Positions 1-64,000 of a stretch of DNA of 64,000 nt are shown piece after piece. Numbering within the stretch: position 1 is the first letter of the stretch; each line of letters starts with the position of its first letter. The notes under the pieces are model-generated. The model saw nothing but the letters and a program-made list of their open reading frames with translations. It had not been told where the DNA came from and did not search any database. Both the position numbers and the translations under genes were made by a program. Origin of the DNA: Candidatus Auribacterota bacterium (lineage in GTDB: Bacteria > Auribacterota > JAFGBW01 > JAFGJP01); contig JAGLFH010000010.1 in assembly GCA_023144635.1 (NCBI GenBank), forward strand, positions 161 through 64,160. The letters are read 5' to 3'.

Positions 1-3000
1 AAAGCTGCTGCTGTTTTATTGCCATATCATCTTTAAGTTGTTTTTCTCTTTTCTGATATTCCTTTAATTTAGCCTCATTCTTCTCGCTCATGGCCTCCAG
101 CTGCTTTTGCTTTGCATCTATCTGTGCTTCCTTGGACTTCATCTCCTGTTCAAAAATAAGGCTCTGCTGTGAATCCTGGTTCTTTATACTGCTTAAGGTT
201 TCCATAAGAGAATTTATTTCTTTCTCTTTATCTGTTAAAGATTTCTCATTCTGAAGTATCAGATGACTAAGTTCGTCTGTCTTTTTCTTTTCCTCTTGAA
301 GGTCTTTTTGAAGTTTTTTGCTTTTAACACTTATATCCTGACGAAGCTTTGCTATGTTTTTCTCTTTATCCTGAATTTCTTTTTGCTTTTCATTTAACTT
401 ATCTCTCGTATCCTGCAGCATGTCCTGCATCTCTTTACGCTTTTCTTCTTCTTTAGACTGTATTTCCAAAAGATCAGAATTATATACCTTAAGTTTTTCC
501 TTTAAACGTGCCTTTACTTCATCTTCCTTCTGAGATTCTATTTGTTTGGTGAGTTGGTCTATCTCTTTCCTGACAGCATCCTTTTCCTTTTCTGACTGAA
601 CCCTGCGCTTTTCATCTTTAGCCTGTGTCTTTTTCATTTCATTTTGAAGTGTGCTTATGTCAGTTATCTTTAGCTCAAGCTCCTTGTTCTTTGAATTAAG
701 CTCCTCTTCAAGCTTTTTCCTTAAGCCTTCCTGGTGAAGACGCTTTTGCTTTTCAGCCTCAAGACGGGATTTTTCCTGCTTAATAAGTTCCTTTAGTTCC
801 GTCTCTTTATTTGCTTGTTCCTTTTCCCTTAAATTAAGCTTTTTCTGCATCATCGCTATTTTTAGCTGATTCTCTTTTTCAAGCTGCTCCTGCTTTTCCT
901 TCTCCTTATCATTCATCTTTTTAAGATCAGCTATCTTTTGCTTGTATAAAGCAAGCTCCTTCTGGTGTTTTTTCTCAAGCTCTCTTTCCTTTTTCTTTTT
1001 CTTAGGGGATATTTTTTTATCTTTTTTCTTTTCAACGACTTTTATCGTTTCCTTGTCTTTTTCAACGAGTATTTTTGATGCAGCAGGTTTTCTCATGCTG
1101 AGTAATTCAACGTTTTTTAGATTTAAAGCAGAGGAATATATAGTTATATCGTCGATTTTACCCAGGAAAAAATCTTCTTTTTGAGATCCTGAGGCTCCTA
1201 TTACAAGAGGTGAGGTCTTAGATGAAGAAAAAATAGTGCTTTTTTTTATAACTAAATCAGAAATAAGCTTTCCATTTTTATAAAGGAATATCTTTTTGTT
1301 TTTGCCGTCTATAACAAGAACAACATGAGACCATGAATCTTTTTTTAGTAATTCAGGATCTTTAACAAGCTGAATGTTTTTACCATCTCCTAATCCTCCA
1401 TAAAGGTAACCGTTATCAACACCGATCAAATAAAACTCAAGAGGATTCTGCAGGCTTTGTTTAATTATAAGCTTTTGTTTTTCTGAAAAGTCTAAAGGAT
1501 TTATCCATAAACTTAAAGTTAGTACAGAAAATTGTCTTTGATATGCAGTGTCATTGATAGTGATGCTGTTTTGAAGAGACGATCCATTAAAAGCTGAACC
1601 GGTAATTCCTTTAGAAAAATTTCTTAAATTTTTTCTAAAGAAAGTTCCATTTTGATTACAGCCTGAGGAGTCCTTTATATTATATGGAGTATCCGTATCA
1701 AAATCAAAATGTCCTATAACGCTGTATCCATCAGGAAGCTGCATTATACTTTTGTCTGAAATATGTATATATGATGGATTAAATGAAGAAATTCCCTTTA
1801 TATCATCATTGTTTAATGCGGATTGATAAATGCGTACTTCATCGATAAGCCCATTAAAAAAATCGCCTTGTCCTTCTTTGCCTGCACCTATTACAATGTT
1901 TGCATTGAATGTCTCAATTCTATTTTTTGCTCTTTCAGTTTTTTTATGTTCTCCATCTACAAAAAGATGAAGTTTGGATTTGTCTGAGTCAAAAACAAAG
2001 GCAACATGATACCACTTATTAAGTTTAAGCGGGGTATCAGTCTGTATAAGAGAATAAACCTCTCCATCTCCGATCCCGCCATAAATATGACCATTGTCTT
2101 CACCTAAAAAGAAAAAGCCAAGAGGATTTTTAGAACTCATTTTTGATACTATTTTCCTCTTTTCACCAAAAGTTTTTATATTTATAAATGCACTTATCGT
2201 AAGAGGCTGGTAATTGACAGTTCGAGAAGAGGGTTCCATGACAATGGCACCTGATGTATTAGAAAAGTCTAAACATGTACGGTAATAACCATGATTCCAG
2301 TTTGATTTACCCATGTTTTTGAAAGTACATTTTGGAGAAGACCTGTTTGCGTCAAATACAATGTCACCCTTTGCTTCATCAAAAGTAAAATAATGAACCA
2401 GCTTTTGATCCTCTTTATAATTGATAATTTTTGCAGCAGATGTGCGATTCATATCTTTTTTGTAATAATTTTGTATAAGATTTAATGGTAAAGCTTTTCT
2501 ATACATTCTTAATTCATCTATATTTCCATTTAAATGATCTGCTTTACCTTGATAGTCAGCACCTATATATAAATCTGTGTCCTCTCCACCAATGGCAAGA
2601 TCACACTTCTTCTCTCCATCAAGTTTGCCGTTTACATATACTTTCATAGACTTTTTGTCACGGTCATAAGTAAAAGCAATATGAGACCATTCATCTTTTT
2701 TTAAAACGGTTTTTCCCTTAACGAACAAATAATCTTTCCCGTCTCCGATACCAGCAGAAACCTGTTTTTTTTCAAGTTGAAGAAGATAAAAGCTTCTTTT
2801 GTCAAGCATACTTCTTTTAGAGACTATTTTTTGTCTTACCGGAAAAGATAATGGCTTAAGCCAGAGCATTACGGTGAATGATTTTGAGAAAGTAAGGTAT
2901 TTAGATGAACTTACGGATGCTCCTCCTTTTGGGTGTATTGAGGAGCCGAACATTCCTTCAGGCCAGCTTTTCAGTAAAATATCTTTTCTGTAAAGAGTAT

Positions 3001-3217
3001 GTTTATATCCTGATAAGTCAAAGGCCTTGCTGCCTTTACCTTCATCGAAAGGCCAGTAAAGGACAAGACTTCTCTGATAAGAAGAGTTATCATGCGATTC
3101 TTCTTTTTCCTGAGCCAAACACGTGGAAAGTGTCAGCATTCCAATAAATAAGGCAAAGCAAAAATAAAAGCAAGAATCTATTTTTTCTTGCAAATATATA
3201 CTCTTTTGTCTTAACAT
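1..3217 (-). CDS. Secreted protein with three LamG / concanavalin-A-like lectin repeats and a long C-terminal K/E-rich coiled coil. The 3' end runs off the window.
   Basis: My translation of the minus strand from the ATG at 3217 gives MLRQKSIYLQEKIDSCFYFCFALFIGMLTLSTCLAQ (signal-like). Three repeats follow, each ending in a LamG-type motif: GNIDELRMYRKAL (~2500), IDEVRIYQSALN (~1840), GKIDDITIYSSALN (~1150). Positions ~1100-1 read as heptad-like KEKE sequence, and the frame is still open at position 1. It is missing from the ORF track because there is no stop in the window. Confidence 0.75.
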   Translation of the reverse strand, partial: MLRQKSIYLQEKIDSCFYFCFALFIGMLTLSTCLAQEKEESHDNSSYQRSLVLYWPFDEGKGSKAFDLSGYKHTLYRKDILLKSWPEGMFGSSIHPKGGASVSSSKYLTFSKSFTVMLWLKPLSFPVRQKIVSKRSMLDKRSFYLLQLEKKQVSAGIGDGKDYLFVKGKTVLKKDEWSHIAFTYDRDKKSMKVYVNGKLDGEKKCDLAIGGEDTDLYIGADYQGKADHLNGNIDELRMYRKALPLNLIQNYYKKDMNRTSAAKIINYKEDQKLVHYFTFDEAKGDIVFDANRSSPKCTFKNMGKSNWNHGYYRTCLDFSNTSGAIVMEPSSRTVNYQPLTISAFINIKTFGEKRKIVSKMSSKNPLGFFFLGEDNGHIYGGIGDGEVYSLIQTDTPLKLNKWYHVAFVFDSDKSKLHLFVDGEHKKTERAKNRIETFNANIVIGAGKEGQGDFFNGLIDEVRIYQSALNNDDIKGISSFNPSYIHISDKSIMQLPDGYSVIGHFDFDTDTPYNIKDSSGCNQNGTFFRKNLRNFSKGITGSAFNGSSLQNSITINDTAYQRQFSVLTLSLWINPLDFSEKQKLIIKQSLQNPLEFYLIGVDNGYLYGGLGDGKNIQLVKDPELLKKDSWSHVVLVIDGKNKKIFLYKNGKLISDLVIKKSTIFSSSKTSPLVIGASGSQKEDFFLGKIDDITIYSSALNLKNVELLSMRKPAASKILVEKDKETIKVVEKKKDKKISPKKKKKERELEKKHQKELALYKQKIADLKKMNDKEKEKQEQLEKENQLKIAMMQKKLNLREKEQANKETELKELIKQEKSRLEAEKQKRLHQEGLRKKLEEELNSKNKELELKITDISTLQNEMKKTQAKDEKRRVQSEKEKDAVRKEIDQLTKQIESQKEDEVKARLKEKLKVYNSDLLEIQSKEEEKRKEMQDMLQDTRDKLNEKQKEIQDKEKNIAKLRQDISVKSKKLQKDLQEEKKKTDELSHLILQNEKSLTDKEKEINSLMETLSSIKNQDSQQSLIFEQEMKSKEAQIDAKQKQLEAMSEKNEAKLKEYQKREKQLKDDMAIKQQQL

Positions 3218-3283
3218 CTCACGCAGTCTATTTATGTTTTTAGATTAATAACTAATAATAAAAAGTAATTATAAAAGAAAATA

Positions 3284-3772
3284 ATGAAAAGTGATACTGA
3301 AAATTTCACAAAAGGGGATAATATTTATCAAAAACAAAATAAATTTTATTATTCCCATCCACGCCCTTTATTAACAGTAGATAATATAATATATATTAAG
3401 AATACTAAAAAGATTCTTCTTATTAAAAGGAAAAACGATCCTTTTAAAGGATACTGGGCTTTACCGGGTGGATATATGGAAATGCATGAAAAAATCTCCG
3501 GGGCAGCTTTAAGAGAGCTTAAAGAAGAGACAGGTCTTTCATTATCAAATTTGAAGTTTTTTAAATATTTTGATACTGTTAAGCGTGATCCAAGAGATAG
3601 GACAATTACTTTTGTGTTTTATGATGTTTTAGATGAAGAAGTAAAGGTATATGCTGCAAGTGATTCTAAAGAAACAAAATGGTTAGAAATAAAAGCCATT
3701 AAAAAACTTGCCTTTGATCATGGAAAGATCTTAAATGAATTTTTAACTTATTTGAAGGAGCAACATAGATGA
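3284..3772 (+). CDS. NUDIX hydrolase
   Basis: Nudix box GGYMEMHEKISGAALRELKEETGL (GX5EX7REUXEEXGU) in the 162-aa ORF. Confidence 0.85.
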   Translation: MKSDTENFTKGDNIYQKQNKFYYSHPRPLLTVDNIIYIKNTKKILLIKRKNDPFKGYWALPGGYMEMHEKISGAALRELKEETGLSLSNLKFFKYFDTVKRDPRDRTITFVFYDVLDEEVKVYAASDSKETKWLEIKAIKKLAFDHGKILNEFLTYLKEQHR

Positions 3773-5049
3773 AGAACTTTGAGCCGGTGATTATTTATAA
3801 TCTTTTTCCTCGTTTGGTTGGGAATATTGAAAAATGGGGTGATCATATTAACCGTATTGCGAAAATGGGGTTTAACTGGATATATATTAATCCTTTTCAC
3901 TATCCTGGATTTTCTGGAAGTCTTTATGCCCCAAAAGATTATTATGCTTTTAATCCTATATTCATCGAAGATGATAAAGATGGATTTAAGCAATTAAGTG
4001 AATTTAATGAAAAATGCATGAAAAAGGGTATAAAAGTAATGATGGATCTCGTAATAAATCATTCTGCATCAGACTGTGTTCTTGTTAAAAAACATCCCAC
4101 TTGGTATAAGAGGGAAAAAAATGGAGACCTGATGCATCCTTTTTGCGTAGATCCTGCCGATACGACAAAAAAGACTGTTTGGGGTGATCTTGCTGAAATC
4201 GATAATGATCCTGCGTCTCCCAACAAAAATAAATTATGGAAATACTGGCTTGATCTGATAAAAAAATATAAAAGCATTGGGTTTAAAGGTTTTCGTGCTG
4301 ATGCGGCATATAAAGTACCAACAGAACTTTGGGAATTCCTTATAAAAAAAACAAAGAGCAATGATCCCGAAATACTTTTTTTTGCAGAAACGCTTGGTGC
4401 TGAAGAATCAGATCTTGAAAATGTGGTTAGAGCTGGTTTTGATTGTGTGACAAACAGTTCAAAATGGTGGGATTTTAAAGAAGACTGGTGTATAGATCAG
4501 TACAATACTTATCGCTTACATACGCCTTCAATAAGTTTTCCTGAAACACATGATACTTCCAGGCTTTACAAGGACCTGAATGAGAATATCAATGGTCAAA
4601 AAATGTGGTATGCTTTCAGTGCATTTTTTTCTTCTGGAGTAATGATGCCTCTAGGATATGAATGGGGAGCATTGAAAAGAGTAGATGTTGTGCATACCAT
4701 GCCGGAAGATATGGAAGATAAAAGAATTGATATATCAGCTTTTATCAAAAAGGTAAATATTATTAAGAAAAAGTATTCTGTTTTTGGATATGATTCAGAG
4801 ATTAGAGTTTTAAGCTCTCCAGAAGACAACATTTTTGTTATGCAAAAGGTTTCTAAAAAAACAGATGATTGTATACTGATAATAATAAATAAAGATATTA
4901 GTAAAGATAATTATTTGGATAGTGACATATTGAAAAAACTTGACGGCAAAAAACAATATCTAAAAGAAGTCTTTCCTTTAAAAAGATCAGCTTCAAAATA
5001 TGAGCCAAGATTTGAGCCAGGAGAAGTAAGGGTGTTAATTAAGGGCTAG
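3769..5049 (+). CDS. Alpha-amylase family (GH13-like) glycoside hydrolase or transferase
   Basis: GH13 conserved-region-like motifs DLVINHSA, GFRADAAYKVP, FFAETLG, PETHDT. Overlaps the NUDIX gene stop by 4 nt (ATGA). Confidence 0.7.
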   Translation: MKNFEPVIIYNLFPRLVGNIEKWGDHINRIAKMGFNWIYINPFHYPGFSGSLYAPKDYYAFNPIFIEDDKDGFKQLSEFNEKCMKKGIKVMMDLVINHSASDCVLVKKHPTWYKREKNGDLMHPFCVDPADTTKKTVWGDLAEIDNDPASPNKNKLWKYWLDLIKKYKSIGFKGFRADAAYKVPTELWEFLIKKTKSNDPEILFFAETLGAEESDLENVVRAGFDCVTNSSKWWDFKEDWCIDQYNTYRLHTPSISFPETHDTSRLYKDLNENINGQKMWYAFSAFFSSGVMMPLGYEWGALKRVDVVHTMPEDMEDKRIDISAFIKKVNIIKKKYSVFGYDSEIRVLSSPEDNIFVMQKVSKKTDDCILIIINKDISKDNYLDSDILKKLDGKKQYLKEVFPLKRSASKYEPRFEPGEVRVLIKG

Positions 5050-5131
5050 AATTTAAAAGCAACTATCTTGATTACTTTCTTAAGAAAAGGCTTAAGGTTT
5101 AATAGAAAAACAGGAAAAGAAGAGGTTATAT

Positions 5132-5524
5132 ATGAACAGAGAACTTATTGTAGTTGGAGATCGTGTACTCCTACAGCCGGATAATGAGCAGGATAAAACA
5201 AATGCTGGCCTTTATTTGCCTCAAGGAGTTAAGGAAAAGGAAAAAATTCAAAGTGGCCGTATAGTTAAGACCGGACCTGGAATTCCTATGCCTGACCCAC
5301 AGTCCATGAATGAAGAACCATGGAAGGTTACAGATAAAAAAGATACTAAATATTTTCCTCTTCAGGCAAATGAAAACGATCATGCTATTTTTTTGAGAAA
5401 TGCTGCTATTGAAATAGAATTTGAAGGGACGGTCTATCTTATCGTACCTCATTCTGCTATTTTAGTCATAATCCGTGATAAAATTAACCATATGATCAAA
5501 GAGATGATAGAAAAGGAAGATTAA
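5132..5524 (+). CDS. GroES/Cpn10-family protein with an internal insertion
   Basis: N-terminus VGDRVLLQP...TNAGLYLPQGVKEKEKIQSGRIVKTGPG resembles the Cpn10 mobile-loop region. 130 aa against ~95 aa for a typical GroES. No groEL follows. Confidence 0.5.
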   Translation: MNRELIVVGDRVLLQPDNEQDKTNAGLYLPQGVKEKEKIQSGRIVKTGPGIPMPDPQSMNEEPWKVTDKKDTKYFPLQANENDHAIFLRNAAIEIEFEGTVYLIVPHSAILVIIRDKINHMIKEMIEKED

Positions 5525-5558
5525 TGATCTTATAACATCTAAAAAGGAAAGTTCATAT

Positions 5559-6029
5559 ATGAAGCTTTATATTATACGTCATGGGGATGCTGTATCGAAA
5601 AGTACGGATCTATTACGTCCATTATCAGAAGTAGGTAAGGTGCAATCAAAAAAAATTGGTGCTTTTTTAAACAGATTAAAGATTGCTCCTGCCATTATGA
5701 TGCATAGCACGAAAACAAGAGCAGAACAAACTGCAAACATTATATCTGAAAAAATTGGTTATTATGGTCCAGTTAATGTTAGAGAAGAATTGTCTCCAGA
5801 CTATCCTATAGATATAATTGCAAAAGAAATTTTGGAATCAAATGAAGATACCGTCATAATTGGCCATTTGCCTTTTTTGTCTTATCTAACTTCTTACCTG
5901 TTATCAAAGAAAGATGGAACAAGTTTTTGTGATTTTAATGAAGCTACAGTAATTTGTTTAGAAAAGAATAACTCGAACAAAAAATTTTATCTGGTATACT
6001 CTGTTTCTCCAGATCTTTTGGAGGATTAA
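5559..6029 (+). CDS. sixA: Phosphohistidine phosphatase SixA-like (histidine phosphatase superfamily)
   Basis: N-terminal LYIIRHGDA catalytic motif, HS..RA.QTA motif, ~156 aa. Confidence 0.75.
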   Translation: MKLYIIRHGDAVSKSTDLLRPLSEVGKVQSKKIGAFLNRLKIAPAIMMHSTKTRAEQTANIISEKIGYYGPVNVREELSPDYPIDIIAKEILESNEDTVIIGHLPFLSYLTSYLLSKKDGTSFCDFNEATVICLEKNNSNKKFYLVYSVSPDLLED

Positions 6030-6109
6030 TAAATTAACATGTTAAGTTAATTGTTAGTAAAGAATAAGCTCGTGGTTGAATCCGTAACGGTTTGATAAAC
6101 TGTTTAGCC

Positions 6110-6505
6110 TTACTTGAACCTAACTGCAATTCCTTTTACAAAAAGTTTGTCGGATGTTGAAAAATCTCCTTCTGTGGAAAAAGTTACAAATATAACGGCA
6201 TCAGCTCCCATTGAAAAGGCAAACTGTTTCATTTTAACAAGAGAAAGATTTCTGCATTGTGGTTCAAATCTGTTTACCTGAACTTCGATCTCGCCTATTA
6301 CAATGTATTCTTTTTCCTTAAGGTCAGTCTCAAGAATTATAATTTTATCAAACGGTTTTTCAGCTTCAAATGAACGGTTCCCAGGAACATCAGTATTGTT
6401 TATTTCACTGTTGCAATGTGAATTAGAAGAAAAAGAAGTACACAATATACATATTAGCAAAAAGAAAATAAATTTTTTGTACAAAAATGATGGTCTAATT
6501 ATCAT
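6110..6505 (-). CDS. Small secreted hypothetical protein
   Basis: 131-aa ORF with a hydrophobic N-terminal signal-like segment FIFFLLICILCTSFSS. No recognisable domain. Confidence 0.5.
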   Translation of the reverse strand: MIIRPSFLYKKFIFFLLICILCTSFSSNSHCNSEINNTDVPGNRSFEAEKPFDKIIILETDLKEKEYIVIGEIEVQVNRFEPQCRNLSLVKMKQFAFSMGADAVIFVTFSTEGDFSTSDKLFVKGIAVRFK

Positions 6506-6629
6506 AACGCCCCTAATATAATTTTAGTATAAAATTAGCGGTATGTAAATGGGGAATAGATATATTTGCGACTGCCACGCGTAACATCCTGTAATGCGGT
6601 TGTATATATCAACACATTGAAGTGATAGA

Positions 6630-7106
6630 TTATGTTTTTTTCTTTATGGCCTTTATAACATAGTCCGGGACAAACTTTGAAAGATCCCCTTTAAATCTTG
6701 CTATTTCTTTTATCATCTTTGAGCTGACAAAAGAATATTGGGAATCTGACATTATAAAAAGCGTCTCTATTTCAGGGCAGATTTCTTTATTCATTAAGGC
6801 CATCTGAAACTCGTACTCAAAGTCTGATACTGCACGCAAACCACGTATTATGCACTTTGCGTTAATATTTTTTGAAAAATCTACTAAAACTTTATTAAAT
6901 GGTGTAACAGTTACATTCTTTATATTTGCCGTAACTTTTTTAACCATTTTTGTGCGTTCCTTGTGGGTAAAAAGAGGGTTCTTTTCACGATTTACGGCAA
7001 CTGCTACAACAAGTTCGTCAAAAAGAGCAGAGGCTCTTCTAATTATATCTATATGGCCGTATGTTATAGGATCAAATGTTCCTGGATAAATAGCTTTTTT
7101 TCTCAT
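6630..7106 (-). CDS. coaD: Phosphopantetheine adenylyltransferase
   Basis: AIYPGTFDPITYGHIDIIRRA (T/HxGH nucleotidyltransferase motif), 158 aa, typical CoaD length. Confidence 0.9.
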   Translation of the reverse strand: MRKKAIYPGTFDPITYGHIDIIRRASALFDELVVAVAVNREKNPLFTHKERTKMVKKVTANIKNVTVTPFNKVLVDFSKNINAKCIIRGLRAVSDFEYEFQMALMNKEICPEIETLFIMSDSQYSFVSSKMIKEIARFKGDLSKFVPDYVIKAIKKKT

Positions 7107-7262
7107 AATACTCCTGCCTTATGCTCCCATAATTTATAATATAAAGACTATACTATCTATTTTTAAATATATATATCGAAAAACATTGAAAAATAATAAA
7201 TAACGTATTATAGTAAAAAACTTTAATTTAATATATAGCAAAAGTTTAAGGAAATATAATAT

Positions 7263-8096
7263 ATGAAAAAAGCTCTAGTTAGAAACAGAAGATTCGGCAG
7301 GGTAGATGTTTATACTACGAACATAGAAAGCCTTGAAAGTCATGATACCTGTGTTTTGGCAAATGATCGTGGCTTTGATTATGGTACTTTTGTAAGATAT
7401 TGCGATACAGAAGGAACGGGTGATAAAAAAGAAGACTTTCCAAAGATAGAAAGAAGAGCAACACAAGCTGACAAGCGAAAAATTGAACAAAACATGATAG
7501 AGGAAAAAAAGGGTTTTGATATCTGTCAGAAAAAGATGAAGGAATTCAAAAAAGAAATGAAGCTGGTTTCTGTTGAATATACTTTTGATAAAACAAAAAT
7601 GATCTTTTATTTTACGGCTAAAGGAAGAATAGATTTCAGGGATCTTGTTAAAGATCTTGCATCTACTTTTAAGACAAGGATCGAACTTCGCCAGATAGGT
7701 GTAAGAGATGAGTCAAAAATGATTGGCGGAATAGGTCCGTGTGGAAGGATTCTTTGTTGTAAATTATGGATACGTGAATTTGATGCAGTCAATATAAAAA
7801 TGGCAAAAACACAGCGCTTATCTCTTAATCCGGAAAAAATATCAGGTCTTTGTGGTCGTTTATTGTGCTGTCTTCGCTATGAGTATTTTACTTATAAATT
7901 TCATGAAGGGAAGATTCCGCTAGAAGGAAGTTTTGTGAAATATAAGGATGAAGTGGGGCAAGTAGCGGCTGTAAATATTTTAAAAGGAACATTGTTTGTA
8001 TATTTTAATGATGGTAAAAAACTCGAGATAAACGGAAGCGATTGTTTGGTCGTTGAAAAGAAATCCAAAAAACGGGAAAATTTAAATGGAAAGTAA
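7263..8096 (+). CDS. PSP1 domain protein (RicT/YaaT-like)
   Basis: PSP1 C-terminal signature FYFTAKGRIDFRDLVKDLASTFKTRIELRQIGVRDESKMIGGIGPCGRILCC. Lies just upstream of metG, as in Bacillus. Confidence 0.85.
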   Translation: MKKALVRNRRFGRVDVYTTNIESLESHDTCVLANDRGFDYGTFVRYCDTEGTGDKKEDFPKIERRATQADKRKIEQNMIEEKKGFDICQKKMKEFKKEMKLVSVEYTFDKTKMIFYFTAKGRIDFRDLVKDLASTFKTRIELRQIGVRDESKMIGGIGPCGRILCCKLWIREFDAVNIKMAKTQRLSLNPEKISGLCGRLLCCLRYEYFTYKFHEGKIPLEGSFVKYKDEVGQVAAVNILKGTLFVYFNDGKKLEINGSDCLVVEKKSKKRENLNGK

Positions 8097-9633
8097 GAAT
8101 ACTTACTACCTTACTACAGCTATTGATTATGTAAATTCAAAACCTCATATTGGGACAGCTTATGAGAAAATAACTGCTGATTCCCTAGCAAGATTTTACC
8201 GAATTACTGGAAAAGAAGTCCTTTTTTTAATGGGAGCTGATGAACATAGCTTGAATGTGCAAAGACAGGCTCAAAAACTAGGAATAGATACAATAAAATA
8301 CTGTGATGATATGGCTAAGGAGTTTGCTGATACGTGGGAAAAACTTTCAATTTCTTATGATGATTTTATAAGGACCACTGAAAAAAGACATATAGATACA
8401 GTTAAAGATTTTTTTAATAAGATGTATGAGAAGGGTGACATATACAAAGGAGTATATGAGGGGCCGTATTGCGAATCTTGTGAGGCTTTCATTAAAGAGG
8501 CGGATCTTGATGATGGAAAATGTTCTGTACATGGAATTGACGCTGCTTGGATAAAAGAAGATAATTATTTTTTTAAACTGTCATCTTACAGCGACAGATT
8601 ACTTGAACATATTGAGAAAAATAAAGATTTTATACAGCCTGAAATAAGAAGAAATGAAATAATAAATGTAATAAAAGGCGGATTAGAGGATATAAGTGTT
8701 TCAAGAAGTTCTGTTTCATGGGGAATATCTCTTCCGCAAGATGAGACACAGGTCGTATATGTGTGGTTTGACGCTTTAATAAATTATGTTTCAGGAGCAG
8801 GATATACTGATAATCGTGAAAGATTTGAAAAATTCTGGCCGGCCAATCTCCATGTTATAGGAAAAGATATAACCCGCTTTCATTGTATAATATGGCCTAC
8901 AATGCTTATGTCTGTAGGAATTCCTCTTCCCTCAACTGTTTTTGGTCATGGTTTTGTTTCAATTGAAGGAGAAAAAATGAGCAAGACTAAAGGAACTGTC
9001 GTCTATCCGCAAAATGTTGCAGAGAAATACGGAGAGGATGCCTTGAGGTATTTTTTGCTTCGCGAGATCCCCTTTGATAAAGATGGCGACTTTTCTATAG
9101 AAAAATTGGAAAACAGATTTAATTCTGATCTTGCAAATGATTTGGGCAATCTTTTAAGCCGTGTCGTTACATTAGCAGAAAAAAAACTAGATGGAAAAGT
9201 ATACAGGTCAAAAGAAATAAAAGAGAAAGATGAAGATATAGCACTTAGGAAGAGTTCGGAAGATACATTAAAGAAAATGATAAGCAGCATGGAAACTTAT
9301 CATATTGAAAATGCTGTTAAAGCTGTTTGGTCTTTTATACAGAACTGTAATCGTTATGTAGAGATCACAGCACCATGGACGCTTTTAAAAGATCCTGATA
9401 AGTTCGAGCGATTCAAGGAAGTTATTTATAATCTTGTAGAGAGTTTGCACTTTATAGGAAAAATGATCTATCCATTTATTCCCGGAACTTCAAAAAAGAT
9501 GCTTGAACAGATCGGTATAAAAATAAATAGTCCTCAAGATATAAATTTAAAAGAACTGTCATGGGGTAAAGAATATAAAGAATTTTTAGTAACAAAAAAA
9601 GAACCATTGTTTCCACGTTTAGAAAAAAAGTGA
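8086..9633 (+). CDS. metG: Methionine--tRNA ligase (short form)
   Basis: Class I HIGH-like KPHIGTAY, KMSKT motif (EKMSKTKG), Zn-knuckle cysteines CESCEAF...CSVHG. Confidence 0.92.
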   Translation: MESKNTYYLTTAIDYVNSKPHIGTAYEKITADSLARFYRITGKEVLFLMGADEHSLNVQRQAQKLGIDTIKYCDDMAKEFADTWEKLSISYDDFIRTTEKRHIDTVKDFFNKMYEKGDIYKGVYEGPYCESCEAFIKEADLDDGKCSVHGIDAAWIKEDNYFFKLSSYSDRLLEHIEKNKDFIQPEIRRNEIINVIKGGLEDISVSRSSVSWGISLPQDETQVVYVWFDALINYVSGAGYTDNRERFEKFWPANLHVIGKDITRFHCIIWPTMLMSVGIPLPSTVFGHGFVSIEGEKMSKTKGTVVYPQNVAEKYGEDALRYFLLREIPFDKDGDFSIEKLENRFNSDLANDLGNLLSRVVTLAEKKLDGKVYRSKEIKEKDEDIALRKSSEDTLKKMISSMETYHIENAVKAVWSFIQNCNRYVEITAPWTLLKDPDKFERFKEVIYNLVESLHFIGKMIYPFIPGTSKKMLEQIGIKINSPQDINLKELSWGKEYKEFLVTKKEPLFPRLEKK

Positions 9634-9712
9634 ACGGGAAATGAATTAATGTGCGAAGCACTCCTTTTACGAATGACTAACAACAAACGACTAACAACTG
9701 AGCGAAGCTCTT

Positions 9713-11095
9713 ATGCTTTTTGATTCTCATTGTCATTTAACGCTTAAAGATTTCCATCATGATATAGATGATGTTTTAAAACGTGCATCGAAAAAAAACA
9801 TTCGTATTATTATCTCAGGTGATACCTTAGAAAGCTCCAAAGAAGTCATTTCTTTAATAAAAGAAAAAAAACACATTTTCCCTCATCTATATGCAACTTC
9901 CGGATATCATCCTTATTATTCTGATGATTTTGATCCTGCTGTTATCAGCCAATACAGGACATTAATAAAGGAAAGTTCTGTTGTGGCCCTTGGTGAGATA
10001 GGATTAGATTATTACAGAGAAAATTCATTGCCGGAAAACCAAAAAAAAACCTTTCAGGCATTTTTAAAATTATCGATAGAAGAAGATATACCCATTGTAA
10101 TACACTTAAGAGATGCTGAAGATGACCTTATAAACATACTTGATAAAAACGGTTATTCGCACAAAGGCACTATTCATTGTTTTTCTTCTGAAAATCCGGA
10201 TTTTGCAAAAGAATTTTTGAAAAGAGGATTCATGATATCTTTTGCCGGGCAGGTAACTTTTCCAAAGGCTGATTCCTTAAGAGAAGTTGTAAAAGAAATA
10301 CCTTTAAACCGCTTATTAATAGAAACAGATGCTCCATATCTTGCACCACAAGCTAGAAGAGGTAAAAGAAATGAGCCTTCTTATATTGAGTATACGGCTA
10401 AAAAAATAGCAGAGATAAAAGATATTTCTGTGGAAGATCTAGGCCGTATTACTTCACTAAACACTATGAGAGTATACCGAATAAATGATGATAAAGCTTT
10501 TATGCCGAAAATTTGCTACAAAATAAAAAATTCTTTATATATAAACTTAACAAATAAGTGCTCGAATGATTGCGATTTTTGCGTAAAAAAGAAGGATAAT
10601 TTTATATATGGATATAACTTGAAGCTTAAAAATGAGCCGGATTATGAAGATATAATAAGGTTATCATCCGATGAAGAAGATTTTGATGAAATAGTTTTTT
10701 GCGGACTTGGTGAACCTACTTATAGGCTTGATCTTTTAAAAAAAGTGGCTGCTTATTTTAAGGGAATGGGTAAAAAAGTAAGATTAAATACAAACGGCCA
10801 GGGAAACATTATTAATAAAAAGAATATAATCCCTGAATTAGAAGGCCTTATTGATGAGATGTCTATAAGCTTAAATGCGGAGAATAAAGAAAAATATCAG
10901 GAGATATGCAAATCGGTTTATGGGATAGAATCTTATTCAGATATCCTTGATTTTGTTGAAAAATCGTCAAAAAGCATATCTGTTACACTGACTGTTGTGA
11001 AAATTCCGGAAGTAAATATTGAAAAATGTCGCAAAATTTCGCAAAATCTAGGTGTTTCTTTTAGAGTGAGAGAAGAGTACTTTAAAAATATATGA
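9713..11095 (+). CDS. TatD-family metal-dependent hydrolase fused to a TatD-associated radical-SAM-like domain
   Basis: N-terminal MLFDSHCHL plus GEIGLDY and ETDAPYL TatD motifs. The C-terminal ~200 aa carry CSNDCDFC (CxxxCxxC) and GLGEP. Confidence 0.75.
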   Translation: MLFDSHCHLTLKDFHHDIDDVLKRASKKNIRIIISGDTLESSKEVISLIKEKKHIFPHLYATSGYHPYYSDDFDPAVISQYRTLIKESSVVALGEIGLDYYRENSLPENQKKTFQAFLKLSIEEDIPIVIHLRDAEDDLINILDKNGYSHKGTIHCFSSENPDFAKEFLKRGFMISFAGQVTFPKADSLREVVKEIPLNRLLIETDAPYLAPQARRGKRNEPSYIEYTAKKIAEIKDISVEDLGRITSLNTMRVYRINDDKAFMPKICYKIKNSLYINLTNKCSNDCDFCVKKKDNFIYGYNLKLKNEPDYEDIIRLSSDEEDFDEIVFCGLGEPTYRLDLLKKVAAYFKGMGKKVRLNTNGQGNIINKKNIIPELEGLIDEMSISLNAENKEKYQEICKSVYGIESYSDILDFVEKSSKSISVTLTVVKIPEVNIEKCRKISQNLGVSFRVREEYFKNI

Positions 11096-11108
11096 AAAGG
11101 ACTTGATT

Positions 11109-12053
11109 ATGTTATCTGCAATAGGAATAGACCTTGGCGGCACAAATACAAAAATAGCACTTGTAAGTGAAAACGGGAAAATAATTAAAAAAGATGTACT
11201 TCCAACACTTAATCCGTTTGATAAAAAAGAATGGGTGCTGCAAACAGATGAAGTTATAAATGATCTAAAAAATTCTCAAAGGGAATGTAATATTGCCGGA
11301 ATAGGTATTGGTATTGCCGGATTAGTAGATCCTTTTAAAAAGGTTATACTGCAAGCACCTAATATTGTTGGCATTGATAACTGGAATATTGGAGAAGATC
11401 TTATCTCCAAATTTAAAATATCTGTTGAAATAGATAATGATGTAAATGTCATGGCTCTTGGAGAATTTTTGTTCGGTGAAGCAAAAAAAACTAAAAATGC
11501 GATTTGTCTTACGCTTGGAACAGGTGTCGGCGGTGGACTTATACTTAATGGTGATCTTTTTAGAGGCTCGAATTTTATGGCAGGTGAGTTAGGTCATATT
11601 ACAATAAATGAAAATGGACCACAATGTAATTGCGGCAATTTTGGTTGTGCAGAGACTTATCTTGGCAATGGAAAGATAATAAAAAAATTTAAACAAATGA
11701 TGGAAGCAGATAATTCAAGTATTTTAAATGGCGTAAAAGATATCGATCCTTCAAAAATATTTGAAGCAGCAAAAAAAGGAGATTATCTATCTCTAAGAAT
11801 GTGGTCTGAATTCGCAGCCCATCTGGCAACACTTCTTTCGGGATTAGTAAACCTGTTAAATCCTGATAAAATAATTCTTGGTGGTGGAGTATCAAATGCA
11901 ATTGATGTTTTTAAAGGACCTTTGATCGAACATATGAAAAAAAGAACACTAAAAGCATCAATGGAAAAGTTAATAATTATACGATCAAAGCTTAGCCAAG
12001 AAGCAGGTGTAATAGGGGCAGCTAGTCTAGTCTTTAACAAAAAGGAATCATAA
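11109..12053 (+). CDS. ROK-family sugar kinase (glucokinase-like)
   Basis: GIDLGGTN ATP-binding start and ROK Zn motif CNCGNFGCAETY. I prefer the ATG at 11109 (AAAGGA RBS) to the TTG at 11103 in the track. Confidence 0.8.
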   Translation: MLSAIGIDLGGTNTKIALVSENGKIIKKDVLPTLNPFDKKEWVLQTDEVINDLKNSQRECNIAGIGIGIAGLVDPFKKVILQAPNIVGIDNWNIGEDLISKFKISVEIDNDVNVMALGEFLFGEAKKTKNAICLTLGTGVGGGLILNGDLFRGSNFMAGELGHITINENGPQCNCGNFGCAETYLGNGKIIKKFKQMMEADNSSILNGVKDIDPSKIFEAAKKGDYLSLRMWSEFAAHLATLLSGLVNLLNPDKIILGGGVSNAIDVFKGPLIEHMKKRTLKASMEKLIIIRSKLSQEAGVIGAASLVFNKKES

Positions 12054-13034
12054 ATGAAGATTATTGTTACAGGTGGAGCAGGCTTTATAGGATCACACCT
12101 AAGCGAAAAGTTATTATCATTAGGGCATCTTGTCTCAATAATAGATAATTTTAATGATTTTTATGCAAGGGAAATAAAGGAAGGTAATGTCAGTTTTCTT
12201 AAAGAAAATGAAAACTGCACAATATATGAAAAAGATATTACTGCTTTTGAAGATATGGATAATATATTTAAAAAAGAAAAACCAGAATGTGTTTTTCATC
12301 TGGCTGCACGTGCCGGCGTAAGGCCGTCATTAAAAGATCCGCATTTATATGAAAAAGTAAATATAACAGGTACTATCAATATTTTAGAGCTATGCCGAAA
12401 ACACAAAGTAAAAAAGCTTTTTTTTGCATCATCTTCTTCTGTCTATGGAGAGCAAAATAAAGTTCCTTTTAATGAAGAATATCCACTTGACCATATTGTT
12501 TCACCTTATGCTGCTACAAAGGCTGCTGGAGAGCATTTTTGTAGATGTTATAGTGCTCTTTACGGATTAAAGATAATGGCTCTTAGGTTCTTTACTGTTT
12601 ACGGACCCCGGCAAAGGCCGGAGATGGCCATATGTAAGTTTGCCCGAAGAATAGATTCTTCCGAAAAGATTGAGATTTTTGGTGATGGCACATCAAGTCG
12701 TGATTATACATATATAGATGATATAATTCAGGGACTTTTAAAAGCTCTTGAAGTAGATTTTTCATTTGAGATAATAAATTTGGGAGAATCGACTACGATC
12801 TATTTAAAGGACCTTGTAAGTATAATAGAAAATAATTTAGGAAAAAAAGCAGATATCATTTATGGTGAATACCAAAAGGGAGATGTTACAAAGACCTTTG
12901 CTGATATAAAAAAAGCTGAGAACATATTAGGATATGATCCTAGAATCGATATAAAAGAAGGTGTCAGAAGATTTATCGAGTGGTATAAAGCAAATTATAC
13001 TAAAGGCATTTATAATAAACAAAAAAACAAATAA
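12054..13034 (+). CDS. NAD-dependent sugar-nucleotide epimerase/dehydratase (extended SDR)
   Basis: TGGAGFIGSHL Rossmann motif and YAATKAAGE (YxxxK). Confidence 0.8.
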   Translation: MKIIVTGGAGFIGSHLSEKLLSLGHLVSIIDNFNDFYAREIKEGNVSFLKENENCTIYEKDITAFEDMDNIFKKEKPECVFHLAARAGVRPSLKDPHLYEKVNITGTINILELCRKHKVKKLFFASSSSVYGEQNKVPFNEEYPLDHIVSPYAATKAAGEHFCRCYSALYGLKIMALRFFTVYGPRQRPEMAICKFARRIDSSEKIEIFGDGTSSRDYTYIDDIIQGLLKALEVDFSFEIINLGESTTIYLKDLVSIIENNLGKKADIIYGEYQKGDVTKTFADIKKAENILGYDPRIDIKEGVRRFIEWYKANYTKGIYNKQKNK

Positions 13035-13086
13035 TGAAAAAATAATAAAAATAAGTTAATATATCTTTTCAATATAAGGAGCAGTT

Positions 13087-14049
13087 ATGAAAGTACTTAT
13101 CACCGGAGGTGCTGGTTTTATTGGTTCGCACCTTGCTGAAGCATTGCTGGAAAAAGGATATATCGTTACAATAATAGATAATCTTGCTACAGGACATCTT
13201 GATAATATAAAACATTTGGAAAAAAATCCGAATTTTGAATTTATTTATGATTCAATTTTGAATTACAGGACTCTTGAAAGAGCATTGGAAGACGTAAAAT
13301 ATGTTTTTCACTTTGCTGCATCAGTCGGCGTTAAGTATATACTGGAAAATAAGTTAGACAGCATTGTTACAAACGTACGCGGAACTGAGATCCTTCTTGA
13401 TCTGGTCGATAAGAAAAAAATAGGTATACTTTTTGCATCTACTTCAGAAGTTTATGGGCTTAATGATTCAGGAAAGCTTACCGAGGAAGATAACCGCATC
13501 ATGGGTGTTACAACAGTGCATCGCTGGAGTTATGCATGCGCAAAAGCTTTAGATGAATTTTTAATGCTTGCTTTTTATAAGGAAAGAGAGCTTCCTGTAA
13601 AAATAGTACGTTTTTTTAATGTATGCGGCCCAAGACAGACAGGACAGTATGGCATGGTTGTACCGGGATTTGTTAAGCGTGCTCTTGAATCACTTCCTAT
13701 AGAGGTATATGGGAACGGTAAACAGATAAGGAGTTTTACTCACGTACAAGATGCTGTTGATGCTGTTATAAAAATATTTGAAAATAAAAAAACTGAAGGC
13801 AAGATTTATAATATTGGAAGTGAAAATGTTATTAATATATGGGAGCTTGCTGTTAAAGTAAAAGAAATATTGAACAGCCAGTCAGAAATAAAATTTGTTT
13901 CTTATGAAGATGCATATCCGGAAGGATTTGAAGATATGAAACGACGTGTTCCTGATATTTCAAAAATTAGATTAGAATGTGGGTATGAGCCCAAATTTAA
14001 TATGAATGATATTATAAAAGATATAGCTGAATATTATAAAAGGAAATAG
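13087..14049 (+). CDS. NAD-dependent sugar-nucleotide epimerase/dehydratase (UDP-glucuronate decarboxylase/ArnA-C-like SDR)
   Basis: TGGAGFIGSHL and YACAKALDE (YxxxK). Confidence 0.75.
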   Translation: MKVLITGGAGFIGSHLAEALLEKGYIVTIIDNLATGHLDNIKHLEKNPNFEFIYDSILNYRTLERALEDVKYVFHFAASVGVKYILENKLDSIVTNVRGTEILLDLVDKKKIGILFASTSEVYGLNDSGKLTEEDNRIMGVTTVHRWSYACAKALDEFLMLAFYKERELPVKIVRFFNVCGPRQTGQYGMVVPGFVKRALESLPIEVYGNGKQIRSFTHVQDAVDAVIKIFENKKTEGKIYNIGSENVINIWELAVKVKEILNSQSEIKFVSYEDAYPEGFEDMKRRVPDISKIRLECGYEPKFNMNDIIKDIAEYYKRK

Positions 14050-14053
14050 TGAT

Positions 14054-16078
14054 ATGAAAAGAAACGCTGTAAAAATAATTGTTGTTGTTTTTGTTCTGGC
14101 TTATCTTTTGATCTTTGATGACCTTTATGCTTTGGAATTTAAAGCTGAAAAGGTAAATTATGATATTAATACGTCAGAAACTGTGTGTGAGGAAAATGTA
14201 GTCGTTCAGCATGAAGGCCAGTATCTTGTGTCAGACAAAGCAAAGTTAAATGTTAATGAAAATTCTTCTTATGCAGAGGGCAGTGTTCTTGTTGTAACAG
14301 ATGAAGAGACATATCTTATAGATAATATTGATTTCAATTTTAAAACAGAAGAAGGAACCGGATCGAATGGCACTTCTTACAAGTATCCATGGGTTATAAC
14401 AGGATCTTCAGTAGAAAAAAAAGGCAACGATATGATAATAAAAGATGCTGTTATTAGGCCTTCTACTGCATCTGGATCTTTAATAACTTTTAAAGCCAAG
14501 ACGGCAATAATAGAGGATAATAAATTCCTTATTATTAAAAGCTTAACTTATTATTTAGGTAAGGTCCCTGTTTTTTGGTTTCCTTATATGAAGAAAAAAA
14601 TAACTGATGATAGAACAGAACTTAGAATAACTCCGGGTAAGAACAGCCTGCATGGGTATTATGTAAAAACTTCATACCGGTATTGGTTTACACCTGATAC
14701 TTACGGACGCCTTTACCTTGATTTTATGGAAGAAAGAGGGACAGGTTACGGGGCAGAGGTCGGAATAGAATCACTGGAAACAAAGGGTCTTTTAACAGGA
14801 TATTATATAGAGGATGAAAATTTTGTCCCTATAAGGTCACAAGATATACCTACCGGTAAAGACGAACGTTATTGTGCTAATTTAAAACTAAACCAAAAAC
14901 TTCCCACTCAATGGTCTTTAATATTTCAAGGTAATAAGCAAAGCGACCTTGACTTTTATGATGATTTTTTTTATGACGATTTTAGAAATTCAATACAGAG
15001 ACAGAATTATTTAAGACTTATAAAGAGTAAGAACAATACTAACTTTTCACTGCTTCTTGAAAAGAGGTTTAACGATTTTTTTACAGTTATAGAAAAAGAA
15101 CCTGAAATAAAATATGATTATAACAATTATTTTCTGGAAGAATATAATGTGTTCCATACTATATCTTTGGAAGCATCACGTTTAAATTTAAAATATGCTG
15201 ATGATTCAAATGAAGACCTCAAGAATTCACGTATATACCTAAATAATGAATTGTCGTACCCTATGAAATTTTTCGGGTGGCTTAATCTTGAACCGACTTT
15301 TACTATGGAAAACATTTATTATGATAATGCTGTTGATGACAGCGGTATATTAAGAAATGTATATCAGGGAGACCTTGATCTTTTTATAAAACTTTCAAAA
15401 GTGATGTATCCTGAAAAAAGAATAATGGGGTATGACAGGTTCAGGCATGTTTTTGAGCCTCATATAACTTATTCATACAGTCCTGAGCCTAATTATATGA
15501 ATGAAGAGATAATAAGTATAGACGGCCTTGACGGACGATCAAAAGTTAACACTATAGGTCTATCGTTGTGGAATAGTTTGATGGCAAAAAAAGGTAAAGA
15601 TGAAGAGGTAAAAAGCCTTATAACTGGAAATTTTAATATTTCTTATTCACCTGATACAAGTGAGTTTTCAGATATAGGTTATAAATGGGATGTTACTTTG
15701 ATAGAAAACTTAAGCCTTTATTTAAAGGGAGCTATTGATAAAGATAATTTTAACATGCTTAAAGCTGATGTTGACCTTGCATATTATTGTGATGATTTTT
15801 GGGGATTGGCAATGGGGTGGATATATAGAGATGAGAGTAACTCTCTTATTTCTCCTGAAATATTCATAAATATTTATGACAGTACTTATATTAGAGGCTT
15901 AGTGCGATATGATATTGAGTCTGAGAAAACCGAATACTCTAAAGTATCTCTGGTAAAACAGATAAAAGGTATGAATATAGCTCTTCAGTACAGTAACAGG
16001 CATACTCGCGATGAAGAATCTTATATGATAGTGTTTTCACTTTCTGATTATCCAAATACAAGCGTAGAATTTCAATAA
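14054..16078 (+). CDS. lptD: LPS-assembly outer-membrane protein LptD/OstA-like
   Basis: Signal peptide, an OstA-like N-terminal segment, then ~550 aa of aromatic-rich, beta-strand-like sequence ending in an aromatic residue (VEFQ). Embedded among LPS sugar genes. Confidence 0.6.
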   Translation: MKRNAVKIIVVVFVLAYLLIFDDLYALEFKAEKVNYDINTSETVCEENVVVQHEGQYLVSDKAKLNVNENSSYAEGSVLVVTDEETYLIDNIDFNFKTEEGTGSNGTSYKYPWVITGSSVEKKGNDMIIKDAVIRPSTASGSLITFKAKTAIIEDNKFLIIKSLTYYLGKVPVFWFPYMKKKITDDRTELRITPGKNSLHGYYVKTSYRYWFTPDTYGRLYLDFMEERGTGYGAEVGIESLETKGLLTGYYIEDENFVPIRSQDIPTGKDERYCANLKLNQKLPTQWSLIFQGNKQSDLDFYDDFFYDDFRNSIQRQNYLRLIKSKNNTNFSLLLEKRFNDFFTVIEKEPEIKYDYNNYFLEEYNVFHTISLEASRLNLKYADDSNEDLKNSRIYLNNELSYPMKFFGWLNLEPTFTMENIYYDNAVDDSGILRNVYQGDLDLFIKLSKVMYPEKRIMGYDRFRHVFEPHITYSYSPEPNYMNEEIISIDGLDGRSKVNTIGLSLWNSLMAKKGKDEEVKSLITGNFNISYSPDTSEFSDIGYKWDVTLIENLSLYLKGAIDKDNFNMLKADVDLAYYCDDFWGLAMGWIYRDESNSLISPEIFINIYDSTYIRGLVRYDIESEKTEYSKVSLVKQIKGMNIALQYSNRHTRDEESYMIVFSLSDYPNTSVEFQ

Positions 16079-16102
16079 AATATTTTGAGGGGTAATAATA
16101 GC

Positions 16103-17041
16103 ATGTCTACATATCTTATTACAGGAGGAGCAGGTTTTATAGGGTCCCATATCGTCGAGCAACTTGTATCAAATGGTGAAAAAGTAAGAGTACTCGATAA
16201 TCTTTCAACCGGTAAAATAGATAATATTAAACCTTTTGAAAGCAGTATTGATTTTATTGAGGGAGATATACTTGATGAAAAAATATTGTTCGATGCTGTG
16301 AAAGATGTTGATTTTATCTGTCATAATGCAGCATTACCATCAGTTGCGCGTTCTGTAGAAGATCCTCTACCTACAAATGATATAAACATAAGAGGCACAT
16401 TAAATGTTTTAATGGCCGCGAAGAAAAACAAAGTCAAAAGAGTAGTCTTTGCTTCTTCATCTTCAGTTTATGGAAATACTGAAGTTCTTCCAAAAGTTGA
16501 GACAATGAGCCCTCAGCCTCTTTCTCCATATGCTGTAAGTAAAATAACAGGAGAGTACTACTTAAATAATTTTTGGGTTAATTATGGGCTTAAAACAGTA
16601 AGTTTAAGATATTTCAATGTTTTTGGGCCAAGACAAAATCCAAAATCTGATTATGCAGCTGTAATACCATCATTTATTTCAAATATCATTAGTAAAAAAG
16701 CACCCACTATTTATGGTGACGGCTTACAGACAAGAGATTTCACTTATGTTGGAAATGTCGTTGAAGCTAATTTAAAGGCTTGCACTGAAGAACTTTCAGA
16801 GTACGGTGTAGCTATTAATGTATGTACAGGTGGGAGAATAAGCATTAATGATATTTTTAACTTAATAGCAAAGATAACCGGCTCCAACATAAAAGCTGAA
16901 TATGGCCAACAAAGGGCAGGGGATGTACGCGATTCCCAGGGTGATATAACAAGAATAAATAATATTTTAAAAATAAATGAAATGATCTCGTTAGAAGAAG
17001 GACTAGAAAAAACTATTGATTGGTACACAAAAAATACTTGA
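16103..17041 (+). CDS. NAD-dependent sugar-nucleotide 4-epimerase (WbpP/TviC-like extended SDR)
   Basis: TGGAGFIGSHI and YAVSKITGE. The ATG at 16103 is preferred to the upstream TTG in the track. Confidence 0.8.
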   Translation: MSTYLITGGAGFIGSHIVEQLVSNGEKVRVLDNLSTGKIDNIKPFESSIDFIEGDILDEKILFDAVKDVDFICHNAALPSVARSVEDPLPTNDINIRGTLNVLMAAKKNKVKRVVFASSSSVYGNTEVLPKVETMSPQPLSPYAVSKITGEYYLNNFWVNYGLKTVSLRYFNVFGPRQNPKSDYAAVIPSFISNIISKKAPTIYGDGLQTRDFTYVGNVVEANLKACTEELSEYGVAINVCTGGRISINDIFNLIAKITGSNIKAEYGQQRAGDVRDSQGDITRINNILKINEMISLEEGLEKTIDWYTKNT

Positions 17042-17059
17042 AAAAAAGAGAGGCAAAAA

Positions 17060-17632
17060 ATGCTGGAGCGAATTGTTTTTAAAAACAGAAGCTACAGAAG
17101 ATTTCATGAAAAAGAGAAAATAAGTTCCAACTTACTTAAAGATCTTATAAATTTAGCACGCCTTACACCATCTACCGCAAATCTCCAGCCTTTAAAATAT
17201 ATCATATCTTTTGAGAGCAAAACAAATGCTTTGATCTTTCCCTGTTTAAGATGGGCCGGATATTTAAAAGACTGGGAAGGCCCGGAAGATGGGCAAAGAC
17301 CTTCAGCATATATAGTAATATTAAATGACAAAAATATTTGTGAAAATACTACAATCGATCAGGGAATAGCTGCCCAATCAATACTTCTTGGAGCAGTAGA
17401 GGCTGAGCTTGGTGGCTGCATTATTGCCAGCATTGATAGAGATCTTCTTAGAAAAGAGCTTAAAATAGATGATCAATATCAGATCTTACTTGTACTAGCG
17501 CTTGGAAAGCCAAGAGAGCGTGTTATGTTAGAGAATATTAAAGATGGTGATGTCCGTTATTGGCGCGACAAAAATGCTGTTCATCATGTCCCTAAAAGGC
17601 CTTTAGACGAGATCCTTGTTGATATAGGGTAA
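17060..17632 (+). CDS. Nitroreductase-family protein
   Basis: RRSYRRF-type start (KNRSYRRFHEK), TPSTANLQP motif, ~190 aa. Confidence 0.75.
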   Translation: MLERIVFKNRSYRRFHEKEKISSNLLKDLINLARLTPSTANLQPLKYIISFESKTNALIFPCLRWAGYLKDWEGPEDGQRPSAYIVILNDKNICENTTIDQGIAAQSILLGAVEAELGGCIIASIDRDLLRKELKIDDQYQILLVLALGKPRERVMLENIKDGDVRYWRDKNAVHHVPKRPLDEILVDIG

Positions 17633-17800
17633 ATAACTTGCTTGTAGATTTTAGATTTACAAGGGTGGTTTGCGAACCGCCCCTATTGCAAATCCGCCAA
17701 TCTTTTTGGAGGACATACGTTTTCCGCTGTGTAAATCCACCTAAAAAGGCTTTTAAAGTATCAAATACATCTTTATCTCATATTTTCTGGATTCTGTTCC

Positions 17801-17829
17801 TTGACTTAAAAGCTTCTATGTTGTAAAAT
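17801..17829 (+). promoter_or_regulatory. Sigma70-type promoter for the COG1579/rnhA region
   Basis: TTGACT (17801-17806), 17-nt spacer, TAAAAT (17824-17829), about 50 nt upstream of the ATG at 17880. Confidence 0.55.
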
Positions 17830-17879
17830 GCATTTCTTTTGTGTCAGAATAAAGCAATAAATAAAGGAAAATACTTCAA

Positions 17880-18587
17880 ATGGTTAATAGATATAAAACA
17901 TTGTTGGACGTTCAGGAAATAGATATAAATCTTATACGGCTTCAAAAAGAAATAAAAGCGATCCCTGCTGAAATAGCAGAAATGAAAAAAACTAATGCTG
18001 ATGAAAAGAGAGCAGTTGAAAAAGTCAGTGAAAAGATTAAGAGTCTTATTGTTAAAAAGGGAAATCTGGAAACAGAAATAGAGACAAAAAAAAATCATTC
18101 CGACAAATTAAAAGGCCAACTCTTGCTTGTTAAGAAAAATGATGAATATAAAGCTCTTTCAAAAGAAATTGCTTATGATCTTAAGAACATCACAAAAATG
18201 GAAGATGAGACATTAGAGATAATGGAATCAATAGAAAAAGAAGATGAAGTCTTAAAGAGTAAGAAAGTAATCCTTAAAAATAAAGATGAAGAAATAAAGG
18301 GAAAAGAGATTCAGTCAAAGAAACAGCTTCACGATCTAAATGAACAGCTGGAAAAGTTAAAGATGCAAAAAGAAGTACTCAAAAAAGAAATATCTCCTTC
18401 TCTTCTAAAGTTATATATAAGAATCTTTCAAAATAAAAAAGATTTTGCTGTTGTCGAGGTCGTTGACAATAAAGTGTGCGGAGGTTGCAGAATGTCTTTA
18501 ACAGCAAATGTCAGGAATGAAGCAAGGAAAGATAATATTGTCCAATGTGACAATTGCTCACGTATACTATACGTAGAAATGCCCTAA
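17880..18587 (+). CDS. COG1579-type coiled-coil protein with a C-terminal C4 zinc ribbon
   Basis: Long K/E coiled coil followed by CGGCRMSL...CDNCSRILY. Confidence 0.8.
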   Translation: MVNRYKTLLDVQEIDINLIRLQKEIKAIPAEIAEMKKTNADEKRAVEKVSEKIKSLIVKKGNLETEIETKKNHSDKLKGQLLLVKKNDEYKALSKEIAYDLKNITKMEDETLEIMESIEKEDEVLKSKKVILKNKDEEIKGKEIQSKKQLHDLNEQLEKLKMQKEVLKKEISPSLLKLYIRIFQNKKDFAVVEVVDNKVCGGCRMSLTANVRNEARKDNIVQCDNCSRILYVEMP

Positions 18588-18588
18588 T

Positions 18589-18849
18589 CTGTATGTTGCA
18601 TAAAAACAGACGAAAGGGAGTCATAACATTTTGCAGCAAAGAAATCAAAAGTAATACCGTTCAAAAAATTAAATACAAGTTGTCATCATGCTCTTTTATA
18701 AGGTAATAGAATGTTTTTTCGTCTGTTTTTACCGGAGGCGTACGGATTGCATCACATCTGCTACGTTGTCAGGTATTCGCAGTATTATTTATACAGCTTC
18801 ACACCTGACGCCTCGCATTCGTGTTACACTTCGTACGTGAAACATACAG
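18589..18849 (+). ncRNA. Unclassified structured RNA-like element, copy A (paralog of 19412-19674)
   Basis: Closing helix CUGUAUGUU (18589-97) / AACAUACAG (18841-49). Long 5' hairpin ACAGACGAAAGGG (18606-18) / UUUUUUCGUCUGU (18714-26), which includes 3 G-U pairs valid only on the + strand. 3' domain helices GAGGC (18735-39) / GCCUC (18810-14) and GUCAGGU (18768-74) / ACCUGAC (18803-09). Loop blocks are conserved with copy B. Confidence 0.6.
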
Positions 18850-18975
18850 GATACAGCTAAAAATATAATTAAAAGTTATTTTAAAGCTTTAGCTACTTCA
18901 TAAAAACATACGTGAAATATATCGGGTTAACATCAACTAAAGAAATTATAAATAATTCTTAAAAATATTTATTTT

Positions 18976-19419
18976 ATGTCCAAAGAAGAAAAACTCATTA
19001 TTTATACAGACGGAGCATGCAGCGGAAATCCCGGTCATTCAGGTGTAGGTATAGTCCTTTGTGACGAATCTGGGAGTATAATCAAAAAATATTACAGGTA
19101 TATAGGTCAAACTACTAATAATATTGCAGAATACATGGCATTTGTTTTTGCTTTACAAGAATCATTGTTCAATAACGTACGTCACGTTACTGTTTATTCA
19201 GACAGTGAACTTATGGTAAGACAAATGAATGGAATATATAAAGTAAAAAATCAAAATATCCTCTTGTTATATCAAATAGCGGAAAACCTCAAAAAACATT
19301 TTAATTATTTCAAGATTGAATATATTGAAAGAGAAAAAAATAAAGAGGCTGACAGGCTTGCCCGAAAAGGAGCCAAGCTAAAAGGTAAGAATATGAGTAA
19401 GAATGAAGACGAGTCTTAA
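18976..19419 (+). CDS. rnhA: Ribonuclease HI
   Basis: IYTDGACSGNPG start, NNIAEY and SDSELMV motifs, EADRLA near the C-terminus (DEDD-type RNase H fold), 147 aa. Confidence 0.85.
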   Translation: MSKEEKLIIYTDGACSGNPGHSGVGIVLCDESGSIIKKYYRYIGQTTNNIAEYMAFVFALQESLFNNVRHVTVYSDSELMVRQMNGIYKVKNQNILLLYQIAENLKKHFNYFKIEYIEREKNKEADRLARKGAKLKGKNMSKNEDES

Positions 19420-19674
19420 TCTTCATAAACACAGCCGAAACAAGTTAATATATTTTACTGCAATAGAAGTAATATCAAGATAAAGTTTAATTAATAAATA
19501 CAAGTTTATATAAGTGCTTTTATAATGTATTGGGATATTTAATCGGCTGTGCTTACTAAAGCGAGCCAATTACAGAGCATCTGATGCGTTATCAAATACT
19601 TGCAGTATAAGAATACAGCAGCATATTTGAAGCCTTTCATCTACACTGCACTTGACTCGTGAAACATTTAGACT
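19412..19674 (+). ncRNA. Unclassified structured RNA-like element, copy B (paralog of 18589-18849)
   Basis: Closing helix AGUCUUAAU (19412-20, overlaps the rnhA stop) / AUUUAGACU (19666-74). 5' hairpin CACAGCCGA (19430-38) / UCGGCUGUG (19543-51). 3' helix UCAAAUA (19592-98) / UAUUUGA (19624-30). Shares the loop blocks AAGUAAUAYC, AAAUACAAGUU, GCU(C)UUUUAUAA, CAUCUG..CGUU, GCAGUAU..AUACAGC and CGUGAAACAU with copy A. Confidence 0.6.
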
Positions 19675-19875
19675 AAAATAAAAGCAGTTATAAGCTATAA
19701 GTAGTAAGCTGTAAGAAAAAAACTAAAATAAAAAAACAACACCCTCAACCAAATAACAAATCCTCCCTGTCTCCCAAGCAGAAATCGATGACCTAATAAC
19801 AAGCACTTACATTAACGTGTGCGAGAAGTGATTCAAAAAGGCCTTCACACTTATAAAAATAATATGTTTTAAATG

Positions 19876-20058
19876 CTTGACATAAAACGCACATCTTATC
19901 TAACAAAAATTTTTCTAACTTACCTGAAATCAATAAATATTTGCGGCAAATTGTCAATAAATAAGACACAAAAGTGTAAACGAATACATGTTGTTATTAT
20001 TAATATAATAATAAAAAATAAGCATATATTATACATATTAGGTAAAATATGTTATAAT
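19876..20058 (+). promoter_or_regulatory. Conserved upstream regulatory module plus extended -10 promoter (copy 1 of 2)
   Basis: GCTTGACA...TTTCTAACTTACCTGAAATCAATAAATATTTG...AAATTGTCAAT aligns with 55011-55100. TGTTATAAT extended -10 (TATAAT at 20053-20058) aligns with 55187-55195. Confidence 0.6.
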
Positions 20059-20085
20059 ATATAATTAACATTTTAATATTTGATA

Positions 20086-20152
20086 AATGGGCAATTCAGT
20101 ATTTAACTGGAGCGCAAAGCCACGGGGCAATATGTCAGCCGGGCTGCACATT
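20086..20152 (+). promoter_or_regulatory. c-di-GMP-I (GEMM-I) riboswitch aptamer, copy 1
   Basis: AAUGGGCAAUUCAGUAUUUAACUGGAGCGCAAAGCCACGGGGCAAUAUGUCAGCCGGGCUGCACAUU. It has the GGCAA-hairpin, the CGCAAAGCC junction and the ACGGG..CAGCCGGG..GC second hairpin, as I recall them from GEMM-I (for example Vc2 GGGCAAACC...GACGCAAAGCC). Confidence 0.8.
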
Positions 20153-20174
20153 AAAAACGCAGTTCGGTTTTTTT
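20139..20174 (+). terminator. Intrinsic terminator forming the riboswitch expression platform
   Basis: CCGGGCUGC (20139-47) pairs with GCAGUUCGG (20159-67), 9 bp including 2 G-U, followed by a U7 run (20168-74). The 5' arm is shared with the aptamer 3' strands. Confidence 0.8.
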
Positions 20175-20201
20175 ATAATCTAAAAATAGGTGAGGTTAAT
20201 T

Positions 20202-21056
20202 ATGAAAAAAATATTTGTTTTATTTTTTATGGTATTGGTTTTACTTAGTACTTCTCAAATTTGCTTAGCTCAAGTCAATAATATTAGTATTGATGAAATT
20301 ATTAATGAGATACCTGAGGTCTGGTGGGAAGGTGGATGGAATAAAACATTAGAACTTAATCAGTTTATTAATAATAATCTACAAAATAAACAGCAATGCG
20401 CAAAAGCACAATATTGGATAGCTTGTAATCATTATGCAAATAGAGATTATAAGCGAGCCATAGATGAATTTAACATAGTCTTAGAACAATATTCAGGTTC
20501 TTGGGGTGAATGCGTTAAAGCACAGTTTGAAATAGCTCAAATTTATTTATACAAACTGAAAGAATATGAAAAGGCTTTAACTGCTTATAATAAAGTTCTT
20601 TCTAATTATCCTGACCAAAAAAATCTTCCAGCACAGTCACAAAGGATGATTGCATATACCTATAACAGAATGAAGAATAATGAAAAAGCATATGATGAAT
20701 ATAAAAAAGTATGGGAAAACTATTCTGAATCAAAACTTGAAGTAACAAAAGCATATTGGGAAACAGCAGAAATGATCTCAAGTGGATGCTATAAACAAGA
20801 TTTAACAGAAGAAGAGAAAAAGCAAAAGCTTGAAGGCTCACTTTCTTTATACAAAAAAGCATATATCTATTGTCCTGTAGATGAAGTTGAGGTTATGGAA
20901 TGGATCATTGATTCTGTTGTTAGAACATTTAAATTTTTAGATGGAAATTCAAAAAGAGCAAATGCTTTTATTAATTTTCAAATACAAGATAAAAGCAATA
21001 ATGATTCCTTATTATCAGAAGAATCAGAGATATATGATCCATTAAAAGATTTTTAA
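20202..21056 (+). CDS. Secreted TPR-like repeat protein
   Basis: Signal peptide MKKIFVLFFMVLVLLSTSQICLAQ and TPR-like helical repeats (YKRAIDEFNIVLEQY, YEKALTAYNKVLSNYP). The ATG at 20202 follows an AGGTGAGG RBS. Confidence 0.65.
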   Translation: MKKIFVLFFMVLVLLSTSQICLAQVNNISIDEIINEIPEVWWEGGWNKTLELNQFINNNLQNKQQCAKAQYWIACNHYANRDYKRAIDEFNIVLEQYSGSWGECVKAQFEIAQIYLYKLKEYEKALTAYNKVLSNYPDQKNLPAQSQRMIAYTYNRMKNNEKAYDEYKKVWENYSESKLEVTKAYWETAEMISSGCYKQDLTEEEKKQKLEGSLSLYKKAYIYCPVDEVEVMEWIIDSVVRTFKFLDGNSKRANAFINFQIQDKSNNDSLLSEESEIYDPLKDF

Positions 21057-21071
21057 TATACGGAGATTTAA

Positions 21072-21851
21072 ATGAAAATAATAGTAAATAACTTTTTAAT
21101 ACTTGTTTTATCGATTTTCTTTACCTCTCAGGTTTTATTTGCTGAAAATGAACAAAAACCAAAGGTTAGGAAAAATTTCTATAAAGAAAAAATAGCTGCA
21201 TTAAGAGTTGTTGCAAAATTTTCAGAAAAGGAAGGAAATGAGGAAAAAATTAAAGCTAATTATGAAATGTTGGCTAAAACATGTGAAGATGCAATAAATG
21301 ATCCCAATATTTCAGAAAGATTTAAAACAAAAGCAAAGAAATATCTTGCTGAAGCAAAGTTTAAACTGGGATATAAAGATGAAGCTTTGCAGGATTGTGA
21401 AGATATTGCTTATAGCAAAAATCAAAGTGACCGATCTGCGCTAAATCTAAAAGCAACATTTTACAAGAAAATGGGTGATGATTTAGTAAAAGAAAAAAAC
21501 TATGAAGAAGGAATATCAAAATATAAGGATGCAATAGATTTAGATATATCTTCTCAGAAAAAAGCATTCTTTAAAGGTGTAATTGCTACTACATATTTAC
21601 AAATGAATGATTATGACAAAGTAATAGAATGGGATCAAAAAATCCTTGATGAGCACCCTGATGAGATAAATAGCTGTGCATGTGCCTTGATAATTATGGC
21701 TACTGCATACGAATGTAAAAATGATATTGATAAAGCAAAAGAAACATATTTGAGAGTTATAGAAGAATATTCCAGTTCATCATGGGTGGATTGTGCAAAG
21801 GAAAATCTAAAGCTGTTACAAGATGTTGCTGGAGAAAAGAATGTTGAATAA
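21072..21851 (+). CDS. Secreted TPR-like repeat protein
   Basis: Signal peptide (ILVLSIFFTSQVLFA) and TPR-like repeats (YEEGISKYKDAIDL, DKAKETYLRVIEEY). Confidence 0.6.
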   Translation: MKIIVNNFLILVLSIFFTSQVLFAENEQKPKVRKNFYKEKIAALRVVAKFSEKEGNEEKIKANYEMLAKTCEDAINDPNISERFKTKAKKYLAEAKFKLGYKDEALQDCEDIAYSKNQSDRSALNLKATFYKKMGDDLVKEKNYEEGISKYKDAIDLDISSQKKAFFKGVIATTYLQMNDYDKVIEWDQKILDEHPDEINSCACALIIMATAYECKNDIDKAKETYLRVIEEYSSSSWVDCAKENLKLLQDVAGEKNVE

Positions 21852-23409
21852 AAAGAAATGGTTATTTGTTCTTATACTGACTTTCTGCAGTTTTTTAATG
21901 TCGGCTCAGGATTGTTTGTCTTGTCTTAATATAGGATGGTCTATAAAGGATGGCAGCTATCCGATTCCTGCAGATGGAAGAACATATGATTTCACAATAA
22001 AGGCATATGCATGGGACATGTTTAAAGATGAGCCCGTGAAGCATACGTTTAATTTCGGTATACAAAATCCGACGAATAATATTATTACTGTTTCTCCAAG
22101 TTCATTAACTTTTACTGGAAAGGGCAGTGCGTATATTAGGATTGTGACGAAAAAAGGTTCAGCTGGAAAGTTTGTTCTTTCTGAAGGAGAAGGTGGTCAA
22201 GTATTATTTACAGTATTTAAAGGCGAAATAGTAAAGGAAGAGCCTAAACATGCGGCCTTAGATGATAAAGGTAGATTAGCTCATGATTTTAAAATTGAAT
22301 ATAAAATTATTCCTGATGATTATATTGCTGAAACAGTAGAAGTAGAAATATTGAAAAATGAAGCTGTAATATCCACGTTAAAAGGATCTTCAAAAAGTTC
22401 AGATGGGGAAGCTGTTTTAACAAAAGGCACTGCTTTATCTCCTGGAAAATATCAGGCCCGGTTAGTTCTTAATAAAGGCAATGACAAAATTAAATATGTA
22501 TCTGAAGTATATGATTTTTATGTTTTTCAAGTTAAACTAAAAAAGGTTAAGTCAAGAAAATCATTTTTAGATAGGGATAAAAGAACAAAAAGTGATTTTG
22601 TTGTACAATATCAAATATTGCCAGAAGAATATGTAGCCAAAACTATCGAAGTTGATATTATAGAAAATAATAATAACATAATTTATACACTCAAAGGATC
22701 TAATTTATCTAAAAAAGGAAAAGCAATATTACCAAAAAGGAATTTTATCGAAAATGATAATAGTAAAGAGTACTCTTTTTGTGTTGTTTTAAATAGAAAG
22801 TCAAAAGAAGAGTTTATAACTGAAAAAAATAAATTTGATGTAATTGGTCCTTGGTTTATAGAAGATATGTCTTTTGGTAATGCTGCGGATGGTTCTAACT
22901 CAAAAGGATTATTGATGATAGATGCAAATGCTGTTCATGAAAGCAGTTATAATCTTTCATTAGATAGAATGCAACTTTTGGCTTATGCTTTTGGAGCAGA
23001 CCTTGGACATATTCCTTTTGGTGGTTCTTGTTGGGCTGAAGCTATGCTTGGAGGCAGTTATGAACAAAATTATAATGTAAAAAAGGTAAAAGTATGGATA
23101 GATGCAATAATTACAGGAGAAGTTAGTTCAAGTGCTGCTATTGTAAAATTTAATATTAGTTCTAGTTTAAATAATTCTGGCTATAAAACTATTTATTCGA
23201 CAGAGAAAGCTGTTTTTTTAGGTTCTAATTATACTATTAATACGATTTATAATAATGTTTCTGCTGGAAAAAACACAATAAGGATTAAATCATTTGGTAA
23301 AGCAACTGCAAATGGTGATGGTAATACAGCAATAACGGAATTTAATGATAAATATAGTTTGGGTAATACTATTAATATTACTAGAATAGTAATTGAGGCT
23401 GAAGAATAA
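21841..23409 (+). CDS. Secreted beta-rich protein with two ~85-aa internal repeats; function unknown
   Basis: Signal peptide MLNKKKWLFVLILTFCSFLMSAQ. Repeats DFKIEYKIIPDDYIAETVEVEILKNEAVISTLKGS and DFVVQYQILPEEYVAKTIEVDIIENNNNIIYTLKGS lie at nt ~22285-22843. The ATG at 21841 is preferred to the track start at 21823. Confidence 0.6.
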   Translation: MLNKKKWLFVLILTFCSFLMSAQDCLSCLNIGWSIKDGSYPIPADGRTYDFTIKAYAWDMFKDEPVKHTFNFGIQNPTNNIITVSPSSLTFTGKGSAYIRIVTKKGSAGKFVLSEGEGGQVLFTVFKGEIVKEEPKHAALDDKGRLAHDFKIEYKIIPDDYIAETVEVEILKNEAVISTLKGSSKSSDGEAVLTKGTALSPGKYQARLVLNKGNDKIKYVSEVYDFYVFQVKLKKVKSRKSFLDRDKRTKSDFVVQYQILPEEYVAKTIEVDIIENNNNIIYTLKGSNLSKKGKAILPKRNFIENDNSKEYSFCVVLNRKSKEEFITEKNKFDVIGPWFIEDMSFGNAADGSNSKGLLMIDANAVHESSYNLSLDRMQLLAYAFGADLGHIPFGGSCWAEAMLGGSYEQNYNVKKVKVWIDAIITGEVSSSAAIVKFNISSSLNNSGYKTIYSTEKAVFLGSNYTINTIYNNVSAGKNTIRIKSFGKATANGDGNTAITEFNDKYSLGNTINITRIVIEAEE

Positions 23410-23428
23410 TTTACATAAGGAGTTTAAA

Positions 23429-23992
23429 GTGAAAAAGTTTTTAAATTTTGTTTTAAATCCACTGTTTCTAGTTATTTTACCGATAAGTATTTATTGTGAT
23501 ACCGATAAACTACAAGAACAAATAGATTTGATAAGTAAAAAAATGATTGCAGCACAAGAAATCGATGATGAAAAAACAATAGAAAATCTAAATAAACAAT
23601 TTGAAAAAATATTAGAAGAAAATCCTGATTTAAAAGATGCTTTCATCAAATTTAATGAAATTTCTAAAGCAATATTGATTCATAAGGAAAAAGCAAACCT
23701 ATTTTTTGAGAACAAAGAATATTCTCTCGCTATTAAAGAATATTATTTAATATTAGAATTGACAAAAGAGAAAAAAAATAATTTTAAAATGCATAGATCA
23801 GAAGCTTTATTAAAAATTGGTAATATTTACTATCTCCTCGGAGAAGAATCTTTTAAATGTATTGATAATGAGAATTTGTTACCTTCTCAATATAATTTAT
23901 TTAAGAAAATGATAAAAAAAATTAAAAGTAATTTTATTAAATCTAAGGTTTTAGATCAGAATAAATCAAAAGAAAGAATTCTATTAAATTAA
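23429..23992 (+). CDS. Small secreted or membrane-anchored TPR-like protein
   Basis: GTG at 23429 follows an AAGGAG RBS. N-terminal hydrophobic segment FLNFVLNPLFLVILPISIYC. TPR-like YSLAIKEYYLILEL. Confidence 0.5.
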   Translation: MKKFLNFVLNPLFLVILPISIYCDTDKLQEQIDLISKKMIAAQEIDDEKTIENLNKQFEKILEENPDLKDAFIKFNEISKAILIHKEKANLFFENKEYSLAIKEYYLILELTKEKKNNFKMHRSEALLKIGNIYYLLGEESFKCIDNENLLPSQYNLFKKMIKKIKSNFIKSKVLDQNKSKERILLN

Positions 23993-24241
23993 TATTTTCT
24001 CCACTTAGCGTTTCTTCGCATCCTTAGCGGCTAAGTTATTTTAAAATGCTTGTTAATAGCCAAAACTAAGAAAGTTTTGCTCTCTTATATTGCCGAAGGC
24101 TCCTTAACTCATCACTCACAACTCAACACCTTTCATGCGAAGCATGAATTATCCGTGCTTTTCCGTGGTTAATTTAAAATAATATCGCACGCAGTGCTCT
24201 TTCTTGCTTGAGTCTTGAGCCTTGTGTTTTGAGTCTGTCTT

Positions 24242-24622
24242 TTACGAAACCTTTTCTTCTTCAAAAAATTTGCGGATTTTGACAAGAAGTTTCTGGGGGA
24301 GAATCGGTTTTGAAAGAAAACCATCAGCACCAAGTTCACGTGCTTTTTCCTGATCTTCTTCCATAGATTTTGCAGAAAGAATTAATATTGGTATGTGCTT
24401 TGTTTCTTCAGATGATTTTAATATTTCTGTTGCCTCTAAACCGTTTACATTGGGCATCATTATATCCATTAAAATGAGGTCTGGCATAAATGTTTTAGCA
24501 GCTTTTATGCCTTCTTTTGTTGTAGTACAAGAAAAGCACTCGAAGCCGTCTTCTTTTAGCTTAAGCTCGAGCATTTTTACTATATATTCTTCATCGTCTA
24601 CAATAAGAATTTTTTTTGACAT
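24242..24622 (-). CDS. Single-domain response regulator (CheY-like receiver)
   Basis: KILIVDDEE, DLILMDIMMP (phospho-Asp region), LSAK..., 126 aa. Confidence 0.85.
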   Translation of the reverse strand: MSKKILIVDDEEYIVKMLELKLKEDGFECFSCTTTKEGIKAAKTFMPDLILMDIMMPNVNGLEATEILKSSEETKHIPILILSAKSMEEDQEKARELGADGFLSKPILPQKLLVKIRKFFEEEKVS

Positions 24623-24689
24623 ATTGACACCCTAGTTTCTAAATTGAAGTATATCACCATGTATTTATAAAATCAAGATAAGAGTCTTT

Positions 24690-26666
24690 TTATATATTTT
24701 TAACAAGCTTAAACCAGAAATTACTGCCTTTATCTACTTCACTTTCAACTCCAATTGTCCCATCATGCATTTCAACAATAGTCTTAGAAATAGCAAGACC
24801 AAGGCCTGTTCCGCCTGTTCTTCTTTTTATGCCTGTACTTATTTGTTTAAATCTTTCAAAAATAGTATCTATATCCTGCGGGTGTATACCAATACCTGAA
24901 TCAGTAACAGATACTTTTATGAATTTATCAGTTGTCTCTCCTTTTATCTTGATTGAACCTTTTTCTTCTGTAAATTTTACTGCATTGCTAAGAAGATTGA
25001 TAAATACCTGATAGATCTTATCTTCATCTGCTACAGCATAAAGTTTTTTAGGAGAATCAATAGTAAAGGCTATGTTCTTGTTTTTAAGCTGGGTTTTTAA
25101 GGTATCTCCGCTTCTAACCATAAGGTCATAAACGTTTATTTTTTTTAGGCTTAATTCAAACTTACCTGATTCTAATTTTGAAATATCTAGAACATCATTT
25201 ATCAGCCTTGCTAATCGTTCTACTTCATCCTTTGCTATTTTAAGGCATCTTTTCTGTGTTTCATTTATTGATCCTACTGTTTCTTCACAAACAAGAGAAA
25301 CAGCTTCTTTTATTGATGAAAGAGGTGTCCGGAGCTCATGACTTACAGTTGAAACGAAATCAGATTTCATATCATCCAGTTCTTTATGCTTTGTGACATC
25401 CTTAAGGATAGCAACAATGCCAAGCATGGCGCCGTCATCACTTTTAACAAGTGAAATAGCTGCATTAATAAAACGCATTCTTGGTTTTTGAATGCTTATT
25501 GCTTTGGTTATGAATTTTTTCTTGCCTTTAGCAGCACGCTTCATCAGATCTATTATCTGAAAATATCTTGCACCGTCTTCTATCGTATTATGTTCCAGGC
25601 GGTCATCGCTGAGATCAAGTATCTTTTTTGCAGAAGGATTTATAATAAGAACTTCTCCATGCATATTGGTCATAATTACACCGTCAGCCATGCTTTTTAC
25701 CATCATATCCATTTTTGTGGTTTCTTTCTTTATCAATTGCTGTATGTTTGTTATCACATTTGATACATGATTTACAATGGTTTGGAAAAGCTTAAGCTCT
25801 CCATCTGTAAAAGTATGATTTGAGGGAATAGAAAAATTAAGTATGCCTTTAAGAGTGCCCTTATAAATAATAGGAAAATTTGAAGACACTAAATTTGCAT
25901 CGTTATCATTAGGTAACGATACAAGATGTTTAGCATCAACATTACAACTGGTTAACAATATATCTTCTCTTTTTATTTTATAATTAATCATTGGGTGCAG
26001 TGCGTTAAAAATATCCTGAAGTATCTTTTCAAGAGATTTTTCCTTGTTTTTTGGAATACTGGTAAAAAGGTAGTTTTTGTTTTCAACAAATAAAAGCATT
26101 GATATGGAATACAAACGTGATGCTTTTGTCAGTGAAGAAAATATAGTTAAGAAAAGGTTTTCAAAATCTGTTACATATCCCATTGAATTGCTTAGTTCAT
26201 AAAGTATTGAAAGTTCATTTGTTCTTTTTTCAAGCTGAAATTTTGCATCCTCAAGTATTTGAGACTGTCGTTTTAACTTCCATGTGGATATATCCATCTC
26301 CTCAAGTATTTTAAGAGCCGTAAGTTCGTGTTTCTGTAATTCATAATTACGCTTTTCCAGTTCCTTATTTTTAGCAGTTAAAAGTTGGGTCATTGCTTCA
26401 AGTTCTTTTGTCTTATTTTCTATCTCTGCTTGAGTTTTTTCTTCATTATCATGTAAAGAATCTTCAATGAAATCCTTATGTTCATAAAGTGATAGGTAAG
26501 AGAGAAATAAAAAAGCTAATAAGATAAAAGAAATAATTCTTATAAAAACAAATTCATGAAGAAATAGAATAAGAATAAAAAGGATTATGCTGGAGACAAT
26601 AATGGCTTTAATTGGCTTTTTGTCACTTTTGAATAACTTATCATTAATAAAAGAAAATATTTTCAT
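24690..26666 (-). CDS. Membrane-anchored PAS sensor histidine kinase
   Basis: N-terminal TM segments, coiled coil, PAS-like region, canonical H-box FVSTVSHELRTPL, and HATPase N/G boxes (NLLSNAVKF, DSGIGI, GGTGLGLAI). Confidence 0.85.
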   Translation of the reverse strand: MKIFSFINDKLFKSDKKPIKAIIVSSIILFILILFLHEFVFIRIISFILLAFLFLSYLSLYEHKDFIEDSLHDNEEKTQAEIENKTKELEAMTQLLTAKNKELEKRNYELQKHELTALKILEEMDISTWKLKRQSQILEDAKFQLEKRTNELSILYELSNSMGYVTDFENLFLTIFSSLTKASRLYSISMLLFVENKNYLFTSIPKNKEKSLEKILQDIFNALHPMINYKIKREDILLTSCNVDAKHLVSLPNDNDANLVSSNFPIIYKGTLKGILNFSIPSNHTFTDGELKLFQTIVNHVSNVITNIQQLIKKETTKMDMMVKSMADGVIMTNMHGEVLIINPSAKKILDLSDDRLEHNTIEDGARYFQIIDLMKRAAKGKKKFITKAISIQKPRMRFINAAISLVKSDDGAMLGIVAILKDVTKHKELDDMKSDFVSTVSHELRTPLSSIKEAVSLVCEETVGSINETQKRCLKIAKDEVERLARLINDVLDISKLESGKFELSLKKINVYDLMVRSGDTLKTQLKNKNIAFTIDSPKKLYAVADEDKIYQVFINLLSNAVKFTEEKGSIKIKGETTDKFIKVSVTDSGIGIHPQDIDTIFERFKQISTGIKRRTGGTGLGLAISKTIVEMHDGTIGVESEVDKGSNFWFKLVKNI

Positions 26667-26669
26667 TTT

Positions 26670-28202
26670 TTAATTCTTTTTTGGGAAGAATAGTGATATT
26701 GATGTTCCGATCCCAGGAGTACTTTTTGCTTCAATAATGCCCTGATGAAGCTCTATTAACATATTTGCTATTACCATGTTGAATCCGAATTCTCCTCCTT
26801 TTTTTCTTAAACGGGCATCTACTTTTATTTCTTTGCTAAAGAGAAGTTTTAACTCATCTTTATCCATACCTACGCCGGTATCTCGTATAACAACATTTGC
26901 CCATTCTTTACCATCTTTTGGAGAAGTCGATATTTCAACAAAAATACTTCCATCTTTTTTATTAAATTTTACTGCATTTGAAAATATATTTGTAAATACT
27001 TCTATGAGTTTTTCTCTATCACCATAAATAATCAGATCTTTTGAAAGAGTCTTAATTTCAAATTTAATATTCTTCAGCTCTGCAATTTTTTTGTTTCTTT
27101 CATAAGCAGAATCAATGATCTTACTCAATCCGATGTCTTCAAGATTAAGGACATTGGCAGAAAATTCCATTTCAGAAATATTTATCATATTATCAGTGAA
27201 GCGGACAAGTCGGTTTATGTCATCTTCTACAATCTTTAAAACTGAACCTTGCATTTTGTTAAGAGGCTCTGGTGACTCATTCAGAATAAAAAGTATTGCT
27301 TCTTTTGCTGATGTCAAAGGATTGCGGATTTCCTGAACAACATTATAAAAATAATCCGCTTTCATTTTTTCTATCTCTTTTAAGTAGGTTATATCTCTAA
27401 AGAAAATTACTATCGTTTCAGTTTCATTCTTAAAATTTTTTATAAGTGAAAAATCTATAAGTAAATTATGTGTTTTATCTGTTGAACGATATGTTATTTC
27501 CTTTTCTAAAAGGTTCTCTGCGCTTCCAATAGATATTAATTCTTCAAAAGATAAAAACTCTTTAAAAGGTAACAAATCCTTTAGTTTGATATTAGCAGCT
27601 TTACTACTATCTAAACCAAAAAGGGTCATACCGTAGTTATTGATCTCTTTTACAGTATTTGTAATATCTATGCTTATAATAGCTTCATTAATATTTTTTA
27701 AAATCGATTCCAGCTCTATTTTGCGAAGAGTAGACTGCATTAGTTCATTATCAAGAAGGTGGCTTATTTTAATAAGGATCTTTTTTTCTGATATTTCTTC
27801 ATTCTTTACAGGTTTGTTCTTATCAATAGGCTTAAACTTTTTTAAAAGAGATGCTATTGATTCAGATAGAGGATCAATATCTGCTGACTTTACTATATAA
27901 CTGTCTGCTCCCACTTCTTTTCCCCAGAATTTACTTATAGGTTTTTTTTCACCTGTTAGAATAATAATAGGGATATGAGATGTAAGAGGATCATTTTTTA
28001 ATAACCGGCATGCCTGAAAACCGTTAATACCCGGCATCTCAATATCTAGAATTATAAGGTCAGGAAAATGCGTAAATGCCTTAATAAGTCCTGCTATACC
28101 GTCATTAGCAGTTAGAAGGTCATGCCCCATGTCAGTTATGACATGTCCGACAATATTTCTAATTATAGGGCTGTCATCAGCTATTAGAATTGTTGCTTTC
28201 AT
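26670..28202 (-). CDS. REC-PAS-histidine-kinase-like protein with a degenerate H-box (His replaced by Gln)
   Basis: Receiver ILIADDS...LIILDIEMPG. The H-box position reads NVVQEIRNPL, with Gln at codon 290 (nt 27333-27335, CAG on the minus strand). The G2 box is degenerate (GGEFGFNM). Confidence 0.75.
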   Translation of the reverse strand: MKATILIADDSPIIRNIVGHVITDMGHDLLTANDGIAGLIKAFTHFPDLIILDIEMPGINGFQACRLLKNDPLTSHIPIIILTGEKKPISKFWGKEVGADSYIVKSADIDPLSESIASLLKKFKPIDKNKPVKNEEISEKKILIKISHLLDNELMQSTLRKIELESILKNINEAIISIDITNTVKEINNYGMTLFGLDSSKAANIKLKDLLPFKEFLSFEELISIGSAENLLEKEITYRSTDKTHNLLIDFSLIKNFKNETETIVIFFRDITYLKEIEKMKADYFYNVVQEIRNPLTSAKEAILFILNESPEPLNKMQGSVLKIVEDDINRLVRFTDNMINISEMEFSANVLNLEDIGLSKIIDSAYERNKKIAELKNIKFEIKTLSKDLIIYGDREKLIEVFTNIFSNAVKFNKKDGSIFVEISTSPKDGKEWANVVIRDTGVGMDKDELKLLFSKEIKVDARLRKKGGEFGFNMVIANMLIELHQGIIEAKSTPGIGTSISLFFPKKN

Positions 28203-29244
28203 CTATAAGAAATTCGATTAAAAAATGTCCTATGTCTTCGAGTGGAAGTACTCTATCCACACATCCAGTATTTATAGCTGCCTTTGGCATTCCAAAAACA
28301 GTGCTTGTATCTTCATCCTGGGCAATTGTTAAGCCCCTGTTTTCTTTTATTTTTCGTATACCGTCCGAACCATCATCCCCTATACCTGTAAGCACAATAC
28401 CTATGCTGCTTTTTTTGTGATATTCTGCTAGAGAATTAAAGAGTATGTCTGCTGAGGGTTTTTGATTTTTCACAGGTGGTGAATCATCAAGGATAATGGT
28501 CCTGCCTTTTAATTTAAGATGAACATCTATTGGTGAAATATAAATAGTTCCGTTTTTAAGAACACCTCCGTCTTTTGCCTGCTCAATAGGAAGCTTAATG
28601 CTATTTCTAAACCATTCGATCAGGCCTTTTATAAAAAAACCTTCAGACATGTGCTGGACAACAAGTATTGGAGCAGGAAAAGTCTTTGGAAGCATTTTAA
28701 AAAGACGAAGAAGTGTAGTTGGTCCTCCTGTAGAAGAAGCTATTCCCACCACCCAGTCTGGCTGAAAAAGTTTTTTTTCAATTATATCGGTCTTTTTTTG
28801 TTTTTCTTTTTTAACGGCTTTCTTTTTCCCGTCAAGATGTACAACAACATTTACCCGTGATAATAGTTTTACTTTTTCTATTAATTCAATTCCAATTTTT
28901 GGTATGTCTTCCCATGAATTTGGTGCAGGTTTCTGAATTATATCAAGTGCTCCTAGTTTAAGAGCCTTCATGAAATTATCATCTTTATTAAGAACCGTTA
29001 CAATAAGGATAGGAATTGGGTTATAAGCCATAATATGCTCTATAGTGTCAAATCCATTCATTATAGGCATTTGAAGGTCACATGTTATTATATCGGGTCT
29101 TTCAGGGTTGCTATCAAGAAAATCAATAGCTTCCTTTCCGTTTATAGCCTTACCGATTACTTCTATTTCTGAATCAGTATTGAGTATTGTTGTGATCATT
29201 TCTCTTGCAACAGCAGAATCATCAACAACAAGAACTTTAACCAT
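28177..29244 (-). CDS. cheB: Chemotaxis response regulator protein-glutamate methylesterase CheB (REC + CheB_methylest)
   Basis: VLVVDDSAVAREM receiver, then the methylesterase core VVGIASSTGGPTTL, VVQHM, GIGDDGSDG. The ATG at 29244 follows a GGAGGT RBS. Confidence 0.85.
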   Translation of the reverse strand: MVKVLVVDDSAVAREMITTILNTDSEIEVIGKAINGKEAIDFLDSNPERPDIITCDLQMPIMNGFDTIEHIMAYNPIPILIVTVLNKDDNFMKALKLGALDIIQKPAPNSWEDIPKIGIELIEKVKLLSRVNVVVHLDGKKKAVKKEKQKKTDIIEKKLFQPDWVVGIASSTGGPTTLLRLFKMLPKTFPAPILVVQHMSEGFFIKGLIEWFRNSIKLPIEQAKDGGVLKNGTIYISPIDVHLKLKGRTIILDDSPPVKNQKPSADILFNSLAEYHKKSSIGIVLTGIGDDGSDGIRKIKENRGLTIAQDEDTSTVFGMPKAAINTGCVDRVLPLEDIGHFLIEFLIDESNNSNS

Positions 29245-29435
29245 AAACAAACCTCCAAGTTACTTTATGTACATAAAATATTAATATTTTTTCTATTTTA
29301 TGTCAATTCTTCATCTTAGTTAATATATTTTGCATAAATATTTAGATAAATATTATTATATAAGATAAAGAACAAAAATTGGTTTTAAAAAAATATTTTC
29401 TGTGATAAATTAAATTACCAAAAATCTATATAAAT

Positions 29436-29520
29436 GCCAGAGTGGCGGAATCGGCATACGCGAAGGTCTCAAAAACCTTTGCTCCTTGCGGGCGTGTGGG
29501 TTCGAGTCCCACCTCTGGCA
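29436..29520 (+). tRNA. tRNA-Leu (anticodon CAA)
   Basis: Hand-folded cloverleaf: acceptor GCCAGAG/CUCUGGC, anticodon arm AAGGU-CUCAAAA-ACCUU, long variable arm, T arm GUGGG-UUCGAGU-CCCAC, discriminator A. 85 nt, no encoded CCA. Confidence 0.9.
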
Positions 29521-29536
29521 TATAAAAAGGTAAAAA

Positions 29537-31210
29537 ATGAAAAAGACATTGATCGGAAACATTGAAAACTTAGGGACAAAAGAAATAAAAATCCCAAAAG
29601 GAATGCGTATTTTGGATGTTTTTAAACAATATAAAGAAAAAATTCCTTTTGTTCCGGTTGCTGCTATATATAACAATCAACTTGTTGACATGCAGATTCC
29701 TGTAATGTCCGATTTTAAGATTCTTTTCTTATCCATGCATTCACGCTGGGGTGCAAGTGTATACAGAAGAAGCCTTACACATATTCTTCTTCAAGCTGTT
29801 TATGAATTATTCCCACGCGCTAAGGTGCATATTGGACAATCACTTGCAAATGGCTATTATTTTGATTTTTCTCTTGGAAAAAAAATATTTACTTTGAATA
29901 TGTGTAAAAAAATAGAAAAGGAAATGAAAAACATAATAAAACAAGAACGAGCATTTGAAATGGCTCTTTATGACATTGAGGAATTGCATGATATTTTTGA
30001 AAAAAGAGGATTTTTAGATAAATGCACTTTGTTAAGAGCGATAAATCAGCGGGAAATCTTAGCTGTAAAATGTAATGATTTTATAGATATTTATCATGGC
30101 CCTTATGTTCCGGATACAGGCTATATTACTGATTTTTCATTGGTTTACTATAAGCCGGGTTTTGTTGTTAAATACCCTAAAATAGGCGGAAAATCAGTTC
30201 CTTCCAGAAGCTCAAAAGAACCCAAACTTTTTAATGCATATAAAGAAACATCCCAATGGAATAATATTTTGGATGTAAGTAATCTTACAGATCTTAACAG
30301 GATGACATTAAAGGGTAAAATAAATGATCTTATAATGGTTGCCGAAGGACTTCATGAAAATAAGATAGTTAAAATAGCAGATGAGATACTTTCACATAAA
30401 AACAGAGTGAAGCTTATACTTATAGCAGGGCCATCCTCATCGGGGAAAACAACATTTTCAAGAAGGTTAAGGGTACAATTAGAAGTAGGCGGAATGAAGA
30501 CCTCTGTTTTAGGCACAGATGATTATTTTGTTGATCGGAAATATACTCCTAAAGATGAAAATGGTGAATATGATTTTGAATCGATCCATGCAGTAGATCT
30601 TCCTCTTTTTAATGACCACCTGGTAAGGCTTTTGAAAGGCGAAGAGGTCAAAGTGCCAAAATTTAATTTCCAAAAAGGAAAAAGATTACAAAATAAATTC
30701 AACACAATAAAACTTCAGCCTAAAACGGTATTGATAATAGAAGGTATTCACAGCTTAAATCCTTTATTGACAGAAAAGATACGTGATCACAGTAAGTATA
30801 AAATATATGTTAGCGCATTAACTCAGCTTTGTATTGATTCCCACAACAGGATATTTACTTCAGACACAAGATTATTAAGAAGAATAGTAAGAGATCGTTT
30901 ATATAGAGGATACAGTGCTTCTGAAACAGTAAAAAGATGGCCGTCTGTACGCATAGGTGAAGAAAAAAATATTTTTCCGTATCAGGAAAATGCAGATACT
31001 ATGTTTAATTCAGCCCTCGTTTATGAACACTCTGTCCTCAAGATGTATGCTGAGCGTTTTTTAAAAGAAATATCACCACATGATCAATATTATGTTGAAG
31101 CATCACGTCTTCTTGATTTTCTTGATCTTTTTATTCCGGTAATGCCCAAAAAAGTACCAAGTAACTCTATTCTCAGGGAATTTATCGGGGGAAGTACATT
31201 TGAATATTAA
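29537..31210 (+). CDS. Uridine/nucleoside kinase-family protein with an N-terminal ThrRS-like (TGS/second additional domain-like) region
   Basis: P-loop IAGPSSSGKTTF with a uridine-kinase-like C-terminal half. The N-terminal ~270 aa resemble the tRNA-synthetase accessory domains seen in long Udk homologues. Confidence 0.6.
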   Translation: MKKTLIGNIENLGTKEIKIPKGMRILDVFKQYKEKIPFVPVAAIYNNQLVDMQIPVMSDFKILFLSMHSRWGASVYRRSLTHILLQAVYELFPRAKVHIGQSLANGYYFDFSLGKKIFTLNMCKKIEKEMKNIIKQERAFEMALYDIEELHDIFEKRGFLDKCTLLRAINQREILAVKCNDFIDIYHGPYVPDTGYITDFSLVYYKPGFVVKYPKIGGKSVPSRSSKEPKLFNAYKETSQWNNILDVSNLTDLNRMTLKGKINDLIMVAEGLHENKIVKIADEILSHKNRVKLILIAGPSSSGKTTFSRRLRVQLEVGGMKTSVLGTDDYFVDRKYTPKDENGEYDFESIHAVDLPLFNDHLVRLLKGEEVKVPKFNFQKGKRLQNKFNTIKLQPKTVLIIEGIHSLNPLLTEKIRDHSKYKIYVSALTQLCIDSHNRIFTSDTRLLRRIVRDRLYRGYSASETVKRWPSVRIGEEKNIFPYQENADTMFNSALVYEHSVLKMYAERFLKEISPHDQYYVEASRLLDFLDLFIPVMPKKVPSNSILREFIGGSTFEY

Positions 31211-31571
31211 AACGCTGATCAAGAACTTGAAAAAATTTTTATGGATCCTGTATTTTCTTTTTTTACTTACTATAGCATTATGGGAACTTTTTGTTTTCCG
31301 CTCACCTGAAGCTTTACTTGATTTTGCAATATCTCTTCCAGCTAAAGTAGGATTGTTAATATTTATTTTTAGGTTAAGAATTCTTGTAGTTGAATATTGG
31401 AGATTATATCTTTTTGTGTTTCTTGCATGGAGTCTGTACTGGAATATAGTGATGAGGTGGGTATATTATCCGCTTGATGTCTTATCTGTTTTTAAATTTG
31501 TTCTAATGCTGTTTCCTCTTTATTTTGCTTTGTATAAAATTGCATTTTCTAGAAAAAGTCCCCTTATCTGA
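31200..31571 (+). CDS. Small polytopic membrane protein, function unknown
   Basis: About four hydrophobic segments. The TTG start is uncertain. Confidence 0.4.
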   Translation: MNIKTLIKNLKKFLWILYFLFLLTIALWELFVFRSPEALLDFAISLPAKVGLLIFIFRLRILVVEYWRLYLFVFLAWSLYWNIVMRWVYYPLDVLSVFKFVLMLFPLYFALYKIAFSRKSPLI

Positions 31572-31592
31572 AATATTCAGACTTGTAAATAT

Positions 31593-32288
31593 ATGATAAA
31601 ACAATCTTTTATAAAAAAAATACTCTTATTTTTTTTTAGGTACACATTAGGAATAATACTTCTTATTGTTTCTTTTCTTTTCATTCATACCATTTGCTAT
31701 ATTGTATCTGATAATGCAGATCTGTTATTCAAAGAATTTGTTTACGTGATAATTGGATTAATCATTTATTTTTTCATACATTTATTGATAAGAAAAAAAC
31801 CGTTTTTATATATTCTGGGGCATGAGCTTACACATGTTCTTTTCATATGGATCTCGAATGGATGGGCATACAGATTAAGGATTAAAAAAAATAGCGGCAG
31901 CGTATGTGCTTCAAAAGACAATATTTTTATATCATTATCACCTTATTTTTTTCCGCTTTATACATTTATATGTATGTTTGTATACTTATTTTTTATATCA
32001 ATTACAAGAAAAGTATTAATCTTTTCTCTTATTCAGACGATTATAGGTATAACGGCAGGTTTCCACTTTTTATTTACTGCGGAAATGCTTTTGACAAAGC
32101 AGGATGATTTTAAGGATATTGGAAGGTTTTTGTCAGCAAGTATCATTCTTTGCCTTAACATAATATTTTTTTCAGTTTTTTTTGTTTTAATTTCAAAACA
32201 CATAAATGCTGAAATATATTTCACTTTTTTAAAAAACAGTACAGTTTATTGTTTGCAAAATTTATTGTTAAGTGCTAAAATTTTATAG
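31593..32288 (+). CDS. Polytopic membrane protein with an HExxH motif (putative zincin-like membrane peptidase)
   Basis: LGHELTHVLF sits between TM segments in a 231-aa hydrophobic protein. Confidence 0.5.
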   Translation: MIKQSFIKKILLFFFRYTLGIILLIVSFLFIHTICYIVSDNADLLFKEFVYVIIGLIIYFFIHLLIRKKPFLYILGHELTHVLFIWISNGWAYRLRIKKNSGSVCASKDNIFISLSPYFFPLYTFICMFVYLFFISITRKVLIFSLIQTIIGITAGFHFLFTAEMLLTKQDDFKDIGRFLSASIILCLNIIFFSVFFVLISKHINAEIYFTFLKNSTVYCLQNLLLSAKIL

Positions 32289-32392
32289 GTTATATTGTTG
32301 CACAAAACAGGTGGAAGAGTTTTGCGAATAATATGGTTAACTATTTGTGAATTGCTTTGTTATATCAGCAGTTCAGTACCTGGAAAAGGAAC

Positions 32393-34090
32393 ATGATAGG
32401 AACCAAAAAGAATTTTATCTCTCTTGATATAGGCCATAGCGGAATAAAAGCTGCTTTATTAAATTCTGTTAAGAAGAATATAGTACTTTCCCAGCTTATA
32501 TATGAGCCGTACCCGATTGAAGAAAGCGACAATATAACTATTGATTACATCAATCAGCAAGTCATTTCTTTTATTGATAAATATGAAATACAAGGCTATG
32601 TTGTTTTTACTCTTTCAGACCCTTCATTATCAGTTCAAAACATAAAACTTCCGAGTATGCCGTACGATGAAATACCGGAGGCTGTAAAATGGGAACTCTC
32701 AAGAAGCCTTAAGCTTGACCCCAAAGAGACTCTTTATGATTTTATAATAAATAAGAATTCTCCTGATGGAGATACTGAAGGTATACCTGTTCTATCCGGA
32801 ATATGTTCTCGTGAGCCGTTTGAAAGGATCGCCAGAACACTTAAAAGGAAAAAGCTCAAGATCCTTGGTTGTGATCTTTCTATGCTTTGTGATTTTAGGC
32901 TATTTGAACAATGCGGATATTTTAAACCTGAAGAAACATACCTGTTAATAAATTTCGGTGCTCTTTTTACAAATCTTTCAGTTGTTAATAAAAATGAGCT
33001 TATTTTTAACAGAAGGGTCTCATTAAACGGCTTAATGCTTACCAGGGCTATTAAGGAGTACTGCAAGGTTGATTTTAATACAGCAGAAGAATTAAAAACA
33101 AAGTACGGACTTGCAACAGATGAATTAAGCGATAAGATAATAGAATCTATAAACATAGTTAACTCTAACTGTGAAAAGATGGTATCTGATATCCAGTATT
33201 CACTTAAATATTTTTCTTATCAGGTCAGCCGTTCAAATATTACCACTTTTGATAAAGTCTTTATTACCGGTGGAGCTTCTAACCTTAACGGATTCTCTGA
33301 TTTTTTAAAAGAGCGGCTTCATGCAGATGTAGTTCACGTAAGCTTTGATAACAAGATAAGTGCTATCCGGAACCAGATAGAGGATTCAGAGAACGGTGCT
33401 ACATGGATATCCTTGGTCTCAACGGTTGTCGGAGGATTGTTCTGGGATAAGAAGAAAGTAAATAAGACTTGTGTAAATCTTCTACCCGGTGAACTTACTG
33501 AAGGCGGTAAAAAGGAATTTGTTTCAATTAAAACTGTAGCAAAAAGGCTTTTCTCAACTTTTGGCGCATTTCTTGTTCTTTTTGGATTTATTATTGGTCT
33601 TTTTTTGATTTACAGTCATCAGAATAAAAATATAAAAGATCTTAATAACTTATATAAACTTGAAAATAAAAGGAAAAAACAGGTAGAGAAGAATAATGAA
33701 GATCTTTTAAAGACAAAAGCAAAAATGCATCAGGAAAATGAATTACTCGAAAACAAAATAGATATTGTAAAGAAAAAGATACATGAATTTACTGCTATAG
33801 GTACTAATTCTATAAATCCATCATATTATATTGCTGAAATAGTTAATAATACTCCATACCCTGATGTTGTCCTTAACATAATATCCTTTGAAGGAAATAA
33901 ACTTATAATACGAGGTGATGCTGTTAATAATAGCGTTGTCAGTACGTTTATGAAAAATTTAAATGATTCTAAATATTTTTATAATACTCATTTTGATTTT
34001 ATGGAAAAGATAACACATGAAAAAACGCTTTATCCAATTAATTTTAAATTAAATACTACTATCAAAGCGCAGGTAACTAATGAAAATTGA
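32393..34090 (+). CDS. pilM: Type IV pilus assembly protein, PilM-PilN fusion
   Basis: PilM-like actin-fold start ISLDIGHSGIKAALL, a central TM segment FGAFLVLFGFIIGLFLIY, a coiled coil and a PilN-like periplasmic tail. The ATG at 32393 follows an AAAAGGA RBS. Confidence 0.7.
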   Translation: MIGTKKNFISLDIGHSGIKAALLNSVKKNIVLSQLIYEPYPIEESDNITIDYINQQVISFIDKYEIQGYVVFTLSDPSLSVQNIKLPSMPYDEIPEAVKWELSRSLKLDPKETLYDFIINKNSPDGDTEGIPVLSGICSREPFERIARTLKRKKLKILGCDLSMLCDFRLFEQCGYFKPEETYLLINFGALFTNLSVVNKNELIFNRRVSLNGLMLTRAIKEYCKVDFNTAEELKTKYGLATDELSDKIIESINIVNSNCEKMVSDIQYSLKYFSYQVSRSNITTFDKVFITGGASNLNGFSDFLKERLHADVVHVSFDNKISAIRNQIEDSENGATWISLVSTVVGGLFWDKKKVNKTCVNLLPGELTEGGKKEFVSIKTVAKRLFSTFGAFLVLFGFIIGLFLIYSHQNKNIKDLNNLYKLENKRKKQVEKNNEDLLKTKAKMHQENELLENKIDIVKKKIHEFTAIGTNSINPSYYIAEIVNNTPYPDVVLNIISFEGNKLIIRGDAVNNSVVSTFMKNLNDSKYFYNTHFDFMEKITHEKTLYPINFKLNTTIKAQVTNEN

Positions 34091-34994
34091 TATGAAAAGC
34101 GTAAATAAACGACAGCTATTCATGTTTATTGGATTAATAATGTTGCTTGTGGGTGTGGCTTTTCATAAAAAAATATATAAAAAAAATGTAAGAAAAATAA
34201 GGAAGATTACTACAAAAGTTGAAAATTTACATAATGAAATAAGTATTTTACAAACAGAAATACCTAATCTTGAGGATATAAGTGACAGGCTTAGGAAAAA
34301 CAAAGATACACACAAAATATTAAAAACAAAATATCAGAAATATGAAGAAGGAATCTTTTCAGAATCAGATATAGATGTTTTCCTGCATTACTTGACTTCG
34401 TTTGAAAAAGACAGCCGGCTTGATTTTATTTCTATAAAACCTGTATCTTTTAGAAATGAGCAGGGAAGAGGAGAAAAAAAGAAAAGTCCATATAAAGAGA
34501 AAGAATATTCTGTAAAAGTTAAAGGTTCACTTGCTACCATTTTGGAATATATTTATTATATACATAATCTTTCTGTTTCTTCTTCATTGATCAATGCAAA
34601 TATCATGCTAATGGATGATGGAGAAAAGAAATACCTTCAAAGCAGTCTTAACCTAAAAGTACTTTTTGTAGATTCAGAAGGCGGCAAGGAAAGAAATAAA
34701 TTCAAGCCAAAGCATACAGACTCTTTTCAGGTTAAATTGAAAAATAATTCATTTCTTAAGAATGCAGAACAAGTAATTGCTGTAGAAGACGATGGAGCAG
34801 ATAAGCCTGAAGATACTATAGATATAAAAATAGACGGCATTATAAAAATGGGCGAAGAATCCAGAGTGATTTTTAACAAACAAATATACAGAATCGGTGA
34901 TTCTATCCAAAATACAATAATAATAGATATTACAGACACACAGATCATTCTTGAAGGAGCAAAAGGAAAAATAATAATTAACGTTGAAGAATAA
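34080..34994 (+). CDS. Pilus assembly protein, PilO-like N-terminal half with a PilP-like C-terminal beta domain
   Basis: N-terminal TM plus coiled coil (PilO-like). The C-terminal GIIKMGEESRVIFNKQIYRIGDSIQNTIIIDITDTQIILEG resembles the PilP core. Confidence 0.55.
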   Translation: MKIDMKSVNKRQLFMFIGLIMLLVGVAFHKKIYKKNVRKIRKITTKVENLHNEISILQTEIPNLEDISDRLRKNKDTHKILKTKYQKYEEGIFSESDIDVFLHYLTSFEKDSRLDFISIKPVSFRNEQGRGEKKKSPYKEKEYSVKVKGSLATILEYIYYIHNLSVSSSLINANIMLMDDGEKKYLQSSLNLKVLFVDSEGGKERNKFKPKHTDSFQVKLKNNSFLKNAEQVIAVEDDGADKPEDTIDIKIDGIIKMGEESRVIFNKQIYRIGDSIQNTIIIDITDTQIILEGAKGKIIINVEE

Positions 34995-35004
34995 GGAGTT
35001 AAAC

Positions 35005-36810
35005 ATGAAATTTAAATTTAGTTTATTGCTAAAAACTTTTTTAGGTCTGCTCGTTTTATGGCATTTATCCTCTTCTGCTAATGCTCAAGACAACATGGGT
35101 GAGAACACCGGACTGATTTCTATCAACTTCAGAGATGCTGAGATTCAAGATGTACTTCGTGCTATTGGTGATATAGGTAGTGTAAATATTGTTGCAGGTA
35201 AGGAAGTGAAAGGTACTGTAACTGTTCAGTTAAAAGATGTTGATCTTGAAAGTGCTTTAGATGCTATTTTAACTGTTAACGGATTTCAGTACAGGATAAA
35301 AAATAACATTATCTTAGTAGAAAAAGGTGATGAGATCCTTGATTCAGAAGTCATAAACATAAATTTTGCTTCTGCAGGTGAAGTAAAAGAAATGGTAGAA
35401 AAACTTATCAGTGAAAAGGGTGATATTAGCGTTCATGAAAAACTAAACGAACTTGTTATTACTGATCACATTGAAAATATTGAACGGGTAAAACAGCTGG
35501 TAGAAAAAATAGATAAACCTCCTTTACAGGTAAGGATAGAAGCAAAGATCATTAAGCTTGAAGAAGGTGATCTTGAAAAACTGGGTATCCGTTGGAAAAC
35601 AAATTATTCTCAGTATAAAGGTGATACCTGGGCAAGGGATGGAGATGGTAATATTCAAACAGATGCTGATGGAAATCTTATAAGTGAAAACTGGGATTTA
35701 GAGAATCAGAATCTTTACCAGGGAGGAGAGGCCGCGTTTGATCTTGGCTCTGATGCAGGTGTAAGTTCTAGTTCTCTTACAGGAGGTCAGCTAAGTATTG
35801 CAGAATTTGCAAGTATTGCAGAAAAAATTCGTATTGGGGCTGCAATAGATGCTCTTTTGCAGGATAAAAAAGCAAATCTTCTTTCTGCCCCCAGCATAAC
35901 TACCCTTAATAATAAACAGGCATCAATAGTAATAGGTGAAAAGGTGGGAATAAGGGAACAGACACAGACAACAACAGGAACAACTGAATCAATTCGTTTT
36001 GAAGATGCAGGTATTAAGCTCTATGTTACTCCTAAGATCTCTCACAATGGTTACGTCACTATGCATGTGAAACCGGAAATAAGTGTTATTACACAATATA
36101 CTGAAACACAATTATCAATTACAACGACTCAGGCAGAGACAAATGTGCGTGTAAAAGATAATCACACTGTTGTTATAGGCGGGCTTATTGATGATGATGA
36201 AGTAAAGACTATAAGAAAAATTCCTATACTGGGATCTATTCCTATTCTCGGGCTTGCTTTTAGAAATAAAAGTTTTGAAAGGACTAAAAAGGAAATCGTC
36301 ATTTTTTTAACACCTAAGATCTTGAAAGTAGGTCCATTTGAAACAAAAGCTACATCGGCTGACATATCTGATTATGATCGAAAACGTGATTTGGAAGCAA
36401 AAGCAAAAGAAGAAGATATGTTAAATAAGTTTTCAGGAGTGCAAAAGAAGGAAGATATTCGTGATTATACCGCTGATATTGATGACGATAAAAAAAGATC
36501 TGAGTCAATATTCAAAGAAGCAAGAAGTCTTGAAAAACTTGCGATTCGTGTAAGTGATGAAAGGGAAAGGCCTCTTTACAACAAAGCTATTTCATATTAT
36601 TTGCAAGTTGCACGTGATTATAAAGGACTTACAAAGAACTGTCCTGAGGCATTATTTAGAGTTGGAAGGATATATTACACAGATATGAAAAGATATGGTG
36701 ATGCAGAATTAATTTTTCAGGAAGTGCTTAATGAATATCCAGAAAACAAATACGCAAAAAAAGCCATAAGATACCTTAAAAAAATAAATAAAAAAAGAGC
36801 TAAGGAATAA
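35005..36810 (+). CDS. pilQ: Type IV pilus secretin PilQ-like with a C-terminal TPR/YbgF-like extension
   Basis: Signal peptide, N0-like ISINFRDAEIQDVLRAIG, secretin core KIPILGSIPILGLAFRN...EIVIFLTPKIL, then ~170 extra aa ending in TPR-like ALFRVGRIYY...FQEVLNEYPENKYAKKA. Confidence 0.8.
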   Translation: MKFKFSLLLKTFLGLLVLWHLSSSANAQDNMGENTGLISINFRDAEIQDVLRAIGDIGSVNIVAGKEVKGTVTVQLKDVDLESALDAILTVNGFQYRIKNNIILVEKGDEILDSEVININFASAGEVKEMVEKLISEKGDISVHEKLNELVITDHIENIERVKQLVEKIDKPPLQVRIEAKIIKLEEGDLEKLGIRWKTNYSQYKGDTWARDGDGNIQTDADGNLISENWDLENQNLYQGGEAAFDLGSDAGVSSSSLTGGQLSIAEFASIAEKIRIGAAIDALLQDKKANLLSAPSITTLNNKQASIVIGEKVGIREQTQTTTGTTESIRFEDAGIKLYVTPKISHNGYVTMHVKPEISVITQYTETQLSITTTQAETNVRVKDNHTVVIGGLIDDDEVKTIRKIPILGSIPILGLAFRNKSFERTKKEIVIFLTPKILKVGPFETKATSADISDYDRKRDLEAKAKEEDMLNKFSGVQKKEDIRDYTADIDDDKKRSESIFKEARSLEKLAIRVSDERERPLYNKAISYYLQVARDYKGLTKNCPEALFRVGRIYYTDMKRYGDAELIFQEVLNEYPENKYAKKAIRYLKKINKKRAKE

Positions 36811-36872
36811 TAATTAGAAATTATTTGTATTTTTAGAACTTGAATACTATAATGTACACATAGGAAGGTGAT

Positions 36873-37322
36873 ATGAGATCTAAAGGTTTTACACTTATAG
36901 AAATTCTTATAGTTATGACAATTATTGCTATACTTGCGACTATTTTAATTCCAAGTATAGGCGGTTTTGATTCTCAAGCAAAGATAACTACAACAACAAG
37001 CAATCTTAATATTCTTCGCACTCAGATTTCTATATTTAGAGCCAAAACAGGAAGATATCCGGAAACTTTGGATGAGCTTGCTGAAAAAACATATCTTGAT
37101 AGAGGTGTAAAGAAAAAATATCTTCCTAAAATGCCTGAAGAGCTTGTTAGTTCTGACGATGGGGGAAACAACACTACAGAAGTGCAGTTATCTACGGAAT
37201 CGCTTTCAGATGATGGAGGCTGGACATATTTTACAGACACAGCAGAAGTGGTTATTGACGTTTCAACACCTTTAGATAAGACCTGGGATGAATATGCTGA
37301 TGAAAAACCAAGTGATTGGTAA
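36873..37322 (+). CDS. Prepilin-type (GspG/PilA-like) pilin
   Basis: Class III signal KGFTLIEILIVMTIIAILA. Confidence 0.85.
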   Translation: MRSKGFTLIEILIVMTIIAILATILIPSIGGFDSQAKITTTTSNLNILRTQISIFRAKTGRYPETLDELAEKTYLDRGVKKKYLPKMPEELVSSDDGGNNTTEVQLSTESLSDDGGWTYFTDTAEVVIDVSTPLDKTWDEYADEKPSDW

Positions 37323-37350
37323 GCATCTTTGTCGCGGAAATATTCCAGTT

Positions 37351-37719
37351 ATGTTTTCTTTAAATAAAAAATCACGCGTTAGAGGCAGTATCCTTATTCT
37401 TGTTATTATCATACTTTCATCCCTTGCTACATTTGGTGCTGTATTGCTTGGAATGGTATATTCAAGACATCTTCGTTATCAACTTGAAATGGACCGGACA
37501 AAAGCGCTTTATATTGCTGAAGCAGGCATAAGTTATTCGGTATGGGAGCTAAAAATGAAAGTTGATAAAGAAAATAACGGTTTTGGAAATGTTGATAAGT
37601 TTGAATTTGGTGAAGGTTTCTTTTCTGTAAAACACAATCCGGAAACAAAGGAAATAATCTCAGTCGGTGATTATAATAATGTGAAAAGGATCGTAACAAT
37701 AGTTTATGAATCTAACTAA
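37351..37719 (+). CDS. PilX-like pilus assembly protein (N-terminal hydrophobic helix, no canonical prepilin motif)
   Basis: MFSLNKKSRVRGSILILVIIILSSLATFGAVLLGMV. The ATG at 37351 avoids overlap with the upstream pilin, unlike the track start at 37288. Confidence 0.5.
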   Translation: MFSLNKKSRVRGSILILVIIILSSLATFGAVLLGMVYSRHLRYQLEMDRTKALYIAEAGISYSVWELKMKVDKENNGFGNVDKFEFGEGFFSVKHNPETKEIISVGDYNNVKRIVTIVYESN

Positions 37720-37865
37720 TATATGTATATTTTTTAAAAAACAGGAAAATTAACCACGAAGAGCACAAAGAATAGTTAATTGGTTAACTGGTTAAAGGAA
37801 CGCTTTGCTGGATAATTATAGAAACAGATAATATATAATAAAAAATAAATACTTGAGGAAAAATA

Positions 37866-38258
37866 GTGAGAAATAAAAGGGGCTTTACATTTATAGAGAT
37901 CCTAATTGCAATGACTATAATAGCTGTTACTTTTATACCTCTTATGAGGATGTTTGCAGTAGCTATGGAAAATATATATACAGCAAAGGTAATGACAACA
38001 GCTGTAAGCATAGGCCGTGAACATATGGAAAGGATAAAGAACTTAAATCTTCCTGAAGAAAGATTAAAAAAACTGCCAAGTCCTTATCATCATCCTCCCA
38101 AAAATAAGCCTCCTATGGAAATTAACAACACTTTTTGGAGAGTAAAACGAATAATTAATACAAGTTCCGACCCTGTAAAAGTAGATATTTTTGTATATGA
38201 AGATGGAAATGAAGAGCCTTTAATAACTTTATCAACCCTTTTTGAAGATATTTATTAA
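37866..38258 (+). CDS. Minor pilin (prepilin-type N-terminal cleavage/methylation domain)
   Basis: RGFTFIEILIAMTIIAV with a GTG start. Confidence 0.75.
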   Translation: MRNKRGFTFIEILIAMTIIAVTFIPLMRMFAVAMENIYTAKVMTTAVSIGREHMERIKNLNLPEERLKKLPSPYHHPPKNKPPMEINNTFWRVKRIINTSSDPVKVDIFVYEDGNEEPLITLSTLFEDIY

Positions 38259-38263
38259 AGAAT

Positions 38264-39475
38264 ATGAAACTATTAAAAAACAAAAAAGCTTTTACTTTAA
38301 TAGAAATAATGGTTTCTATGGCTTTAAGTGCAATTATATCGACCACGATCATATATGTATTAAAAGCAGGTATGGACTCATGGGAATACGGGCACGGACA
38401 AGCAGTATGCCAATTTTCTTCTGAAATGGCTGTAGATAGAATAGTTGAGGGTGATTATTTTTTTGATGGCTTAAGGGAATCTCTGGAGATCACAAAAGCC
38501 GGCGCATCTGAGATACATTTTATTCCATGGTATGTACAGAAGCTTGAAAGGGTGACACCAGGAATAAAGTACGAGCTAGAGGTTCCATTATTGCAAGGTG
38601 CTTCAGTTCCTGTAGGTGAAGTCTATAATGAAAAGACACGTGAATTTGAATTTAAGCAAATAAATTATTTTATTGAATCCAAAGGCGGAGAAAAAAAAGA
38701 GTTTATCAGATTTGACATAGTAAAGACATACCCTAAAGCACGTATTATTTATTACCCTGATGTTGCTAAAAAAAGTAATACCATAATGCAGATCTATTTT
38801 AATCCAAAAAAAGAAGGTGTTTACAGAAAATATTTGGGTGTAGAAAAACCGCTTTTTAGGGGAGCACAGAATATTATAGGTTTTAAGCTCAGGTATTTTG
38901 ATAACTCAAATAATAACTTAGATATGAGTAAGATAGATTTTAGCAAAACATTGACAACACCTGTAACTGCAGTAGAAGTCGAAGTGACAACCGAATCTGG
39001 GAGTGAAACGTACACGCTAAGATCATTTGTAAACATCCGAAAAAAAGGTATAGCAGGTACTGGAATTTATCTCACTGAAAATGCTGAAGTATTAATACCA
39101 AAATCAGATGAAGTAAAAATATTGACCATAACTAATTTTGGAGGAATTACCGAGAGATCAACTGCAGAAATATTAATTGAATCGAAAGATCCTATTACAC
39201 AGACCTATCTTGTTAAACTTTTTTTTGATAATATAAACGGAATGGAATTTTTGACTTCATATGAAATACATTATCCAAGAGGAGAAGTCGTGCTTACAAA
39301 GGAAGTAAATCGTCCTGCCTATCACGGGATGAACCTTTTGAGTGTAGATTCTACAGGACATTATGATTATGATGATGACGACAATGTTGAAGATTTTGTT
39401 ATTTTTAACGGAAAAGATGTAGTTTTAAAAGTTGTAAAAATGGATATTGGAGGTATGAATCTTTTTGTAAGATGA
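38264..39475 (+). CDS. Large minor pilin (PilW-like, prepilin-type N-terminus)
   Basis: KAFTLIEIMVSMALSAII, 403 aa. Confidence 0.7.
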   Translation: MKLLKNKKAFTLIEIMVSMALSAIISTTIIYVLKAGMDSWEYGHGQAVCQFSSEMAVDRIVEGDYFFDGLRESLEITKAGASEIHFIPWYVQKLERVTPGIKYELEVPLLQGASVPVGEVYNEKTREFEFKQINYFIESKGGEKKEFIRFDIVKTYPKARIIYYPDVAKKSNTIMQIYFNPKKEGVYRKYLGVEKPLFRGAQNIIGFKLRYFDNSNNNLDMSKIDFSKTLTTPVTAVEVEVTTESGSETYTLRSFVNIRKKGIAGTGIYLTENAEVLIPKSDEVKILTITNFGGITERSTAEILIESKDPITQTYLVKLFFDNINGMEFLTSYEIHYPRGEVVLTKEVNRPAYHGMNLLSVDSTGHYDYDDDDNVEDFVIFNGKDVVLKVVKMDIGGMNLFVR

Positions 39476-40743
39476 ATTTTATAATAAACATATCTCACCT
39501 TTCGGGAGAGGTTAGAATTCCCGCTTCAAAGTCTCATACAATAAGAGGACTTATTTGTGGTACTTTAGCAAAGGGTAAAAGTGTTTTGAAAAATCCTCTT
39601 TTATCTGAAGATACTATAGCCTGCCTGAATGCATGTAAAAAATTTGGTGCTGGCATAAAGGTGAAAAATAATAATATTTTTATTACGGGTACAGGCGGGG
39701 GGGTAACATCTCCTGATGACATAATAGATGTAATGAATTCAGGGACCACACTGTATTTTTTAATGGGACTTGCAAGCATAATTGATGGCTGGACTTTTTT
39801 TACTGGTGATAAACAGATAACAAATCGTCCTGCCGGAGAGATGATGAAAGCTCTTCACGGCCTAAAAGCAAAAGCCTTTTCATCAAGGGGAAATGAAAAA
39901 GCTCCTCTTGCTATTCGTGGAAAAGCTCATGGTGGAAAAATAAGTATACATGCAAAAAGTTCACAATATCTCTCTTCTATCCTATTAAGTGCTCCTCTTT
40001 ACCCCAAGAAGACTAATATAAAAGTTTTATTGCTGAACGAAAGGCCATATGTAGATATGACTATAGAATGGCTTAAATTGTGTGGAATAAAAGTACGTGA
40101 ACTTGAAAATGACAATTTTGAGATATTTCCAAATCAAAAGTATAATAATTTTCAAAGAACCATACCTGCTGATTTTTCATCTGCTGCTTTTTTTATAGCA
40201 GCATCTGCTCTTTTTGCAAAAGACGAAGTTACAATAAAAGGACTTGATATTAATGATGTTCAGGGAGATAAGGCAATTATAGATATTTTAAGAAGAATGA
40301 ATGCTGTTATAAAATTTAAAAATAAGAAGTTAATAATAAGAAAAAGCACACTAACAGGAATAAATATCGATATAAGTGATACGCCTGACCTTCTTCCTAT
40401 TCTTTCTGTTCTCGCTTGTTTTGCAAGCGGCAAGACCGTTATTTATAACGGAGAACATGTAAGAGAGAAAGAAACAGATAGAATTTCCGTTATGACAAAA
40501 GAATTAAAAAAAATGGGTGCAAAAATTAAAGAAACAAAAGATGGTATGATCATAACAGGTACAAGCTTAAAAGGAGCGCATCTTAACGGACACGTTGATC
40601 ATAGAGTAATAATGTCTCTTGCTATTGCAGCTTTGGGTTGTAAAGATGCTTCCACGATCAAAGGCTCTGATGCTGTTTCCGTAACCTTTCCTAATTTCTT
40701 TGAACTAATTAGGTCGATAGGTGCAAAGATTAGAAAGGCATAA
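39472..40743 (+). CDS. aroA: 3-phosphoshikimate 1-carboxyvinyltransferase (EPSP synthase)
   Basis: IPASKSHTIR, NSGTT, ETDRI motifs, 423 aa. Confidence 0.9.
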   Translation: MNFIINISHLSGEVRIPASKSHTIRGLICGTLAKGKSVLKNPLLSEDTIACLNACKKFGAGIKVKNNNIFITGTGGGVTSPDDIIDVMNSGTTLYFLMGLASIIDGWTFFTGDKQITNRPAGEMMKALHGLKAKAFSSRGNEKAPLAIRGKAHGGKISIHAKSSQYLSSILLSAPLYPKKTNIKVLLLNERPYVDMTIEWLKLCGIKVRELENDNFEIFPNQKYNNFQRTIPADFSSAAFFIAASALFAKDEVTIKGLDINDVQGDKAIIDILRRMNAVIKFKNKKLIIRKSTLTGINIDISDTPDLLPILSVLACFASGKTVIYNGEHVREKETDRISVMTKELKKMGAKIKETKDGMIITGTSLKGAHLNGHVDHRVIMSLAIAALGCKDASTIKGSDAVSVTFPNFFELIRSIGAKIRKA

Positions 40744-41064
40744 TTTCCAAATAACAATTAACTAAGAAGTGCCTAAAATGCGCTAAAGTACTTAAAGTGT
40801 CTAAAGTTAAGGTGTGCCTGTGGCACGATATAGTAAAAGAACAAACACTAAATACAAAACTCAAAACCTAGAACCTTATTTTCTGATTCTTTCCATCTGC
40901 GTCTCATTTCTCTTTTCTCTTCTGTTGCCAAAATTGTGGAAAACTAAACGAATGCGGGTAAGAGATACGATTAATCTGGATATTTTCTTTTGTTTCAGCT
41001 ATTGTGATTTTTGAATTTATGTCTTTTATTTGTCATTTGGAATTTGTTTATTGGGATTTTAATT

Positions 41065-41697
41065 ATGATATATCTTGCTTCAAAATCACCCAGAAGAAAA
41101 AGTATTTTTGAACTTTTGGGGTGTCAGTTTGAGATAACAAAACCTAATGGAGTTAAAGAAGATAAGTTTACTCAAAAGCCTTTAGAAGAAACAGTTATAT
41201 CAAATGCATCAAAAAAAGCTTTAAGTTGCGCAGAAGCTGTTTCCGAAGGAATTATCATTGGTGCTGATACGGAAGTCTTTCTTGAAGGCAGGATATTCGG
41301 AAAACCTGATGATGAGGAAGAAGCATTTGAGATGCTTTCTTTATTAAAAGGGAAAACTCATACTGTAATGACCGGTGTAGCTGTAATAGACAAAGGTTAT
41401 ACAGATGAAACCTTATTATTTTATGATGTATCAAATGTGACGTTTCATCCTTTTAAAGATAAGGAGATATTAGCTTATATTCAAAACAATAATTGTCTTG
41501 ATAAGGCAGGTGCTTATGCTGTTCAAAATGCAGGCTCTACAATAATTTCTGATATTTCAGGATCAATTTGGAATGTCATAGGATTCCCTTTGGAAAAATT
41601 CAAAGAAAAGATTAAAGAAAAGAGATATTCGGATCTTTTTTCCTTTCCGGAAAAGTTTAAAGAAAAAGAATTCTGTCTAAATTACTTAACTACTTGA
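41065..41697 (+). CDS. maf: Maf-like nucleoside triphosphate pyrophosphatase
   Basis: IYLASKSPRRKSIFELLG and GADTEV, KAGAYAVQ motifs. The ATG at 41065 is preferred to the TTG at 41011. Confidence 0.85.
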   Translation: MIYLASKSPRRKSIFELLGCQFEITKPNGVKEDKFTQKPLEETVISNASKKALSCAEAVSEGIIIGADTEVFLEGRIFGKPDDEEEAFEMLSLLKGKTHTVMTGVAVIDKGYTDETLLFYDVSNVTFHPFKDKEILAYIQNNNCLDKAGAYAVQNAGSTIISDISGSIWNVIGFPLEKFKEKIKEKRYSDLFSFPEKFKEKEFCLNYLTT

Positions 41698-41788
41698 TAA
41701 TACTATATTTAATCAAATAGACCCAAAATCATTGAATTAAATAGTAAACACACAATTAAGCTTGCTGGAAAATCTTACAAAATAAAAC

Positions 41789-41817
41789 TTGACTATTTCT
41801 TTATAGAAATTTAAAAT
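41789..41817 (+). promoter_or_regulatory. Sigma70-type promoter upstream of rplU
   Basis: TTGACT (41789-94), 17-nt spacer, TAAAAT (41812-17). Confidence 0.55.
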
Positions 41818-41891
41818 TCAATGCTTAATTTATATATATCTTTAGAAAAAAATAAAATATTAGATAAAGACTAAAAATAAGAGGTGTAAAA

Positions 41892-42203
41892 ATGTACGCA
41901 GTTATTGAAACAGGTGGTAAGCAGTTAAAGGTCACCGAAGGTGAAGAAATAGAAGTAGAACGTCTTGAAGCTACGGAAGATGGAAAAGTTGTGTTTGAAA
42001 ATGTTTTACTGATAGCTGATGGAGAGAATTTAAGTATCGGAAAGCCTTATATTGAAAATGCTAAGGTTCAAGCAGTTATGCTTGGTGAGGTAAAAGGTAA
42101 AAAAGTCATAGCCTTTAAAATGAAAAGACGTAAGAGTACTAAAGTAAAGAAAGGCCACAGGCAAAAATATTCAAAATTAAGAGTTGAAAGAATAATAAAA
42201 TAG
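41892..42203 (+). CDS. rplU: 50S ribosomal protein L21
   Basis: [14 protein letters not shown] start, 103 aa. Confidence 0.95.
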
Positions 42204-42213
42204 GGGAAAAGTT

Positions 42214-42459
42214 ATGGCTCATAAAAAAGGCTTAGGAAGTTCAAAGAACGGTCGCGAGAGCGCTAGCCAACGATTAGGTGTCAAATTATATGGCGGTCAG
42301 GTAATTAAAGCCGGTGCAATAATAGTCAGACAAAGAGGTGCTAAGTTTAAACCTGGCAAGAATGTTGGGATTGGCAGCGATGATACTATTTTTGCTAAAA
42401 AAGAAGGTACTGTAAACTTCAAAAAAACCTCAAAAGGGTGCCTTGTAAGTGTTGTTTAA
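42214..42459 (+). CDS. rpmA: 50S ribosomal protein L27
   Basis: [24 protein letters not shown] start, 81 aa. Confidence 0.95.
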
Positions 42460-42497
42460 ACCTCAATTCCTGCAAAAATACTCTTTTATCACAAAAG

Positions 42498-43532
42498 ATG
42501 TTTATAGATAGCACAAAAGTCAAAATGAAAGCAGGAAATGGTGGAAAAGGCTGTGTCTCTTTCAGAAGAGAAAAGTTCATTCCTCATGGTGGTCCTGACG
42601 GCGGAAAAGGCGGGGATGGCGGAAACATTTATCTCGTCGGAAATAAAGACAAATCTTCCCTTATCGATTTCAGATTTTCTCCAGAAATAAAAGCAAAGAA
42701 TGGTCGCCCTGGACAGGGAAAACTTAAAGCAGGGAAAAGCGGTAAGGATATATACCTTCATGTTCCTCTAGGAACCATTGTATCAATAATAATTGATAAT
42801 GAAGAGAACACTTTTTTTTGTGATATAACAAAAGATAAAGAAAAGGTTCTGGTTGCCCATGGTGGAAAAGGCGGAAGAGGTAACTCAACATTTAAAAGCT
42901 CAATAAATCAGGCTCCAAGACAATTTGGAGAAGGGGAAGAGACTAATGATCTTTTTCTTAAGCTTGAACTTAAATTAATAGCTGATGTGGGGCTTGTGGG
43001 TCTTCCTAATGCAGGAAAATCTTCATTAATATCAAAAGTATCACATGCACGCCCTAAAATAGGAAGTTACCCATTTACCACATTGAATCCGGTTCTAGGA
43101 GAAGTTGCTTTGCCGGGATACCGAACAATGGTTATTGCAGATATTCCTGGAATCATTGAGGGTGCCCATGATAATAAAGGACTGGGGCACGAGTTCTTAA
43201 AACATATTGAAAGGACTCGGGTACTTGTCTATGTTATAGATTTTTCAAACTTTTCAGATGAATCGCCTAAAAAGGCTTTTATGACAATAAAAAAGGAGCT
43301 GTTCCTGTTTTCAGAGACATTGAGCAATAAACCTTTTATTATTGCTGCAAACAAAATGGATATATATGGTAATGATCCTGATTTTAATAAGGTGCTTGAG
43401 AATTTTGATTTTCCATATAAAAATAATGATGAGATTGAAGGGATATCAGCGGTTACTGGATATGGTGTTGATAATCTACTTGAAAAAATATGGAAGATAT
43501 TGAAAAATTATAAAGATGAATACAATGAATGA
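42498..43532 (+). CDS. obg: GTPase Obg/CgtA
   Basis: MFIDSTKVKMKAGNGGKGCVSFRREKF Obg fold, G1 GLPNAGKSS, G3 DIPG. The ATG at 42498 is preferred to the track start at 42438. Confidence 0.92.
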   Translation: MFIDSTKVKMKAGNGGKGCVSFRREKFIPHGGPDGGKGGDGGNIYLVGNKDKSSLIDFRFSPEIKAKNGRPGQGKLKAGKSGKDIYLHVPLGTIVSIIIDNEENTFFCDITKDKEKVLVAHGGKGGRGNSTFKSSINQAPRQFGEGEETNDLFLKLELKLIADVGLVGLPNAGKSSLISKVSHARPKIGSYPFTTLNPVLGEVALPGYRTMVIADIPGIIEGAHDNKGLGHEFLKHIERTRVLVYVIDFSNFSDESPKKAFMTIKKELFLFSETLSNKPFIIAANKMDIYGNDPDFNKVLENFDFPYKNNDEIEGISAVTGYGVDNLLEKIWKILKNYKDEYNE

Positions 43533-43565
43533 TCATACTTATATTTTATCTTAGGAGAAGGTAAT

Positions 43566-44690
43566 ATGATCAATGCAATTAGAAATAAAATATCAAAAGC
43601 AAAAAGAATAGTCATCAAAGTAGGAACAAATGTTCTTGCCGATGAAAATGGCATTATCTCCTCATACCGCATCAATAATCTCGTAAAGCAAATAAGCTAT
43701 ATAAAAGAAAATCTAAAAAAAGAAATTGTTCTTGTAAGTTCTGGTGCTATTGGGGCAGGGATGGGAGAAATTGGAATATCAAATCGCCCGAAAACACTTC
43801 CCTCTCTTCAGGCACTTGCAAGCATCGGCCAATGCAAACTTATAAAAACATATCATGATCTTTTCAAAAAGAAAGGAATAACGATAGGACAGGTTCTTCT
43901 GACTCTCGATGACATTCAGGACAGGAAAAGACATTTAAATACATCCAATACTTTGATGAACCTGCTGAGGCGCGGAGTAATTCCTGTTGTTAATGAAAAT
44001 GACACTGTAGCGGTAGATGAAATAAAATTTGGAGATAATGATATTATGGCTGCAATGGTATCTATCTTTATACGTGCTGACCTTTTGATAATCCTTACAA
44101 ATGTAGATGGTTTTTTTGACATGGATAATAAGATGATAATGGAACATGTCTGTAATATAGATGATGATATAAAAAAACATATACGCATTGATAAGACTCC
44201 TCTTGGGGTTGGCGGTATGGAGTCAAAGCTTATCGCTGTAAAGAAAATACTTGCTGTAGGTGAAATAGCAGTAATAGCAAACGGTAAAAAGAAAGACTCG
44301 CTTTTAAAAATATTTAAAGGAGAAAAAGAAGGAACTGTTTTTTATGCTGACTCTGATAAAATGAGTGGAAAAAAACGTTGGATAGCTTTTTTTCCTGTTG
44401 TTGCTGGTAAGATATTCATAGATAGCGGGGCAGAAACTGCTTTGGCATCCAAAAATTCATCTCTTCTTCCTGCAGGTATAACGGGTATATCCGGAAACTT
44501 CAAGGAAGGAAGTATTGTCTCCATTTTTGCAACGGATAAAAAGGAAATAGGACGAGGACTTGTAAATTACAGCTCTTGCGAAATAGACCGCATAAAAGGA
44601 TGTCAGACATCCAGTATAAAAACTATTCTTGGCCGCTCTGATTATTCGGAGGTCATACACAGAGATAATCTTGTTGTCTTTAAACAATAA
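43566..44690 (+). CDS. proB: Glutamate 5-kinase (with PUA domain)
   Basis: IVIKVGTNVL, VSSGAIGAG, FGDND motifs. 374 aa. Confidence 0.9.
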   Translation: MINAIRNKISKAKRIVIKVGTNVLADENGIISSYRINNLVKQISYIKENLKKEIVLVSSGAIGAGMGEIGISNRPKTLPSLQALASIGQCKLIKTYHDLFKKKGITIGQVLLTLDDIQDRKRHLNTSNTLMNLLRRGVIPVVNENDTVAVDEIKFGDNDIMAAMVSIFIRADLLIILTNVDGFFDMDNKMIMEHVCNIDDDIKKHIRIDKTPLGVGGMESKLIAVKKILAVGEIAVIANGKKKDSLLKIFKGEKEGTVFYADSDKMSGKKRWIAFFPVVAGKIFIDSGAETALASKNSSLLPAGITGISGNFKEGSIVSIFATDKKEIGRGLVNYSSCEIDRIKGCQTSSIKTILGRSDYSEVIHRDNLVVFKQ

Positions 44691-44700
44691 GCAAGGAGAA

Positions 44701-45978
44701 ATGATGGATAATATCAATATAGATATTCAGGATTCGTTAACAAAAATGTGTGTATTAGCACGCAAAGCTGTATCTTCCTTGGCAAATTTATCTAATGACA
44801 AGAAAAATGATCTATTAATGAGAGTTGCTGGATCAATAGAAAAAAACAGGCAAAATATTCGTGAGGCAAATAATAAAGATATTGAATGCGCTGAAAAGTT
44901 AGGCAAGAACAAAGCTTTTATTGATCGTTTGACTCTTAATGATAAAAGAATAGATGGAATGATCAAAGGGCTAAAAGAAGTTGTGAATCTTAGCGATCCT
45001 GTTGGACGAACACTAAAGGATTGGGAAAGACCAAATGGTTTGATGATAAGTAAGGTAAGTGTTCCAATAGGTGTTGTAGGTATCATTTTTGAGTCACGGC
45101 CTAATGTTACTTGCGAAGCTGCATCCCTTTGCTTTAAATCCGGTAATGTTGTAATTCTAAAGGGTGGAAAAGAATCTTTTGAAAGCAATCTTGCAATAGA
45201 AAGATGTTTTGAAGAGGCATTGACATCCGTAGGATTACCGATAAATTGTGTTAAGCTCGTTCCATTCAGAGAAAGGGAAGCAACTTCTCTTTTACTTAAA
45301 ATGGATCAGTTTATTGATCTTATAATTCCTCGCGGCGGAGAAAGTTTGATCCGTTTTGTATCGATGAACTCTTCTATCCCTGTTATAAAACATTATAAAG
45401 GTGTGTGTCATATTTATGTAGATGCTTCAGCTGATTTTGATGTTGCAAAAAAAATAATATTAAATGCAAAAATCCAAAGGCCTGCAGTATGCAATGCTGT
45501 TGAAACGCTTCTTGTACACAAGGATGTTGCACGAAAATTCATGCCTAAAATAGTAAAGTCTTTGAGAAACGAAGATGTCACTATAAGAGGCTGTATGAAA
45601 ACACTTGATATGGTTGATGAAGAAATCTCTCTTGCAACTGATGATGATTGGTATACTGAGTATCTTGATCTTATAATATCTATAAAAGTAGTAGATTCTA
45701 TAGATGATGCTATTGCTCATATAACAAAATATGGTTCTAAACATTCTGATGCAATTGTAAGTGATGATATTGCATCTTTGGATAAATTTCAGAAAGAAGT
45801 AGATTCTTCTGCTGTTTTTGTAAATTGCTCTACCCGCTTTAATGATGGAGGCGAATTTGGCTTTGGCGCTGAAATTGGAATAAGCACTGATAAGATACAT
45901 GCCAGAGGACCAATGGGGCTTGAAGAACTGAATATCTATAAATATATTGTTAAAGGTTCCGGGCAAATAAGAGAATAA
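44701..45978 (+). CDS. proA: Gamma-glutamyl phosphate reductase
   Basis: Aldehyde-dehydrogenase-type core with VCNAVETLLVH. The ATG at 44701 follows an AAGGAGA RBS. Confidence 0.9.
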   Translation: MMDNINIDIQDSLTKMCVLARKAVSSLANLSNDKKNDLLMRVAGSIEKNRQNIREANNKDIECAEKLGKNKAFIDRLTLNDKRIDGMIKGLKEVVNLSDPVGRTLKDWERPNGLMISKVSVPIGVVGIIFESRPNVTCEAASLCFKSGNVVILKGGKESFESNLAIERCFEEALTSVGLPINCVKLVPFREREATSLLLKMDQFIDLIIPRGGESLIRFVSMNSSIPVIKHYKGVCHIYVDASADFDVAKKIILNAKIQRPAVCNAVETLLVHKDVARKFMPKIVKSLRNEDVTIRGCMKTLDMVDEEISLATDDDWYTEYLDLIISIKVVDSIDDAIAHITKYGSKHSDAIVSDDIASLDKFQKEVDSSAVFVNCSTRFNDGGEFGFGAEIGISTDKIHARGPMGLEELNIYKYIVKGSGQIRE

Positions 45979-45990
45979 ATTAAAAATTTA

Positions 45991-46045
45991 GCCACAGAGA
46001 AAACAGAATTGGACGCAGATTTGCGCAGATAAAAAAAGATCAGAG
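45991..46045. repeat. Dispersed intergenic repeat module (GCCACAGAG ... AATTGGACGCAGATTTGCGCAGATAAAAA)
   Basis: The same module recurs at 62648-62720. Related CCACGG/CACAGA words occur at 46860-46990, 48600-48640, 60140-60245 and 62820-62860. Confidence 0.7.
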
Positions 46046-46212
46046 AAAAGAAGTAATCACGAAATCACGAAAAGAAAAAAAGAAAGCACGAAAGGGTTTG
46101 TTACTAAAAACTAACAGCAAAAAGCTAATAGCTAATAGCTAATATAATTCAACAACTAACCATTTAACGAGTTAACTAGATAACAAACAACTGCCAAACG
46201 GGTTAATAAATC

Positions 46213-46818
46213 ATGGAAAGAATAGGACTTTTTGGTGGGACTTTTAATCCTGTACATATTGGACATATTGCTTGTGCTAAAAGTCTTGTAGAAAAAAATA
46301 TCGTAGACCGAATAATTTTTATCCCTTCTAAAATACCTCCGTTAAAAAAAATAGAAAATACAATTTTAGCTGAAACGCGTCTTCAAATGGTTGAAGCAGC
46401 TATTTCTCAATATCCTAATTTTAGTATTTCTGATGTTGAGTTAAAAAGGGAAGGAGTATCTTACACAATTGATACAGTAAGATCGTTCATAGAATATTTT
46501 GATAGTGATAAAGTAAAATTATATTTAATAATAGGTATAGACTGGGTACAAAAATTTCACAGCTGGAAAGATTATGAAAAGCTATCGGATTTAATAGATT
46601 TTATTGTAATGCGAAGAAACGGATCATTAGGGAATATTAACAATCCTTATCTTGATGTTAATATCCGTAGAAAGCTTGAAAAAGGACTTGTTGATGTACC
46701 TGCTATACCAGTAAGCTCTACAGAAATAAAAAAGAGAATAGATGATGTTGATTTTGTGAAAAAAAGCCTTCCTGAAGAAGTATATCAATTTATAATTGAA
46801 CGAAGATTGTATTTGTAG
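46213..46818 (+). CDS. nadD: Nicotinate-nucleotide adenylyltransferase
   Basis: GLFGGTFNPVHIGH motif, 201 aa. Follows proBA, as in many bacteria. Confidence 0.9.
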   Translation: MERIGLFGGTFNPVHIGHIACAKSLVEKNIVDRIIFIPSKIPPLKKIENTILAETRLQMVEAAISQYPNFSISDVELKREGVSYTIDTVRSFIEYFDSDKVKLYLIIGIDWVQKFHSWKDYEKLSDLIDFIVMRRNGSLGNINNPYLDVNIRRKLEKGLVDVPAIPVSSTEIKKRIDDVDFVKKSLPEEVYQFIIERRLYL

Positions 46819-47009
46819 ACTCCAGACTCCAGGTATAAAAAAAAACATATAAAGTAAATTAACCACGGAAAAACACGGATTGGCACAGATAAAAAAGACA
46901 GATAAAATAAACTTTGCCACAGAGGACATCCTCCTACGGCGGACTTATCAGCACGTACACAGAGAAAAGAGAATCATGAAAATAAAATAAAAGCACGAAA
47001 GGTTAAATT

Positions 47010-47735
47010 ATGAAAAAAATATCTTTCACATTCATTTTATTCTTTTGTATGGTAAATTTAAGTTTAGCTACAACACTTAATTTTCCTCACAATATTAAAT
47101 CAGAAATATATGATCCGGCAACCGTAGTTATTAAGGGAGAGATGAAAGCAGACGAACTCCTATTTCGTCGTGATCATTTCAAAGATAAACCTATAAAAGA
47201 AATTCAATCATTGGCCAATAAATTATTTATGGCACATAATGTCTCAGAAAATATTCCACACATGTTTTATATTGCAACAGTAGAAGTAAAGGAGATATTA
47301 AAAAATGAGTCTCCTGCTGCTTTAAAAGTTGGTGATAAAATTTTTGCAGTTTTTGTTATCTATAATGGAAGATTTGACCTTATGCCTCGGGAAGACACTG
47401 AGTTTTGGCTGTTTTTAGATGCCTCAAAAGAATCAACTGTCAAACATTTAACAAAATGTTTTAAATACATCAAAAGGGGTACAGTAGAAGAAAGCTCTAT
47501 CGGGGTTCCTCCTGAAACATTATATTTTAATGGGGTCGGTACATTTCCTTTAATGGATTATATAGAAGATTCTTATTTTACAAAAGCATTACTTGCCATT
47601 TCACAGGTTTATCAGATAGAAGATATTGAAGAACAATCAGATAAGTGGAAAGAGTTTCAATCAAAGCATAAAGATAATTCTTTTCTACAGAATGAATGGG
47701 AAGAACCAAATATGGCAGAGTATTTTTATAATTAA
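47010..47735 (+). CDS. Secreted hypothetical protein, tandem paralog 1
   Basis: Signal peptide FILFFCMVNLSLA. Shares ETLYFNG, QVYQIEDIEEQ and KHKDN.FLQNEWEEPNMAE with the next ORF. Confidence 0.65.
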   Translation: MKKISFTFILFFCMVNLSLATTLNFPHNIKSEIYDPATVVIKGEMKADELLFRRDHFKDKPIKEIQSLANKLFMAHNVSENIPHMFYIATVEVKEILKNESPAALKVGDKIFAVFVIYNGRFDLMPREDTEFWLFLDASKESTVKHLTKCFKYIKRGTVEESSIGVPPETLYFNGVGTFPLMDYIEDSYFTKALLAISQVYQIEDIEEQSDKWKEFQSKHKDNSFLQNEWEEPNMAEYFYN

Positions 47736-47777
47736 CTATTTAAAAATATACCAAACTCTTCCAAAACTTTATTAAAG

Positions 47778-48509
47778 GTGAAAATCGTGAAAAAACTAAC
47801 TTTATTGCTTTTTTTAATTTTTATTAAACTAAATTTGTGTTTTGCCTCAATGGTTAGTCTCCCTAATGATATTAAACACATTATATATGATACCACTCCT
47901 ATAATTATAAGAGGAGAAGTGATAGAAATAAGCCGCTTATCCCGTCGAGATAGATTTGATGAAGAACCTACAAAAAAGATTCAACAAGTTATTAACAAGT
48001 TATACAAAGAACAAGGATTTTCGGAATCTACTCCTCATATGTTTCTTATTACAAAAGTAAAAATAAAAGAGATTTTAAAAAATGCATCCTCCGTTTCTTT
48101 AAACATAGGAGATGAAATATATACAACTTTCATAGTTTATAAAAGTGTATTAGAGCCTCTTCCGCGAAAAGATACAGACTTTTGGTTGTTTTTAAATACT
48201 TCGGATACCTCTACTATAAAACAGGTAACTGAATGTTTTATGAGACTTAAAAGTTATTCAGTAACAGATAGCCCCATAGAAGCTCCTCCAGAGACATTAT
48301 ATTTTAATGGTTCAGGAATCTTTTCTTTTTGGGATTTCATTGAAGATTCACCACTCACTGAAGCTCTACGAATTATTTATCAAGTATATCAAATTGAAGA
48401 TATCGAAGAACAAATCTTAGAATGGCAAAAGGCACAAGCAAAACATAAAGATAATCCTTTCTTACAGAATGAATGGGAAGAACCAAATATGGCAGAGGAT
48501 TTTTATTAA
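47778..48509 (+). CDS. Secreted hypothetical protein, tandem paralog 2
   Basis: Signal peptide LLLFLIFIKLNLCFA. Collinear with 47010-47735, and the last ~60 nt are nearly identical at the DNA level. Confidence 0.65.
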   Translation: MKIVKKLTLLLFLIFIKLNLCFASMVSLPNDIKHIIYDTTPIIIRGEVIEISRLSRRDRFDEEPTKKIQQVINKLYKEQGFSESTPHMFLITKVKIKEILKNASSVSLNIGDEIYTTFIVYKSVLEPLPRKDTDFWLFLNTSDTSTIKQVTECFMRLKSYSVTDSPIEAPPETLYFNGSGIFSFWDFIEDSPLTEALRIIYQVYQIEDIEEQILEWQKAQAKHKDNPFLQNEWEEPNMAEDFY

Positions 48510-48740
48510 AATTAAAGTTATTACACCTCTTAATAAGAAACCAAAGATGCAGACCTTAGAGTTGTAAACTAACTTTATTTCCTGCCTTCATAGCAGAAAC
48601 CATCCTCCTCATGTCTCTGTGAACTCTGTGGCAAATAGGCTTTTTTTATATTTGATATGTATTCCTTTTCTCTTTACACGGGCGCAGCACGCGGCGCCCC
48701 TACATACGTTTTACTTTTAATTAATATTTTTATCCCATTT

Positions 48741-48840
48741 GTGTGTCTTTGTGGCTAGAAAACAGTTATAAGTCATAAGCTGTAAGTTGTAAGCAGGAAA
48801 CCAAAAACCTCTTTTTAAATTCGTGTCCCTTCGTGTTCTT
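48741..48840 (+). repeat. Composite intergenic repeat (GTGGCTAG / CAGYTATAAGTCRTAAGCWGTAAGTT / ACCTCTTTT / TCGTGTCCCTTCGTGTTCTT), copy 1
   Basis: Aligns with 54836-54920 and 60246-60330. A shorter TAAG module occurs at 19685-19715 and in inverted orientation at 62735-62766. Confidence 0.75.
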
Positions 48841-48845
48841 ATTTA

Positions 48846-48870
48846 TCCTGAGCGTAGTCGAAGGAGTGGC
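48846..48870. repeat. Short dispersed repeat TCCTGAGCRWAGTCGAAGGAGYGGC
   Basis: Copies at 48846-48870, 60081-60106 and 63052-63077. An inverted variant TCCTTCGACAAGCTCAGGA lies at 48961-48979. Confidence 0.7.
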
Positions 48871-49171
48871 AAACTTCTTTTCTCTGTCTTTTCTTTATCT
48901 GTGTGTATCTGTGGCTAATAAGTCGTTTTGCGTGGTGAGTAGTGCGTCGTGCGTGAAATGTCCTTCGACAAGCTCAGGATTGAAAAACGCTCCGCTTATA
49001 TTTTATATTTTCTTCTTGAAAGTTATTGTTGTTGAAAGTAATATCTTTAAAGGTCGGGGATGGTATGGTTGTATAAATATTCTAAACTAATTTATTTAAG
49101 TAAAAATCTGCCACAGAATTAATGTATTTATTTGATTTAAATATCCACTAACAAAATGAGGGATATCTTCC

Positions 49172-50089
49172 ATGATAAAGAACAAATATGTTTTTTTCTG
49201 TTTATTTCTTCTGATGTGTTTGATGCTGCAAGCATGTTCGTCCATGACAGACTATGTTATCAGGCCGCAAACTCTTCATAAAAAAGCACCACATGCTGAG
49301 ATCAGGCTTAACAATAAGAGTTCTACTAATGGGCAAATTGTTAAAATATCTACGTCAAATATTTCAAAGAAGCTTTCTGAGTGGGAAACATTCATTAGTG
49401 ACGATTCTACTGGAAAAACTGTTGCAAAAATGACTTATTCTCTTACACCTTGGGGTATGATAACTAACCTCTGCGCCGGTAAAGGACCTTTGGGCGAAAC
49501 TGTTTACCATGTCCCAGCAGGTCATGTAAAAATTCTGGTGTTTAATTATCACAACAGAATCGTAAAAACAAGCACTACAGCATTTGATCAGGCAAAAAGA
49601 TTAGATAACTTTCAAAGAAAAGTCGATAACCAAAAAGGTAAGGACACTGATTTTAATAATTCAACAGCACCTAAAAAGAAATATTTCATAGAATATTCAC
49701 ATTGGGGTACAGTACTCACAGCACAGTTGGAACCGGACCAAACATACACACTATCCACACAAGAATTCCCGACAATAAAAACCGATGATAATAAAATATT
49801 TGTTTACACCTCATTACTTGATAAAAAGGGGCGTAATGTTGCTTCTAAATATATCCTTCTTACTCCGCTTGATGAGATAAACATGAAAAACGTTACTACT
49901 GAAGTAAGCGACTTAGATTTGGATCAGTCATCAGGACCTCAAGGTGTTACCATGGCAAGTGAGCTTATGCCTGTCATAGCTAAACATTTTGAGGAGTATG
50001 GTCAATTTACAAACGATGTTAATTCGGGGATGTATGATGCCATTATGTCTGCAGATAGTAGAAATAACCAGAGATCAAATGATCAATAA
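49172..50089 (+). CDS. Lipoprotein, function unknown
   Basis: Lipobox-like LMLQAC at the end of the signal peptide. No recognisable domain. Confidence 0.6.
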   Translation: MIKNKYVFFCLFLLMCLMLQACSSMTDYVIRPQTLHKKAPHAEIRLNNKSSTNGQIVKISTSNISKKLSEWETFISDDSTGKTVAKMTYSLTPWGMITNLCAGKGPLGETVYHVPAGHVKILVFNYHNRIVKTSTTAFDQAKRLDNFQRKVDNQKGKDTDFNNSTAPKKKYFIEYSHWGTVLTAQLEPDQTYTLSTQEFPTIKTDDNKIFVYTSLLDKKGRNVASKYILLTPLDEINMKNVTTEVSDLDLDQSSGPQGVTMASELMPVIAKHFEEYGQFTNDVNSGMYDAIMSADSRNNQRSNDQ

Positions 50090-50123
50090 AAAAACAGTTT
50101 AATTTTATCTAAAGGGTGGATAC

Positions 50124-50720
50124 ATGAAGAAAAGAAATAGCTTTATTATGATTATATTATTCCTTTTAAGCTTTGTTTTTAGCGGCTGTGCAAGCCTTGA
50201 CTACCGCAAGCCGCTCAATTCATCAATACAGCCAAAAGCAAGTAAAAGCTATTTATATGGAAGATTTTTTCTCCAAAGGGATTTTATGAACAAATGGCGT
50301 CTTGCTTTACGGTTTGAGAACATCACTAATGGTAACATCATAAGTATTAGACTGCTTAATGAAAAACCTGTGTATGCTGTTGAGATAGATCCAGGCACAT
50401 ACCGCTTAAAAGATATTGTTTATGCACCGCTTGGTGCCATGATGGATTTTGAGATCACGAAGTTGACCGTACCTAGTGAACCGGCGTATCTGCATAATAG
50501 CATTACTGTTGAGCCGGGAAAAATTTATTATCTTGGAGATTTTTCCGGTTCAAGCCGCCGAGTTGGTTTTGGAACAGGCGTGTCGGGGGACGCATTTGCA
50601 GTTTGTGTGTTATTTAAGGGCGGTTTGGTAGGTGTTGAGCAGAACTTTTCGACTACTACAGAAGAAATAAAACGTTTGTTACCGCAACTGACTGATCTTG
50701 AATTTAATCCTGCATGGTGA
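50124..50720 (+). CDS. Lipoprotein, function unknown
   Basis: Lipobox VFSGC after the signal peptide. 198 aa, beta-rich. Confidence 0.6.
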   Translation: MKKRNSFIMIILFLLSFVFSGCASLDYRKPLNSSIQPKASKSYLYGRFFLQRDFMNKWRLALRFENITNGNIISIRLLNEKPVYAVEIDPGTYRLKDIVYAPLGAMMDFEITKLTVPSEPAYLHNSITVEPGKIYYLGDFSGSSRRVGFGTGVSGDAFAVCVLFKGGLVGVEQNFSTTTEEIKRLLPQLTDLEFNPAW

Positions 50721-50845
50721 TGAAAAAACGCGGAACGAATAGAAAAATTAATGGATAGTTTTAAGTTCTTGTAATGTAGTCGTGTAGTAGGGGTATTAGA
50801 TTAATATATTAAAAATCTTTAAATTTTTAATAATGGAGGAAACAA

Positions 50846-51814
50846 ATGAGTAAAAGAGCAGTAGTAATAATTATTCTTTTTATCTTTCTTTCAATCGATG
50901 CAGCGATACCAGCCTATGCAGCCACCAATAAGGAGGTTATATATAATTTTGAGATCAAGCTTTCGATAGAAGAAAGAGAGAAGTATAAAGGAGTGGTAAT
51001 AGGAAAGTTATATTTTATAAAAATGGAAATAACCAACTTAACAGACAAAAAATATCATATTGGCAAATATTTTCGAACTCTTATGACTTTAGATGAATCA
51101 AACTGGAGTCAATTTTCAATGGCTGCTTCTGGTCCAACTAATTTGAACTTGGACGATATAAGCTACCTAAAGTATGGTTATGGAGCTAATTCAATTGCCC
51201 AAAAGGGAGAAGATAAACAAAGTATTGTTATCCATATAGGTAACATGAACGATATTATACATGATTCTAGTCCTAAAAGTCAAAAAATAGCACTTGAGAA
51301 ATGGTGGCCTGAGTATCTTCTTCCGAAAAGCTCTGTGACTATAACATGGCCAACCTTTTGGTTTACTGATAGTGCTGACAAGCCACAATTTATGACCACC
51401 CCCTCTTTCTCTTTTGATCAGGAAAAATATTACTGTTGGGTTAATTTTATAAATAATGAAACCAGAGAAATAGTAGTTACCGCGGAAAACTTGCTTAAGA
51501 TCCTCTCTAATACCTCAGAGCCTTTAGGTTTAAGAGCTGCTTCTATCATCTGGCTTTTGGAAGACGATATTAAGAATGAAAAGTCTCTTTTACCCTATAT
51601 AACAAACAAACAGACGCCTAAAGCATTGGCCTTCCGTGCCATTCAGGCTCTAATGGTTTGGGGATCACCGGAAATAATTGACGATGTTTTTTCATTATGG
51701 AAAGAGAGAAAGATATTACCCTTTTTAGATAAAGACATGAAAGATTATTTTACTTGGAGCTCTCATAACAAGACCAAAGAATATAATAAAAAAGTAGAAA
51801 TCGGCAATAGATAA
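50846..51814 (+). CDS. Secreted hypothetical protein (C-terminal helical, HEAT-like region)
   Basis: Signal peptide IILFIFLSIDAAIPAYA. No recognisable catalytic motif. Confidence 0.55.
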   Translation: MSKRAVVIIILFIFLSIDAAIPAYAATNKEVIYNFEIKLSIEEREKYKGVVIGKLYFIKMEITNLTDKKYHIGKYFRTLMTLDESNWSQFSMAASGPTNLNLDDISYLKYGYGANSIAQKGEDKQSIVIHIGNMNDIIHDSSPKSQKIALEKWWPEYLLPKSSVTITWPTFWFTDSADKPQFMTTPSFSFDQEKYYCWVNFINNETREIVVTAENLLKILSNTSEPLGLRAASIIWLLEDDIKNEKSLLPYITNKQTPKALAFRAIQALMVWGSPEIIDDVFSLWKERKILPFLDKDMKDYFTWSSHNKTKEYNKKVEIGNR

Positions 51815-51955
51815 TACTTAATATAGAGATTTTGAAAATTTAAGAAATTAATGATAAGCGCCATATAACCATGTGCTCAACCGGACGCAAAGTGGGTTTG
51901 ATTCGTTTTACCTCTTTACGCAGGTTAGCTCTTAGTTAGCCAAAAGGAGAGAAAA

Positions 51956-53536
51956 ATGGAATACTTTGAATCTGATGTGCCGTCAGGTGATGGTTTATGC
52001 TCAGACAATGCATGCCCGTGTCCGGAGGTCGTAATCCCGCGAGGAACAGGACATCTTTATATAGAACAGAGTATTGTTGATTTTCGTCGACAGTATCCAA
52101 CACTAGAATCTGCAAGAAGAGCAATGAAGGAAAAACAAAAACAGGCCAGTGCTAATTTAGGTGTAGCGGTAGGTGGTTTTTATAGACTTGGAGCTATTCT
52201 TGTTTGTGATCAGGGCGCAAAACGCCGGAACCTTGATATGGAAGTAGCAGCAGCTGATGCAAAAAAATGGTGGGAGGATGGAATGGTCCCGCTCCGCAAA
52301 ACACCAATGAAATCAGCTGAATCTCAAATAATTAATAAGTCAACAGGTTCTGGAAAAACAAAGGCCTGTGAGACAAAAGCAAAGATAAGTAACGGAAAGA
52401 AACAATTGACCAAGTCTATGACAGATGCTATTCGGGATAATATGGAGAACTATAAGCCAGAGTTAGATCTGAATATGAGTTGTCCCAAATGCGGGAAAAA
52501 ACCTTTACCTGAAAAAATGATGGGACATCTTTTTGCTGTAGGGTGTTCTACGATTGACTGTCAGCATTGTAATGCAGAAATACCGTTGGTTACTGATATG
52601 GATATACCTTGTTCATTATTTTCGACTAATCCGCTTGACGAGCTTGATCTGGAATCTAAGGATCTTGTTGAACTTGGAAAAGATATAAGTTTATCAAAAA
52701 ATTTGACATCAGAACTACTTAGTGATGTAGAGTGTCATGACACTTATCCTTCTATTCGTTTTGCTGATAATTTTTATGATGGTACTGACCGTAAGCAAAA
52801 GTTTCCTACGAAAATGATTAATTTTGCAGATCATCTTGATGTTATTTGTAATCTTAAAGCTTTGAAAATAGCTGTAGAAAAAGGGGACTCGCTTGCATCC
52901 GAGAAAACTTTCCAATGCTTTAACAGGTTAGCAACTCTTCTTTTATTATCGCAACTCAACCCTATTGAAGCTGAAGCATACAAAATTCCGAGTAAGATAG
53001 TTAATGAATGGGAAGGTTTATTGTGGACTGTAGCTTATTTGCGAATATCTCTTTCACAGGCTAACCAGATATTAAGTAAATCAACGAAGACTGAATTTTC
53101 GCAGGAAGAATTAAAGCAGACATTGATTGCAAAATCTCAAATACCGACAACCAATATTGATGCGATATGTGCTCTGGATGTCCGCAGAAAGATCCTTGAG
53201 ATGACCGAATATTTTTTTTCTGCTCGATTTTTGACAGTGCTGAAAGAAAGGCGTTTGACCAAGGGTGGTTACGAAGCATACAAAATTGCCGAGTGTATTA
53301 AAAATGCATTTCAAACAATGGGTATTAATGATGTCATGATGGGGAAGTGTATGAATATTAACGTAGTGCAAAACGATTCAGTCGGCAATGACAACATTCT
53401 GAAAAATGCTGCGCTGATTCATTTACACTACCGTAAAGTAGAAGTTGATATGAAAGATTTTCGGGTTTTTGGAATTGGAAAATTATCGCCGAATAGCCCA
53501 TCCTTGATCGATTGGCTTAAAAATATATTTTCTTAA
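51956..53536 (+). CDS. Cytoplasmic hypothetical protein with an N-terminal Cys cluster and an internal zinc-ribbon-like CxxC...CxxC
   Basis: CSDNACPCPEVVIPRG near the N-terminus. CPKCGKKPLP...CSTIDCQHCNAEIP mid-protein. Good RBS (GGAGAG). Visibly higher GC than its surroundings. Confidence 0.6.
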   Translation: MEYFESDVPSGDGLCSDNACPCPEVVIPRGTGHLYIEQSIVDFRRQYPTLESARRAMKEKQKQASANLGVAVGGFYRLGAILVCDQGAKRRNLDMEVAAADAKKWWEDGMVPLRKTPMKSAESQIINKSTGSGKTKACETKAKISNGKKQLTKSMTDAIRDNMENYKPELDLNMSCPKCGKKPLPEKMMGHLFAVGCSTIDCQHCNAEIPLVTDMDIPCSLFSTNPLDELDLESKDLVELGKDISLSKNLTSELLSDVECHDTYPSIRFADNFYDGTDRKQKFPTKMINFADHLDVICNLKALKIAVEKGDSLASEKTFQCFNRLATLLLLSQLNPIEAEAYKIPSKIVNEWEGLLWTVAYLRISLSQANQILSKSTKTEFSQEELKQTLIAKSQIPTTNIDAICALDVRRKILEMTEYFFSARFLTVLKERRLTKGGYEAYKIAECIKNAFQTMGINDVMMGKCMNINVVQNDSVGNDNILKNAALIHLHYRKVEVDMKDFRVFGIGKLSPNSPSLIDWLKNIFS

Positions 53537-53650
53537 GGTTATAGGTGAAACTGAGTACTTCAAGAAGCTTAGTGTAGACTGGAGTCGAAGGGAATTAAAA
53601 AATTAGATTGAAGAAAATAGGATTAATAACAAAAAAACGAGGAGAACACT

Positions 53651-54010
53651 ATGAGCAAGAGAACAACTATACAATTTAATTATGATGGAGACATATGGTC
53701 AATTGTCGATAAATGGGCGACTGAGAATGGTTATCGACAGAAAGAATCTTCTGGTGCAGAACGAATCTACCAAAAAGGTGTTGGATTTCTCGTAGCACCT
53801 ATGATGCTAAAGTTAAAAAGTAACAATTCGGATACGACACTTGAGGCTTGGATTAGAGCAAATCTATTTGTCCGGATAATGTCGCTGTTCATTCTTCCTT
53901 CCGAGATGGGAATTGAGTCAGGCGGTTTTAAGGCTATTGCCCCCAGAAATATCGCACGAAAGGCTGTTAACAAATTGCTTAGTCAATTAGAACAAACACC
54001 TATTTCATGA
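53651..54010 (+). CDS. Small hypothetical protein (one or two hydrophobic segments)
   Basis: 119-aa ORF with a GGAGAA RBS. Lies in the same GC-richer block as 51956-53536. Confidence 0.5.
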   Translation: MSKRTTIQFNYDGDIWSIVDKWATENGYRQKESSGAERIYQKGVGFLVAPMMLKLKSNNSDTTLEAWIRANLFVRIMSLFILPSEMGIESGGFKAIAPRNIARKAVNKLLSQLEQTPIS

Positions 54011-54206
54011 CAAAATAACTGATGGAAGCTACAAACAAGATGCTGTACCTGACGGCAAAAAAGTGCGGATGTTACCTCTCTTCCAGCCTTTGCCTTCAGT
54101 CTATGCACAAGGCTTGGTCTAGGCAGGTCGTTCTGGGCAGTTGAACTCAAACGTTAAGCTGATCGCGGACAGTCGGTTTAACAGGTATAAAAAAAGGATT
54201 AAGATT

Positions 54207-54776
54207 ATGAAAAGGCAATTAATTCTTACTCTCATTGGTATCTGTCAGTGTTTTTTAGTAATATCTTGCCAAAGTCAACCAGAAACGTTCGATGCTTGGT
54301 ATAATAAAATAAACGACTATCTAAATGAAACATATGTAAAATCTGTGGAATTAGAAGATAGAATTTCCTCAGTAACAATTCTGTCAGGAATAGCTACTGA
54401 TTGGTCCAAAGAACTACCGCTGAAAAGAAAACAATTTATTTCAGAACAAAAAGGTATATTAAATGACACGCTAAAAATAGTTAAAAAAACTAAACCACCT
54501 AAGGATTTTAAAGTATTTCATGAACGAATATTAATAAATCTTGAATACCGGAAACAATCTCTAGAGGCTATGGAAAATAGAAATCCATTATATATGCTAC
54601 ATTTAGCTGCATCTGGAAATGATCATTTAAAAATGGCTTTATATGAACTAGAAAATATATTTGTCCAACATGGTGCGGCTGAAAAAAAAACATCAGAACT
54701 TAATACAAAAATTGAAACACTTAAAAAACATAATGAACTTCTAGGTAATATATGGGTAGCAGCAATGTCTAAATAA
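54207..54776 (+). CDS. Lipoprotein, function unknown
   Basis: MKRQLILTLIGICQCFLVISCQ (lipobox-like ISC). The ATG at 54207 is preferred to the TTG at 54141. Confidence 0.55.
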   Translation: MKRQLILTLIGICQCFLVISCQSQPETFDAWYNKINDYLNETYVKSVELEDRISSVTILSGIATDWSKELPLKRKQFISEQKGILNDTLKIVKKTKPPKDFKVFHERILINLEYRKQSLEAMENRNPLYMLHLAASGNDHLKMALYELENIFVQHGAAEKKTSELNTKIETLKKHNELLGNIWVAAMSK

Positions 54777-54835
54777 TTTTTTGCTTAATATTTAACAACT
54801 TCATTCAGGCAAACGTGTGCGAGAATTGTGCTATT

Positions 54836-54962
54836 AAAAGCAGCTATAAGTCATAAGCAGTAAGTTATAAAAAAAACAGAACCTCTTTTATTTTTTTTGT
54901 GTTATTTCGTGTTCTTAGTGGCTAGATATATAATGATCGCGCGTTTGCGCTCATTTAATTTC
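54836..54962 (+). repeat. Composite intergenic repeat, copy 2; left direct repeat bracketing the riboswitch-adhesin module, with a copy of the UDG gene 3' end
   Basis: Aligns over ~125 nt with 60246-60375. The segment TTCGTGTTCTTAGTGGCTAGATATATAATGATCGCGCGTT(T/A)GCGCTCATTTAATTT is nearly identical in both copies. Confidence 0.75.
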
Positions 54963-55010
54963 GCGAAATAGGGACGGAGTCAACTTAAGGCCATAATCTA
55001 TCCTTTAATT

Positions 55011-55195
55011 GCTTGACAAAACCAATGCAATTAACTTAACACTAAATCTTTCTAACTCACATGAAATCAGTAAATGTTTGTAGTAAATTGTCAATTATAT
55101 AGACATAAATATGTAATAATATATCTTGCTACATCTACAATATAAAGAAAAAAGCTTCGTATGCATTACGCATATTGAATAAAATGTGTTATAAT
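55011..55195 (+). promoter_or_regulatory. Conserved upstream regulatory module plus extended -10 promoter (copy 2 of 2)
   Basis: GCTTGACA...TTTCTAACTCACATGAAATCAGTAAATGTTTG...AAATTGTCAAT and TGTGTTATAAT (TATAAT at 55190-55195) align with 19876-20058. Confidence 0.6.
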
Positions 55196-55225
55196 ATATA
55201 AAAATTAACATTATAATAGATGATA

Positions 55226-55290
55226 AATGGGCAACTCAGTATTTAACTGAGGCGCAAAGCCACGGGGCAATATGTCAGCCGGGCTGCAAA
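55226..55290 (+). promoter_or_regulatory. c-di-GMP-I (GEMM-I) riboswitch aptamer, copy 2
   Basis: AAUGGGCAACUCAGUAUUUAACUGAGGCGCAAAGCCACGGGGCAAUAUGUCAGCCGGGCUGC. Identical to copy 1 except for compensatory changes in the first hairpin (UUCAGU/ACUGGA becomes CUCAGU/ACUGAG). Confidence 0.8.
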
Positions 55291-55313
55291 TAAAAAGCAG
55301 TTCGGTTTTTTTT
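55279..55313 (+). terminator. Intrinsic terminator forming the riboswitch expression platform, copy 2
   Basis: CCGGGCUGC (55279-87) / GCAGUUCGG (55297-305) followed by U8 (55306-13). Confidence 0.8.
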
Positions 55314-55338
55314 ATATATTTAAATATGGAGGTAGGTT

Positions 55339-58300
55339 TTGAAAAAGAAAAAATTTAAACTGTTACTATTAACTCTACTATTTTTATTTATCTCTCCTTC
55401 CGGCTATGCCGGAACAGATGGTTATGATATTACTATAACACCATCAAAAGACACCTATAATATTGAAGAAACAGCAGTCTTTGAAGTTACCATAACAAAA
55501 GAAAGCAACCCGGCTAATTTAAAAGCATTGGACATCGTTGCCAGATTTGAGAATGATTACATATTTCCAATAGGGCTAAAAGAGGGTACAGAGAATGTAC
55601 TGCTTTTCGAAATTCCAATAATTTCCAAACACAATCCAGTTATATCGACTATTGATATCTCAAGTGTTATCCCAAGCAAACTTTACAATAAAACAGATAT
55701 AGATTCTGGGGAAGTCAGCCCAATTTTAAATGTAGATCCAATCGAATCTATCATTACAGCAAATTTTATATCTGGAGAACAGATCACAGGATGCGGCAAT
55801 CATACTTTGGAGGTATCTGCTCGGGCACCATCAATGGAACAAACATTTACAATTATTATTTATCATCACAACAGAAAATATATGATGGAACTCCTCAAAC
55901 AGGCAAAGGATTCAGGAGACACAGAAACCGTAGCAAAAATTAAGGAGTATATAAAAAATGACCAGCAGGGAAGTATGTGGGATTGGGAAAACCCTGAAGA
56001 GACAACAGATGTCTATGGAGACATTTTAACAGCTACAAATGATATTATATTGACGCTTGGAAAAGAGATCTTAGCAAAAAATACCGTTGTTAGTATATTG
56101 GGACATGTATCCAAGAAAGCTGTTTCTTTCAGTATAGATACAATACCACCTGAAATAAATATAACTGTTCCATCGAATGGTTTAGGAACAACAGAAGATA
56201 CGGTTGATGTTATCGGAACAGTGAGCGAAGATACAGAAAAAGTGACTGTAAATGGAATTACTGCAAACCTGATAGTCCCAAATTTTGATTTACCTGATCT
56301 GACTCTATCCGAGGGTGATAACATTATCACAGTTAATGCTGCTGATTTTGCAGGCAATACATCAGAAAAAGCAATAACAGTAACAAAAGCAACATCTGAA
56401 CCAGTCGATAGTGACGGAGATGGGCTGACAGACCAGGAGGAACTTAGCCTTGGATTAGATCCCGAAAATTGGAACACAGATGATGACAGAATAGGTGATG
56501 GCGAAGAAATAAAGCTAGGATGCGACCCTCTAAAAAAAGATACTGATGGTGACGGAGTCAGTGACGGGGATGAAGTATTCGATCATGGCAGTGATCCAAC
56601 GAAAACAGATACGGATGAAGATGGTATTCCAGACAAAGATGAAATAGAAATTTATGGAAGCAATCCTAATTCTTTAGATAGTGATAATGATAGTATTCCT
56701 GATAACGAAGAAATAACAATTCATGGGACTTCTCCCTCAAGCAAAGACACAGATCAGGATGGTTTATCAGACAACGATGAATTAAACATTCACGGAACAA
56801 ACCCTCGCAAAAAAGATACCGATGAAGACGGGGCAGAGGATCTTCAAGAAATCGTCTTTGGCTCTAACCCATTAGTTCCGGACGCAACAGATAACGTTTT
56901 GCCTTTAACAATAAATTTTAAAGATTTAATAATAACAACTTCTGCTAATTCCATTCACATGGAATTTAGTACAGAAGAAAATGTAAAAACTCATATTGTA
57001 TATGGCCCACAACAATTCTATTCCAATTCATACATAGAAAGTGCTTTTAGCACACAGCACCAAATTAACCTATCAGGATTAAATCCTGACACATTTTATC
57101 ATTATTATATTTCACTTGAGCGAGAAGATGGTACTTTTGTAAATACATTCCCAAGAATGATAAAAACAGATCTTTTTATAGATGATTACACTCCGCCCCA
57201 AATTACAATAATTTACCCGGAAGATGGAATCACAACGTGTTCTGCGATATTAAATGTTGTAGGAACAGTAGATGATGTTTCAGCTAATATTACTGTAAAC
57301 GGAATAAAAGCTGTTAAACTTGGAACTGAAACATGGCACGTTACAGTCGAGGTAACATCGGGCTGGAACAATCTTAATATTGTTGCAGAGGACATCTATG
57401 GAAACACAGACTCTCAGTTAATAAGCATACAATACACAACGGATCCACCTGCTAAGATAACCTCCTCAAATATACCTGATGGAATCACAAACAATATTCC
57501 AGAACGATTTTCAGGTACATGGGAAGGAACTGATGCCAAAATATTAATAAACGGAAAGCAATGCACTGTCTATACAGATGGAACATGGATCGGCCCGGAA
57601 AACATAACTGATGTTCAAGCAGAAGCATTAGGAATCACTGAAGGATCACTAGAACATTTAATTATCAATATGGAATATACTATATTACATATTGAAGTAA
57701 GCGATGATGGTTCACCTGTTGTAAAACTAAGCAATACAGAAGGAGCTGGCGGAGGTTCTTCTCAAAAAAATGAAGATCTTAAAGTATTAAAATTTCAGAT
57801 ATCTCCTTCAGGCTGCACCATAACAAACTTATATCATGATGAAAATTATGCTTCAAGATCAGTGATACCTTTCTGGACTCCTTCACCAATTTCTCCCCAA
57901 GATTATTCGAAGTCAAGAGCAACTTATTCTATAAATCCACAATATGACCCTGAAGATGAAGCCAGCAAGAGATACAACGCTGTTTGGGCTATTACACAAC
58001 CGGAACCTAAAGTCGTTATAAAGGAAACAAACGACATACCTTATTCGTATAGTGATTATTACTCTTGCTTGTTATATCGGAAGGCTAGCGACGAGGGCAA
58101 TAGCTTCACCCCATATTTATTTCCAGTAACAAACAAGTCTGATACAAATAATTTTAAAATAAAATTTAAAAACGTTACTGACACAGATCTGCAGGATTAT
58201 GAAGCTGTTATAGTGTTCAGAAACTGCGGCTTTGGGGGTGTCAATTTCGGAATGCATGATGGTTTCCACTGGCCGACGTATAAAGCACTCACATCCGTTC

Positions 58301-60033
58301 ACTACAGAATGAATAATAAAGCGTTCCTAAAGTACAAAAACAACGATTACTACATAAATTTCAAAATATCAACAACAAAAAATAATCTTGATAAGGACTT
58401 CCCACTAAAACTTTCAACAGTCCCTACAGGCTATAGCATTTTCCCTTGGAATTTAGTAGGTGGGGTGGGGCTATCTATAGAATCCTTTAGATCAAGAGGT
58501 GGTTTCCATGCATACAATGTAGAGGTGCTGCCTTTAGTTGACCTAAGAATGGATATAAATGGAATTGTGCCGCCTGGAGATGATGAAGATCAGAACCTTG
58601 AGGCAGAAAAACCTGGAGCCTTAATACCCTTAAATGATGATGATGATAATCCTGATCCAAATGCTGCAAGTCCCATCCCTGATAACACGGAAACAGAAAA
58701 GCAAGTGTCAGGCGAAAACGATCTTGTTCGTTGCCATATGGTATTAAGCAATTATATAAAAGATGGAACCGTAAAACTAAAACGAAAAAATAGTAAAGTA
58801 AATGTATGGATAGACAAAAACAAAGGAAGTAGTAATAAGCTTCTTGTTGATAAGGAAGAAAAAATATGGGATGTCGAAAAAGAAGATGAATATAAGGAAT
58901 TTATAGATTTAATGGACAAACTCTGGGTTGAAGGTTATGAAGTCTCCGAATTGTCCGGAGACACTGGTCTTGAACTTATTTATACACCCAAACAGTCCAC
59001 CAACGGAATAACAGAGATAAAAGACGAGATAATAATGACCGTCGTGAAGGTGGACATAAAAAGAAAAAAGGATGGTGAAGACGAATATAAAGAAATTGAT
59101 GATGGAAATAATAAAGTTTTACCTGGCGAATTAATTGATTTAAAAATAGAAATAGAACCGGAGTCTTTGGAAACTGATAATTTGGAAATTGATAACATTG
59201 AATGGAGTATACCCGGGAAAATCTTTAAGGACTATGTTGATGGTGAGATCATTAAACTAGATCAAGAAGATTTTAAAAATGAAATAGTTCAATTTTACTG
59301 GACAGATACAGGTGATGAACGTGAAATCACATGTTGCTTTGAAGTTAATGGTGTCAAATTTCAAGAGAAAAATAAACTTGATATAAAAAAACCTATTTGT
59401 GTAATGCATACTACTATTCATGGTGAAGCGTGTATTCGTAATATAGAGAACGAAACAGCTATAATAGGATTAAACATGCCAGATGGAAGCATCGCTGTTA
59501 TAGTAAATGGCAGACTTGAAAAACCAATAAATTTTACAGGACTTGTAAAAGTCCCTGAAGGTTTTAAAGAGGGAAAATGGAATTGGGTTCAGCTTATTAC
59601 TCCTCAGAGATTTTTTACAGAAGATGGTATTAATAAAAAATTTAGTTTAAACGGGATAAAAGTTTTGGATACAAAGTATCCATATGAGCCTTATAATGGT
59701 CTTTTTGCATTGAATAATTATTATTCTACAGGAAATCAGGATCAAATTGCAGGTGATGCACCTGATACAATTCTCAAGAGTAATATAAATAAAGCATCGG
59801 TAGAAAATGAGAGTTTTACTATGTACATTATGTTTTGTCCTGATGGAGATAATTCTAAATATGTTCCTTTAAAATCAGTATCATGGGGCTATAGTATTTC
59901 AGCACTAAAAGAGGATTCTGTTTGGAATGAAATTCCTGGTACAGCCCGTGAATGGGCTGTATCTTTTGTTGAAAATACAGATCATCCAACATGGAATAAT
60001 AATTTTAAAAATGGTGAATTTATTGAGTATTAA
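55339..60033 (+). CDS. Giant secreted surface/adhesin-like protein with thrombospondin type-3 (Ca-binding) repeats and Ig/Fn3-like modules
   Basis: TTG start after a GGAGG RBS. Signal peptide [17 protein letters not shown]. About 9 DxDxDGxxDxxE-type repeats ([36 protein letters not shown]...) at nt ~56400-56880. Fn3-like [10 protein letters not shown]...[14 protein letters not shown]. The C-terminal ~900 aa are unrecognised. Confidence 0.8.
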
Positions 60034-60245
60034 GAAAGCACCCGAAGTCAGCATAATGTGGAAAGGGGATTCAACTCTTGTCCTGAGCAAAGTCGAAGGA
60101 GCGGCTAATAAAATAGCTTTTAGTTCTTAGTAAAACAACCACTCTGTGCTTTTCTCTGTGTACTCCGTGTCCTCTGTGGCTAGATTTATTTTCTGTGTCT
60201 TTTCTGTTTTTTTTATCCGTGTTAATCTGTGTGTATCTGTGGCAA

Positions 60246-60375
60246 GAAAACAGCTATAAGTCGTAAGCTGTAAGTTATAAGCAAGAAATCAAAAACCTCT
60301 TTTTTTCTTCGTGTCCCTTCGTGTTCTTAGTGGCTAGATATATAATGATCGCGCGTTAGCGCTCATTTAATTTTT
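60246..60375 (+). repeat. Composite intergenic repeat, copy 3; right direct repeat overlapping the true 3' end of the UDG gene
   Basis: Aligns with 54836-54962 and partly with 48741-48840. Positions 60356-60375 are the last codons (IKEKLNER*) of the minus-strand UDG gene. Confidence 0.75.
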
Positions 60376-61066
60376 CTTTGATCAGAAGCATGTCTTCCCA
60401 TGCTTCTTTTTTCTTAGATGCATTTCTAATAAGATATGCGGGATGAAAGGTAGGAATAAGAAGAGTGCCGTTAAAATCATAAAACTGTCCTCTTAACTTT
60501 GTTATTCCCTGTTTTGTATCAAGAAGCGCTTGAGTTGCAATGGAACCAAGAGTGCAAATGATTTTAGGTTTAATGAAATTAAGCTGTTTCATTAAATACT
60601 CTCTGCATTCCAATATTTCAGTAGGTAAGGGATTACGGTTGCCGGGAGGACGGCATTTAAGTATATTGCAGATATAGACATCGCTTCTTTTTAAACCGAG
60701 AGAACGTGACTTTTCTATCATCTCTGTTAGCAGTCTTCCGGCTTTTCCTACAAAAGGGCGTCCGGTTTCATCTTCATCTGCGCCCGGAGCTTCACCGACA
60801 AAGACAAGGTCAGCTGTTAAAGATCCTTCACCAAAGACAGTATTTTTTCTTGTATCAAAAAGAGAACATTTGGTACAGACCAATACTTTATTTTGTGTTT
60901 CCTCTATTATGTTAGAACTCTCATTTTTTGAAGGAGTAATAGGATCAGTTTTGCAAGCACCTTCTTTTTTATCATCAAAGTTTAAGATAAAGTTTATGCC
61001 TTTATTTCTTTCACTTCTAACATGATCTTCTAAAGTATGTATAATAGATTGTAATTTCTTTTTCAT
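60356..61066 (-). CDS. Uracil-DNA glycosylase, family 4
   Basis: GEGSLTADLVFVGEAPGADEDETGRPFVGKAGRLL and HPAYLIRN motifs typical of family 4 UDG. The ATG at 61066 (MKKKLQS) is preferred to the TTG at 61105. Confidence 0.85.
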   Translation of the reverse strand: MKKKLQSIIHTLEDHVRSERNKGINFILNFDDKKEGACKTDPITPSKNESSNIIEETQNKVLVCTKCSLFDTRKNTVFGEGSLTADLVFVGEAPGADEDETGRPFVGKAGRLLTEMIEKSRSLGLKRSDVYICNILKCRPPGNRNPLPTEILECREYLMKQLNFIKPKIICTLGSIATQALLDTKQGITKLRGQFYDFNGTLLIPTFHPAYLIRNASKKKEAWEDMLLIKEKLNER

Positions 61067-61197
61067 AATAAGCGGTATTTTAAAGTATCCTTTAAAAAAT
61101 ATCAAGAAAGTAGAATTTATTTATAAAAATCTGATGATCTCAACTCATACATATAGCCTGACTGACAGATACAATTTGATCGACAAGATACGCTTTT

Positions 61198-61331
61198 CCG
61201 CCCAAGGCGGACCAGCCTTTGGTTTGTATTTTCTAAATTCCTGCCTATCTTGCCGCGTGAGTCGCGTACCGCGACAATCACATGACCGCGTAAGGAGCGG
61301 AATGTGACTGCACGTGGCGCGGTCACGCGAT
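61198..61331. other. GC-rich block of nested and overlapping inverted repeats between divergent genes (possible leader or small RNA)
   Basis: Hairpins CCGCC-CAA-GGCGG (61198-210) and GTGAGTCGCG-TAC-CGCGAC-AA-TCAC (61257-81). ATCACATGACCGCG (61277-90) pairs with CGCGGTCACGCGAT (61318-31), which is perfect with G-U only on the minus strand. The last two structures share bases 61277-81. Confidence 0.35.
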
Positions 61332-61366
61332 TATCCTGTCAAAAACGATATTTTTTAGTAAAAGAT

Positions 61367-61396
61367 TTGGATTGATATGCTCATTTAAACTATAAT
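61367..61396 (+). promoter_or_regulatory. Possible sigma70-type promoter for the PAS histidine kinase gene
   Basis: TTGGAT (61367-72), 18-nt spacer, TATAAT (61391-96), 28 nt upstream of the ATG at 61424. Confidence 0.4.
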
Positions 61397-61423
61397 TACT
61401 CTAATAAAGGTAAATTTATTGAA

Positions 61424-62587
61424 ATGGAAAATAGAGATTCTAAATATTCATCCGGCATAACTGCTGAAAATATACTTTCATCACTTGAAGAGCTGCTCAT
61501 TGTACTAGACAAAGATGGCGAAGTTACATATGTGAACTCTTATTTTAAAAGAACGCTTGAATATACTGATGAAGATATCCTCGGGAAAAACCTGGGAGAG
61601 TTTTTCTCTCCTCTTCAAGATGACGGCCTTGAAGAAGAAAAAGAAGCAGAGCTTACTATAGACGGGATTGTAAAAAACTACAATGTAGGGATCATTACAA
61701 AAAATGGAAACATATTACCTTTTAATATTTCTCTTTCTATTATCATTAATGAAAGTGGTAAAAATGTGGGTATGACAGTAGTTGGTACCAGCATGGTAAA
61801 GATGATAGAGCTGTGGAAAAAGTTAAAAATAATGAATGATACTCTTGAGGCAAAGGTAAAAGAAAGGACATCTAAGTTAGAAGAAGCAAACGCAATGCTT
61901 AAAGATACTCAAGATAAATTTGTGCTTTCTGAAAAAATGTCTGCTATGAGTCTTTTAGCCGGCGGAATATCTCACGAAATAAGCAATCCGATAATGGCTA
62001 TTATCGGATATTCCGATATTTTGATTGATGATGCAAAAGATGAAGAGTCAAAAGAAAAACTTTTGCAGATAAAAGAATTCGGATTTAACTGTATGAACAT
62101 TATAAGTAAATTCTGTGATTTTGCAATGAGTCCTGGAAGCGAATTTGATGCAGTTAATCTTAATAAAATAATTGAAGATACCCTTGTTCTTGCACAAAAT
62201 AAGTTAAAGTATGATGTTGAAATAACAAAAGAGCTTGATGCTGATCTTCCTATTATAAAGGGGGAGGCTAATGAGCTTAGACATGTGATAATTAATGTTG
62301 TTTTAAATGCTAAAGATGCCATGCCTAAAGGTGGTAAATTACTAATAAGAACAGGTCGTGAATCAAAAAATATTTTTGTTTTAATTGAAGATACCGGTAA
62401 AGGTATCCCCGGTTCAATAATAGGAAAAATATTTGATACAGCTTTCACCACAAAAAAGGAAGGCGGTACAGGTCTTGGCCTTTCTGTTGCTTTTGAAATA
62501 ATCAAAGCTCATGACGGTAATATTGAGATTGAAAGCGAAGAGGGCGTTGGCACAAAAGTAAAAATAATTCTCCCGATACCAGAGTGA
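61424..62587 (+). CDS. Cytoplasmic PAS sensor histidine kinase
   Basis: PAS-like N-terminus, H-box GGISHEISNPIMAI, N box NVVLNAKDAM, G boxes EDTGKGI and GGTGLGLSV. Confidence 0.85.
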   Translation: MENRDSKYSSGITAENILSSLEELLIVLDKDGEVTYVNSYFKRTLEYTDEDILGKNLGEFFSPLQDDGLEEEKEAELTIDGIVKNYNVGIITKNGNILPFNISLSIIINESGKNVGMTVVGTSMVKMIELWKKLKIMNDTLEAKVKERTSKLEEANAMLKDTQDKFVLSEKMSAMSLLAGGISHEISNPIMAIIGYSDILIDDAKDEESKEKLLQIKEFGFNCMNIISKFCDFAMSPGSEFDAVNLNKIIEDTLVLAQNKLKYDVEITKELDADLPIIKGEANELRHVIINVVLNAKDAMPKGGKLLIRTGRESKNIFVLIEDTGKGIPGSIIGKIFDTAFTTKKEGGTGLGLSVAFEIIKAHDGNIEIESEEGVGTKVKIILPIPE

Positions 62588-62647
62588 ACTCGTGTTGCGT
62601 AGTGCGGTTAGCGTGAAAGGAACGCTTCGCTGATTATTTTATAATTA

Positions 62648-62720
62648 GCCACTGAGGACACCGAGAGCACAGAGGAAAAGAAAATTGGACGCAGATTTGC
62701 GCAGATAAAAAGGATCGAGA
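62648..62720. repeat. Dispersed intergenic repeat module (GCCACTGAGGACACCGAGAGCACAGAGG ... AATTGGACGCAGATTTGCGCAGATAAAAA)
   Basis: Second copy of the module at 45991-46045. It lies in a 690-bp non-coding stretch (62590-63280) made almost entirely of repeat modules. Confidence 0.7.
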
Positions 62721-63280
62721 GGTTTGGTTCTGGCTTAGAGCTTACTACTTATAGCGTATAACTATTTTTTTATTAGCACAAATAATCACAAAGATAAATG
62801 TTGTCATTCCTGCGGAAGCAAATATTTAATAGTTACCACGGATAAACACAGAGGAACACAGAAAAAAGCAAGAAATAAAGAGTAGGAATACTCCAAAAAC
62901 TAAATCAAAAATTCAAAACAAACCAGAGAATAGTAAATCCTAAATAAGAAACGAAAACAATGAAAAAGAGAACGTTTACTTTTATATAGATTCCTGCTTT
63001 TGTAGGAATGACGATGTTTAACAATTATTTTTTATTTAGAATTCTTTCTTGTCCTGAGCAAAGTCGAAGAAGCGGCTAACTTTCTTTTCTCTGTCTTTTT
63101 TGTCCGCGCCAATCCGTGTTTTTTCCGTGGTTAATTTACTATCATTCGCCGTAAGGCACATTAATTTCACATTTCAAATTTATTTTATCTTTTCGGATTT
63201 TTATTGAATTTTTTATATTTTGCCGAAGGCTCCATTCACGATCCACGAATCACGAAAACCGAACCACGATTTTTCTACGC

Positions 63281-63982
63281 TTACCAGGAGATAAATCTTT
63301 CAATTATTTTTTCAGGGGGAAGGACTTCGTCTGCAAGTTTAAGTTCGTTAATGCTTCTTGGCATTCCATATATTTCAGATGTCTCTTCATTTTGAGCTAT
63401 TATTTTTCCTCCTGCATTTTTTATTGCCTTTGCTCCTTGTGTTCCATCAATCCCCATACCAGTAAGAATAACACCAAGACACTGATCTTTAAATACTTCA
63501 GCAGCACTTATCATCGTAGGATTTATTGCAGGTTTCATTGAAAATATAGGCGGATCATCGTTAAAAATAAAAACAGGGTTATTTGATCTGTCTTTCTTAA
63601 AAACAGTATGATAACCACCCTTAGCTAAATAAACAGTTCTCTTTTTGATGACTTCATCAAATTCTGCTTCTTTTAAATTAAGACTGGATGAGTTTTTTAA
63701 ATGTGTTACCAGTGATTCAGAATAGCTAAATGGTATATGTTGAACTATTACAATAGCTGCGTTTATAAGCTTGCTTAAATTGCTTACAATATAAGAAAGA
63801 ACTTTAGGACCTCCTGCTGATGCCCCGATAACTATTATTTTTTTTGCAGTCTCCATTTTTTCTAATGTTTCGATATCTTCCTCAAGAAAGACTTTTTCCC
63901 GAGTTTCAATAATAGTGTTCACTTTCTTTGAATCAAGAAAATAATAGTTTTTTTTACCTTCAAAGCTTTTTAGAACCTGCAT
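63281..63982 (-). CDS. CheB-type protein-glutamate methylesterase domain protein (the 5' end may lie beyond the window)
   Basis: IIVIGASAGGPKVL, VQHIP, GMGIDGTQG methylesterase motifs. The reading frame stays open from 63982 to the window edge at 64000, so an N-terminal domain may be missing. Confidence 0.7.
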   Translation of the reverse strand: MQVLKSFEGKKNYYFLDSKKVNTIIETREKVFLEEDIETLEKMETAKKIIVIGASAGGPKVLSYIVSNLSKLINAAIVIVQHIPFSYSESLVTHLKNSSSLNLKEAEFDEVIKKRTVYLAKGGYHTVFKKDRSNNPVFIFNDDPPIFSMKPAINPTMISAAEVFKDQCLGVILTGMGIDGTQGAKAIKNAGGKIIAQNEETSEIYGMPRSINELKLADEVLPPEKIIERFISW

Positions 63983-64000
63983 TACAACATGTACAAGGGT

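Follow-up and report, generated by a model that had tools for sequence, protein, structure and literature searches.

The window (the whole 64,000-nt stretch of DNA analysed) carries a COG1579 / CT398-type zinc-ribbon gene followed on the same strand by rnhA, which encodes RNase HI. Two paralogous elements of ~260 nt, A and B, bracket rnhA (Table 1). The first-pass annotation of this locus had described them as copies of one structured RNA, and we confirmed that they are diverged paralogs with a common architecture. It had also placed them correctly, with A starting 1–2 nt past the COG1579 stop and B overlapping the rnhA stop; the location stands, and the exact boundaries were corrected to those in Table 1. 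A and B are ~60% identical, keep their shared base pairs and loop blocks, and contain only short chance ORFs. When the 64-kb window was searched with a model built from the pair (which scores its own two copies at 301 and 288 bits) and with a family HMM, no further full copy was found besides A and B. A short stretch between A and rnhA, in which TTCATAAAAACA (a 5'-end motif) is fused to TACGTGAAA (a 3'-end motif), is probably the remnant of an internally deleted third copy, as this motif has one match at ≤3 mismatches vs. 0.01 expected from shuffles. Promoters and terminators in 17600–20300 were no more frequent than in shuffled sequence.

Table 1. Features of the COG1579–rnhA locus, in window coordinates.
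Feature	Position	Strand	Basis or remark
COG1579 / CT398-type zinc-ribbon gene	17880..18587	+	ORF; Pfam PF24481 + PF02591 on homologues
Target-site duplication of element A (4 bp, CTAA), 5' copy	18584..18587	+	
Element A, MITE copy, 269 nt	18588..18856	+	boundaries from family inverted repeats
Element A, 5' inverted repeat TCTGTATGTTGCA	18588-18600	+	
Element A, 5' hairpin	18601-18731	+	
Element A, 3' domain	18738-18838	+	
Element A, 3' inverted repeat TGAAACATACAGG	18838-18850	+	
Element A, 6-nt tandem duplication ATACAG	18851-18856	+	
Target-site duplication of element A (CTAA), 3' copy	18857..18860	+	
Probable relic of a third copy, internally deleted	18897..18917	+	TTCATAAAAACA fused to TACGTGAAA
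rnhA, RNase HI, 147 aa	18976..19419	+	Pfam PF00075/PF13456 on homologues
Element B, MITE copy, 259 nt	19414..19672	+	boundaries from family inverted repeats; 5' boundary 19414-19420, uncertain by ~6 nt
Element B, 5' inverted repeat TCTTAATCTTCA	19414-19425	+	contains the present rnhA stop (TAA 19417-19419)
Element B, 5' hairpin	19426-19555	+	
Element B, 3' domain	19561-19660	+	
Element B, 3' inverted repeat TGAAACATTTAGA	19660-19672	+	
CTAA directly 3' of element B, where the 3' copy of a 4-bp duplication is expected	19673..19676	+	

What had been read as the closing helix of each RNA is the pair of terminal inverted repeats. The pairing itself is real: CUGUAUGUU/AACAUACAG in A is paired at 9/9 positions, and AGUCUUAAU/AUUUAGACU in B at 8/9, with one U-U. 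The block CGUGAAACAU, previously listed as unpaired, belongs to the terminal inverted repeat. Homologous copies found elsewhere fall into three subfamilies, all with sharp ends formed by inverted repeats of 13–16 nt, and with target-site duplications of three types, 4 bp ANNT, 4 bp CTAR-like and 5 bp TNNNA. By subfamily, perfect duplications flank 21/51 and 5/19 copies (4 bp each) and 13/28 copies (5 bp), where permuted-flank controls gave 5.2, 0.6 and 0.75. Related copies with CC..GG-type ends obey the same 4-bp rule, being flanked by CTAG, CTAA, CTGA or GTAA. Element A has CTAA on both flanks, and the COG1579 stop (TAA, 18585–18587) lies inside the 5' duplication; COG1579 in relatives likewise keeps the C-terminal '...P stop'. 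For element B, the 3' CTAA alone is intact, and its 5' counterpart at 19410–19413 reads CGAG. The 5' boundary of B is ambiguous because relatives too end rnhA with Ser-stop.

Searches with a 23-base pattern taken from the 3' domain matched 91 stretches among species-representative genomes and 62 among metagenomes, with none in viral contigs, and the pair-built model returned 82 hits, many of them full-length. The carriers are metagenome-assembled genomes (MAGs) of Bacteroidota, Kiritimatiellota/Verrucomicrobiota/Lentisphaerota and Acidobacteriota, often with many copies each: at least 14 in the Bacteroidetes MAG D1_MAG_00037, some at contig ends, and several each in MAGs of Verrucomicrobiota, Kiritimatiellota and Victivallaceae. 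The window's own genome, which lies outside the scanned collection, shows two copies and one relic within 64 kb, and multi-copy status is shown in other genomes only. A pattern specific to A and B (AAATACAAGTT-N7-10-CTTTTATAANGTA) had no match in metagenome contigs, nor did Bacteroidales-type and Bacteroidetes-type copies among 72,556 plasmids. Family copies are 108–362 nt long and contain no ORF. No protein family within 3 kb joins the 155 motif sites, and clustering of ORFs around 82, then 155 sites returned only housekeeping genes or one locus resampled; neighbours elsewhere include sufS/sufU, Ser/Thr kinases, NAD(P)H-hydrate dehydratase, a helicase and a transporter. A full-text literature search found no description of this repeat family, which is apparently undescribed.

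The first-pass annotation had tied the elements to rnhA or COG1579 and named homologous loci lacking them as one observation that would count against its reading. Seven related loci indeed lack both A and B, with a COG1579–rnhA gap of at most ~75 nt, while homologues lie beside unrelated genes at ~150 other places. The two genes are 9 nt apart in L001, 12 nt in L008, overlapping in L009–L012 and at most ~75 nt apart in L167–L170, and the pair-built model detected no A or B at either site in any of these loci. In element-free relatives rnhA ends in GAC TAA (L007), GAC GAG TAA (L008), or ..GAG TCG TAG / GAA TCA TAA (L167, L169). Assemblies of the same species (L002–L006) carry A, and B where the contig extends that far. 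Right behind rnhA, L170 has a B-like copy that is truncated and oppositely oriented, an independent insertion at the same place. Insertion of A and B took place at the stops of COG1579 and rnhA or no more than a few bases away, in what relatives have as a compact operon. Nothing special attaches to the sandwich: rnhA is a bystander between two insertions, and the RNase H link is incidental.

Each copy in the family is an ORF-less unit with terminal inverted repeats and a 4- or 5-bp target duplication. Inverted repeats with target-site duplications at ~150 dispersed places identify a MITE (a miniature transposable element with inverted repeats), and we regard it as highly probable that A and B are diverged copies of such a non-autonomous DNA transposon, present in many genomes of uncultured Bacteroidota, PVC-group bacteria and Acidobacteriota. 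A transposase encoded elsewhere would move the elements, and given the inverted repeats and fixed-length duplications it would probably be of the DDE type. No autonomous partner with the same ends, encoding a transposase, was found in ~150 loci of up to 14.7 kb, a weak negative as MAG contigs break at repeats.

One lead to a parent, not a result, is the IS1380 family, for which we take CC...GG ends, a 4–5-bp duplication and a DDE transposase to be the defining values. Two subfamilies share with IS1380 and piggyBac-type elements their CC...GG termini and 4–5-bp duplications, and the ISEcp1 ends CCTAGATTCTACGT / CCTAAATTCCACGT resemble the family ends CCTGAATAATTCA and CCTTAATTTTGCA; in the window, the ISEcp1-like end is CCTGTATGTTTCACGT, the reverse complement of the 3' end of A. 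The likeness to ISEcp1 extends over only 6–8 bases, however, and the Bacteroidota subfamily ends in AGGGCC...GGCCCT. With the ISEcp1 reference, tblastn found no IS1380-type transposase in any fetched locus.

The interior of the elements is less easily explained. The 5' hairpin-base and 3'-domain helices exist as originally quoted, and their compensatory changes were borne out: RNAalifold on the A and B pair gave 46 shared pairs, nine of them changed on both sides. Both elements fold more stably than their shuffles, with z = -3.2 for A and -2.0 for B. In the family alignment, which was fitted to the model, 64 pairs were 87.7% paired vs. 29–41% in slid controls, and 45 pairs were changed on both sides. 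The interior consists of a variable 5' hairpin and a 3' hairpin of ~100 nt that is conserved, internal loops included; across phyla, compensatory changes preserve the interior fold. Minimal copies of 108–125 nt consist of the ends and the 3' domain only. Among the supposedly conserved unpaired blocks, CAUCUG-N3-CGUU and GCAGUAU...AUACAGC recur family-wide, although the invariance of CATCTG, CGTT, GCAGTA and ATACAGC was imposed by the search pattern; the 3'-strand motif GCCUYGCAUCUG is conserved outside that pattern. AAGUAAUAYC, AAAUACAAGUU and CUUUUAUAA, in contrast, are common to A and B only and lie in the variable tip of the 5' hairpin. The first-pass annotation had expected a MITE to show many copies without covariation; many copies were found, yet they do covary. 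Ordinary MITEs require their ends alone, and a plain MITE model does not account for a covarying interior of ~100 nt on subfamilies that differ in ends and duplication length. The 3' hairpin may be needed in cis for propagation or retention of the element.

The original case for a plus-strand fold could not be sustained. Assignment to the plus strand had been based on G-U pairs in A, and a count of G-U vs. A-C (85 vs. 26) in the model-fitted alignment agreed, but unbiased folding favours the reverse complement. This is more stable than the plus strand for A (-76.0 vs. -65.9 kcal/mol), for B (-65.9 vs. -52.1 kcal/mol), and for 21/27 family members, A and B among them.

Neither element matches a curated RNA family, as had been suspected. 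At gathering score, Rfam 15 gave nothing in the window or in 19 loci; at E≤10 only noise appeared in 18500–19800, and at E≤1 nothing fell on the elements in seven loci. COG1579 and RNase HI genes neighbour rnpB in some Actinobacteria, but RNase P RNA was rejected as a candidate, with no RNase P or other Rfam match even at E≤10. RNase P, 6S, tmRNA, SRP, HEARO and Acido-Lenti-1 all failed to match near gathering score. The elements are likewise without a match to Acido-Lenti-1 in particular (RF01687; PMC2864571).

Could the conserved 3' domain nevertheless be a functional RNA, carried as cargo on several transposon 'chassis', so that selection keeps the RNA and not the DNA ends? It might then act as a ribozyme, bind a protein, or serve as RNA partner to an RNA-dependent mobility or defence system so far unrecognised. 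Three subfamilies with different inverted repeats and duplication lengths share the same interior fold and loops, minimal copies retain this domain only, and covariation is strong, with GCCUYGCAUCUG conserved beyond the search pattern and pairs and loop blocks kept between A and B at ~60% identity. In the window's subfamily, moreover, 7/13 copies (A and B excluded) start directly behind the stop of a co-directional long ORF, and one is convergent. The thermodynamic preference for the reverse complement speaks against RNA cargo, as do the lack of a linked partner protein at 155 sites and of any Rfam relative even at E≤1. The other two subfamilies also show a weak orientation bias or none (12 vs. 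7; 1 vs. 3); an initial count of 13 vs. 2, taken as general, failed a family-resolved recount and applies to the window's subfamily only. We consider the cargo reading unlikely. At a similarly low probability, the ~100-nt 3' domain would be an unrecognised functional RNA or single-stranded-DNA module on at least three chassis in Bacteroidota, PVC and Acidobacteriota; such a module might be a ribozyme of a new kind, an RNA that recruits proteins, or the nucleic-acid component of an unknown transposition mechanism with a preference for stop-codon neighbourhoods.

It is very improbable that the elements are guide-type RNAs, either bridge (seek) RNAs of IS110/IS1111 elements or omega RNAs of TnpB/IscB acting in trans. 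Bridge RNAs, which the non-coding part of a mobile element encodes, are structured non-coding RNAs of ~180–260 nt with two stem-loops bearing internal loops, and the two-hairpin architecture here recalls them. In L013 an IS110-type DEDD transposase gene is even followed, 380 nt downstream, by one copy (421–679, minus strand). None of the other loci has such a transposase, however (1/155 sites), no recombinase or nuclease is linked across the 155 sites, and what the two copies in L013 have in common ends with the ~260-nt unit itself. Near-identical copies sit in unrelated flanks, which means that the loops, conserved rather than target-specific, cannot encode targets. Unlike bridge-RNA elements, the family has inverted repeats and 4–5-bp duplications of variable sequence, and it has no match to HEARO or another Rfam family.

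We give still less credence to attC-like single-stranded recombination sites in cassette-like arrays (COG1579-[A]-rnhA-[B]; sufS-[element]-sufU-[element]). As with attC, the elements lie right behind stops and co-directional with the gene, in gene–element–gene–element order both in the window and in L064, and are imperfect palindromes conserved in structure above sequence. The attC core consensus is RYYYAAC/GTTRRRY, which ends such as GCCTAAT...TTCAGGC loosely recall. The family nevertheless departs from this consensus, is longer and branched, and has target-site duplications; most copies are single, dispersed and beside housekeeping genes, with no integrase near any of them. In relatives rnhA follows COG1579 without a site, so there is no cassette. 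The least probable reading, in which the COG1579–rnhA operon has a cis-regulatory or non-coding RNA of its own or a local tandem duplication is decaying by chance, would explain two same-strand copies that bracket one gene and keep their fold, but this reading is already refuted by the seven empty sites and by dispersed homologues beside unrelated genes in several phyla.

For A and B as MITE copies, the closest parallels are MITE-like repeats that are transcribed together with adjacent genes: ERIC/IRU in enterobacteria and Correia (CREE/NEMIS) in Neisseria. Both kinds of repeat are ~100–300 bp long, without an ORF, and have terminal inverted repeats and a short target duplication. They insert in operon spacers or next to stops, give transcripts that fold into long hairpins, and lack a linked transposase, as here. 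They are not known to resemble the present family in sequence. Whereas ERIC and Correia repeats are each confined to one genus or family, the present elements span several phyla; their fold is branched (closing helix plus two hairpins) instead of one long hairpin, and their ~100-nt interior covaries even where ends and duplication length differ. In the window the elements would be co-transcribed with COG1579–rnhA as structured intercistronic and 3'-UTR RNA. Translation of rnhA would thereby become independent of COG1579, and mRNA processing or stability could change, an effect shown for ERIC and Correia repeats.

These results remove a false lead at the locus, as there is no RNase H-specific RNA. 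In its place is a repeat family at which MAG assemblies break in several phyla and by which operons are split at stop codons, and that carries a fold conserved far past what transposase recognition of ends demands. If this fold acts as RNA, the family would represent a mobile, structured RNA that Rfam lacks and that offers many natural variants for covariation analysis. If it acts as DNA, it would suggest a transposition mechanism in which a hairpin inside the element is read.

Elements A and B, the diverged paralogues that bracket rnhA, lie where the first-pass annotation placed them, every helix quoted there is present, and its description of both was accurate. An alignment of the two has 46 predicted pairs in common, with changes on both sides in 9, in agreement with the compensatory changes reported. 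Both are more stably folded than dinucleotide-shuffled controls (z = -3.2 for A and -2.0 for B), a covariance model built from A and B scores 301 and 288 bits on the pair, and Rfam 15 gave no match at gathering scores, with only snoRNA-type noise at E ≤ 10. The observation is thus real. Neither the pair-built model nor the family HMM found a further full copy in the 64 kb, where the two c-di-GMP-I riboswitches and the tRNA gene are the only Rfam matches at gathering scores.

Features of the window
Feature	Position	Strand	Remark
674-aa ORF	14054-16078	+	no Pfam match on record
Epimerase gene		+	between the 674-aa ORF and the nitroreductase
Nitroreductase gene	17060-17632	+	
COG1579/CT398-type zinc-ribbon gene	17880-18587	+	
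COG1579-rnhA spacer			389 nt
CTAA, 5' flank of A	18584-18587		takes in the COG1579 stop
Element A	18588-18856	+	
CTAA, 3' flank of A	18857-18860		
Fused end motifs	18897-18917		21 nt
rnhA	18976-19419	+	
Element B	19414-19672	+	
CTAA, 3' flank of B	19673-19676		
Non-coding DNA 3' of rnhA			~770 nt, ends in c-di-GMP-I riboswitch
AGCTATAAGTNGTAAGCTGTAAG repeats	19693-19737, 48764-48808, 60252-60296		
Further AGCTATAAGTNGTAAGCTGTAAG pairings	48737-48841 / 60225-60329, 54885-54961 / 60297-60373		
Duplicated leader	20002-20156, 55139-55296		
c-di-GMP-I aptamer, first	20080-20151		37.8 bits (Rfam)
c-di-GMP-I aptamer, second	55220-55291		43.9 bits (Rfam)
tRNA gene	29436-29520		85 nt, long variable arm type, 57.8 bits

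Both aptamers sit in a leader that is duplicated (94 nt at 91% identity, with 63 nt further upstream at 75%), ahead of a cluster of TPR-protein genes and a 1564-aa ORF. The copies of a second small repeat family (AGCTATAAGTNGTAAGCTGTAAG...) are 69-90% identical, the first beginning 21 nt 3' of element B.

Relatives of A and B were sought with a 23-base pattern from the ~100-nt 3' domain (CATCTG-N3-CGTT-N11-13-GCAGTA-N4-7-ATACAGC; ~1 chance match expected by our own estimate). It matched 91 stretches in species-representative genomes, 62 in JGI metagenome contigs and none in viral contigs. Carriers are MAGs labelled Bacteroidetes/Bacteroidales/Flavobacteriales/Sphingobacteriia, Kiritimatiellae, Verrucomicrobiota, Lentisphaerae/Victivallaceae and Acidobacteriota/Aminicenantes, several of them multi-copy, with some copies at contig ends. 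The pair-built model found 82 matches in carrier loci, many spanning the whole two-domain architecture. Carrier loci gave no Rfam family match at gathering scores (19 loci) or at E ≤ 1 (7 loci), and neither of two copies tested matched any of 72,556 plasmids. Elsewhere the genes next to homologues are unrelated (sufS/sufU, Ser/Thr kinases, NAD(P)H-hydrate dehydratase, helicase and transporters among them), and the 3 kb around 155 sites show no recurring protein family. A Lentisphaerae MAG locus, L064, has the window's layout (sufS, element, sufU-like gene, element), with elements at 1506-1844 and 2375-2592; the former, 339 nt long, is composite and contains another 5' inverted repeat at 1627.

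In one Bacteroidetes MAG, 14 aligned copies define a unit of ~245 nt whose ends are sharp, AGGGCYTACTGAAAAACAC...GTTTTTCAGTARGCCCT. Copies from Kiritimatiellota and Verrucomicrobiota end in CCTTAATTTTGCAC...TGCAAAATTAAGG, and those from Lentisphaerae, Bacteroidales and some Verrucomicrobiota in CCTGAATAATTCA...TGAATTATTCAGG, the type of A and B; these terminal inverted repeats are what the first-pass annotation called the "closing helix". Ends and duplication length vary among the three subfamilies, which have the 3' domain in common.

Target duplications and adjoining stop codons of long ORFs, by subfamily
Subfamily	Duplication	Perfect	Permuted-flank control	Copies with flanks	Co-directional ORF stop at 5' end	Convergent stop at 3' end
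Bacteroidetes type	4 bp (ATTT, AAAT, AATT, AAGT...)	21/51	5.2	44	12	7
Window's type	4 bp (CTAG, CTAA, CTGA, GTAA)	5/19	0.6	13 (plus A, B)	7	1
PVC type	5 bp (TATAA, TACCA, TGGTA...)	13/28	0.75	22	1	3

The CTAA duplication of A emerges when the tandemly duplicated 6 nt within its 3' end are taken into account. B has CGAG as its 5' flank, a boundary uncertain by ~6 nt because relatives likewise end rnhA with Ser-stop. Between A and rnhA, the 5'-end motif TTCATAAAAACA is fused to the 3'-end motif TACGTGAAA with the interior missing (0.01 matches expected by chance), probably what is left of a third copy after internal deletion. The elements are small and lack an ORF, carry inverted repeats and target duplications, are absent from empty sites and are dispersed in many copies; together these traits identify what appears to be a MITE family. 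The single trait missing is an autonomous partner, none being found among the loci examined, which is weak evidence since contigs of MAGs tend to end in repeats. In locus L013, one copy has 380 nt upstream of it an IS110-type DEDD transposase gene (PF01548 + PF02371; 1062-2111, minus strand), and the homology of the two L013 copies stops at the element; as this gene is unique among all loci, its proximity is probably coincidental.

The empty sites come from the loci of the closest COG1579 and rnhA homologues. The two genes are 9 nt apart in L001 (COG1579 50% identical), 12 nt in L008 (rnhA 75%; a convergent gene begins 10 nt past rnhA), 1 nt in L170 (73%), 63 nt in L169 (77%) and at most ~75 nt in L167/L168 (79%), and they overlap in L009-L012 (63%), where a convergent nitroreductase overlaps the rnhA end. 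The pair-built model had no match in any of these loci. Identical elements are present in other assemblies of the window's species. Because the gene pair is compact and element-free in relatives, A and B are insertions into a conserved operon, their link with rnhA being incidental. Just after rnhA, L170 carries a truncated B-like copy in opposite orientation (697-860, minus strand), consisting of inverted repeat and 5' hairpin base without the 3' domain; this indicates repeated insertion at the rnhA end, the same spot having been used more than once in this lineage. In L007 (rnhA 81%), the 440-nt spacer is unrelated repeat-rich sequence sharing with A only TCTGTA after the stop codon, and may retain vestiges of an orthologous insertion. 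This spacer of the closest relative (592-1031) is filled by short repeats of higher GC content (GTCGTCATT..., ...GGATCCGCC...GGAGGAAAGC), which recur in L169 after rnhA and in L013 at ~4470-4503; they are a separate palindromic repeat family. The nitroreductase is convergent and directly after rnhA in relatives (L009 3453-4049, L010 1023-1619, the contig of P0048) and in the window precedes COG1579, with which it is co-oriented; the locus underwent rearrangement in the insertion-carrying lineage.

Covariation was assessed on 27 sequences over 64 pairs in seven helices (the closing helix, two in the 5' hairpin at its base and in its upper part, four in the 3' domain), with the alignment fitted to the model. 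Pairing held in 87.7% of cells, against 29-41% with partners slid by 1-3 columns, and 45 pairs changed on both sides; no shuffle reached the observed values. Many copies without covariation had been proposed as the mark of a MITE: the copies are many and dispersed, but they do covary. The 5' hairpin tip varies in length and sequence. The 3' domain is in every copy, the smallest (108-125 nt) being inverted repeats plus this domain alone. Among the unpaired blocks called conserved, AAAUACAAGUU and CUUUUAUAA are confined to A and B; CAUCUG, CGUU and GCAGUA extend to the family, although the search pattern itself dictates that these, like UACAGC, are invariant. L034 6700-6870, found by the model only, has the compensated variant GCAGUAG...CUACGGC, and 3'-strand motifs beyond the pattern, such as GCCUYGCAUCUG, are common to the three subfamilies.

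On this model-fitted alignment, 85 G-U against 26 A-C pairs seemingly favor the plus strand, as the first-pass annotation had argued from G-U pairs. However, unbiased folding gives the reverse complement a lower energy than the forward strand for 21 of 27 full elements, A (-76.0 vs. -65.9) and B (-65.9 vs. -52.1) among them, and for 34 of the 43 3' domains in a non-redundant set; the consensus fold of this domain, from one alignment for both strands, is -41.9 in reverse vs. -30.5 forward. Read on the reverse strand, the conserved UC/CU internal loop turns into tandem G-A/A-G. The plus-strand assignment is thus not upheld; the fold may act as RNA or single-stranded DNA, from either strand. The reported start at a stop codon holds for two subfamilies, the window's and Bacteroidetes types. 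Duplications or junctions of these two hold stop-like triplets (CTAA, CTAG, CTGA, T|AG), and the placement can be explained by target preference plus selection against within-gene insertion.

Two genes of the operon have each received, at the stop codon, a transposable unit with target duplication and a conserved fold. A DDE-type transposase would mobilize this unit in trans: the CC...GG ends and 4-5-bp duplications resemble the IS1380/piggyBac group, and ISEcp1, fetched for comparison, has loosely similar ends; no IS1380-type transposase gene was found in the fetched loci. Co-transcribed with COG1579-rnhA, the elements would form structured intercistronic and 3'-UTR RNA, separating genes tightly packed (0-12 nt) in four relatives. 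The 3' domain would be required in cis for propagation or retention. The main alternative to this mechanism as a whole, in which the 3' domain serves as functional RNA cargo in its own right, seems to us unlikely. Readings as an RNA specific to the RNase HI operon, a bridge or guide RNA, or an attC-like site are contradicted by the features tested, the first by a dispersed family absent from the relatives' compact operon.

ERIC and Correia are MITE-type repeats that are co-transcribed and fold. The present family, described neither in the full-text literature searched nor in Rfam, is best filed as a repeat like them, apparently undescribed. Its one unusual property is the structural conservation of the interior across phyla, which merits experimental study.
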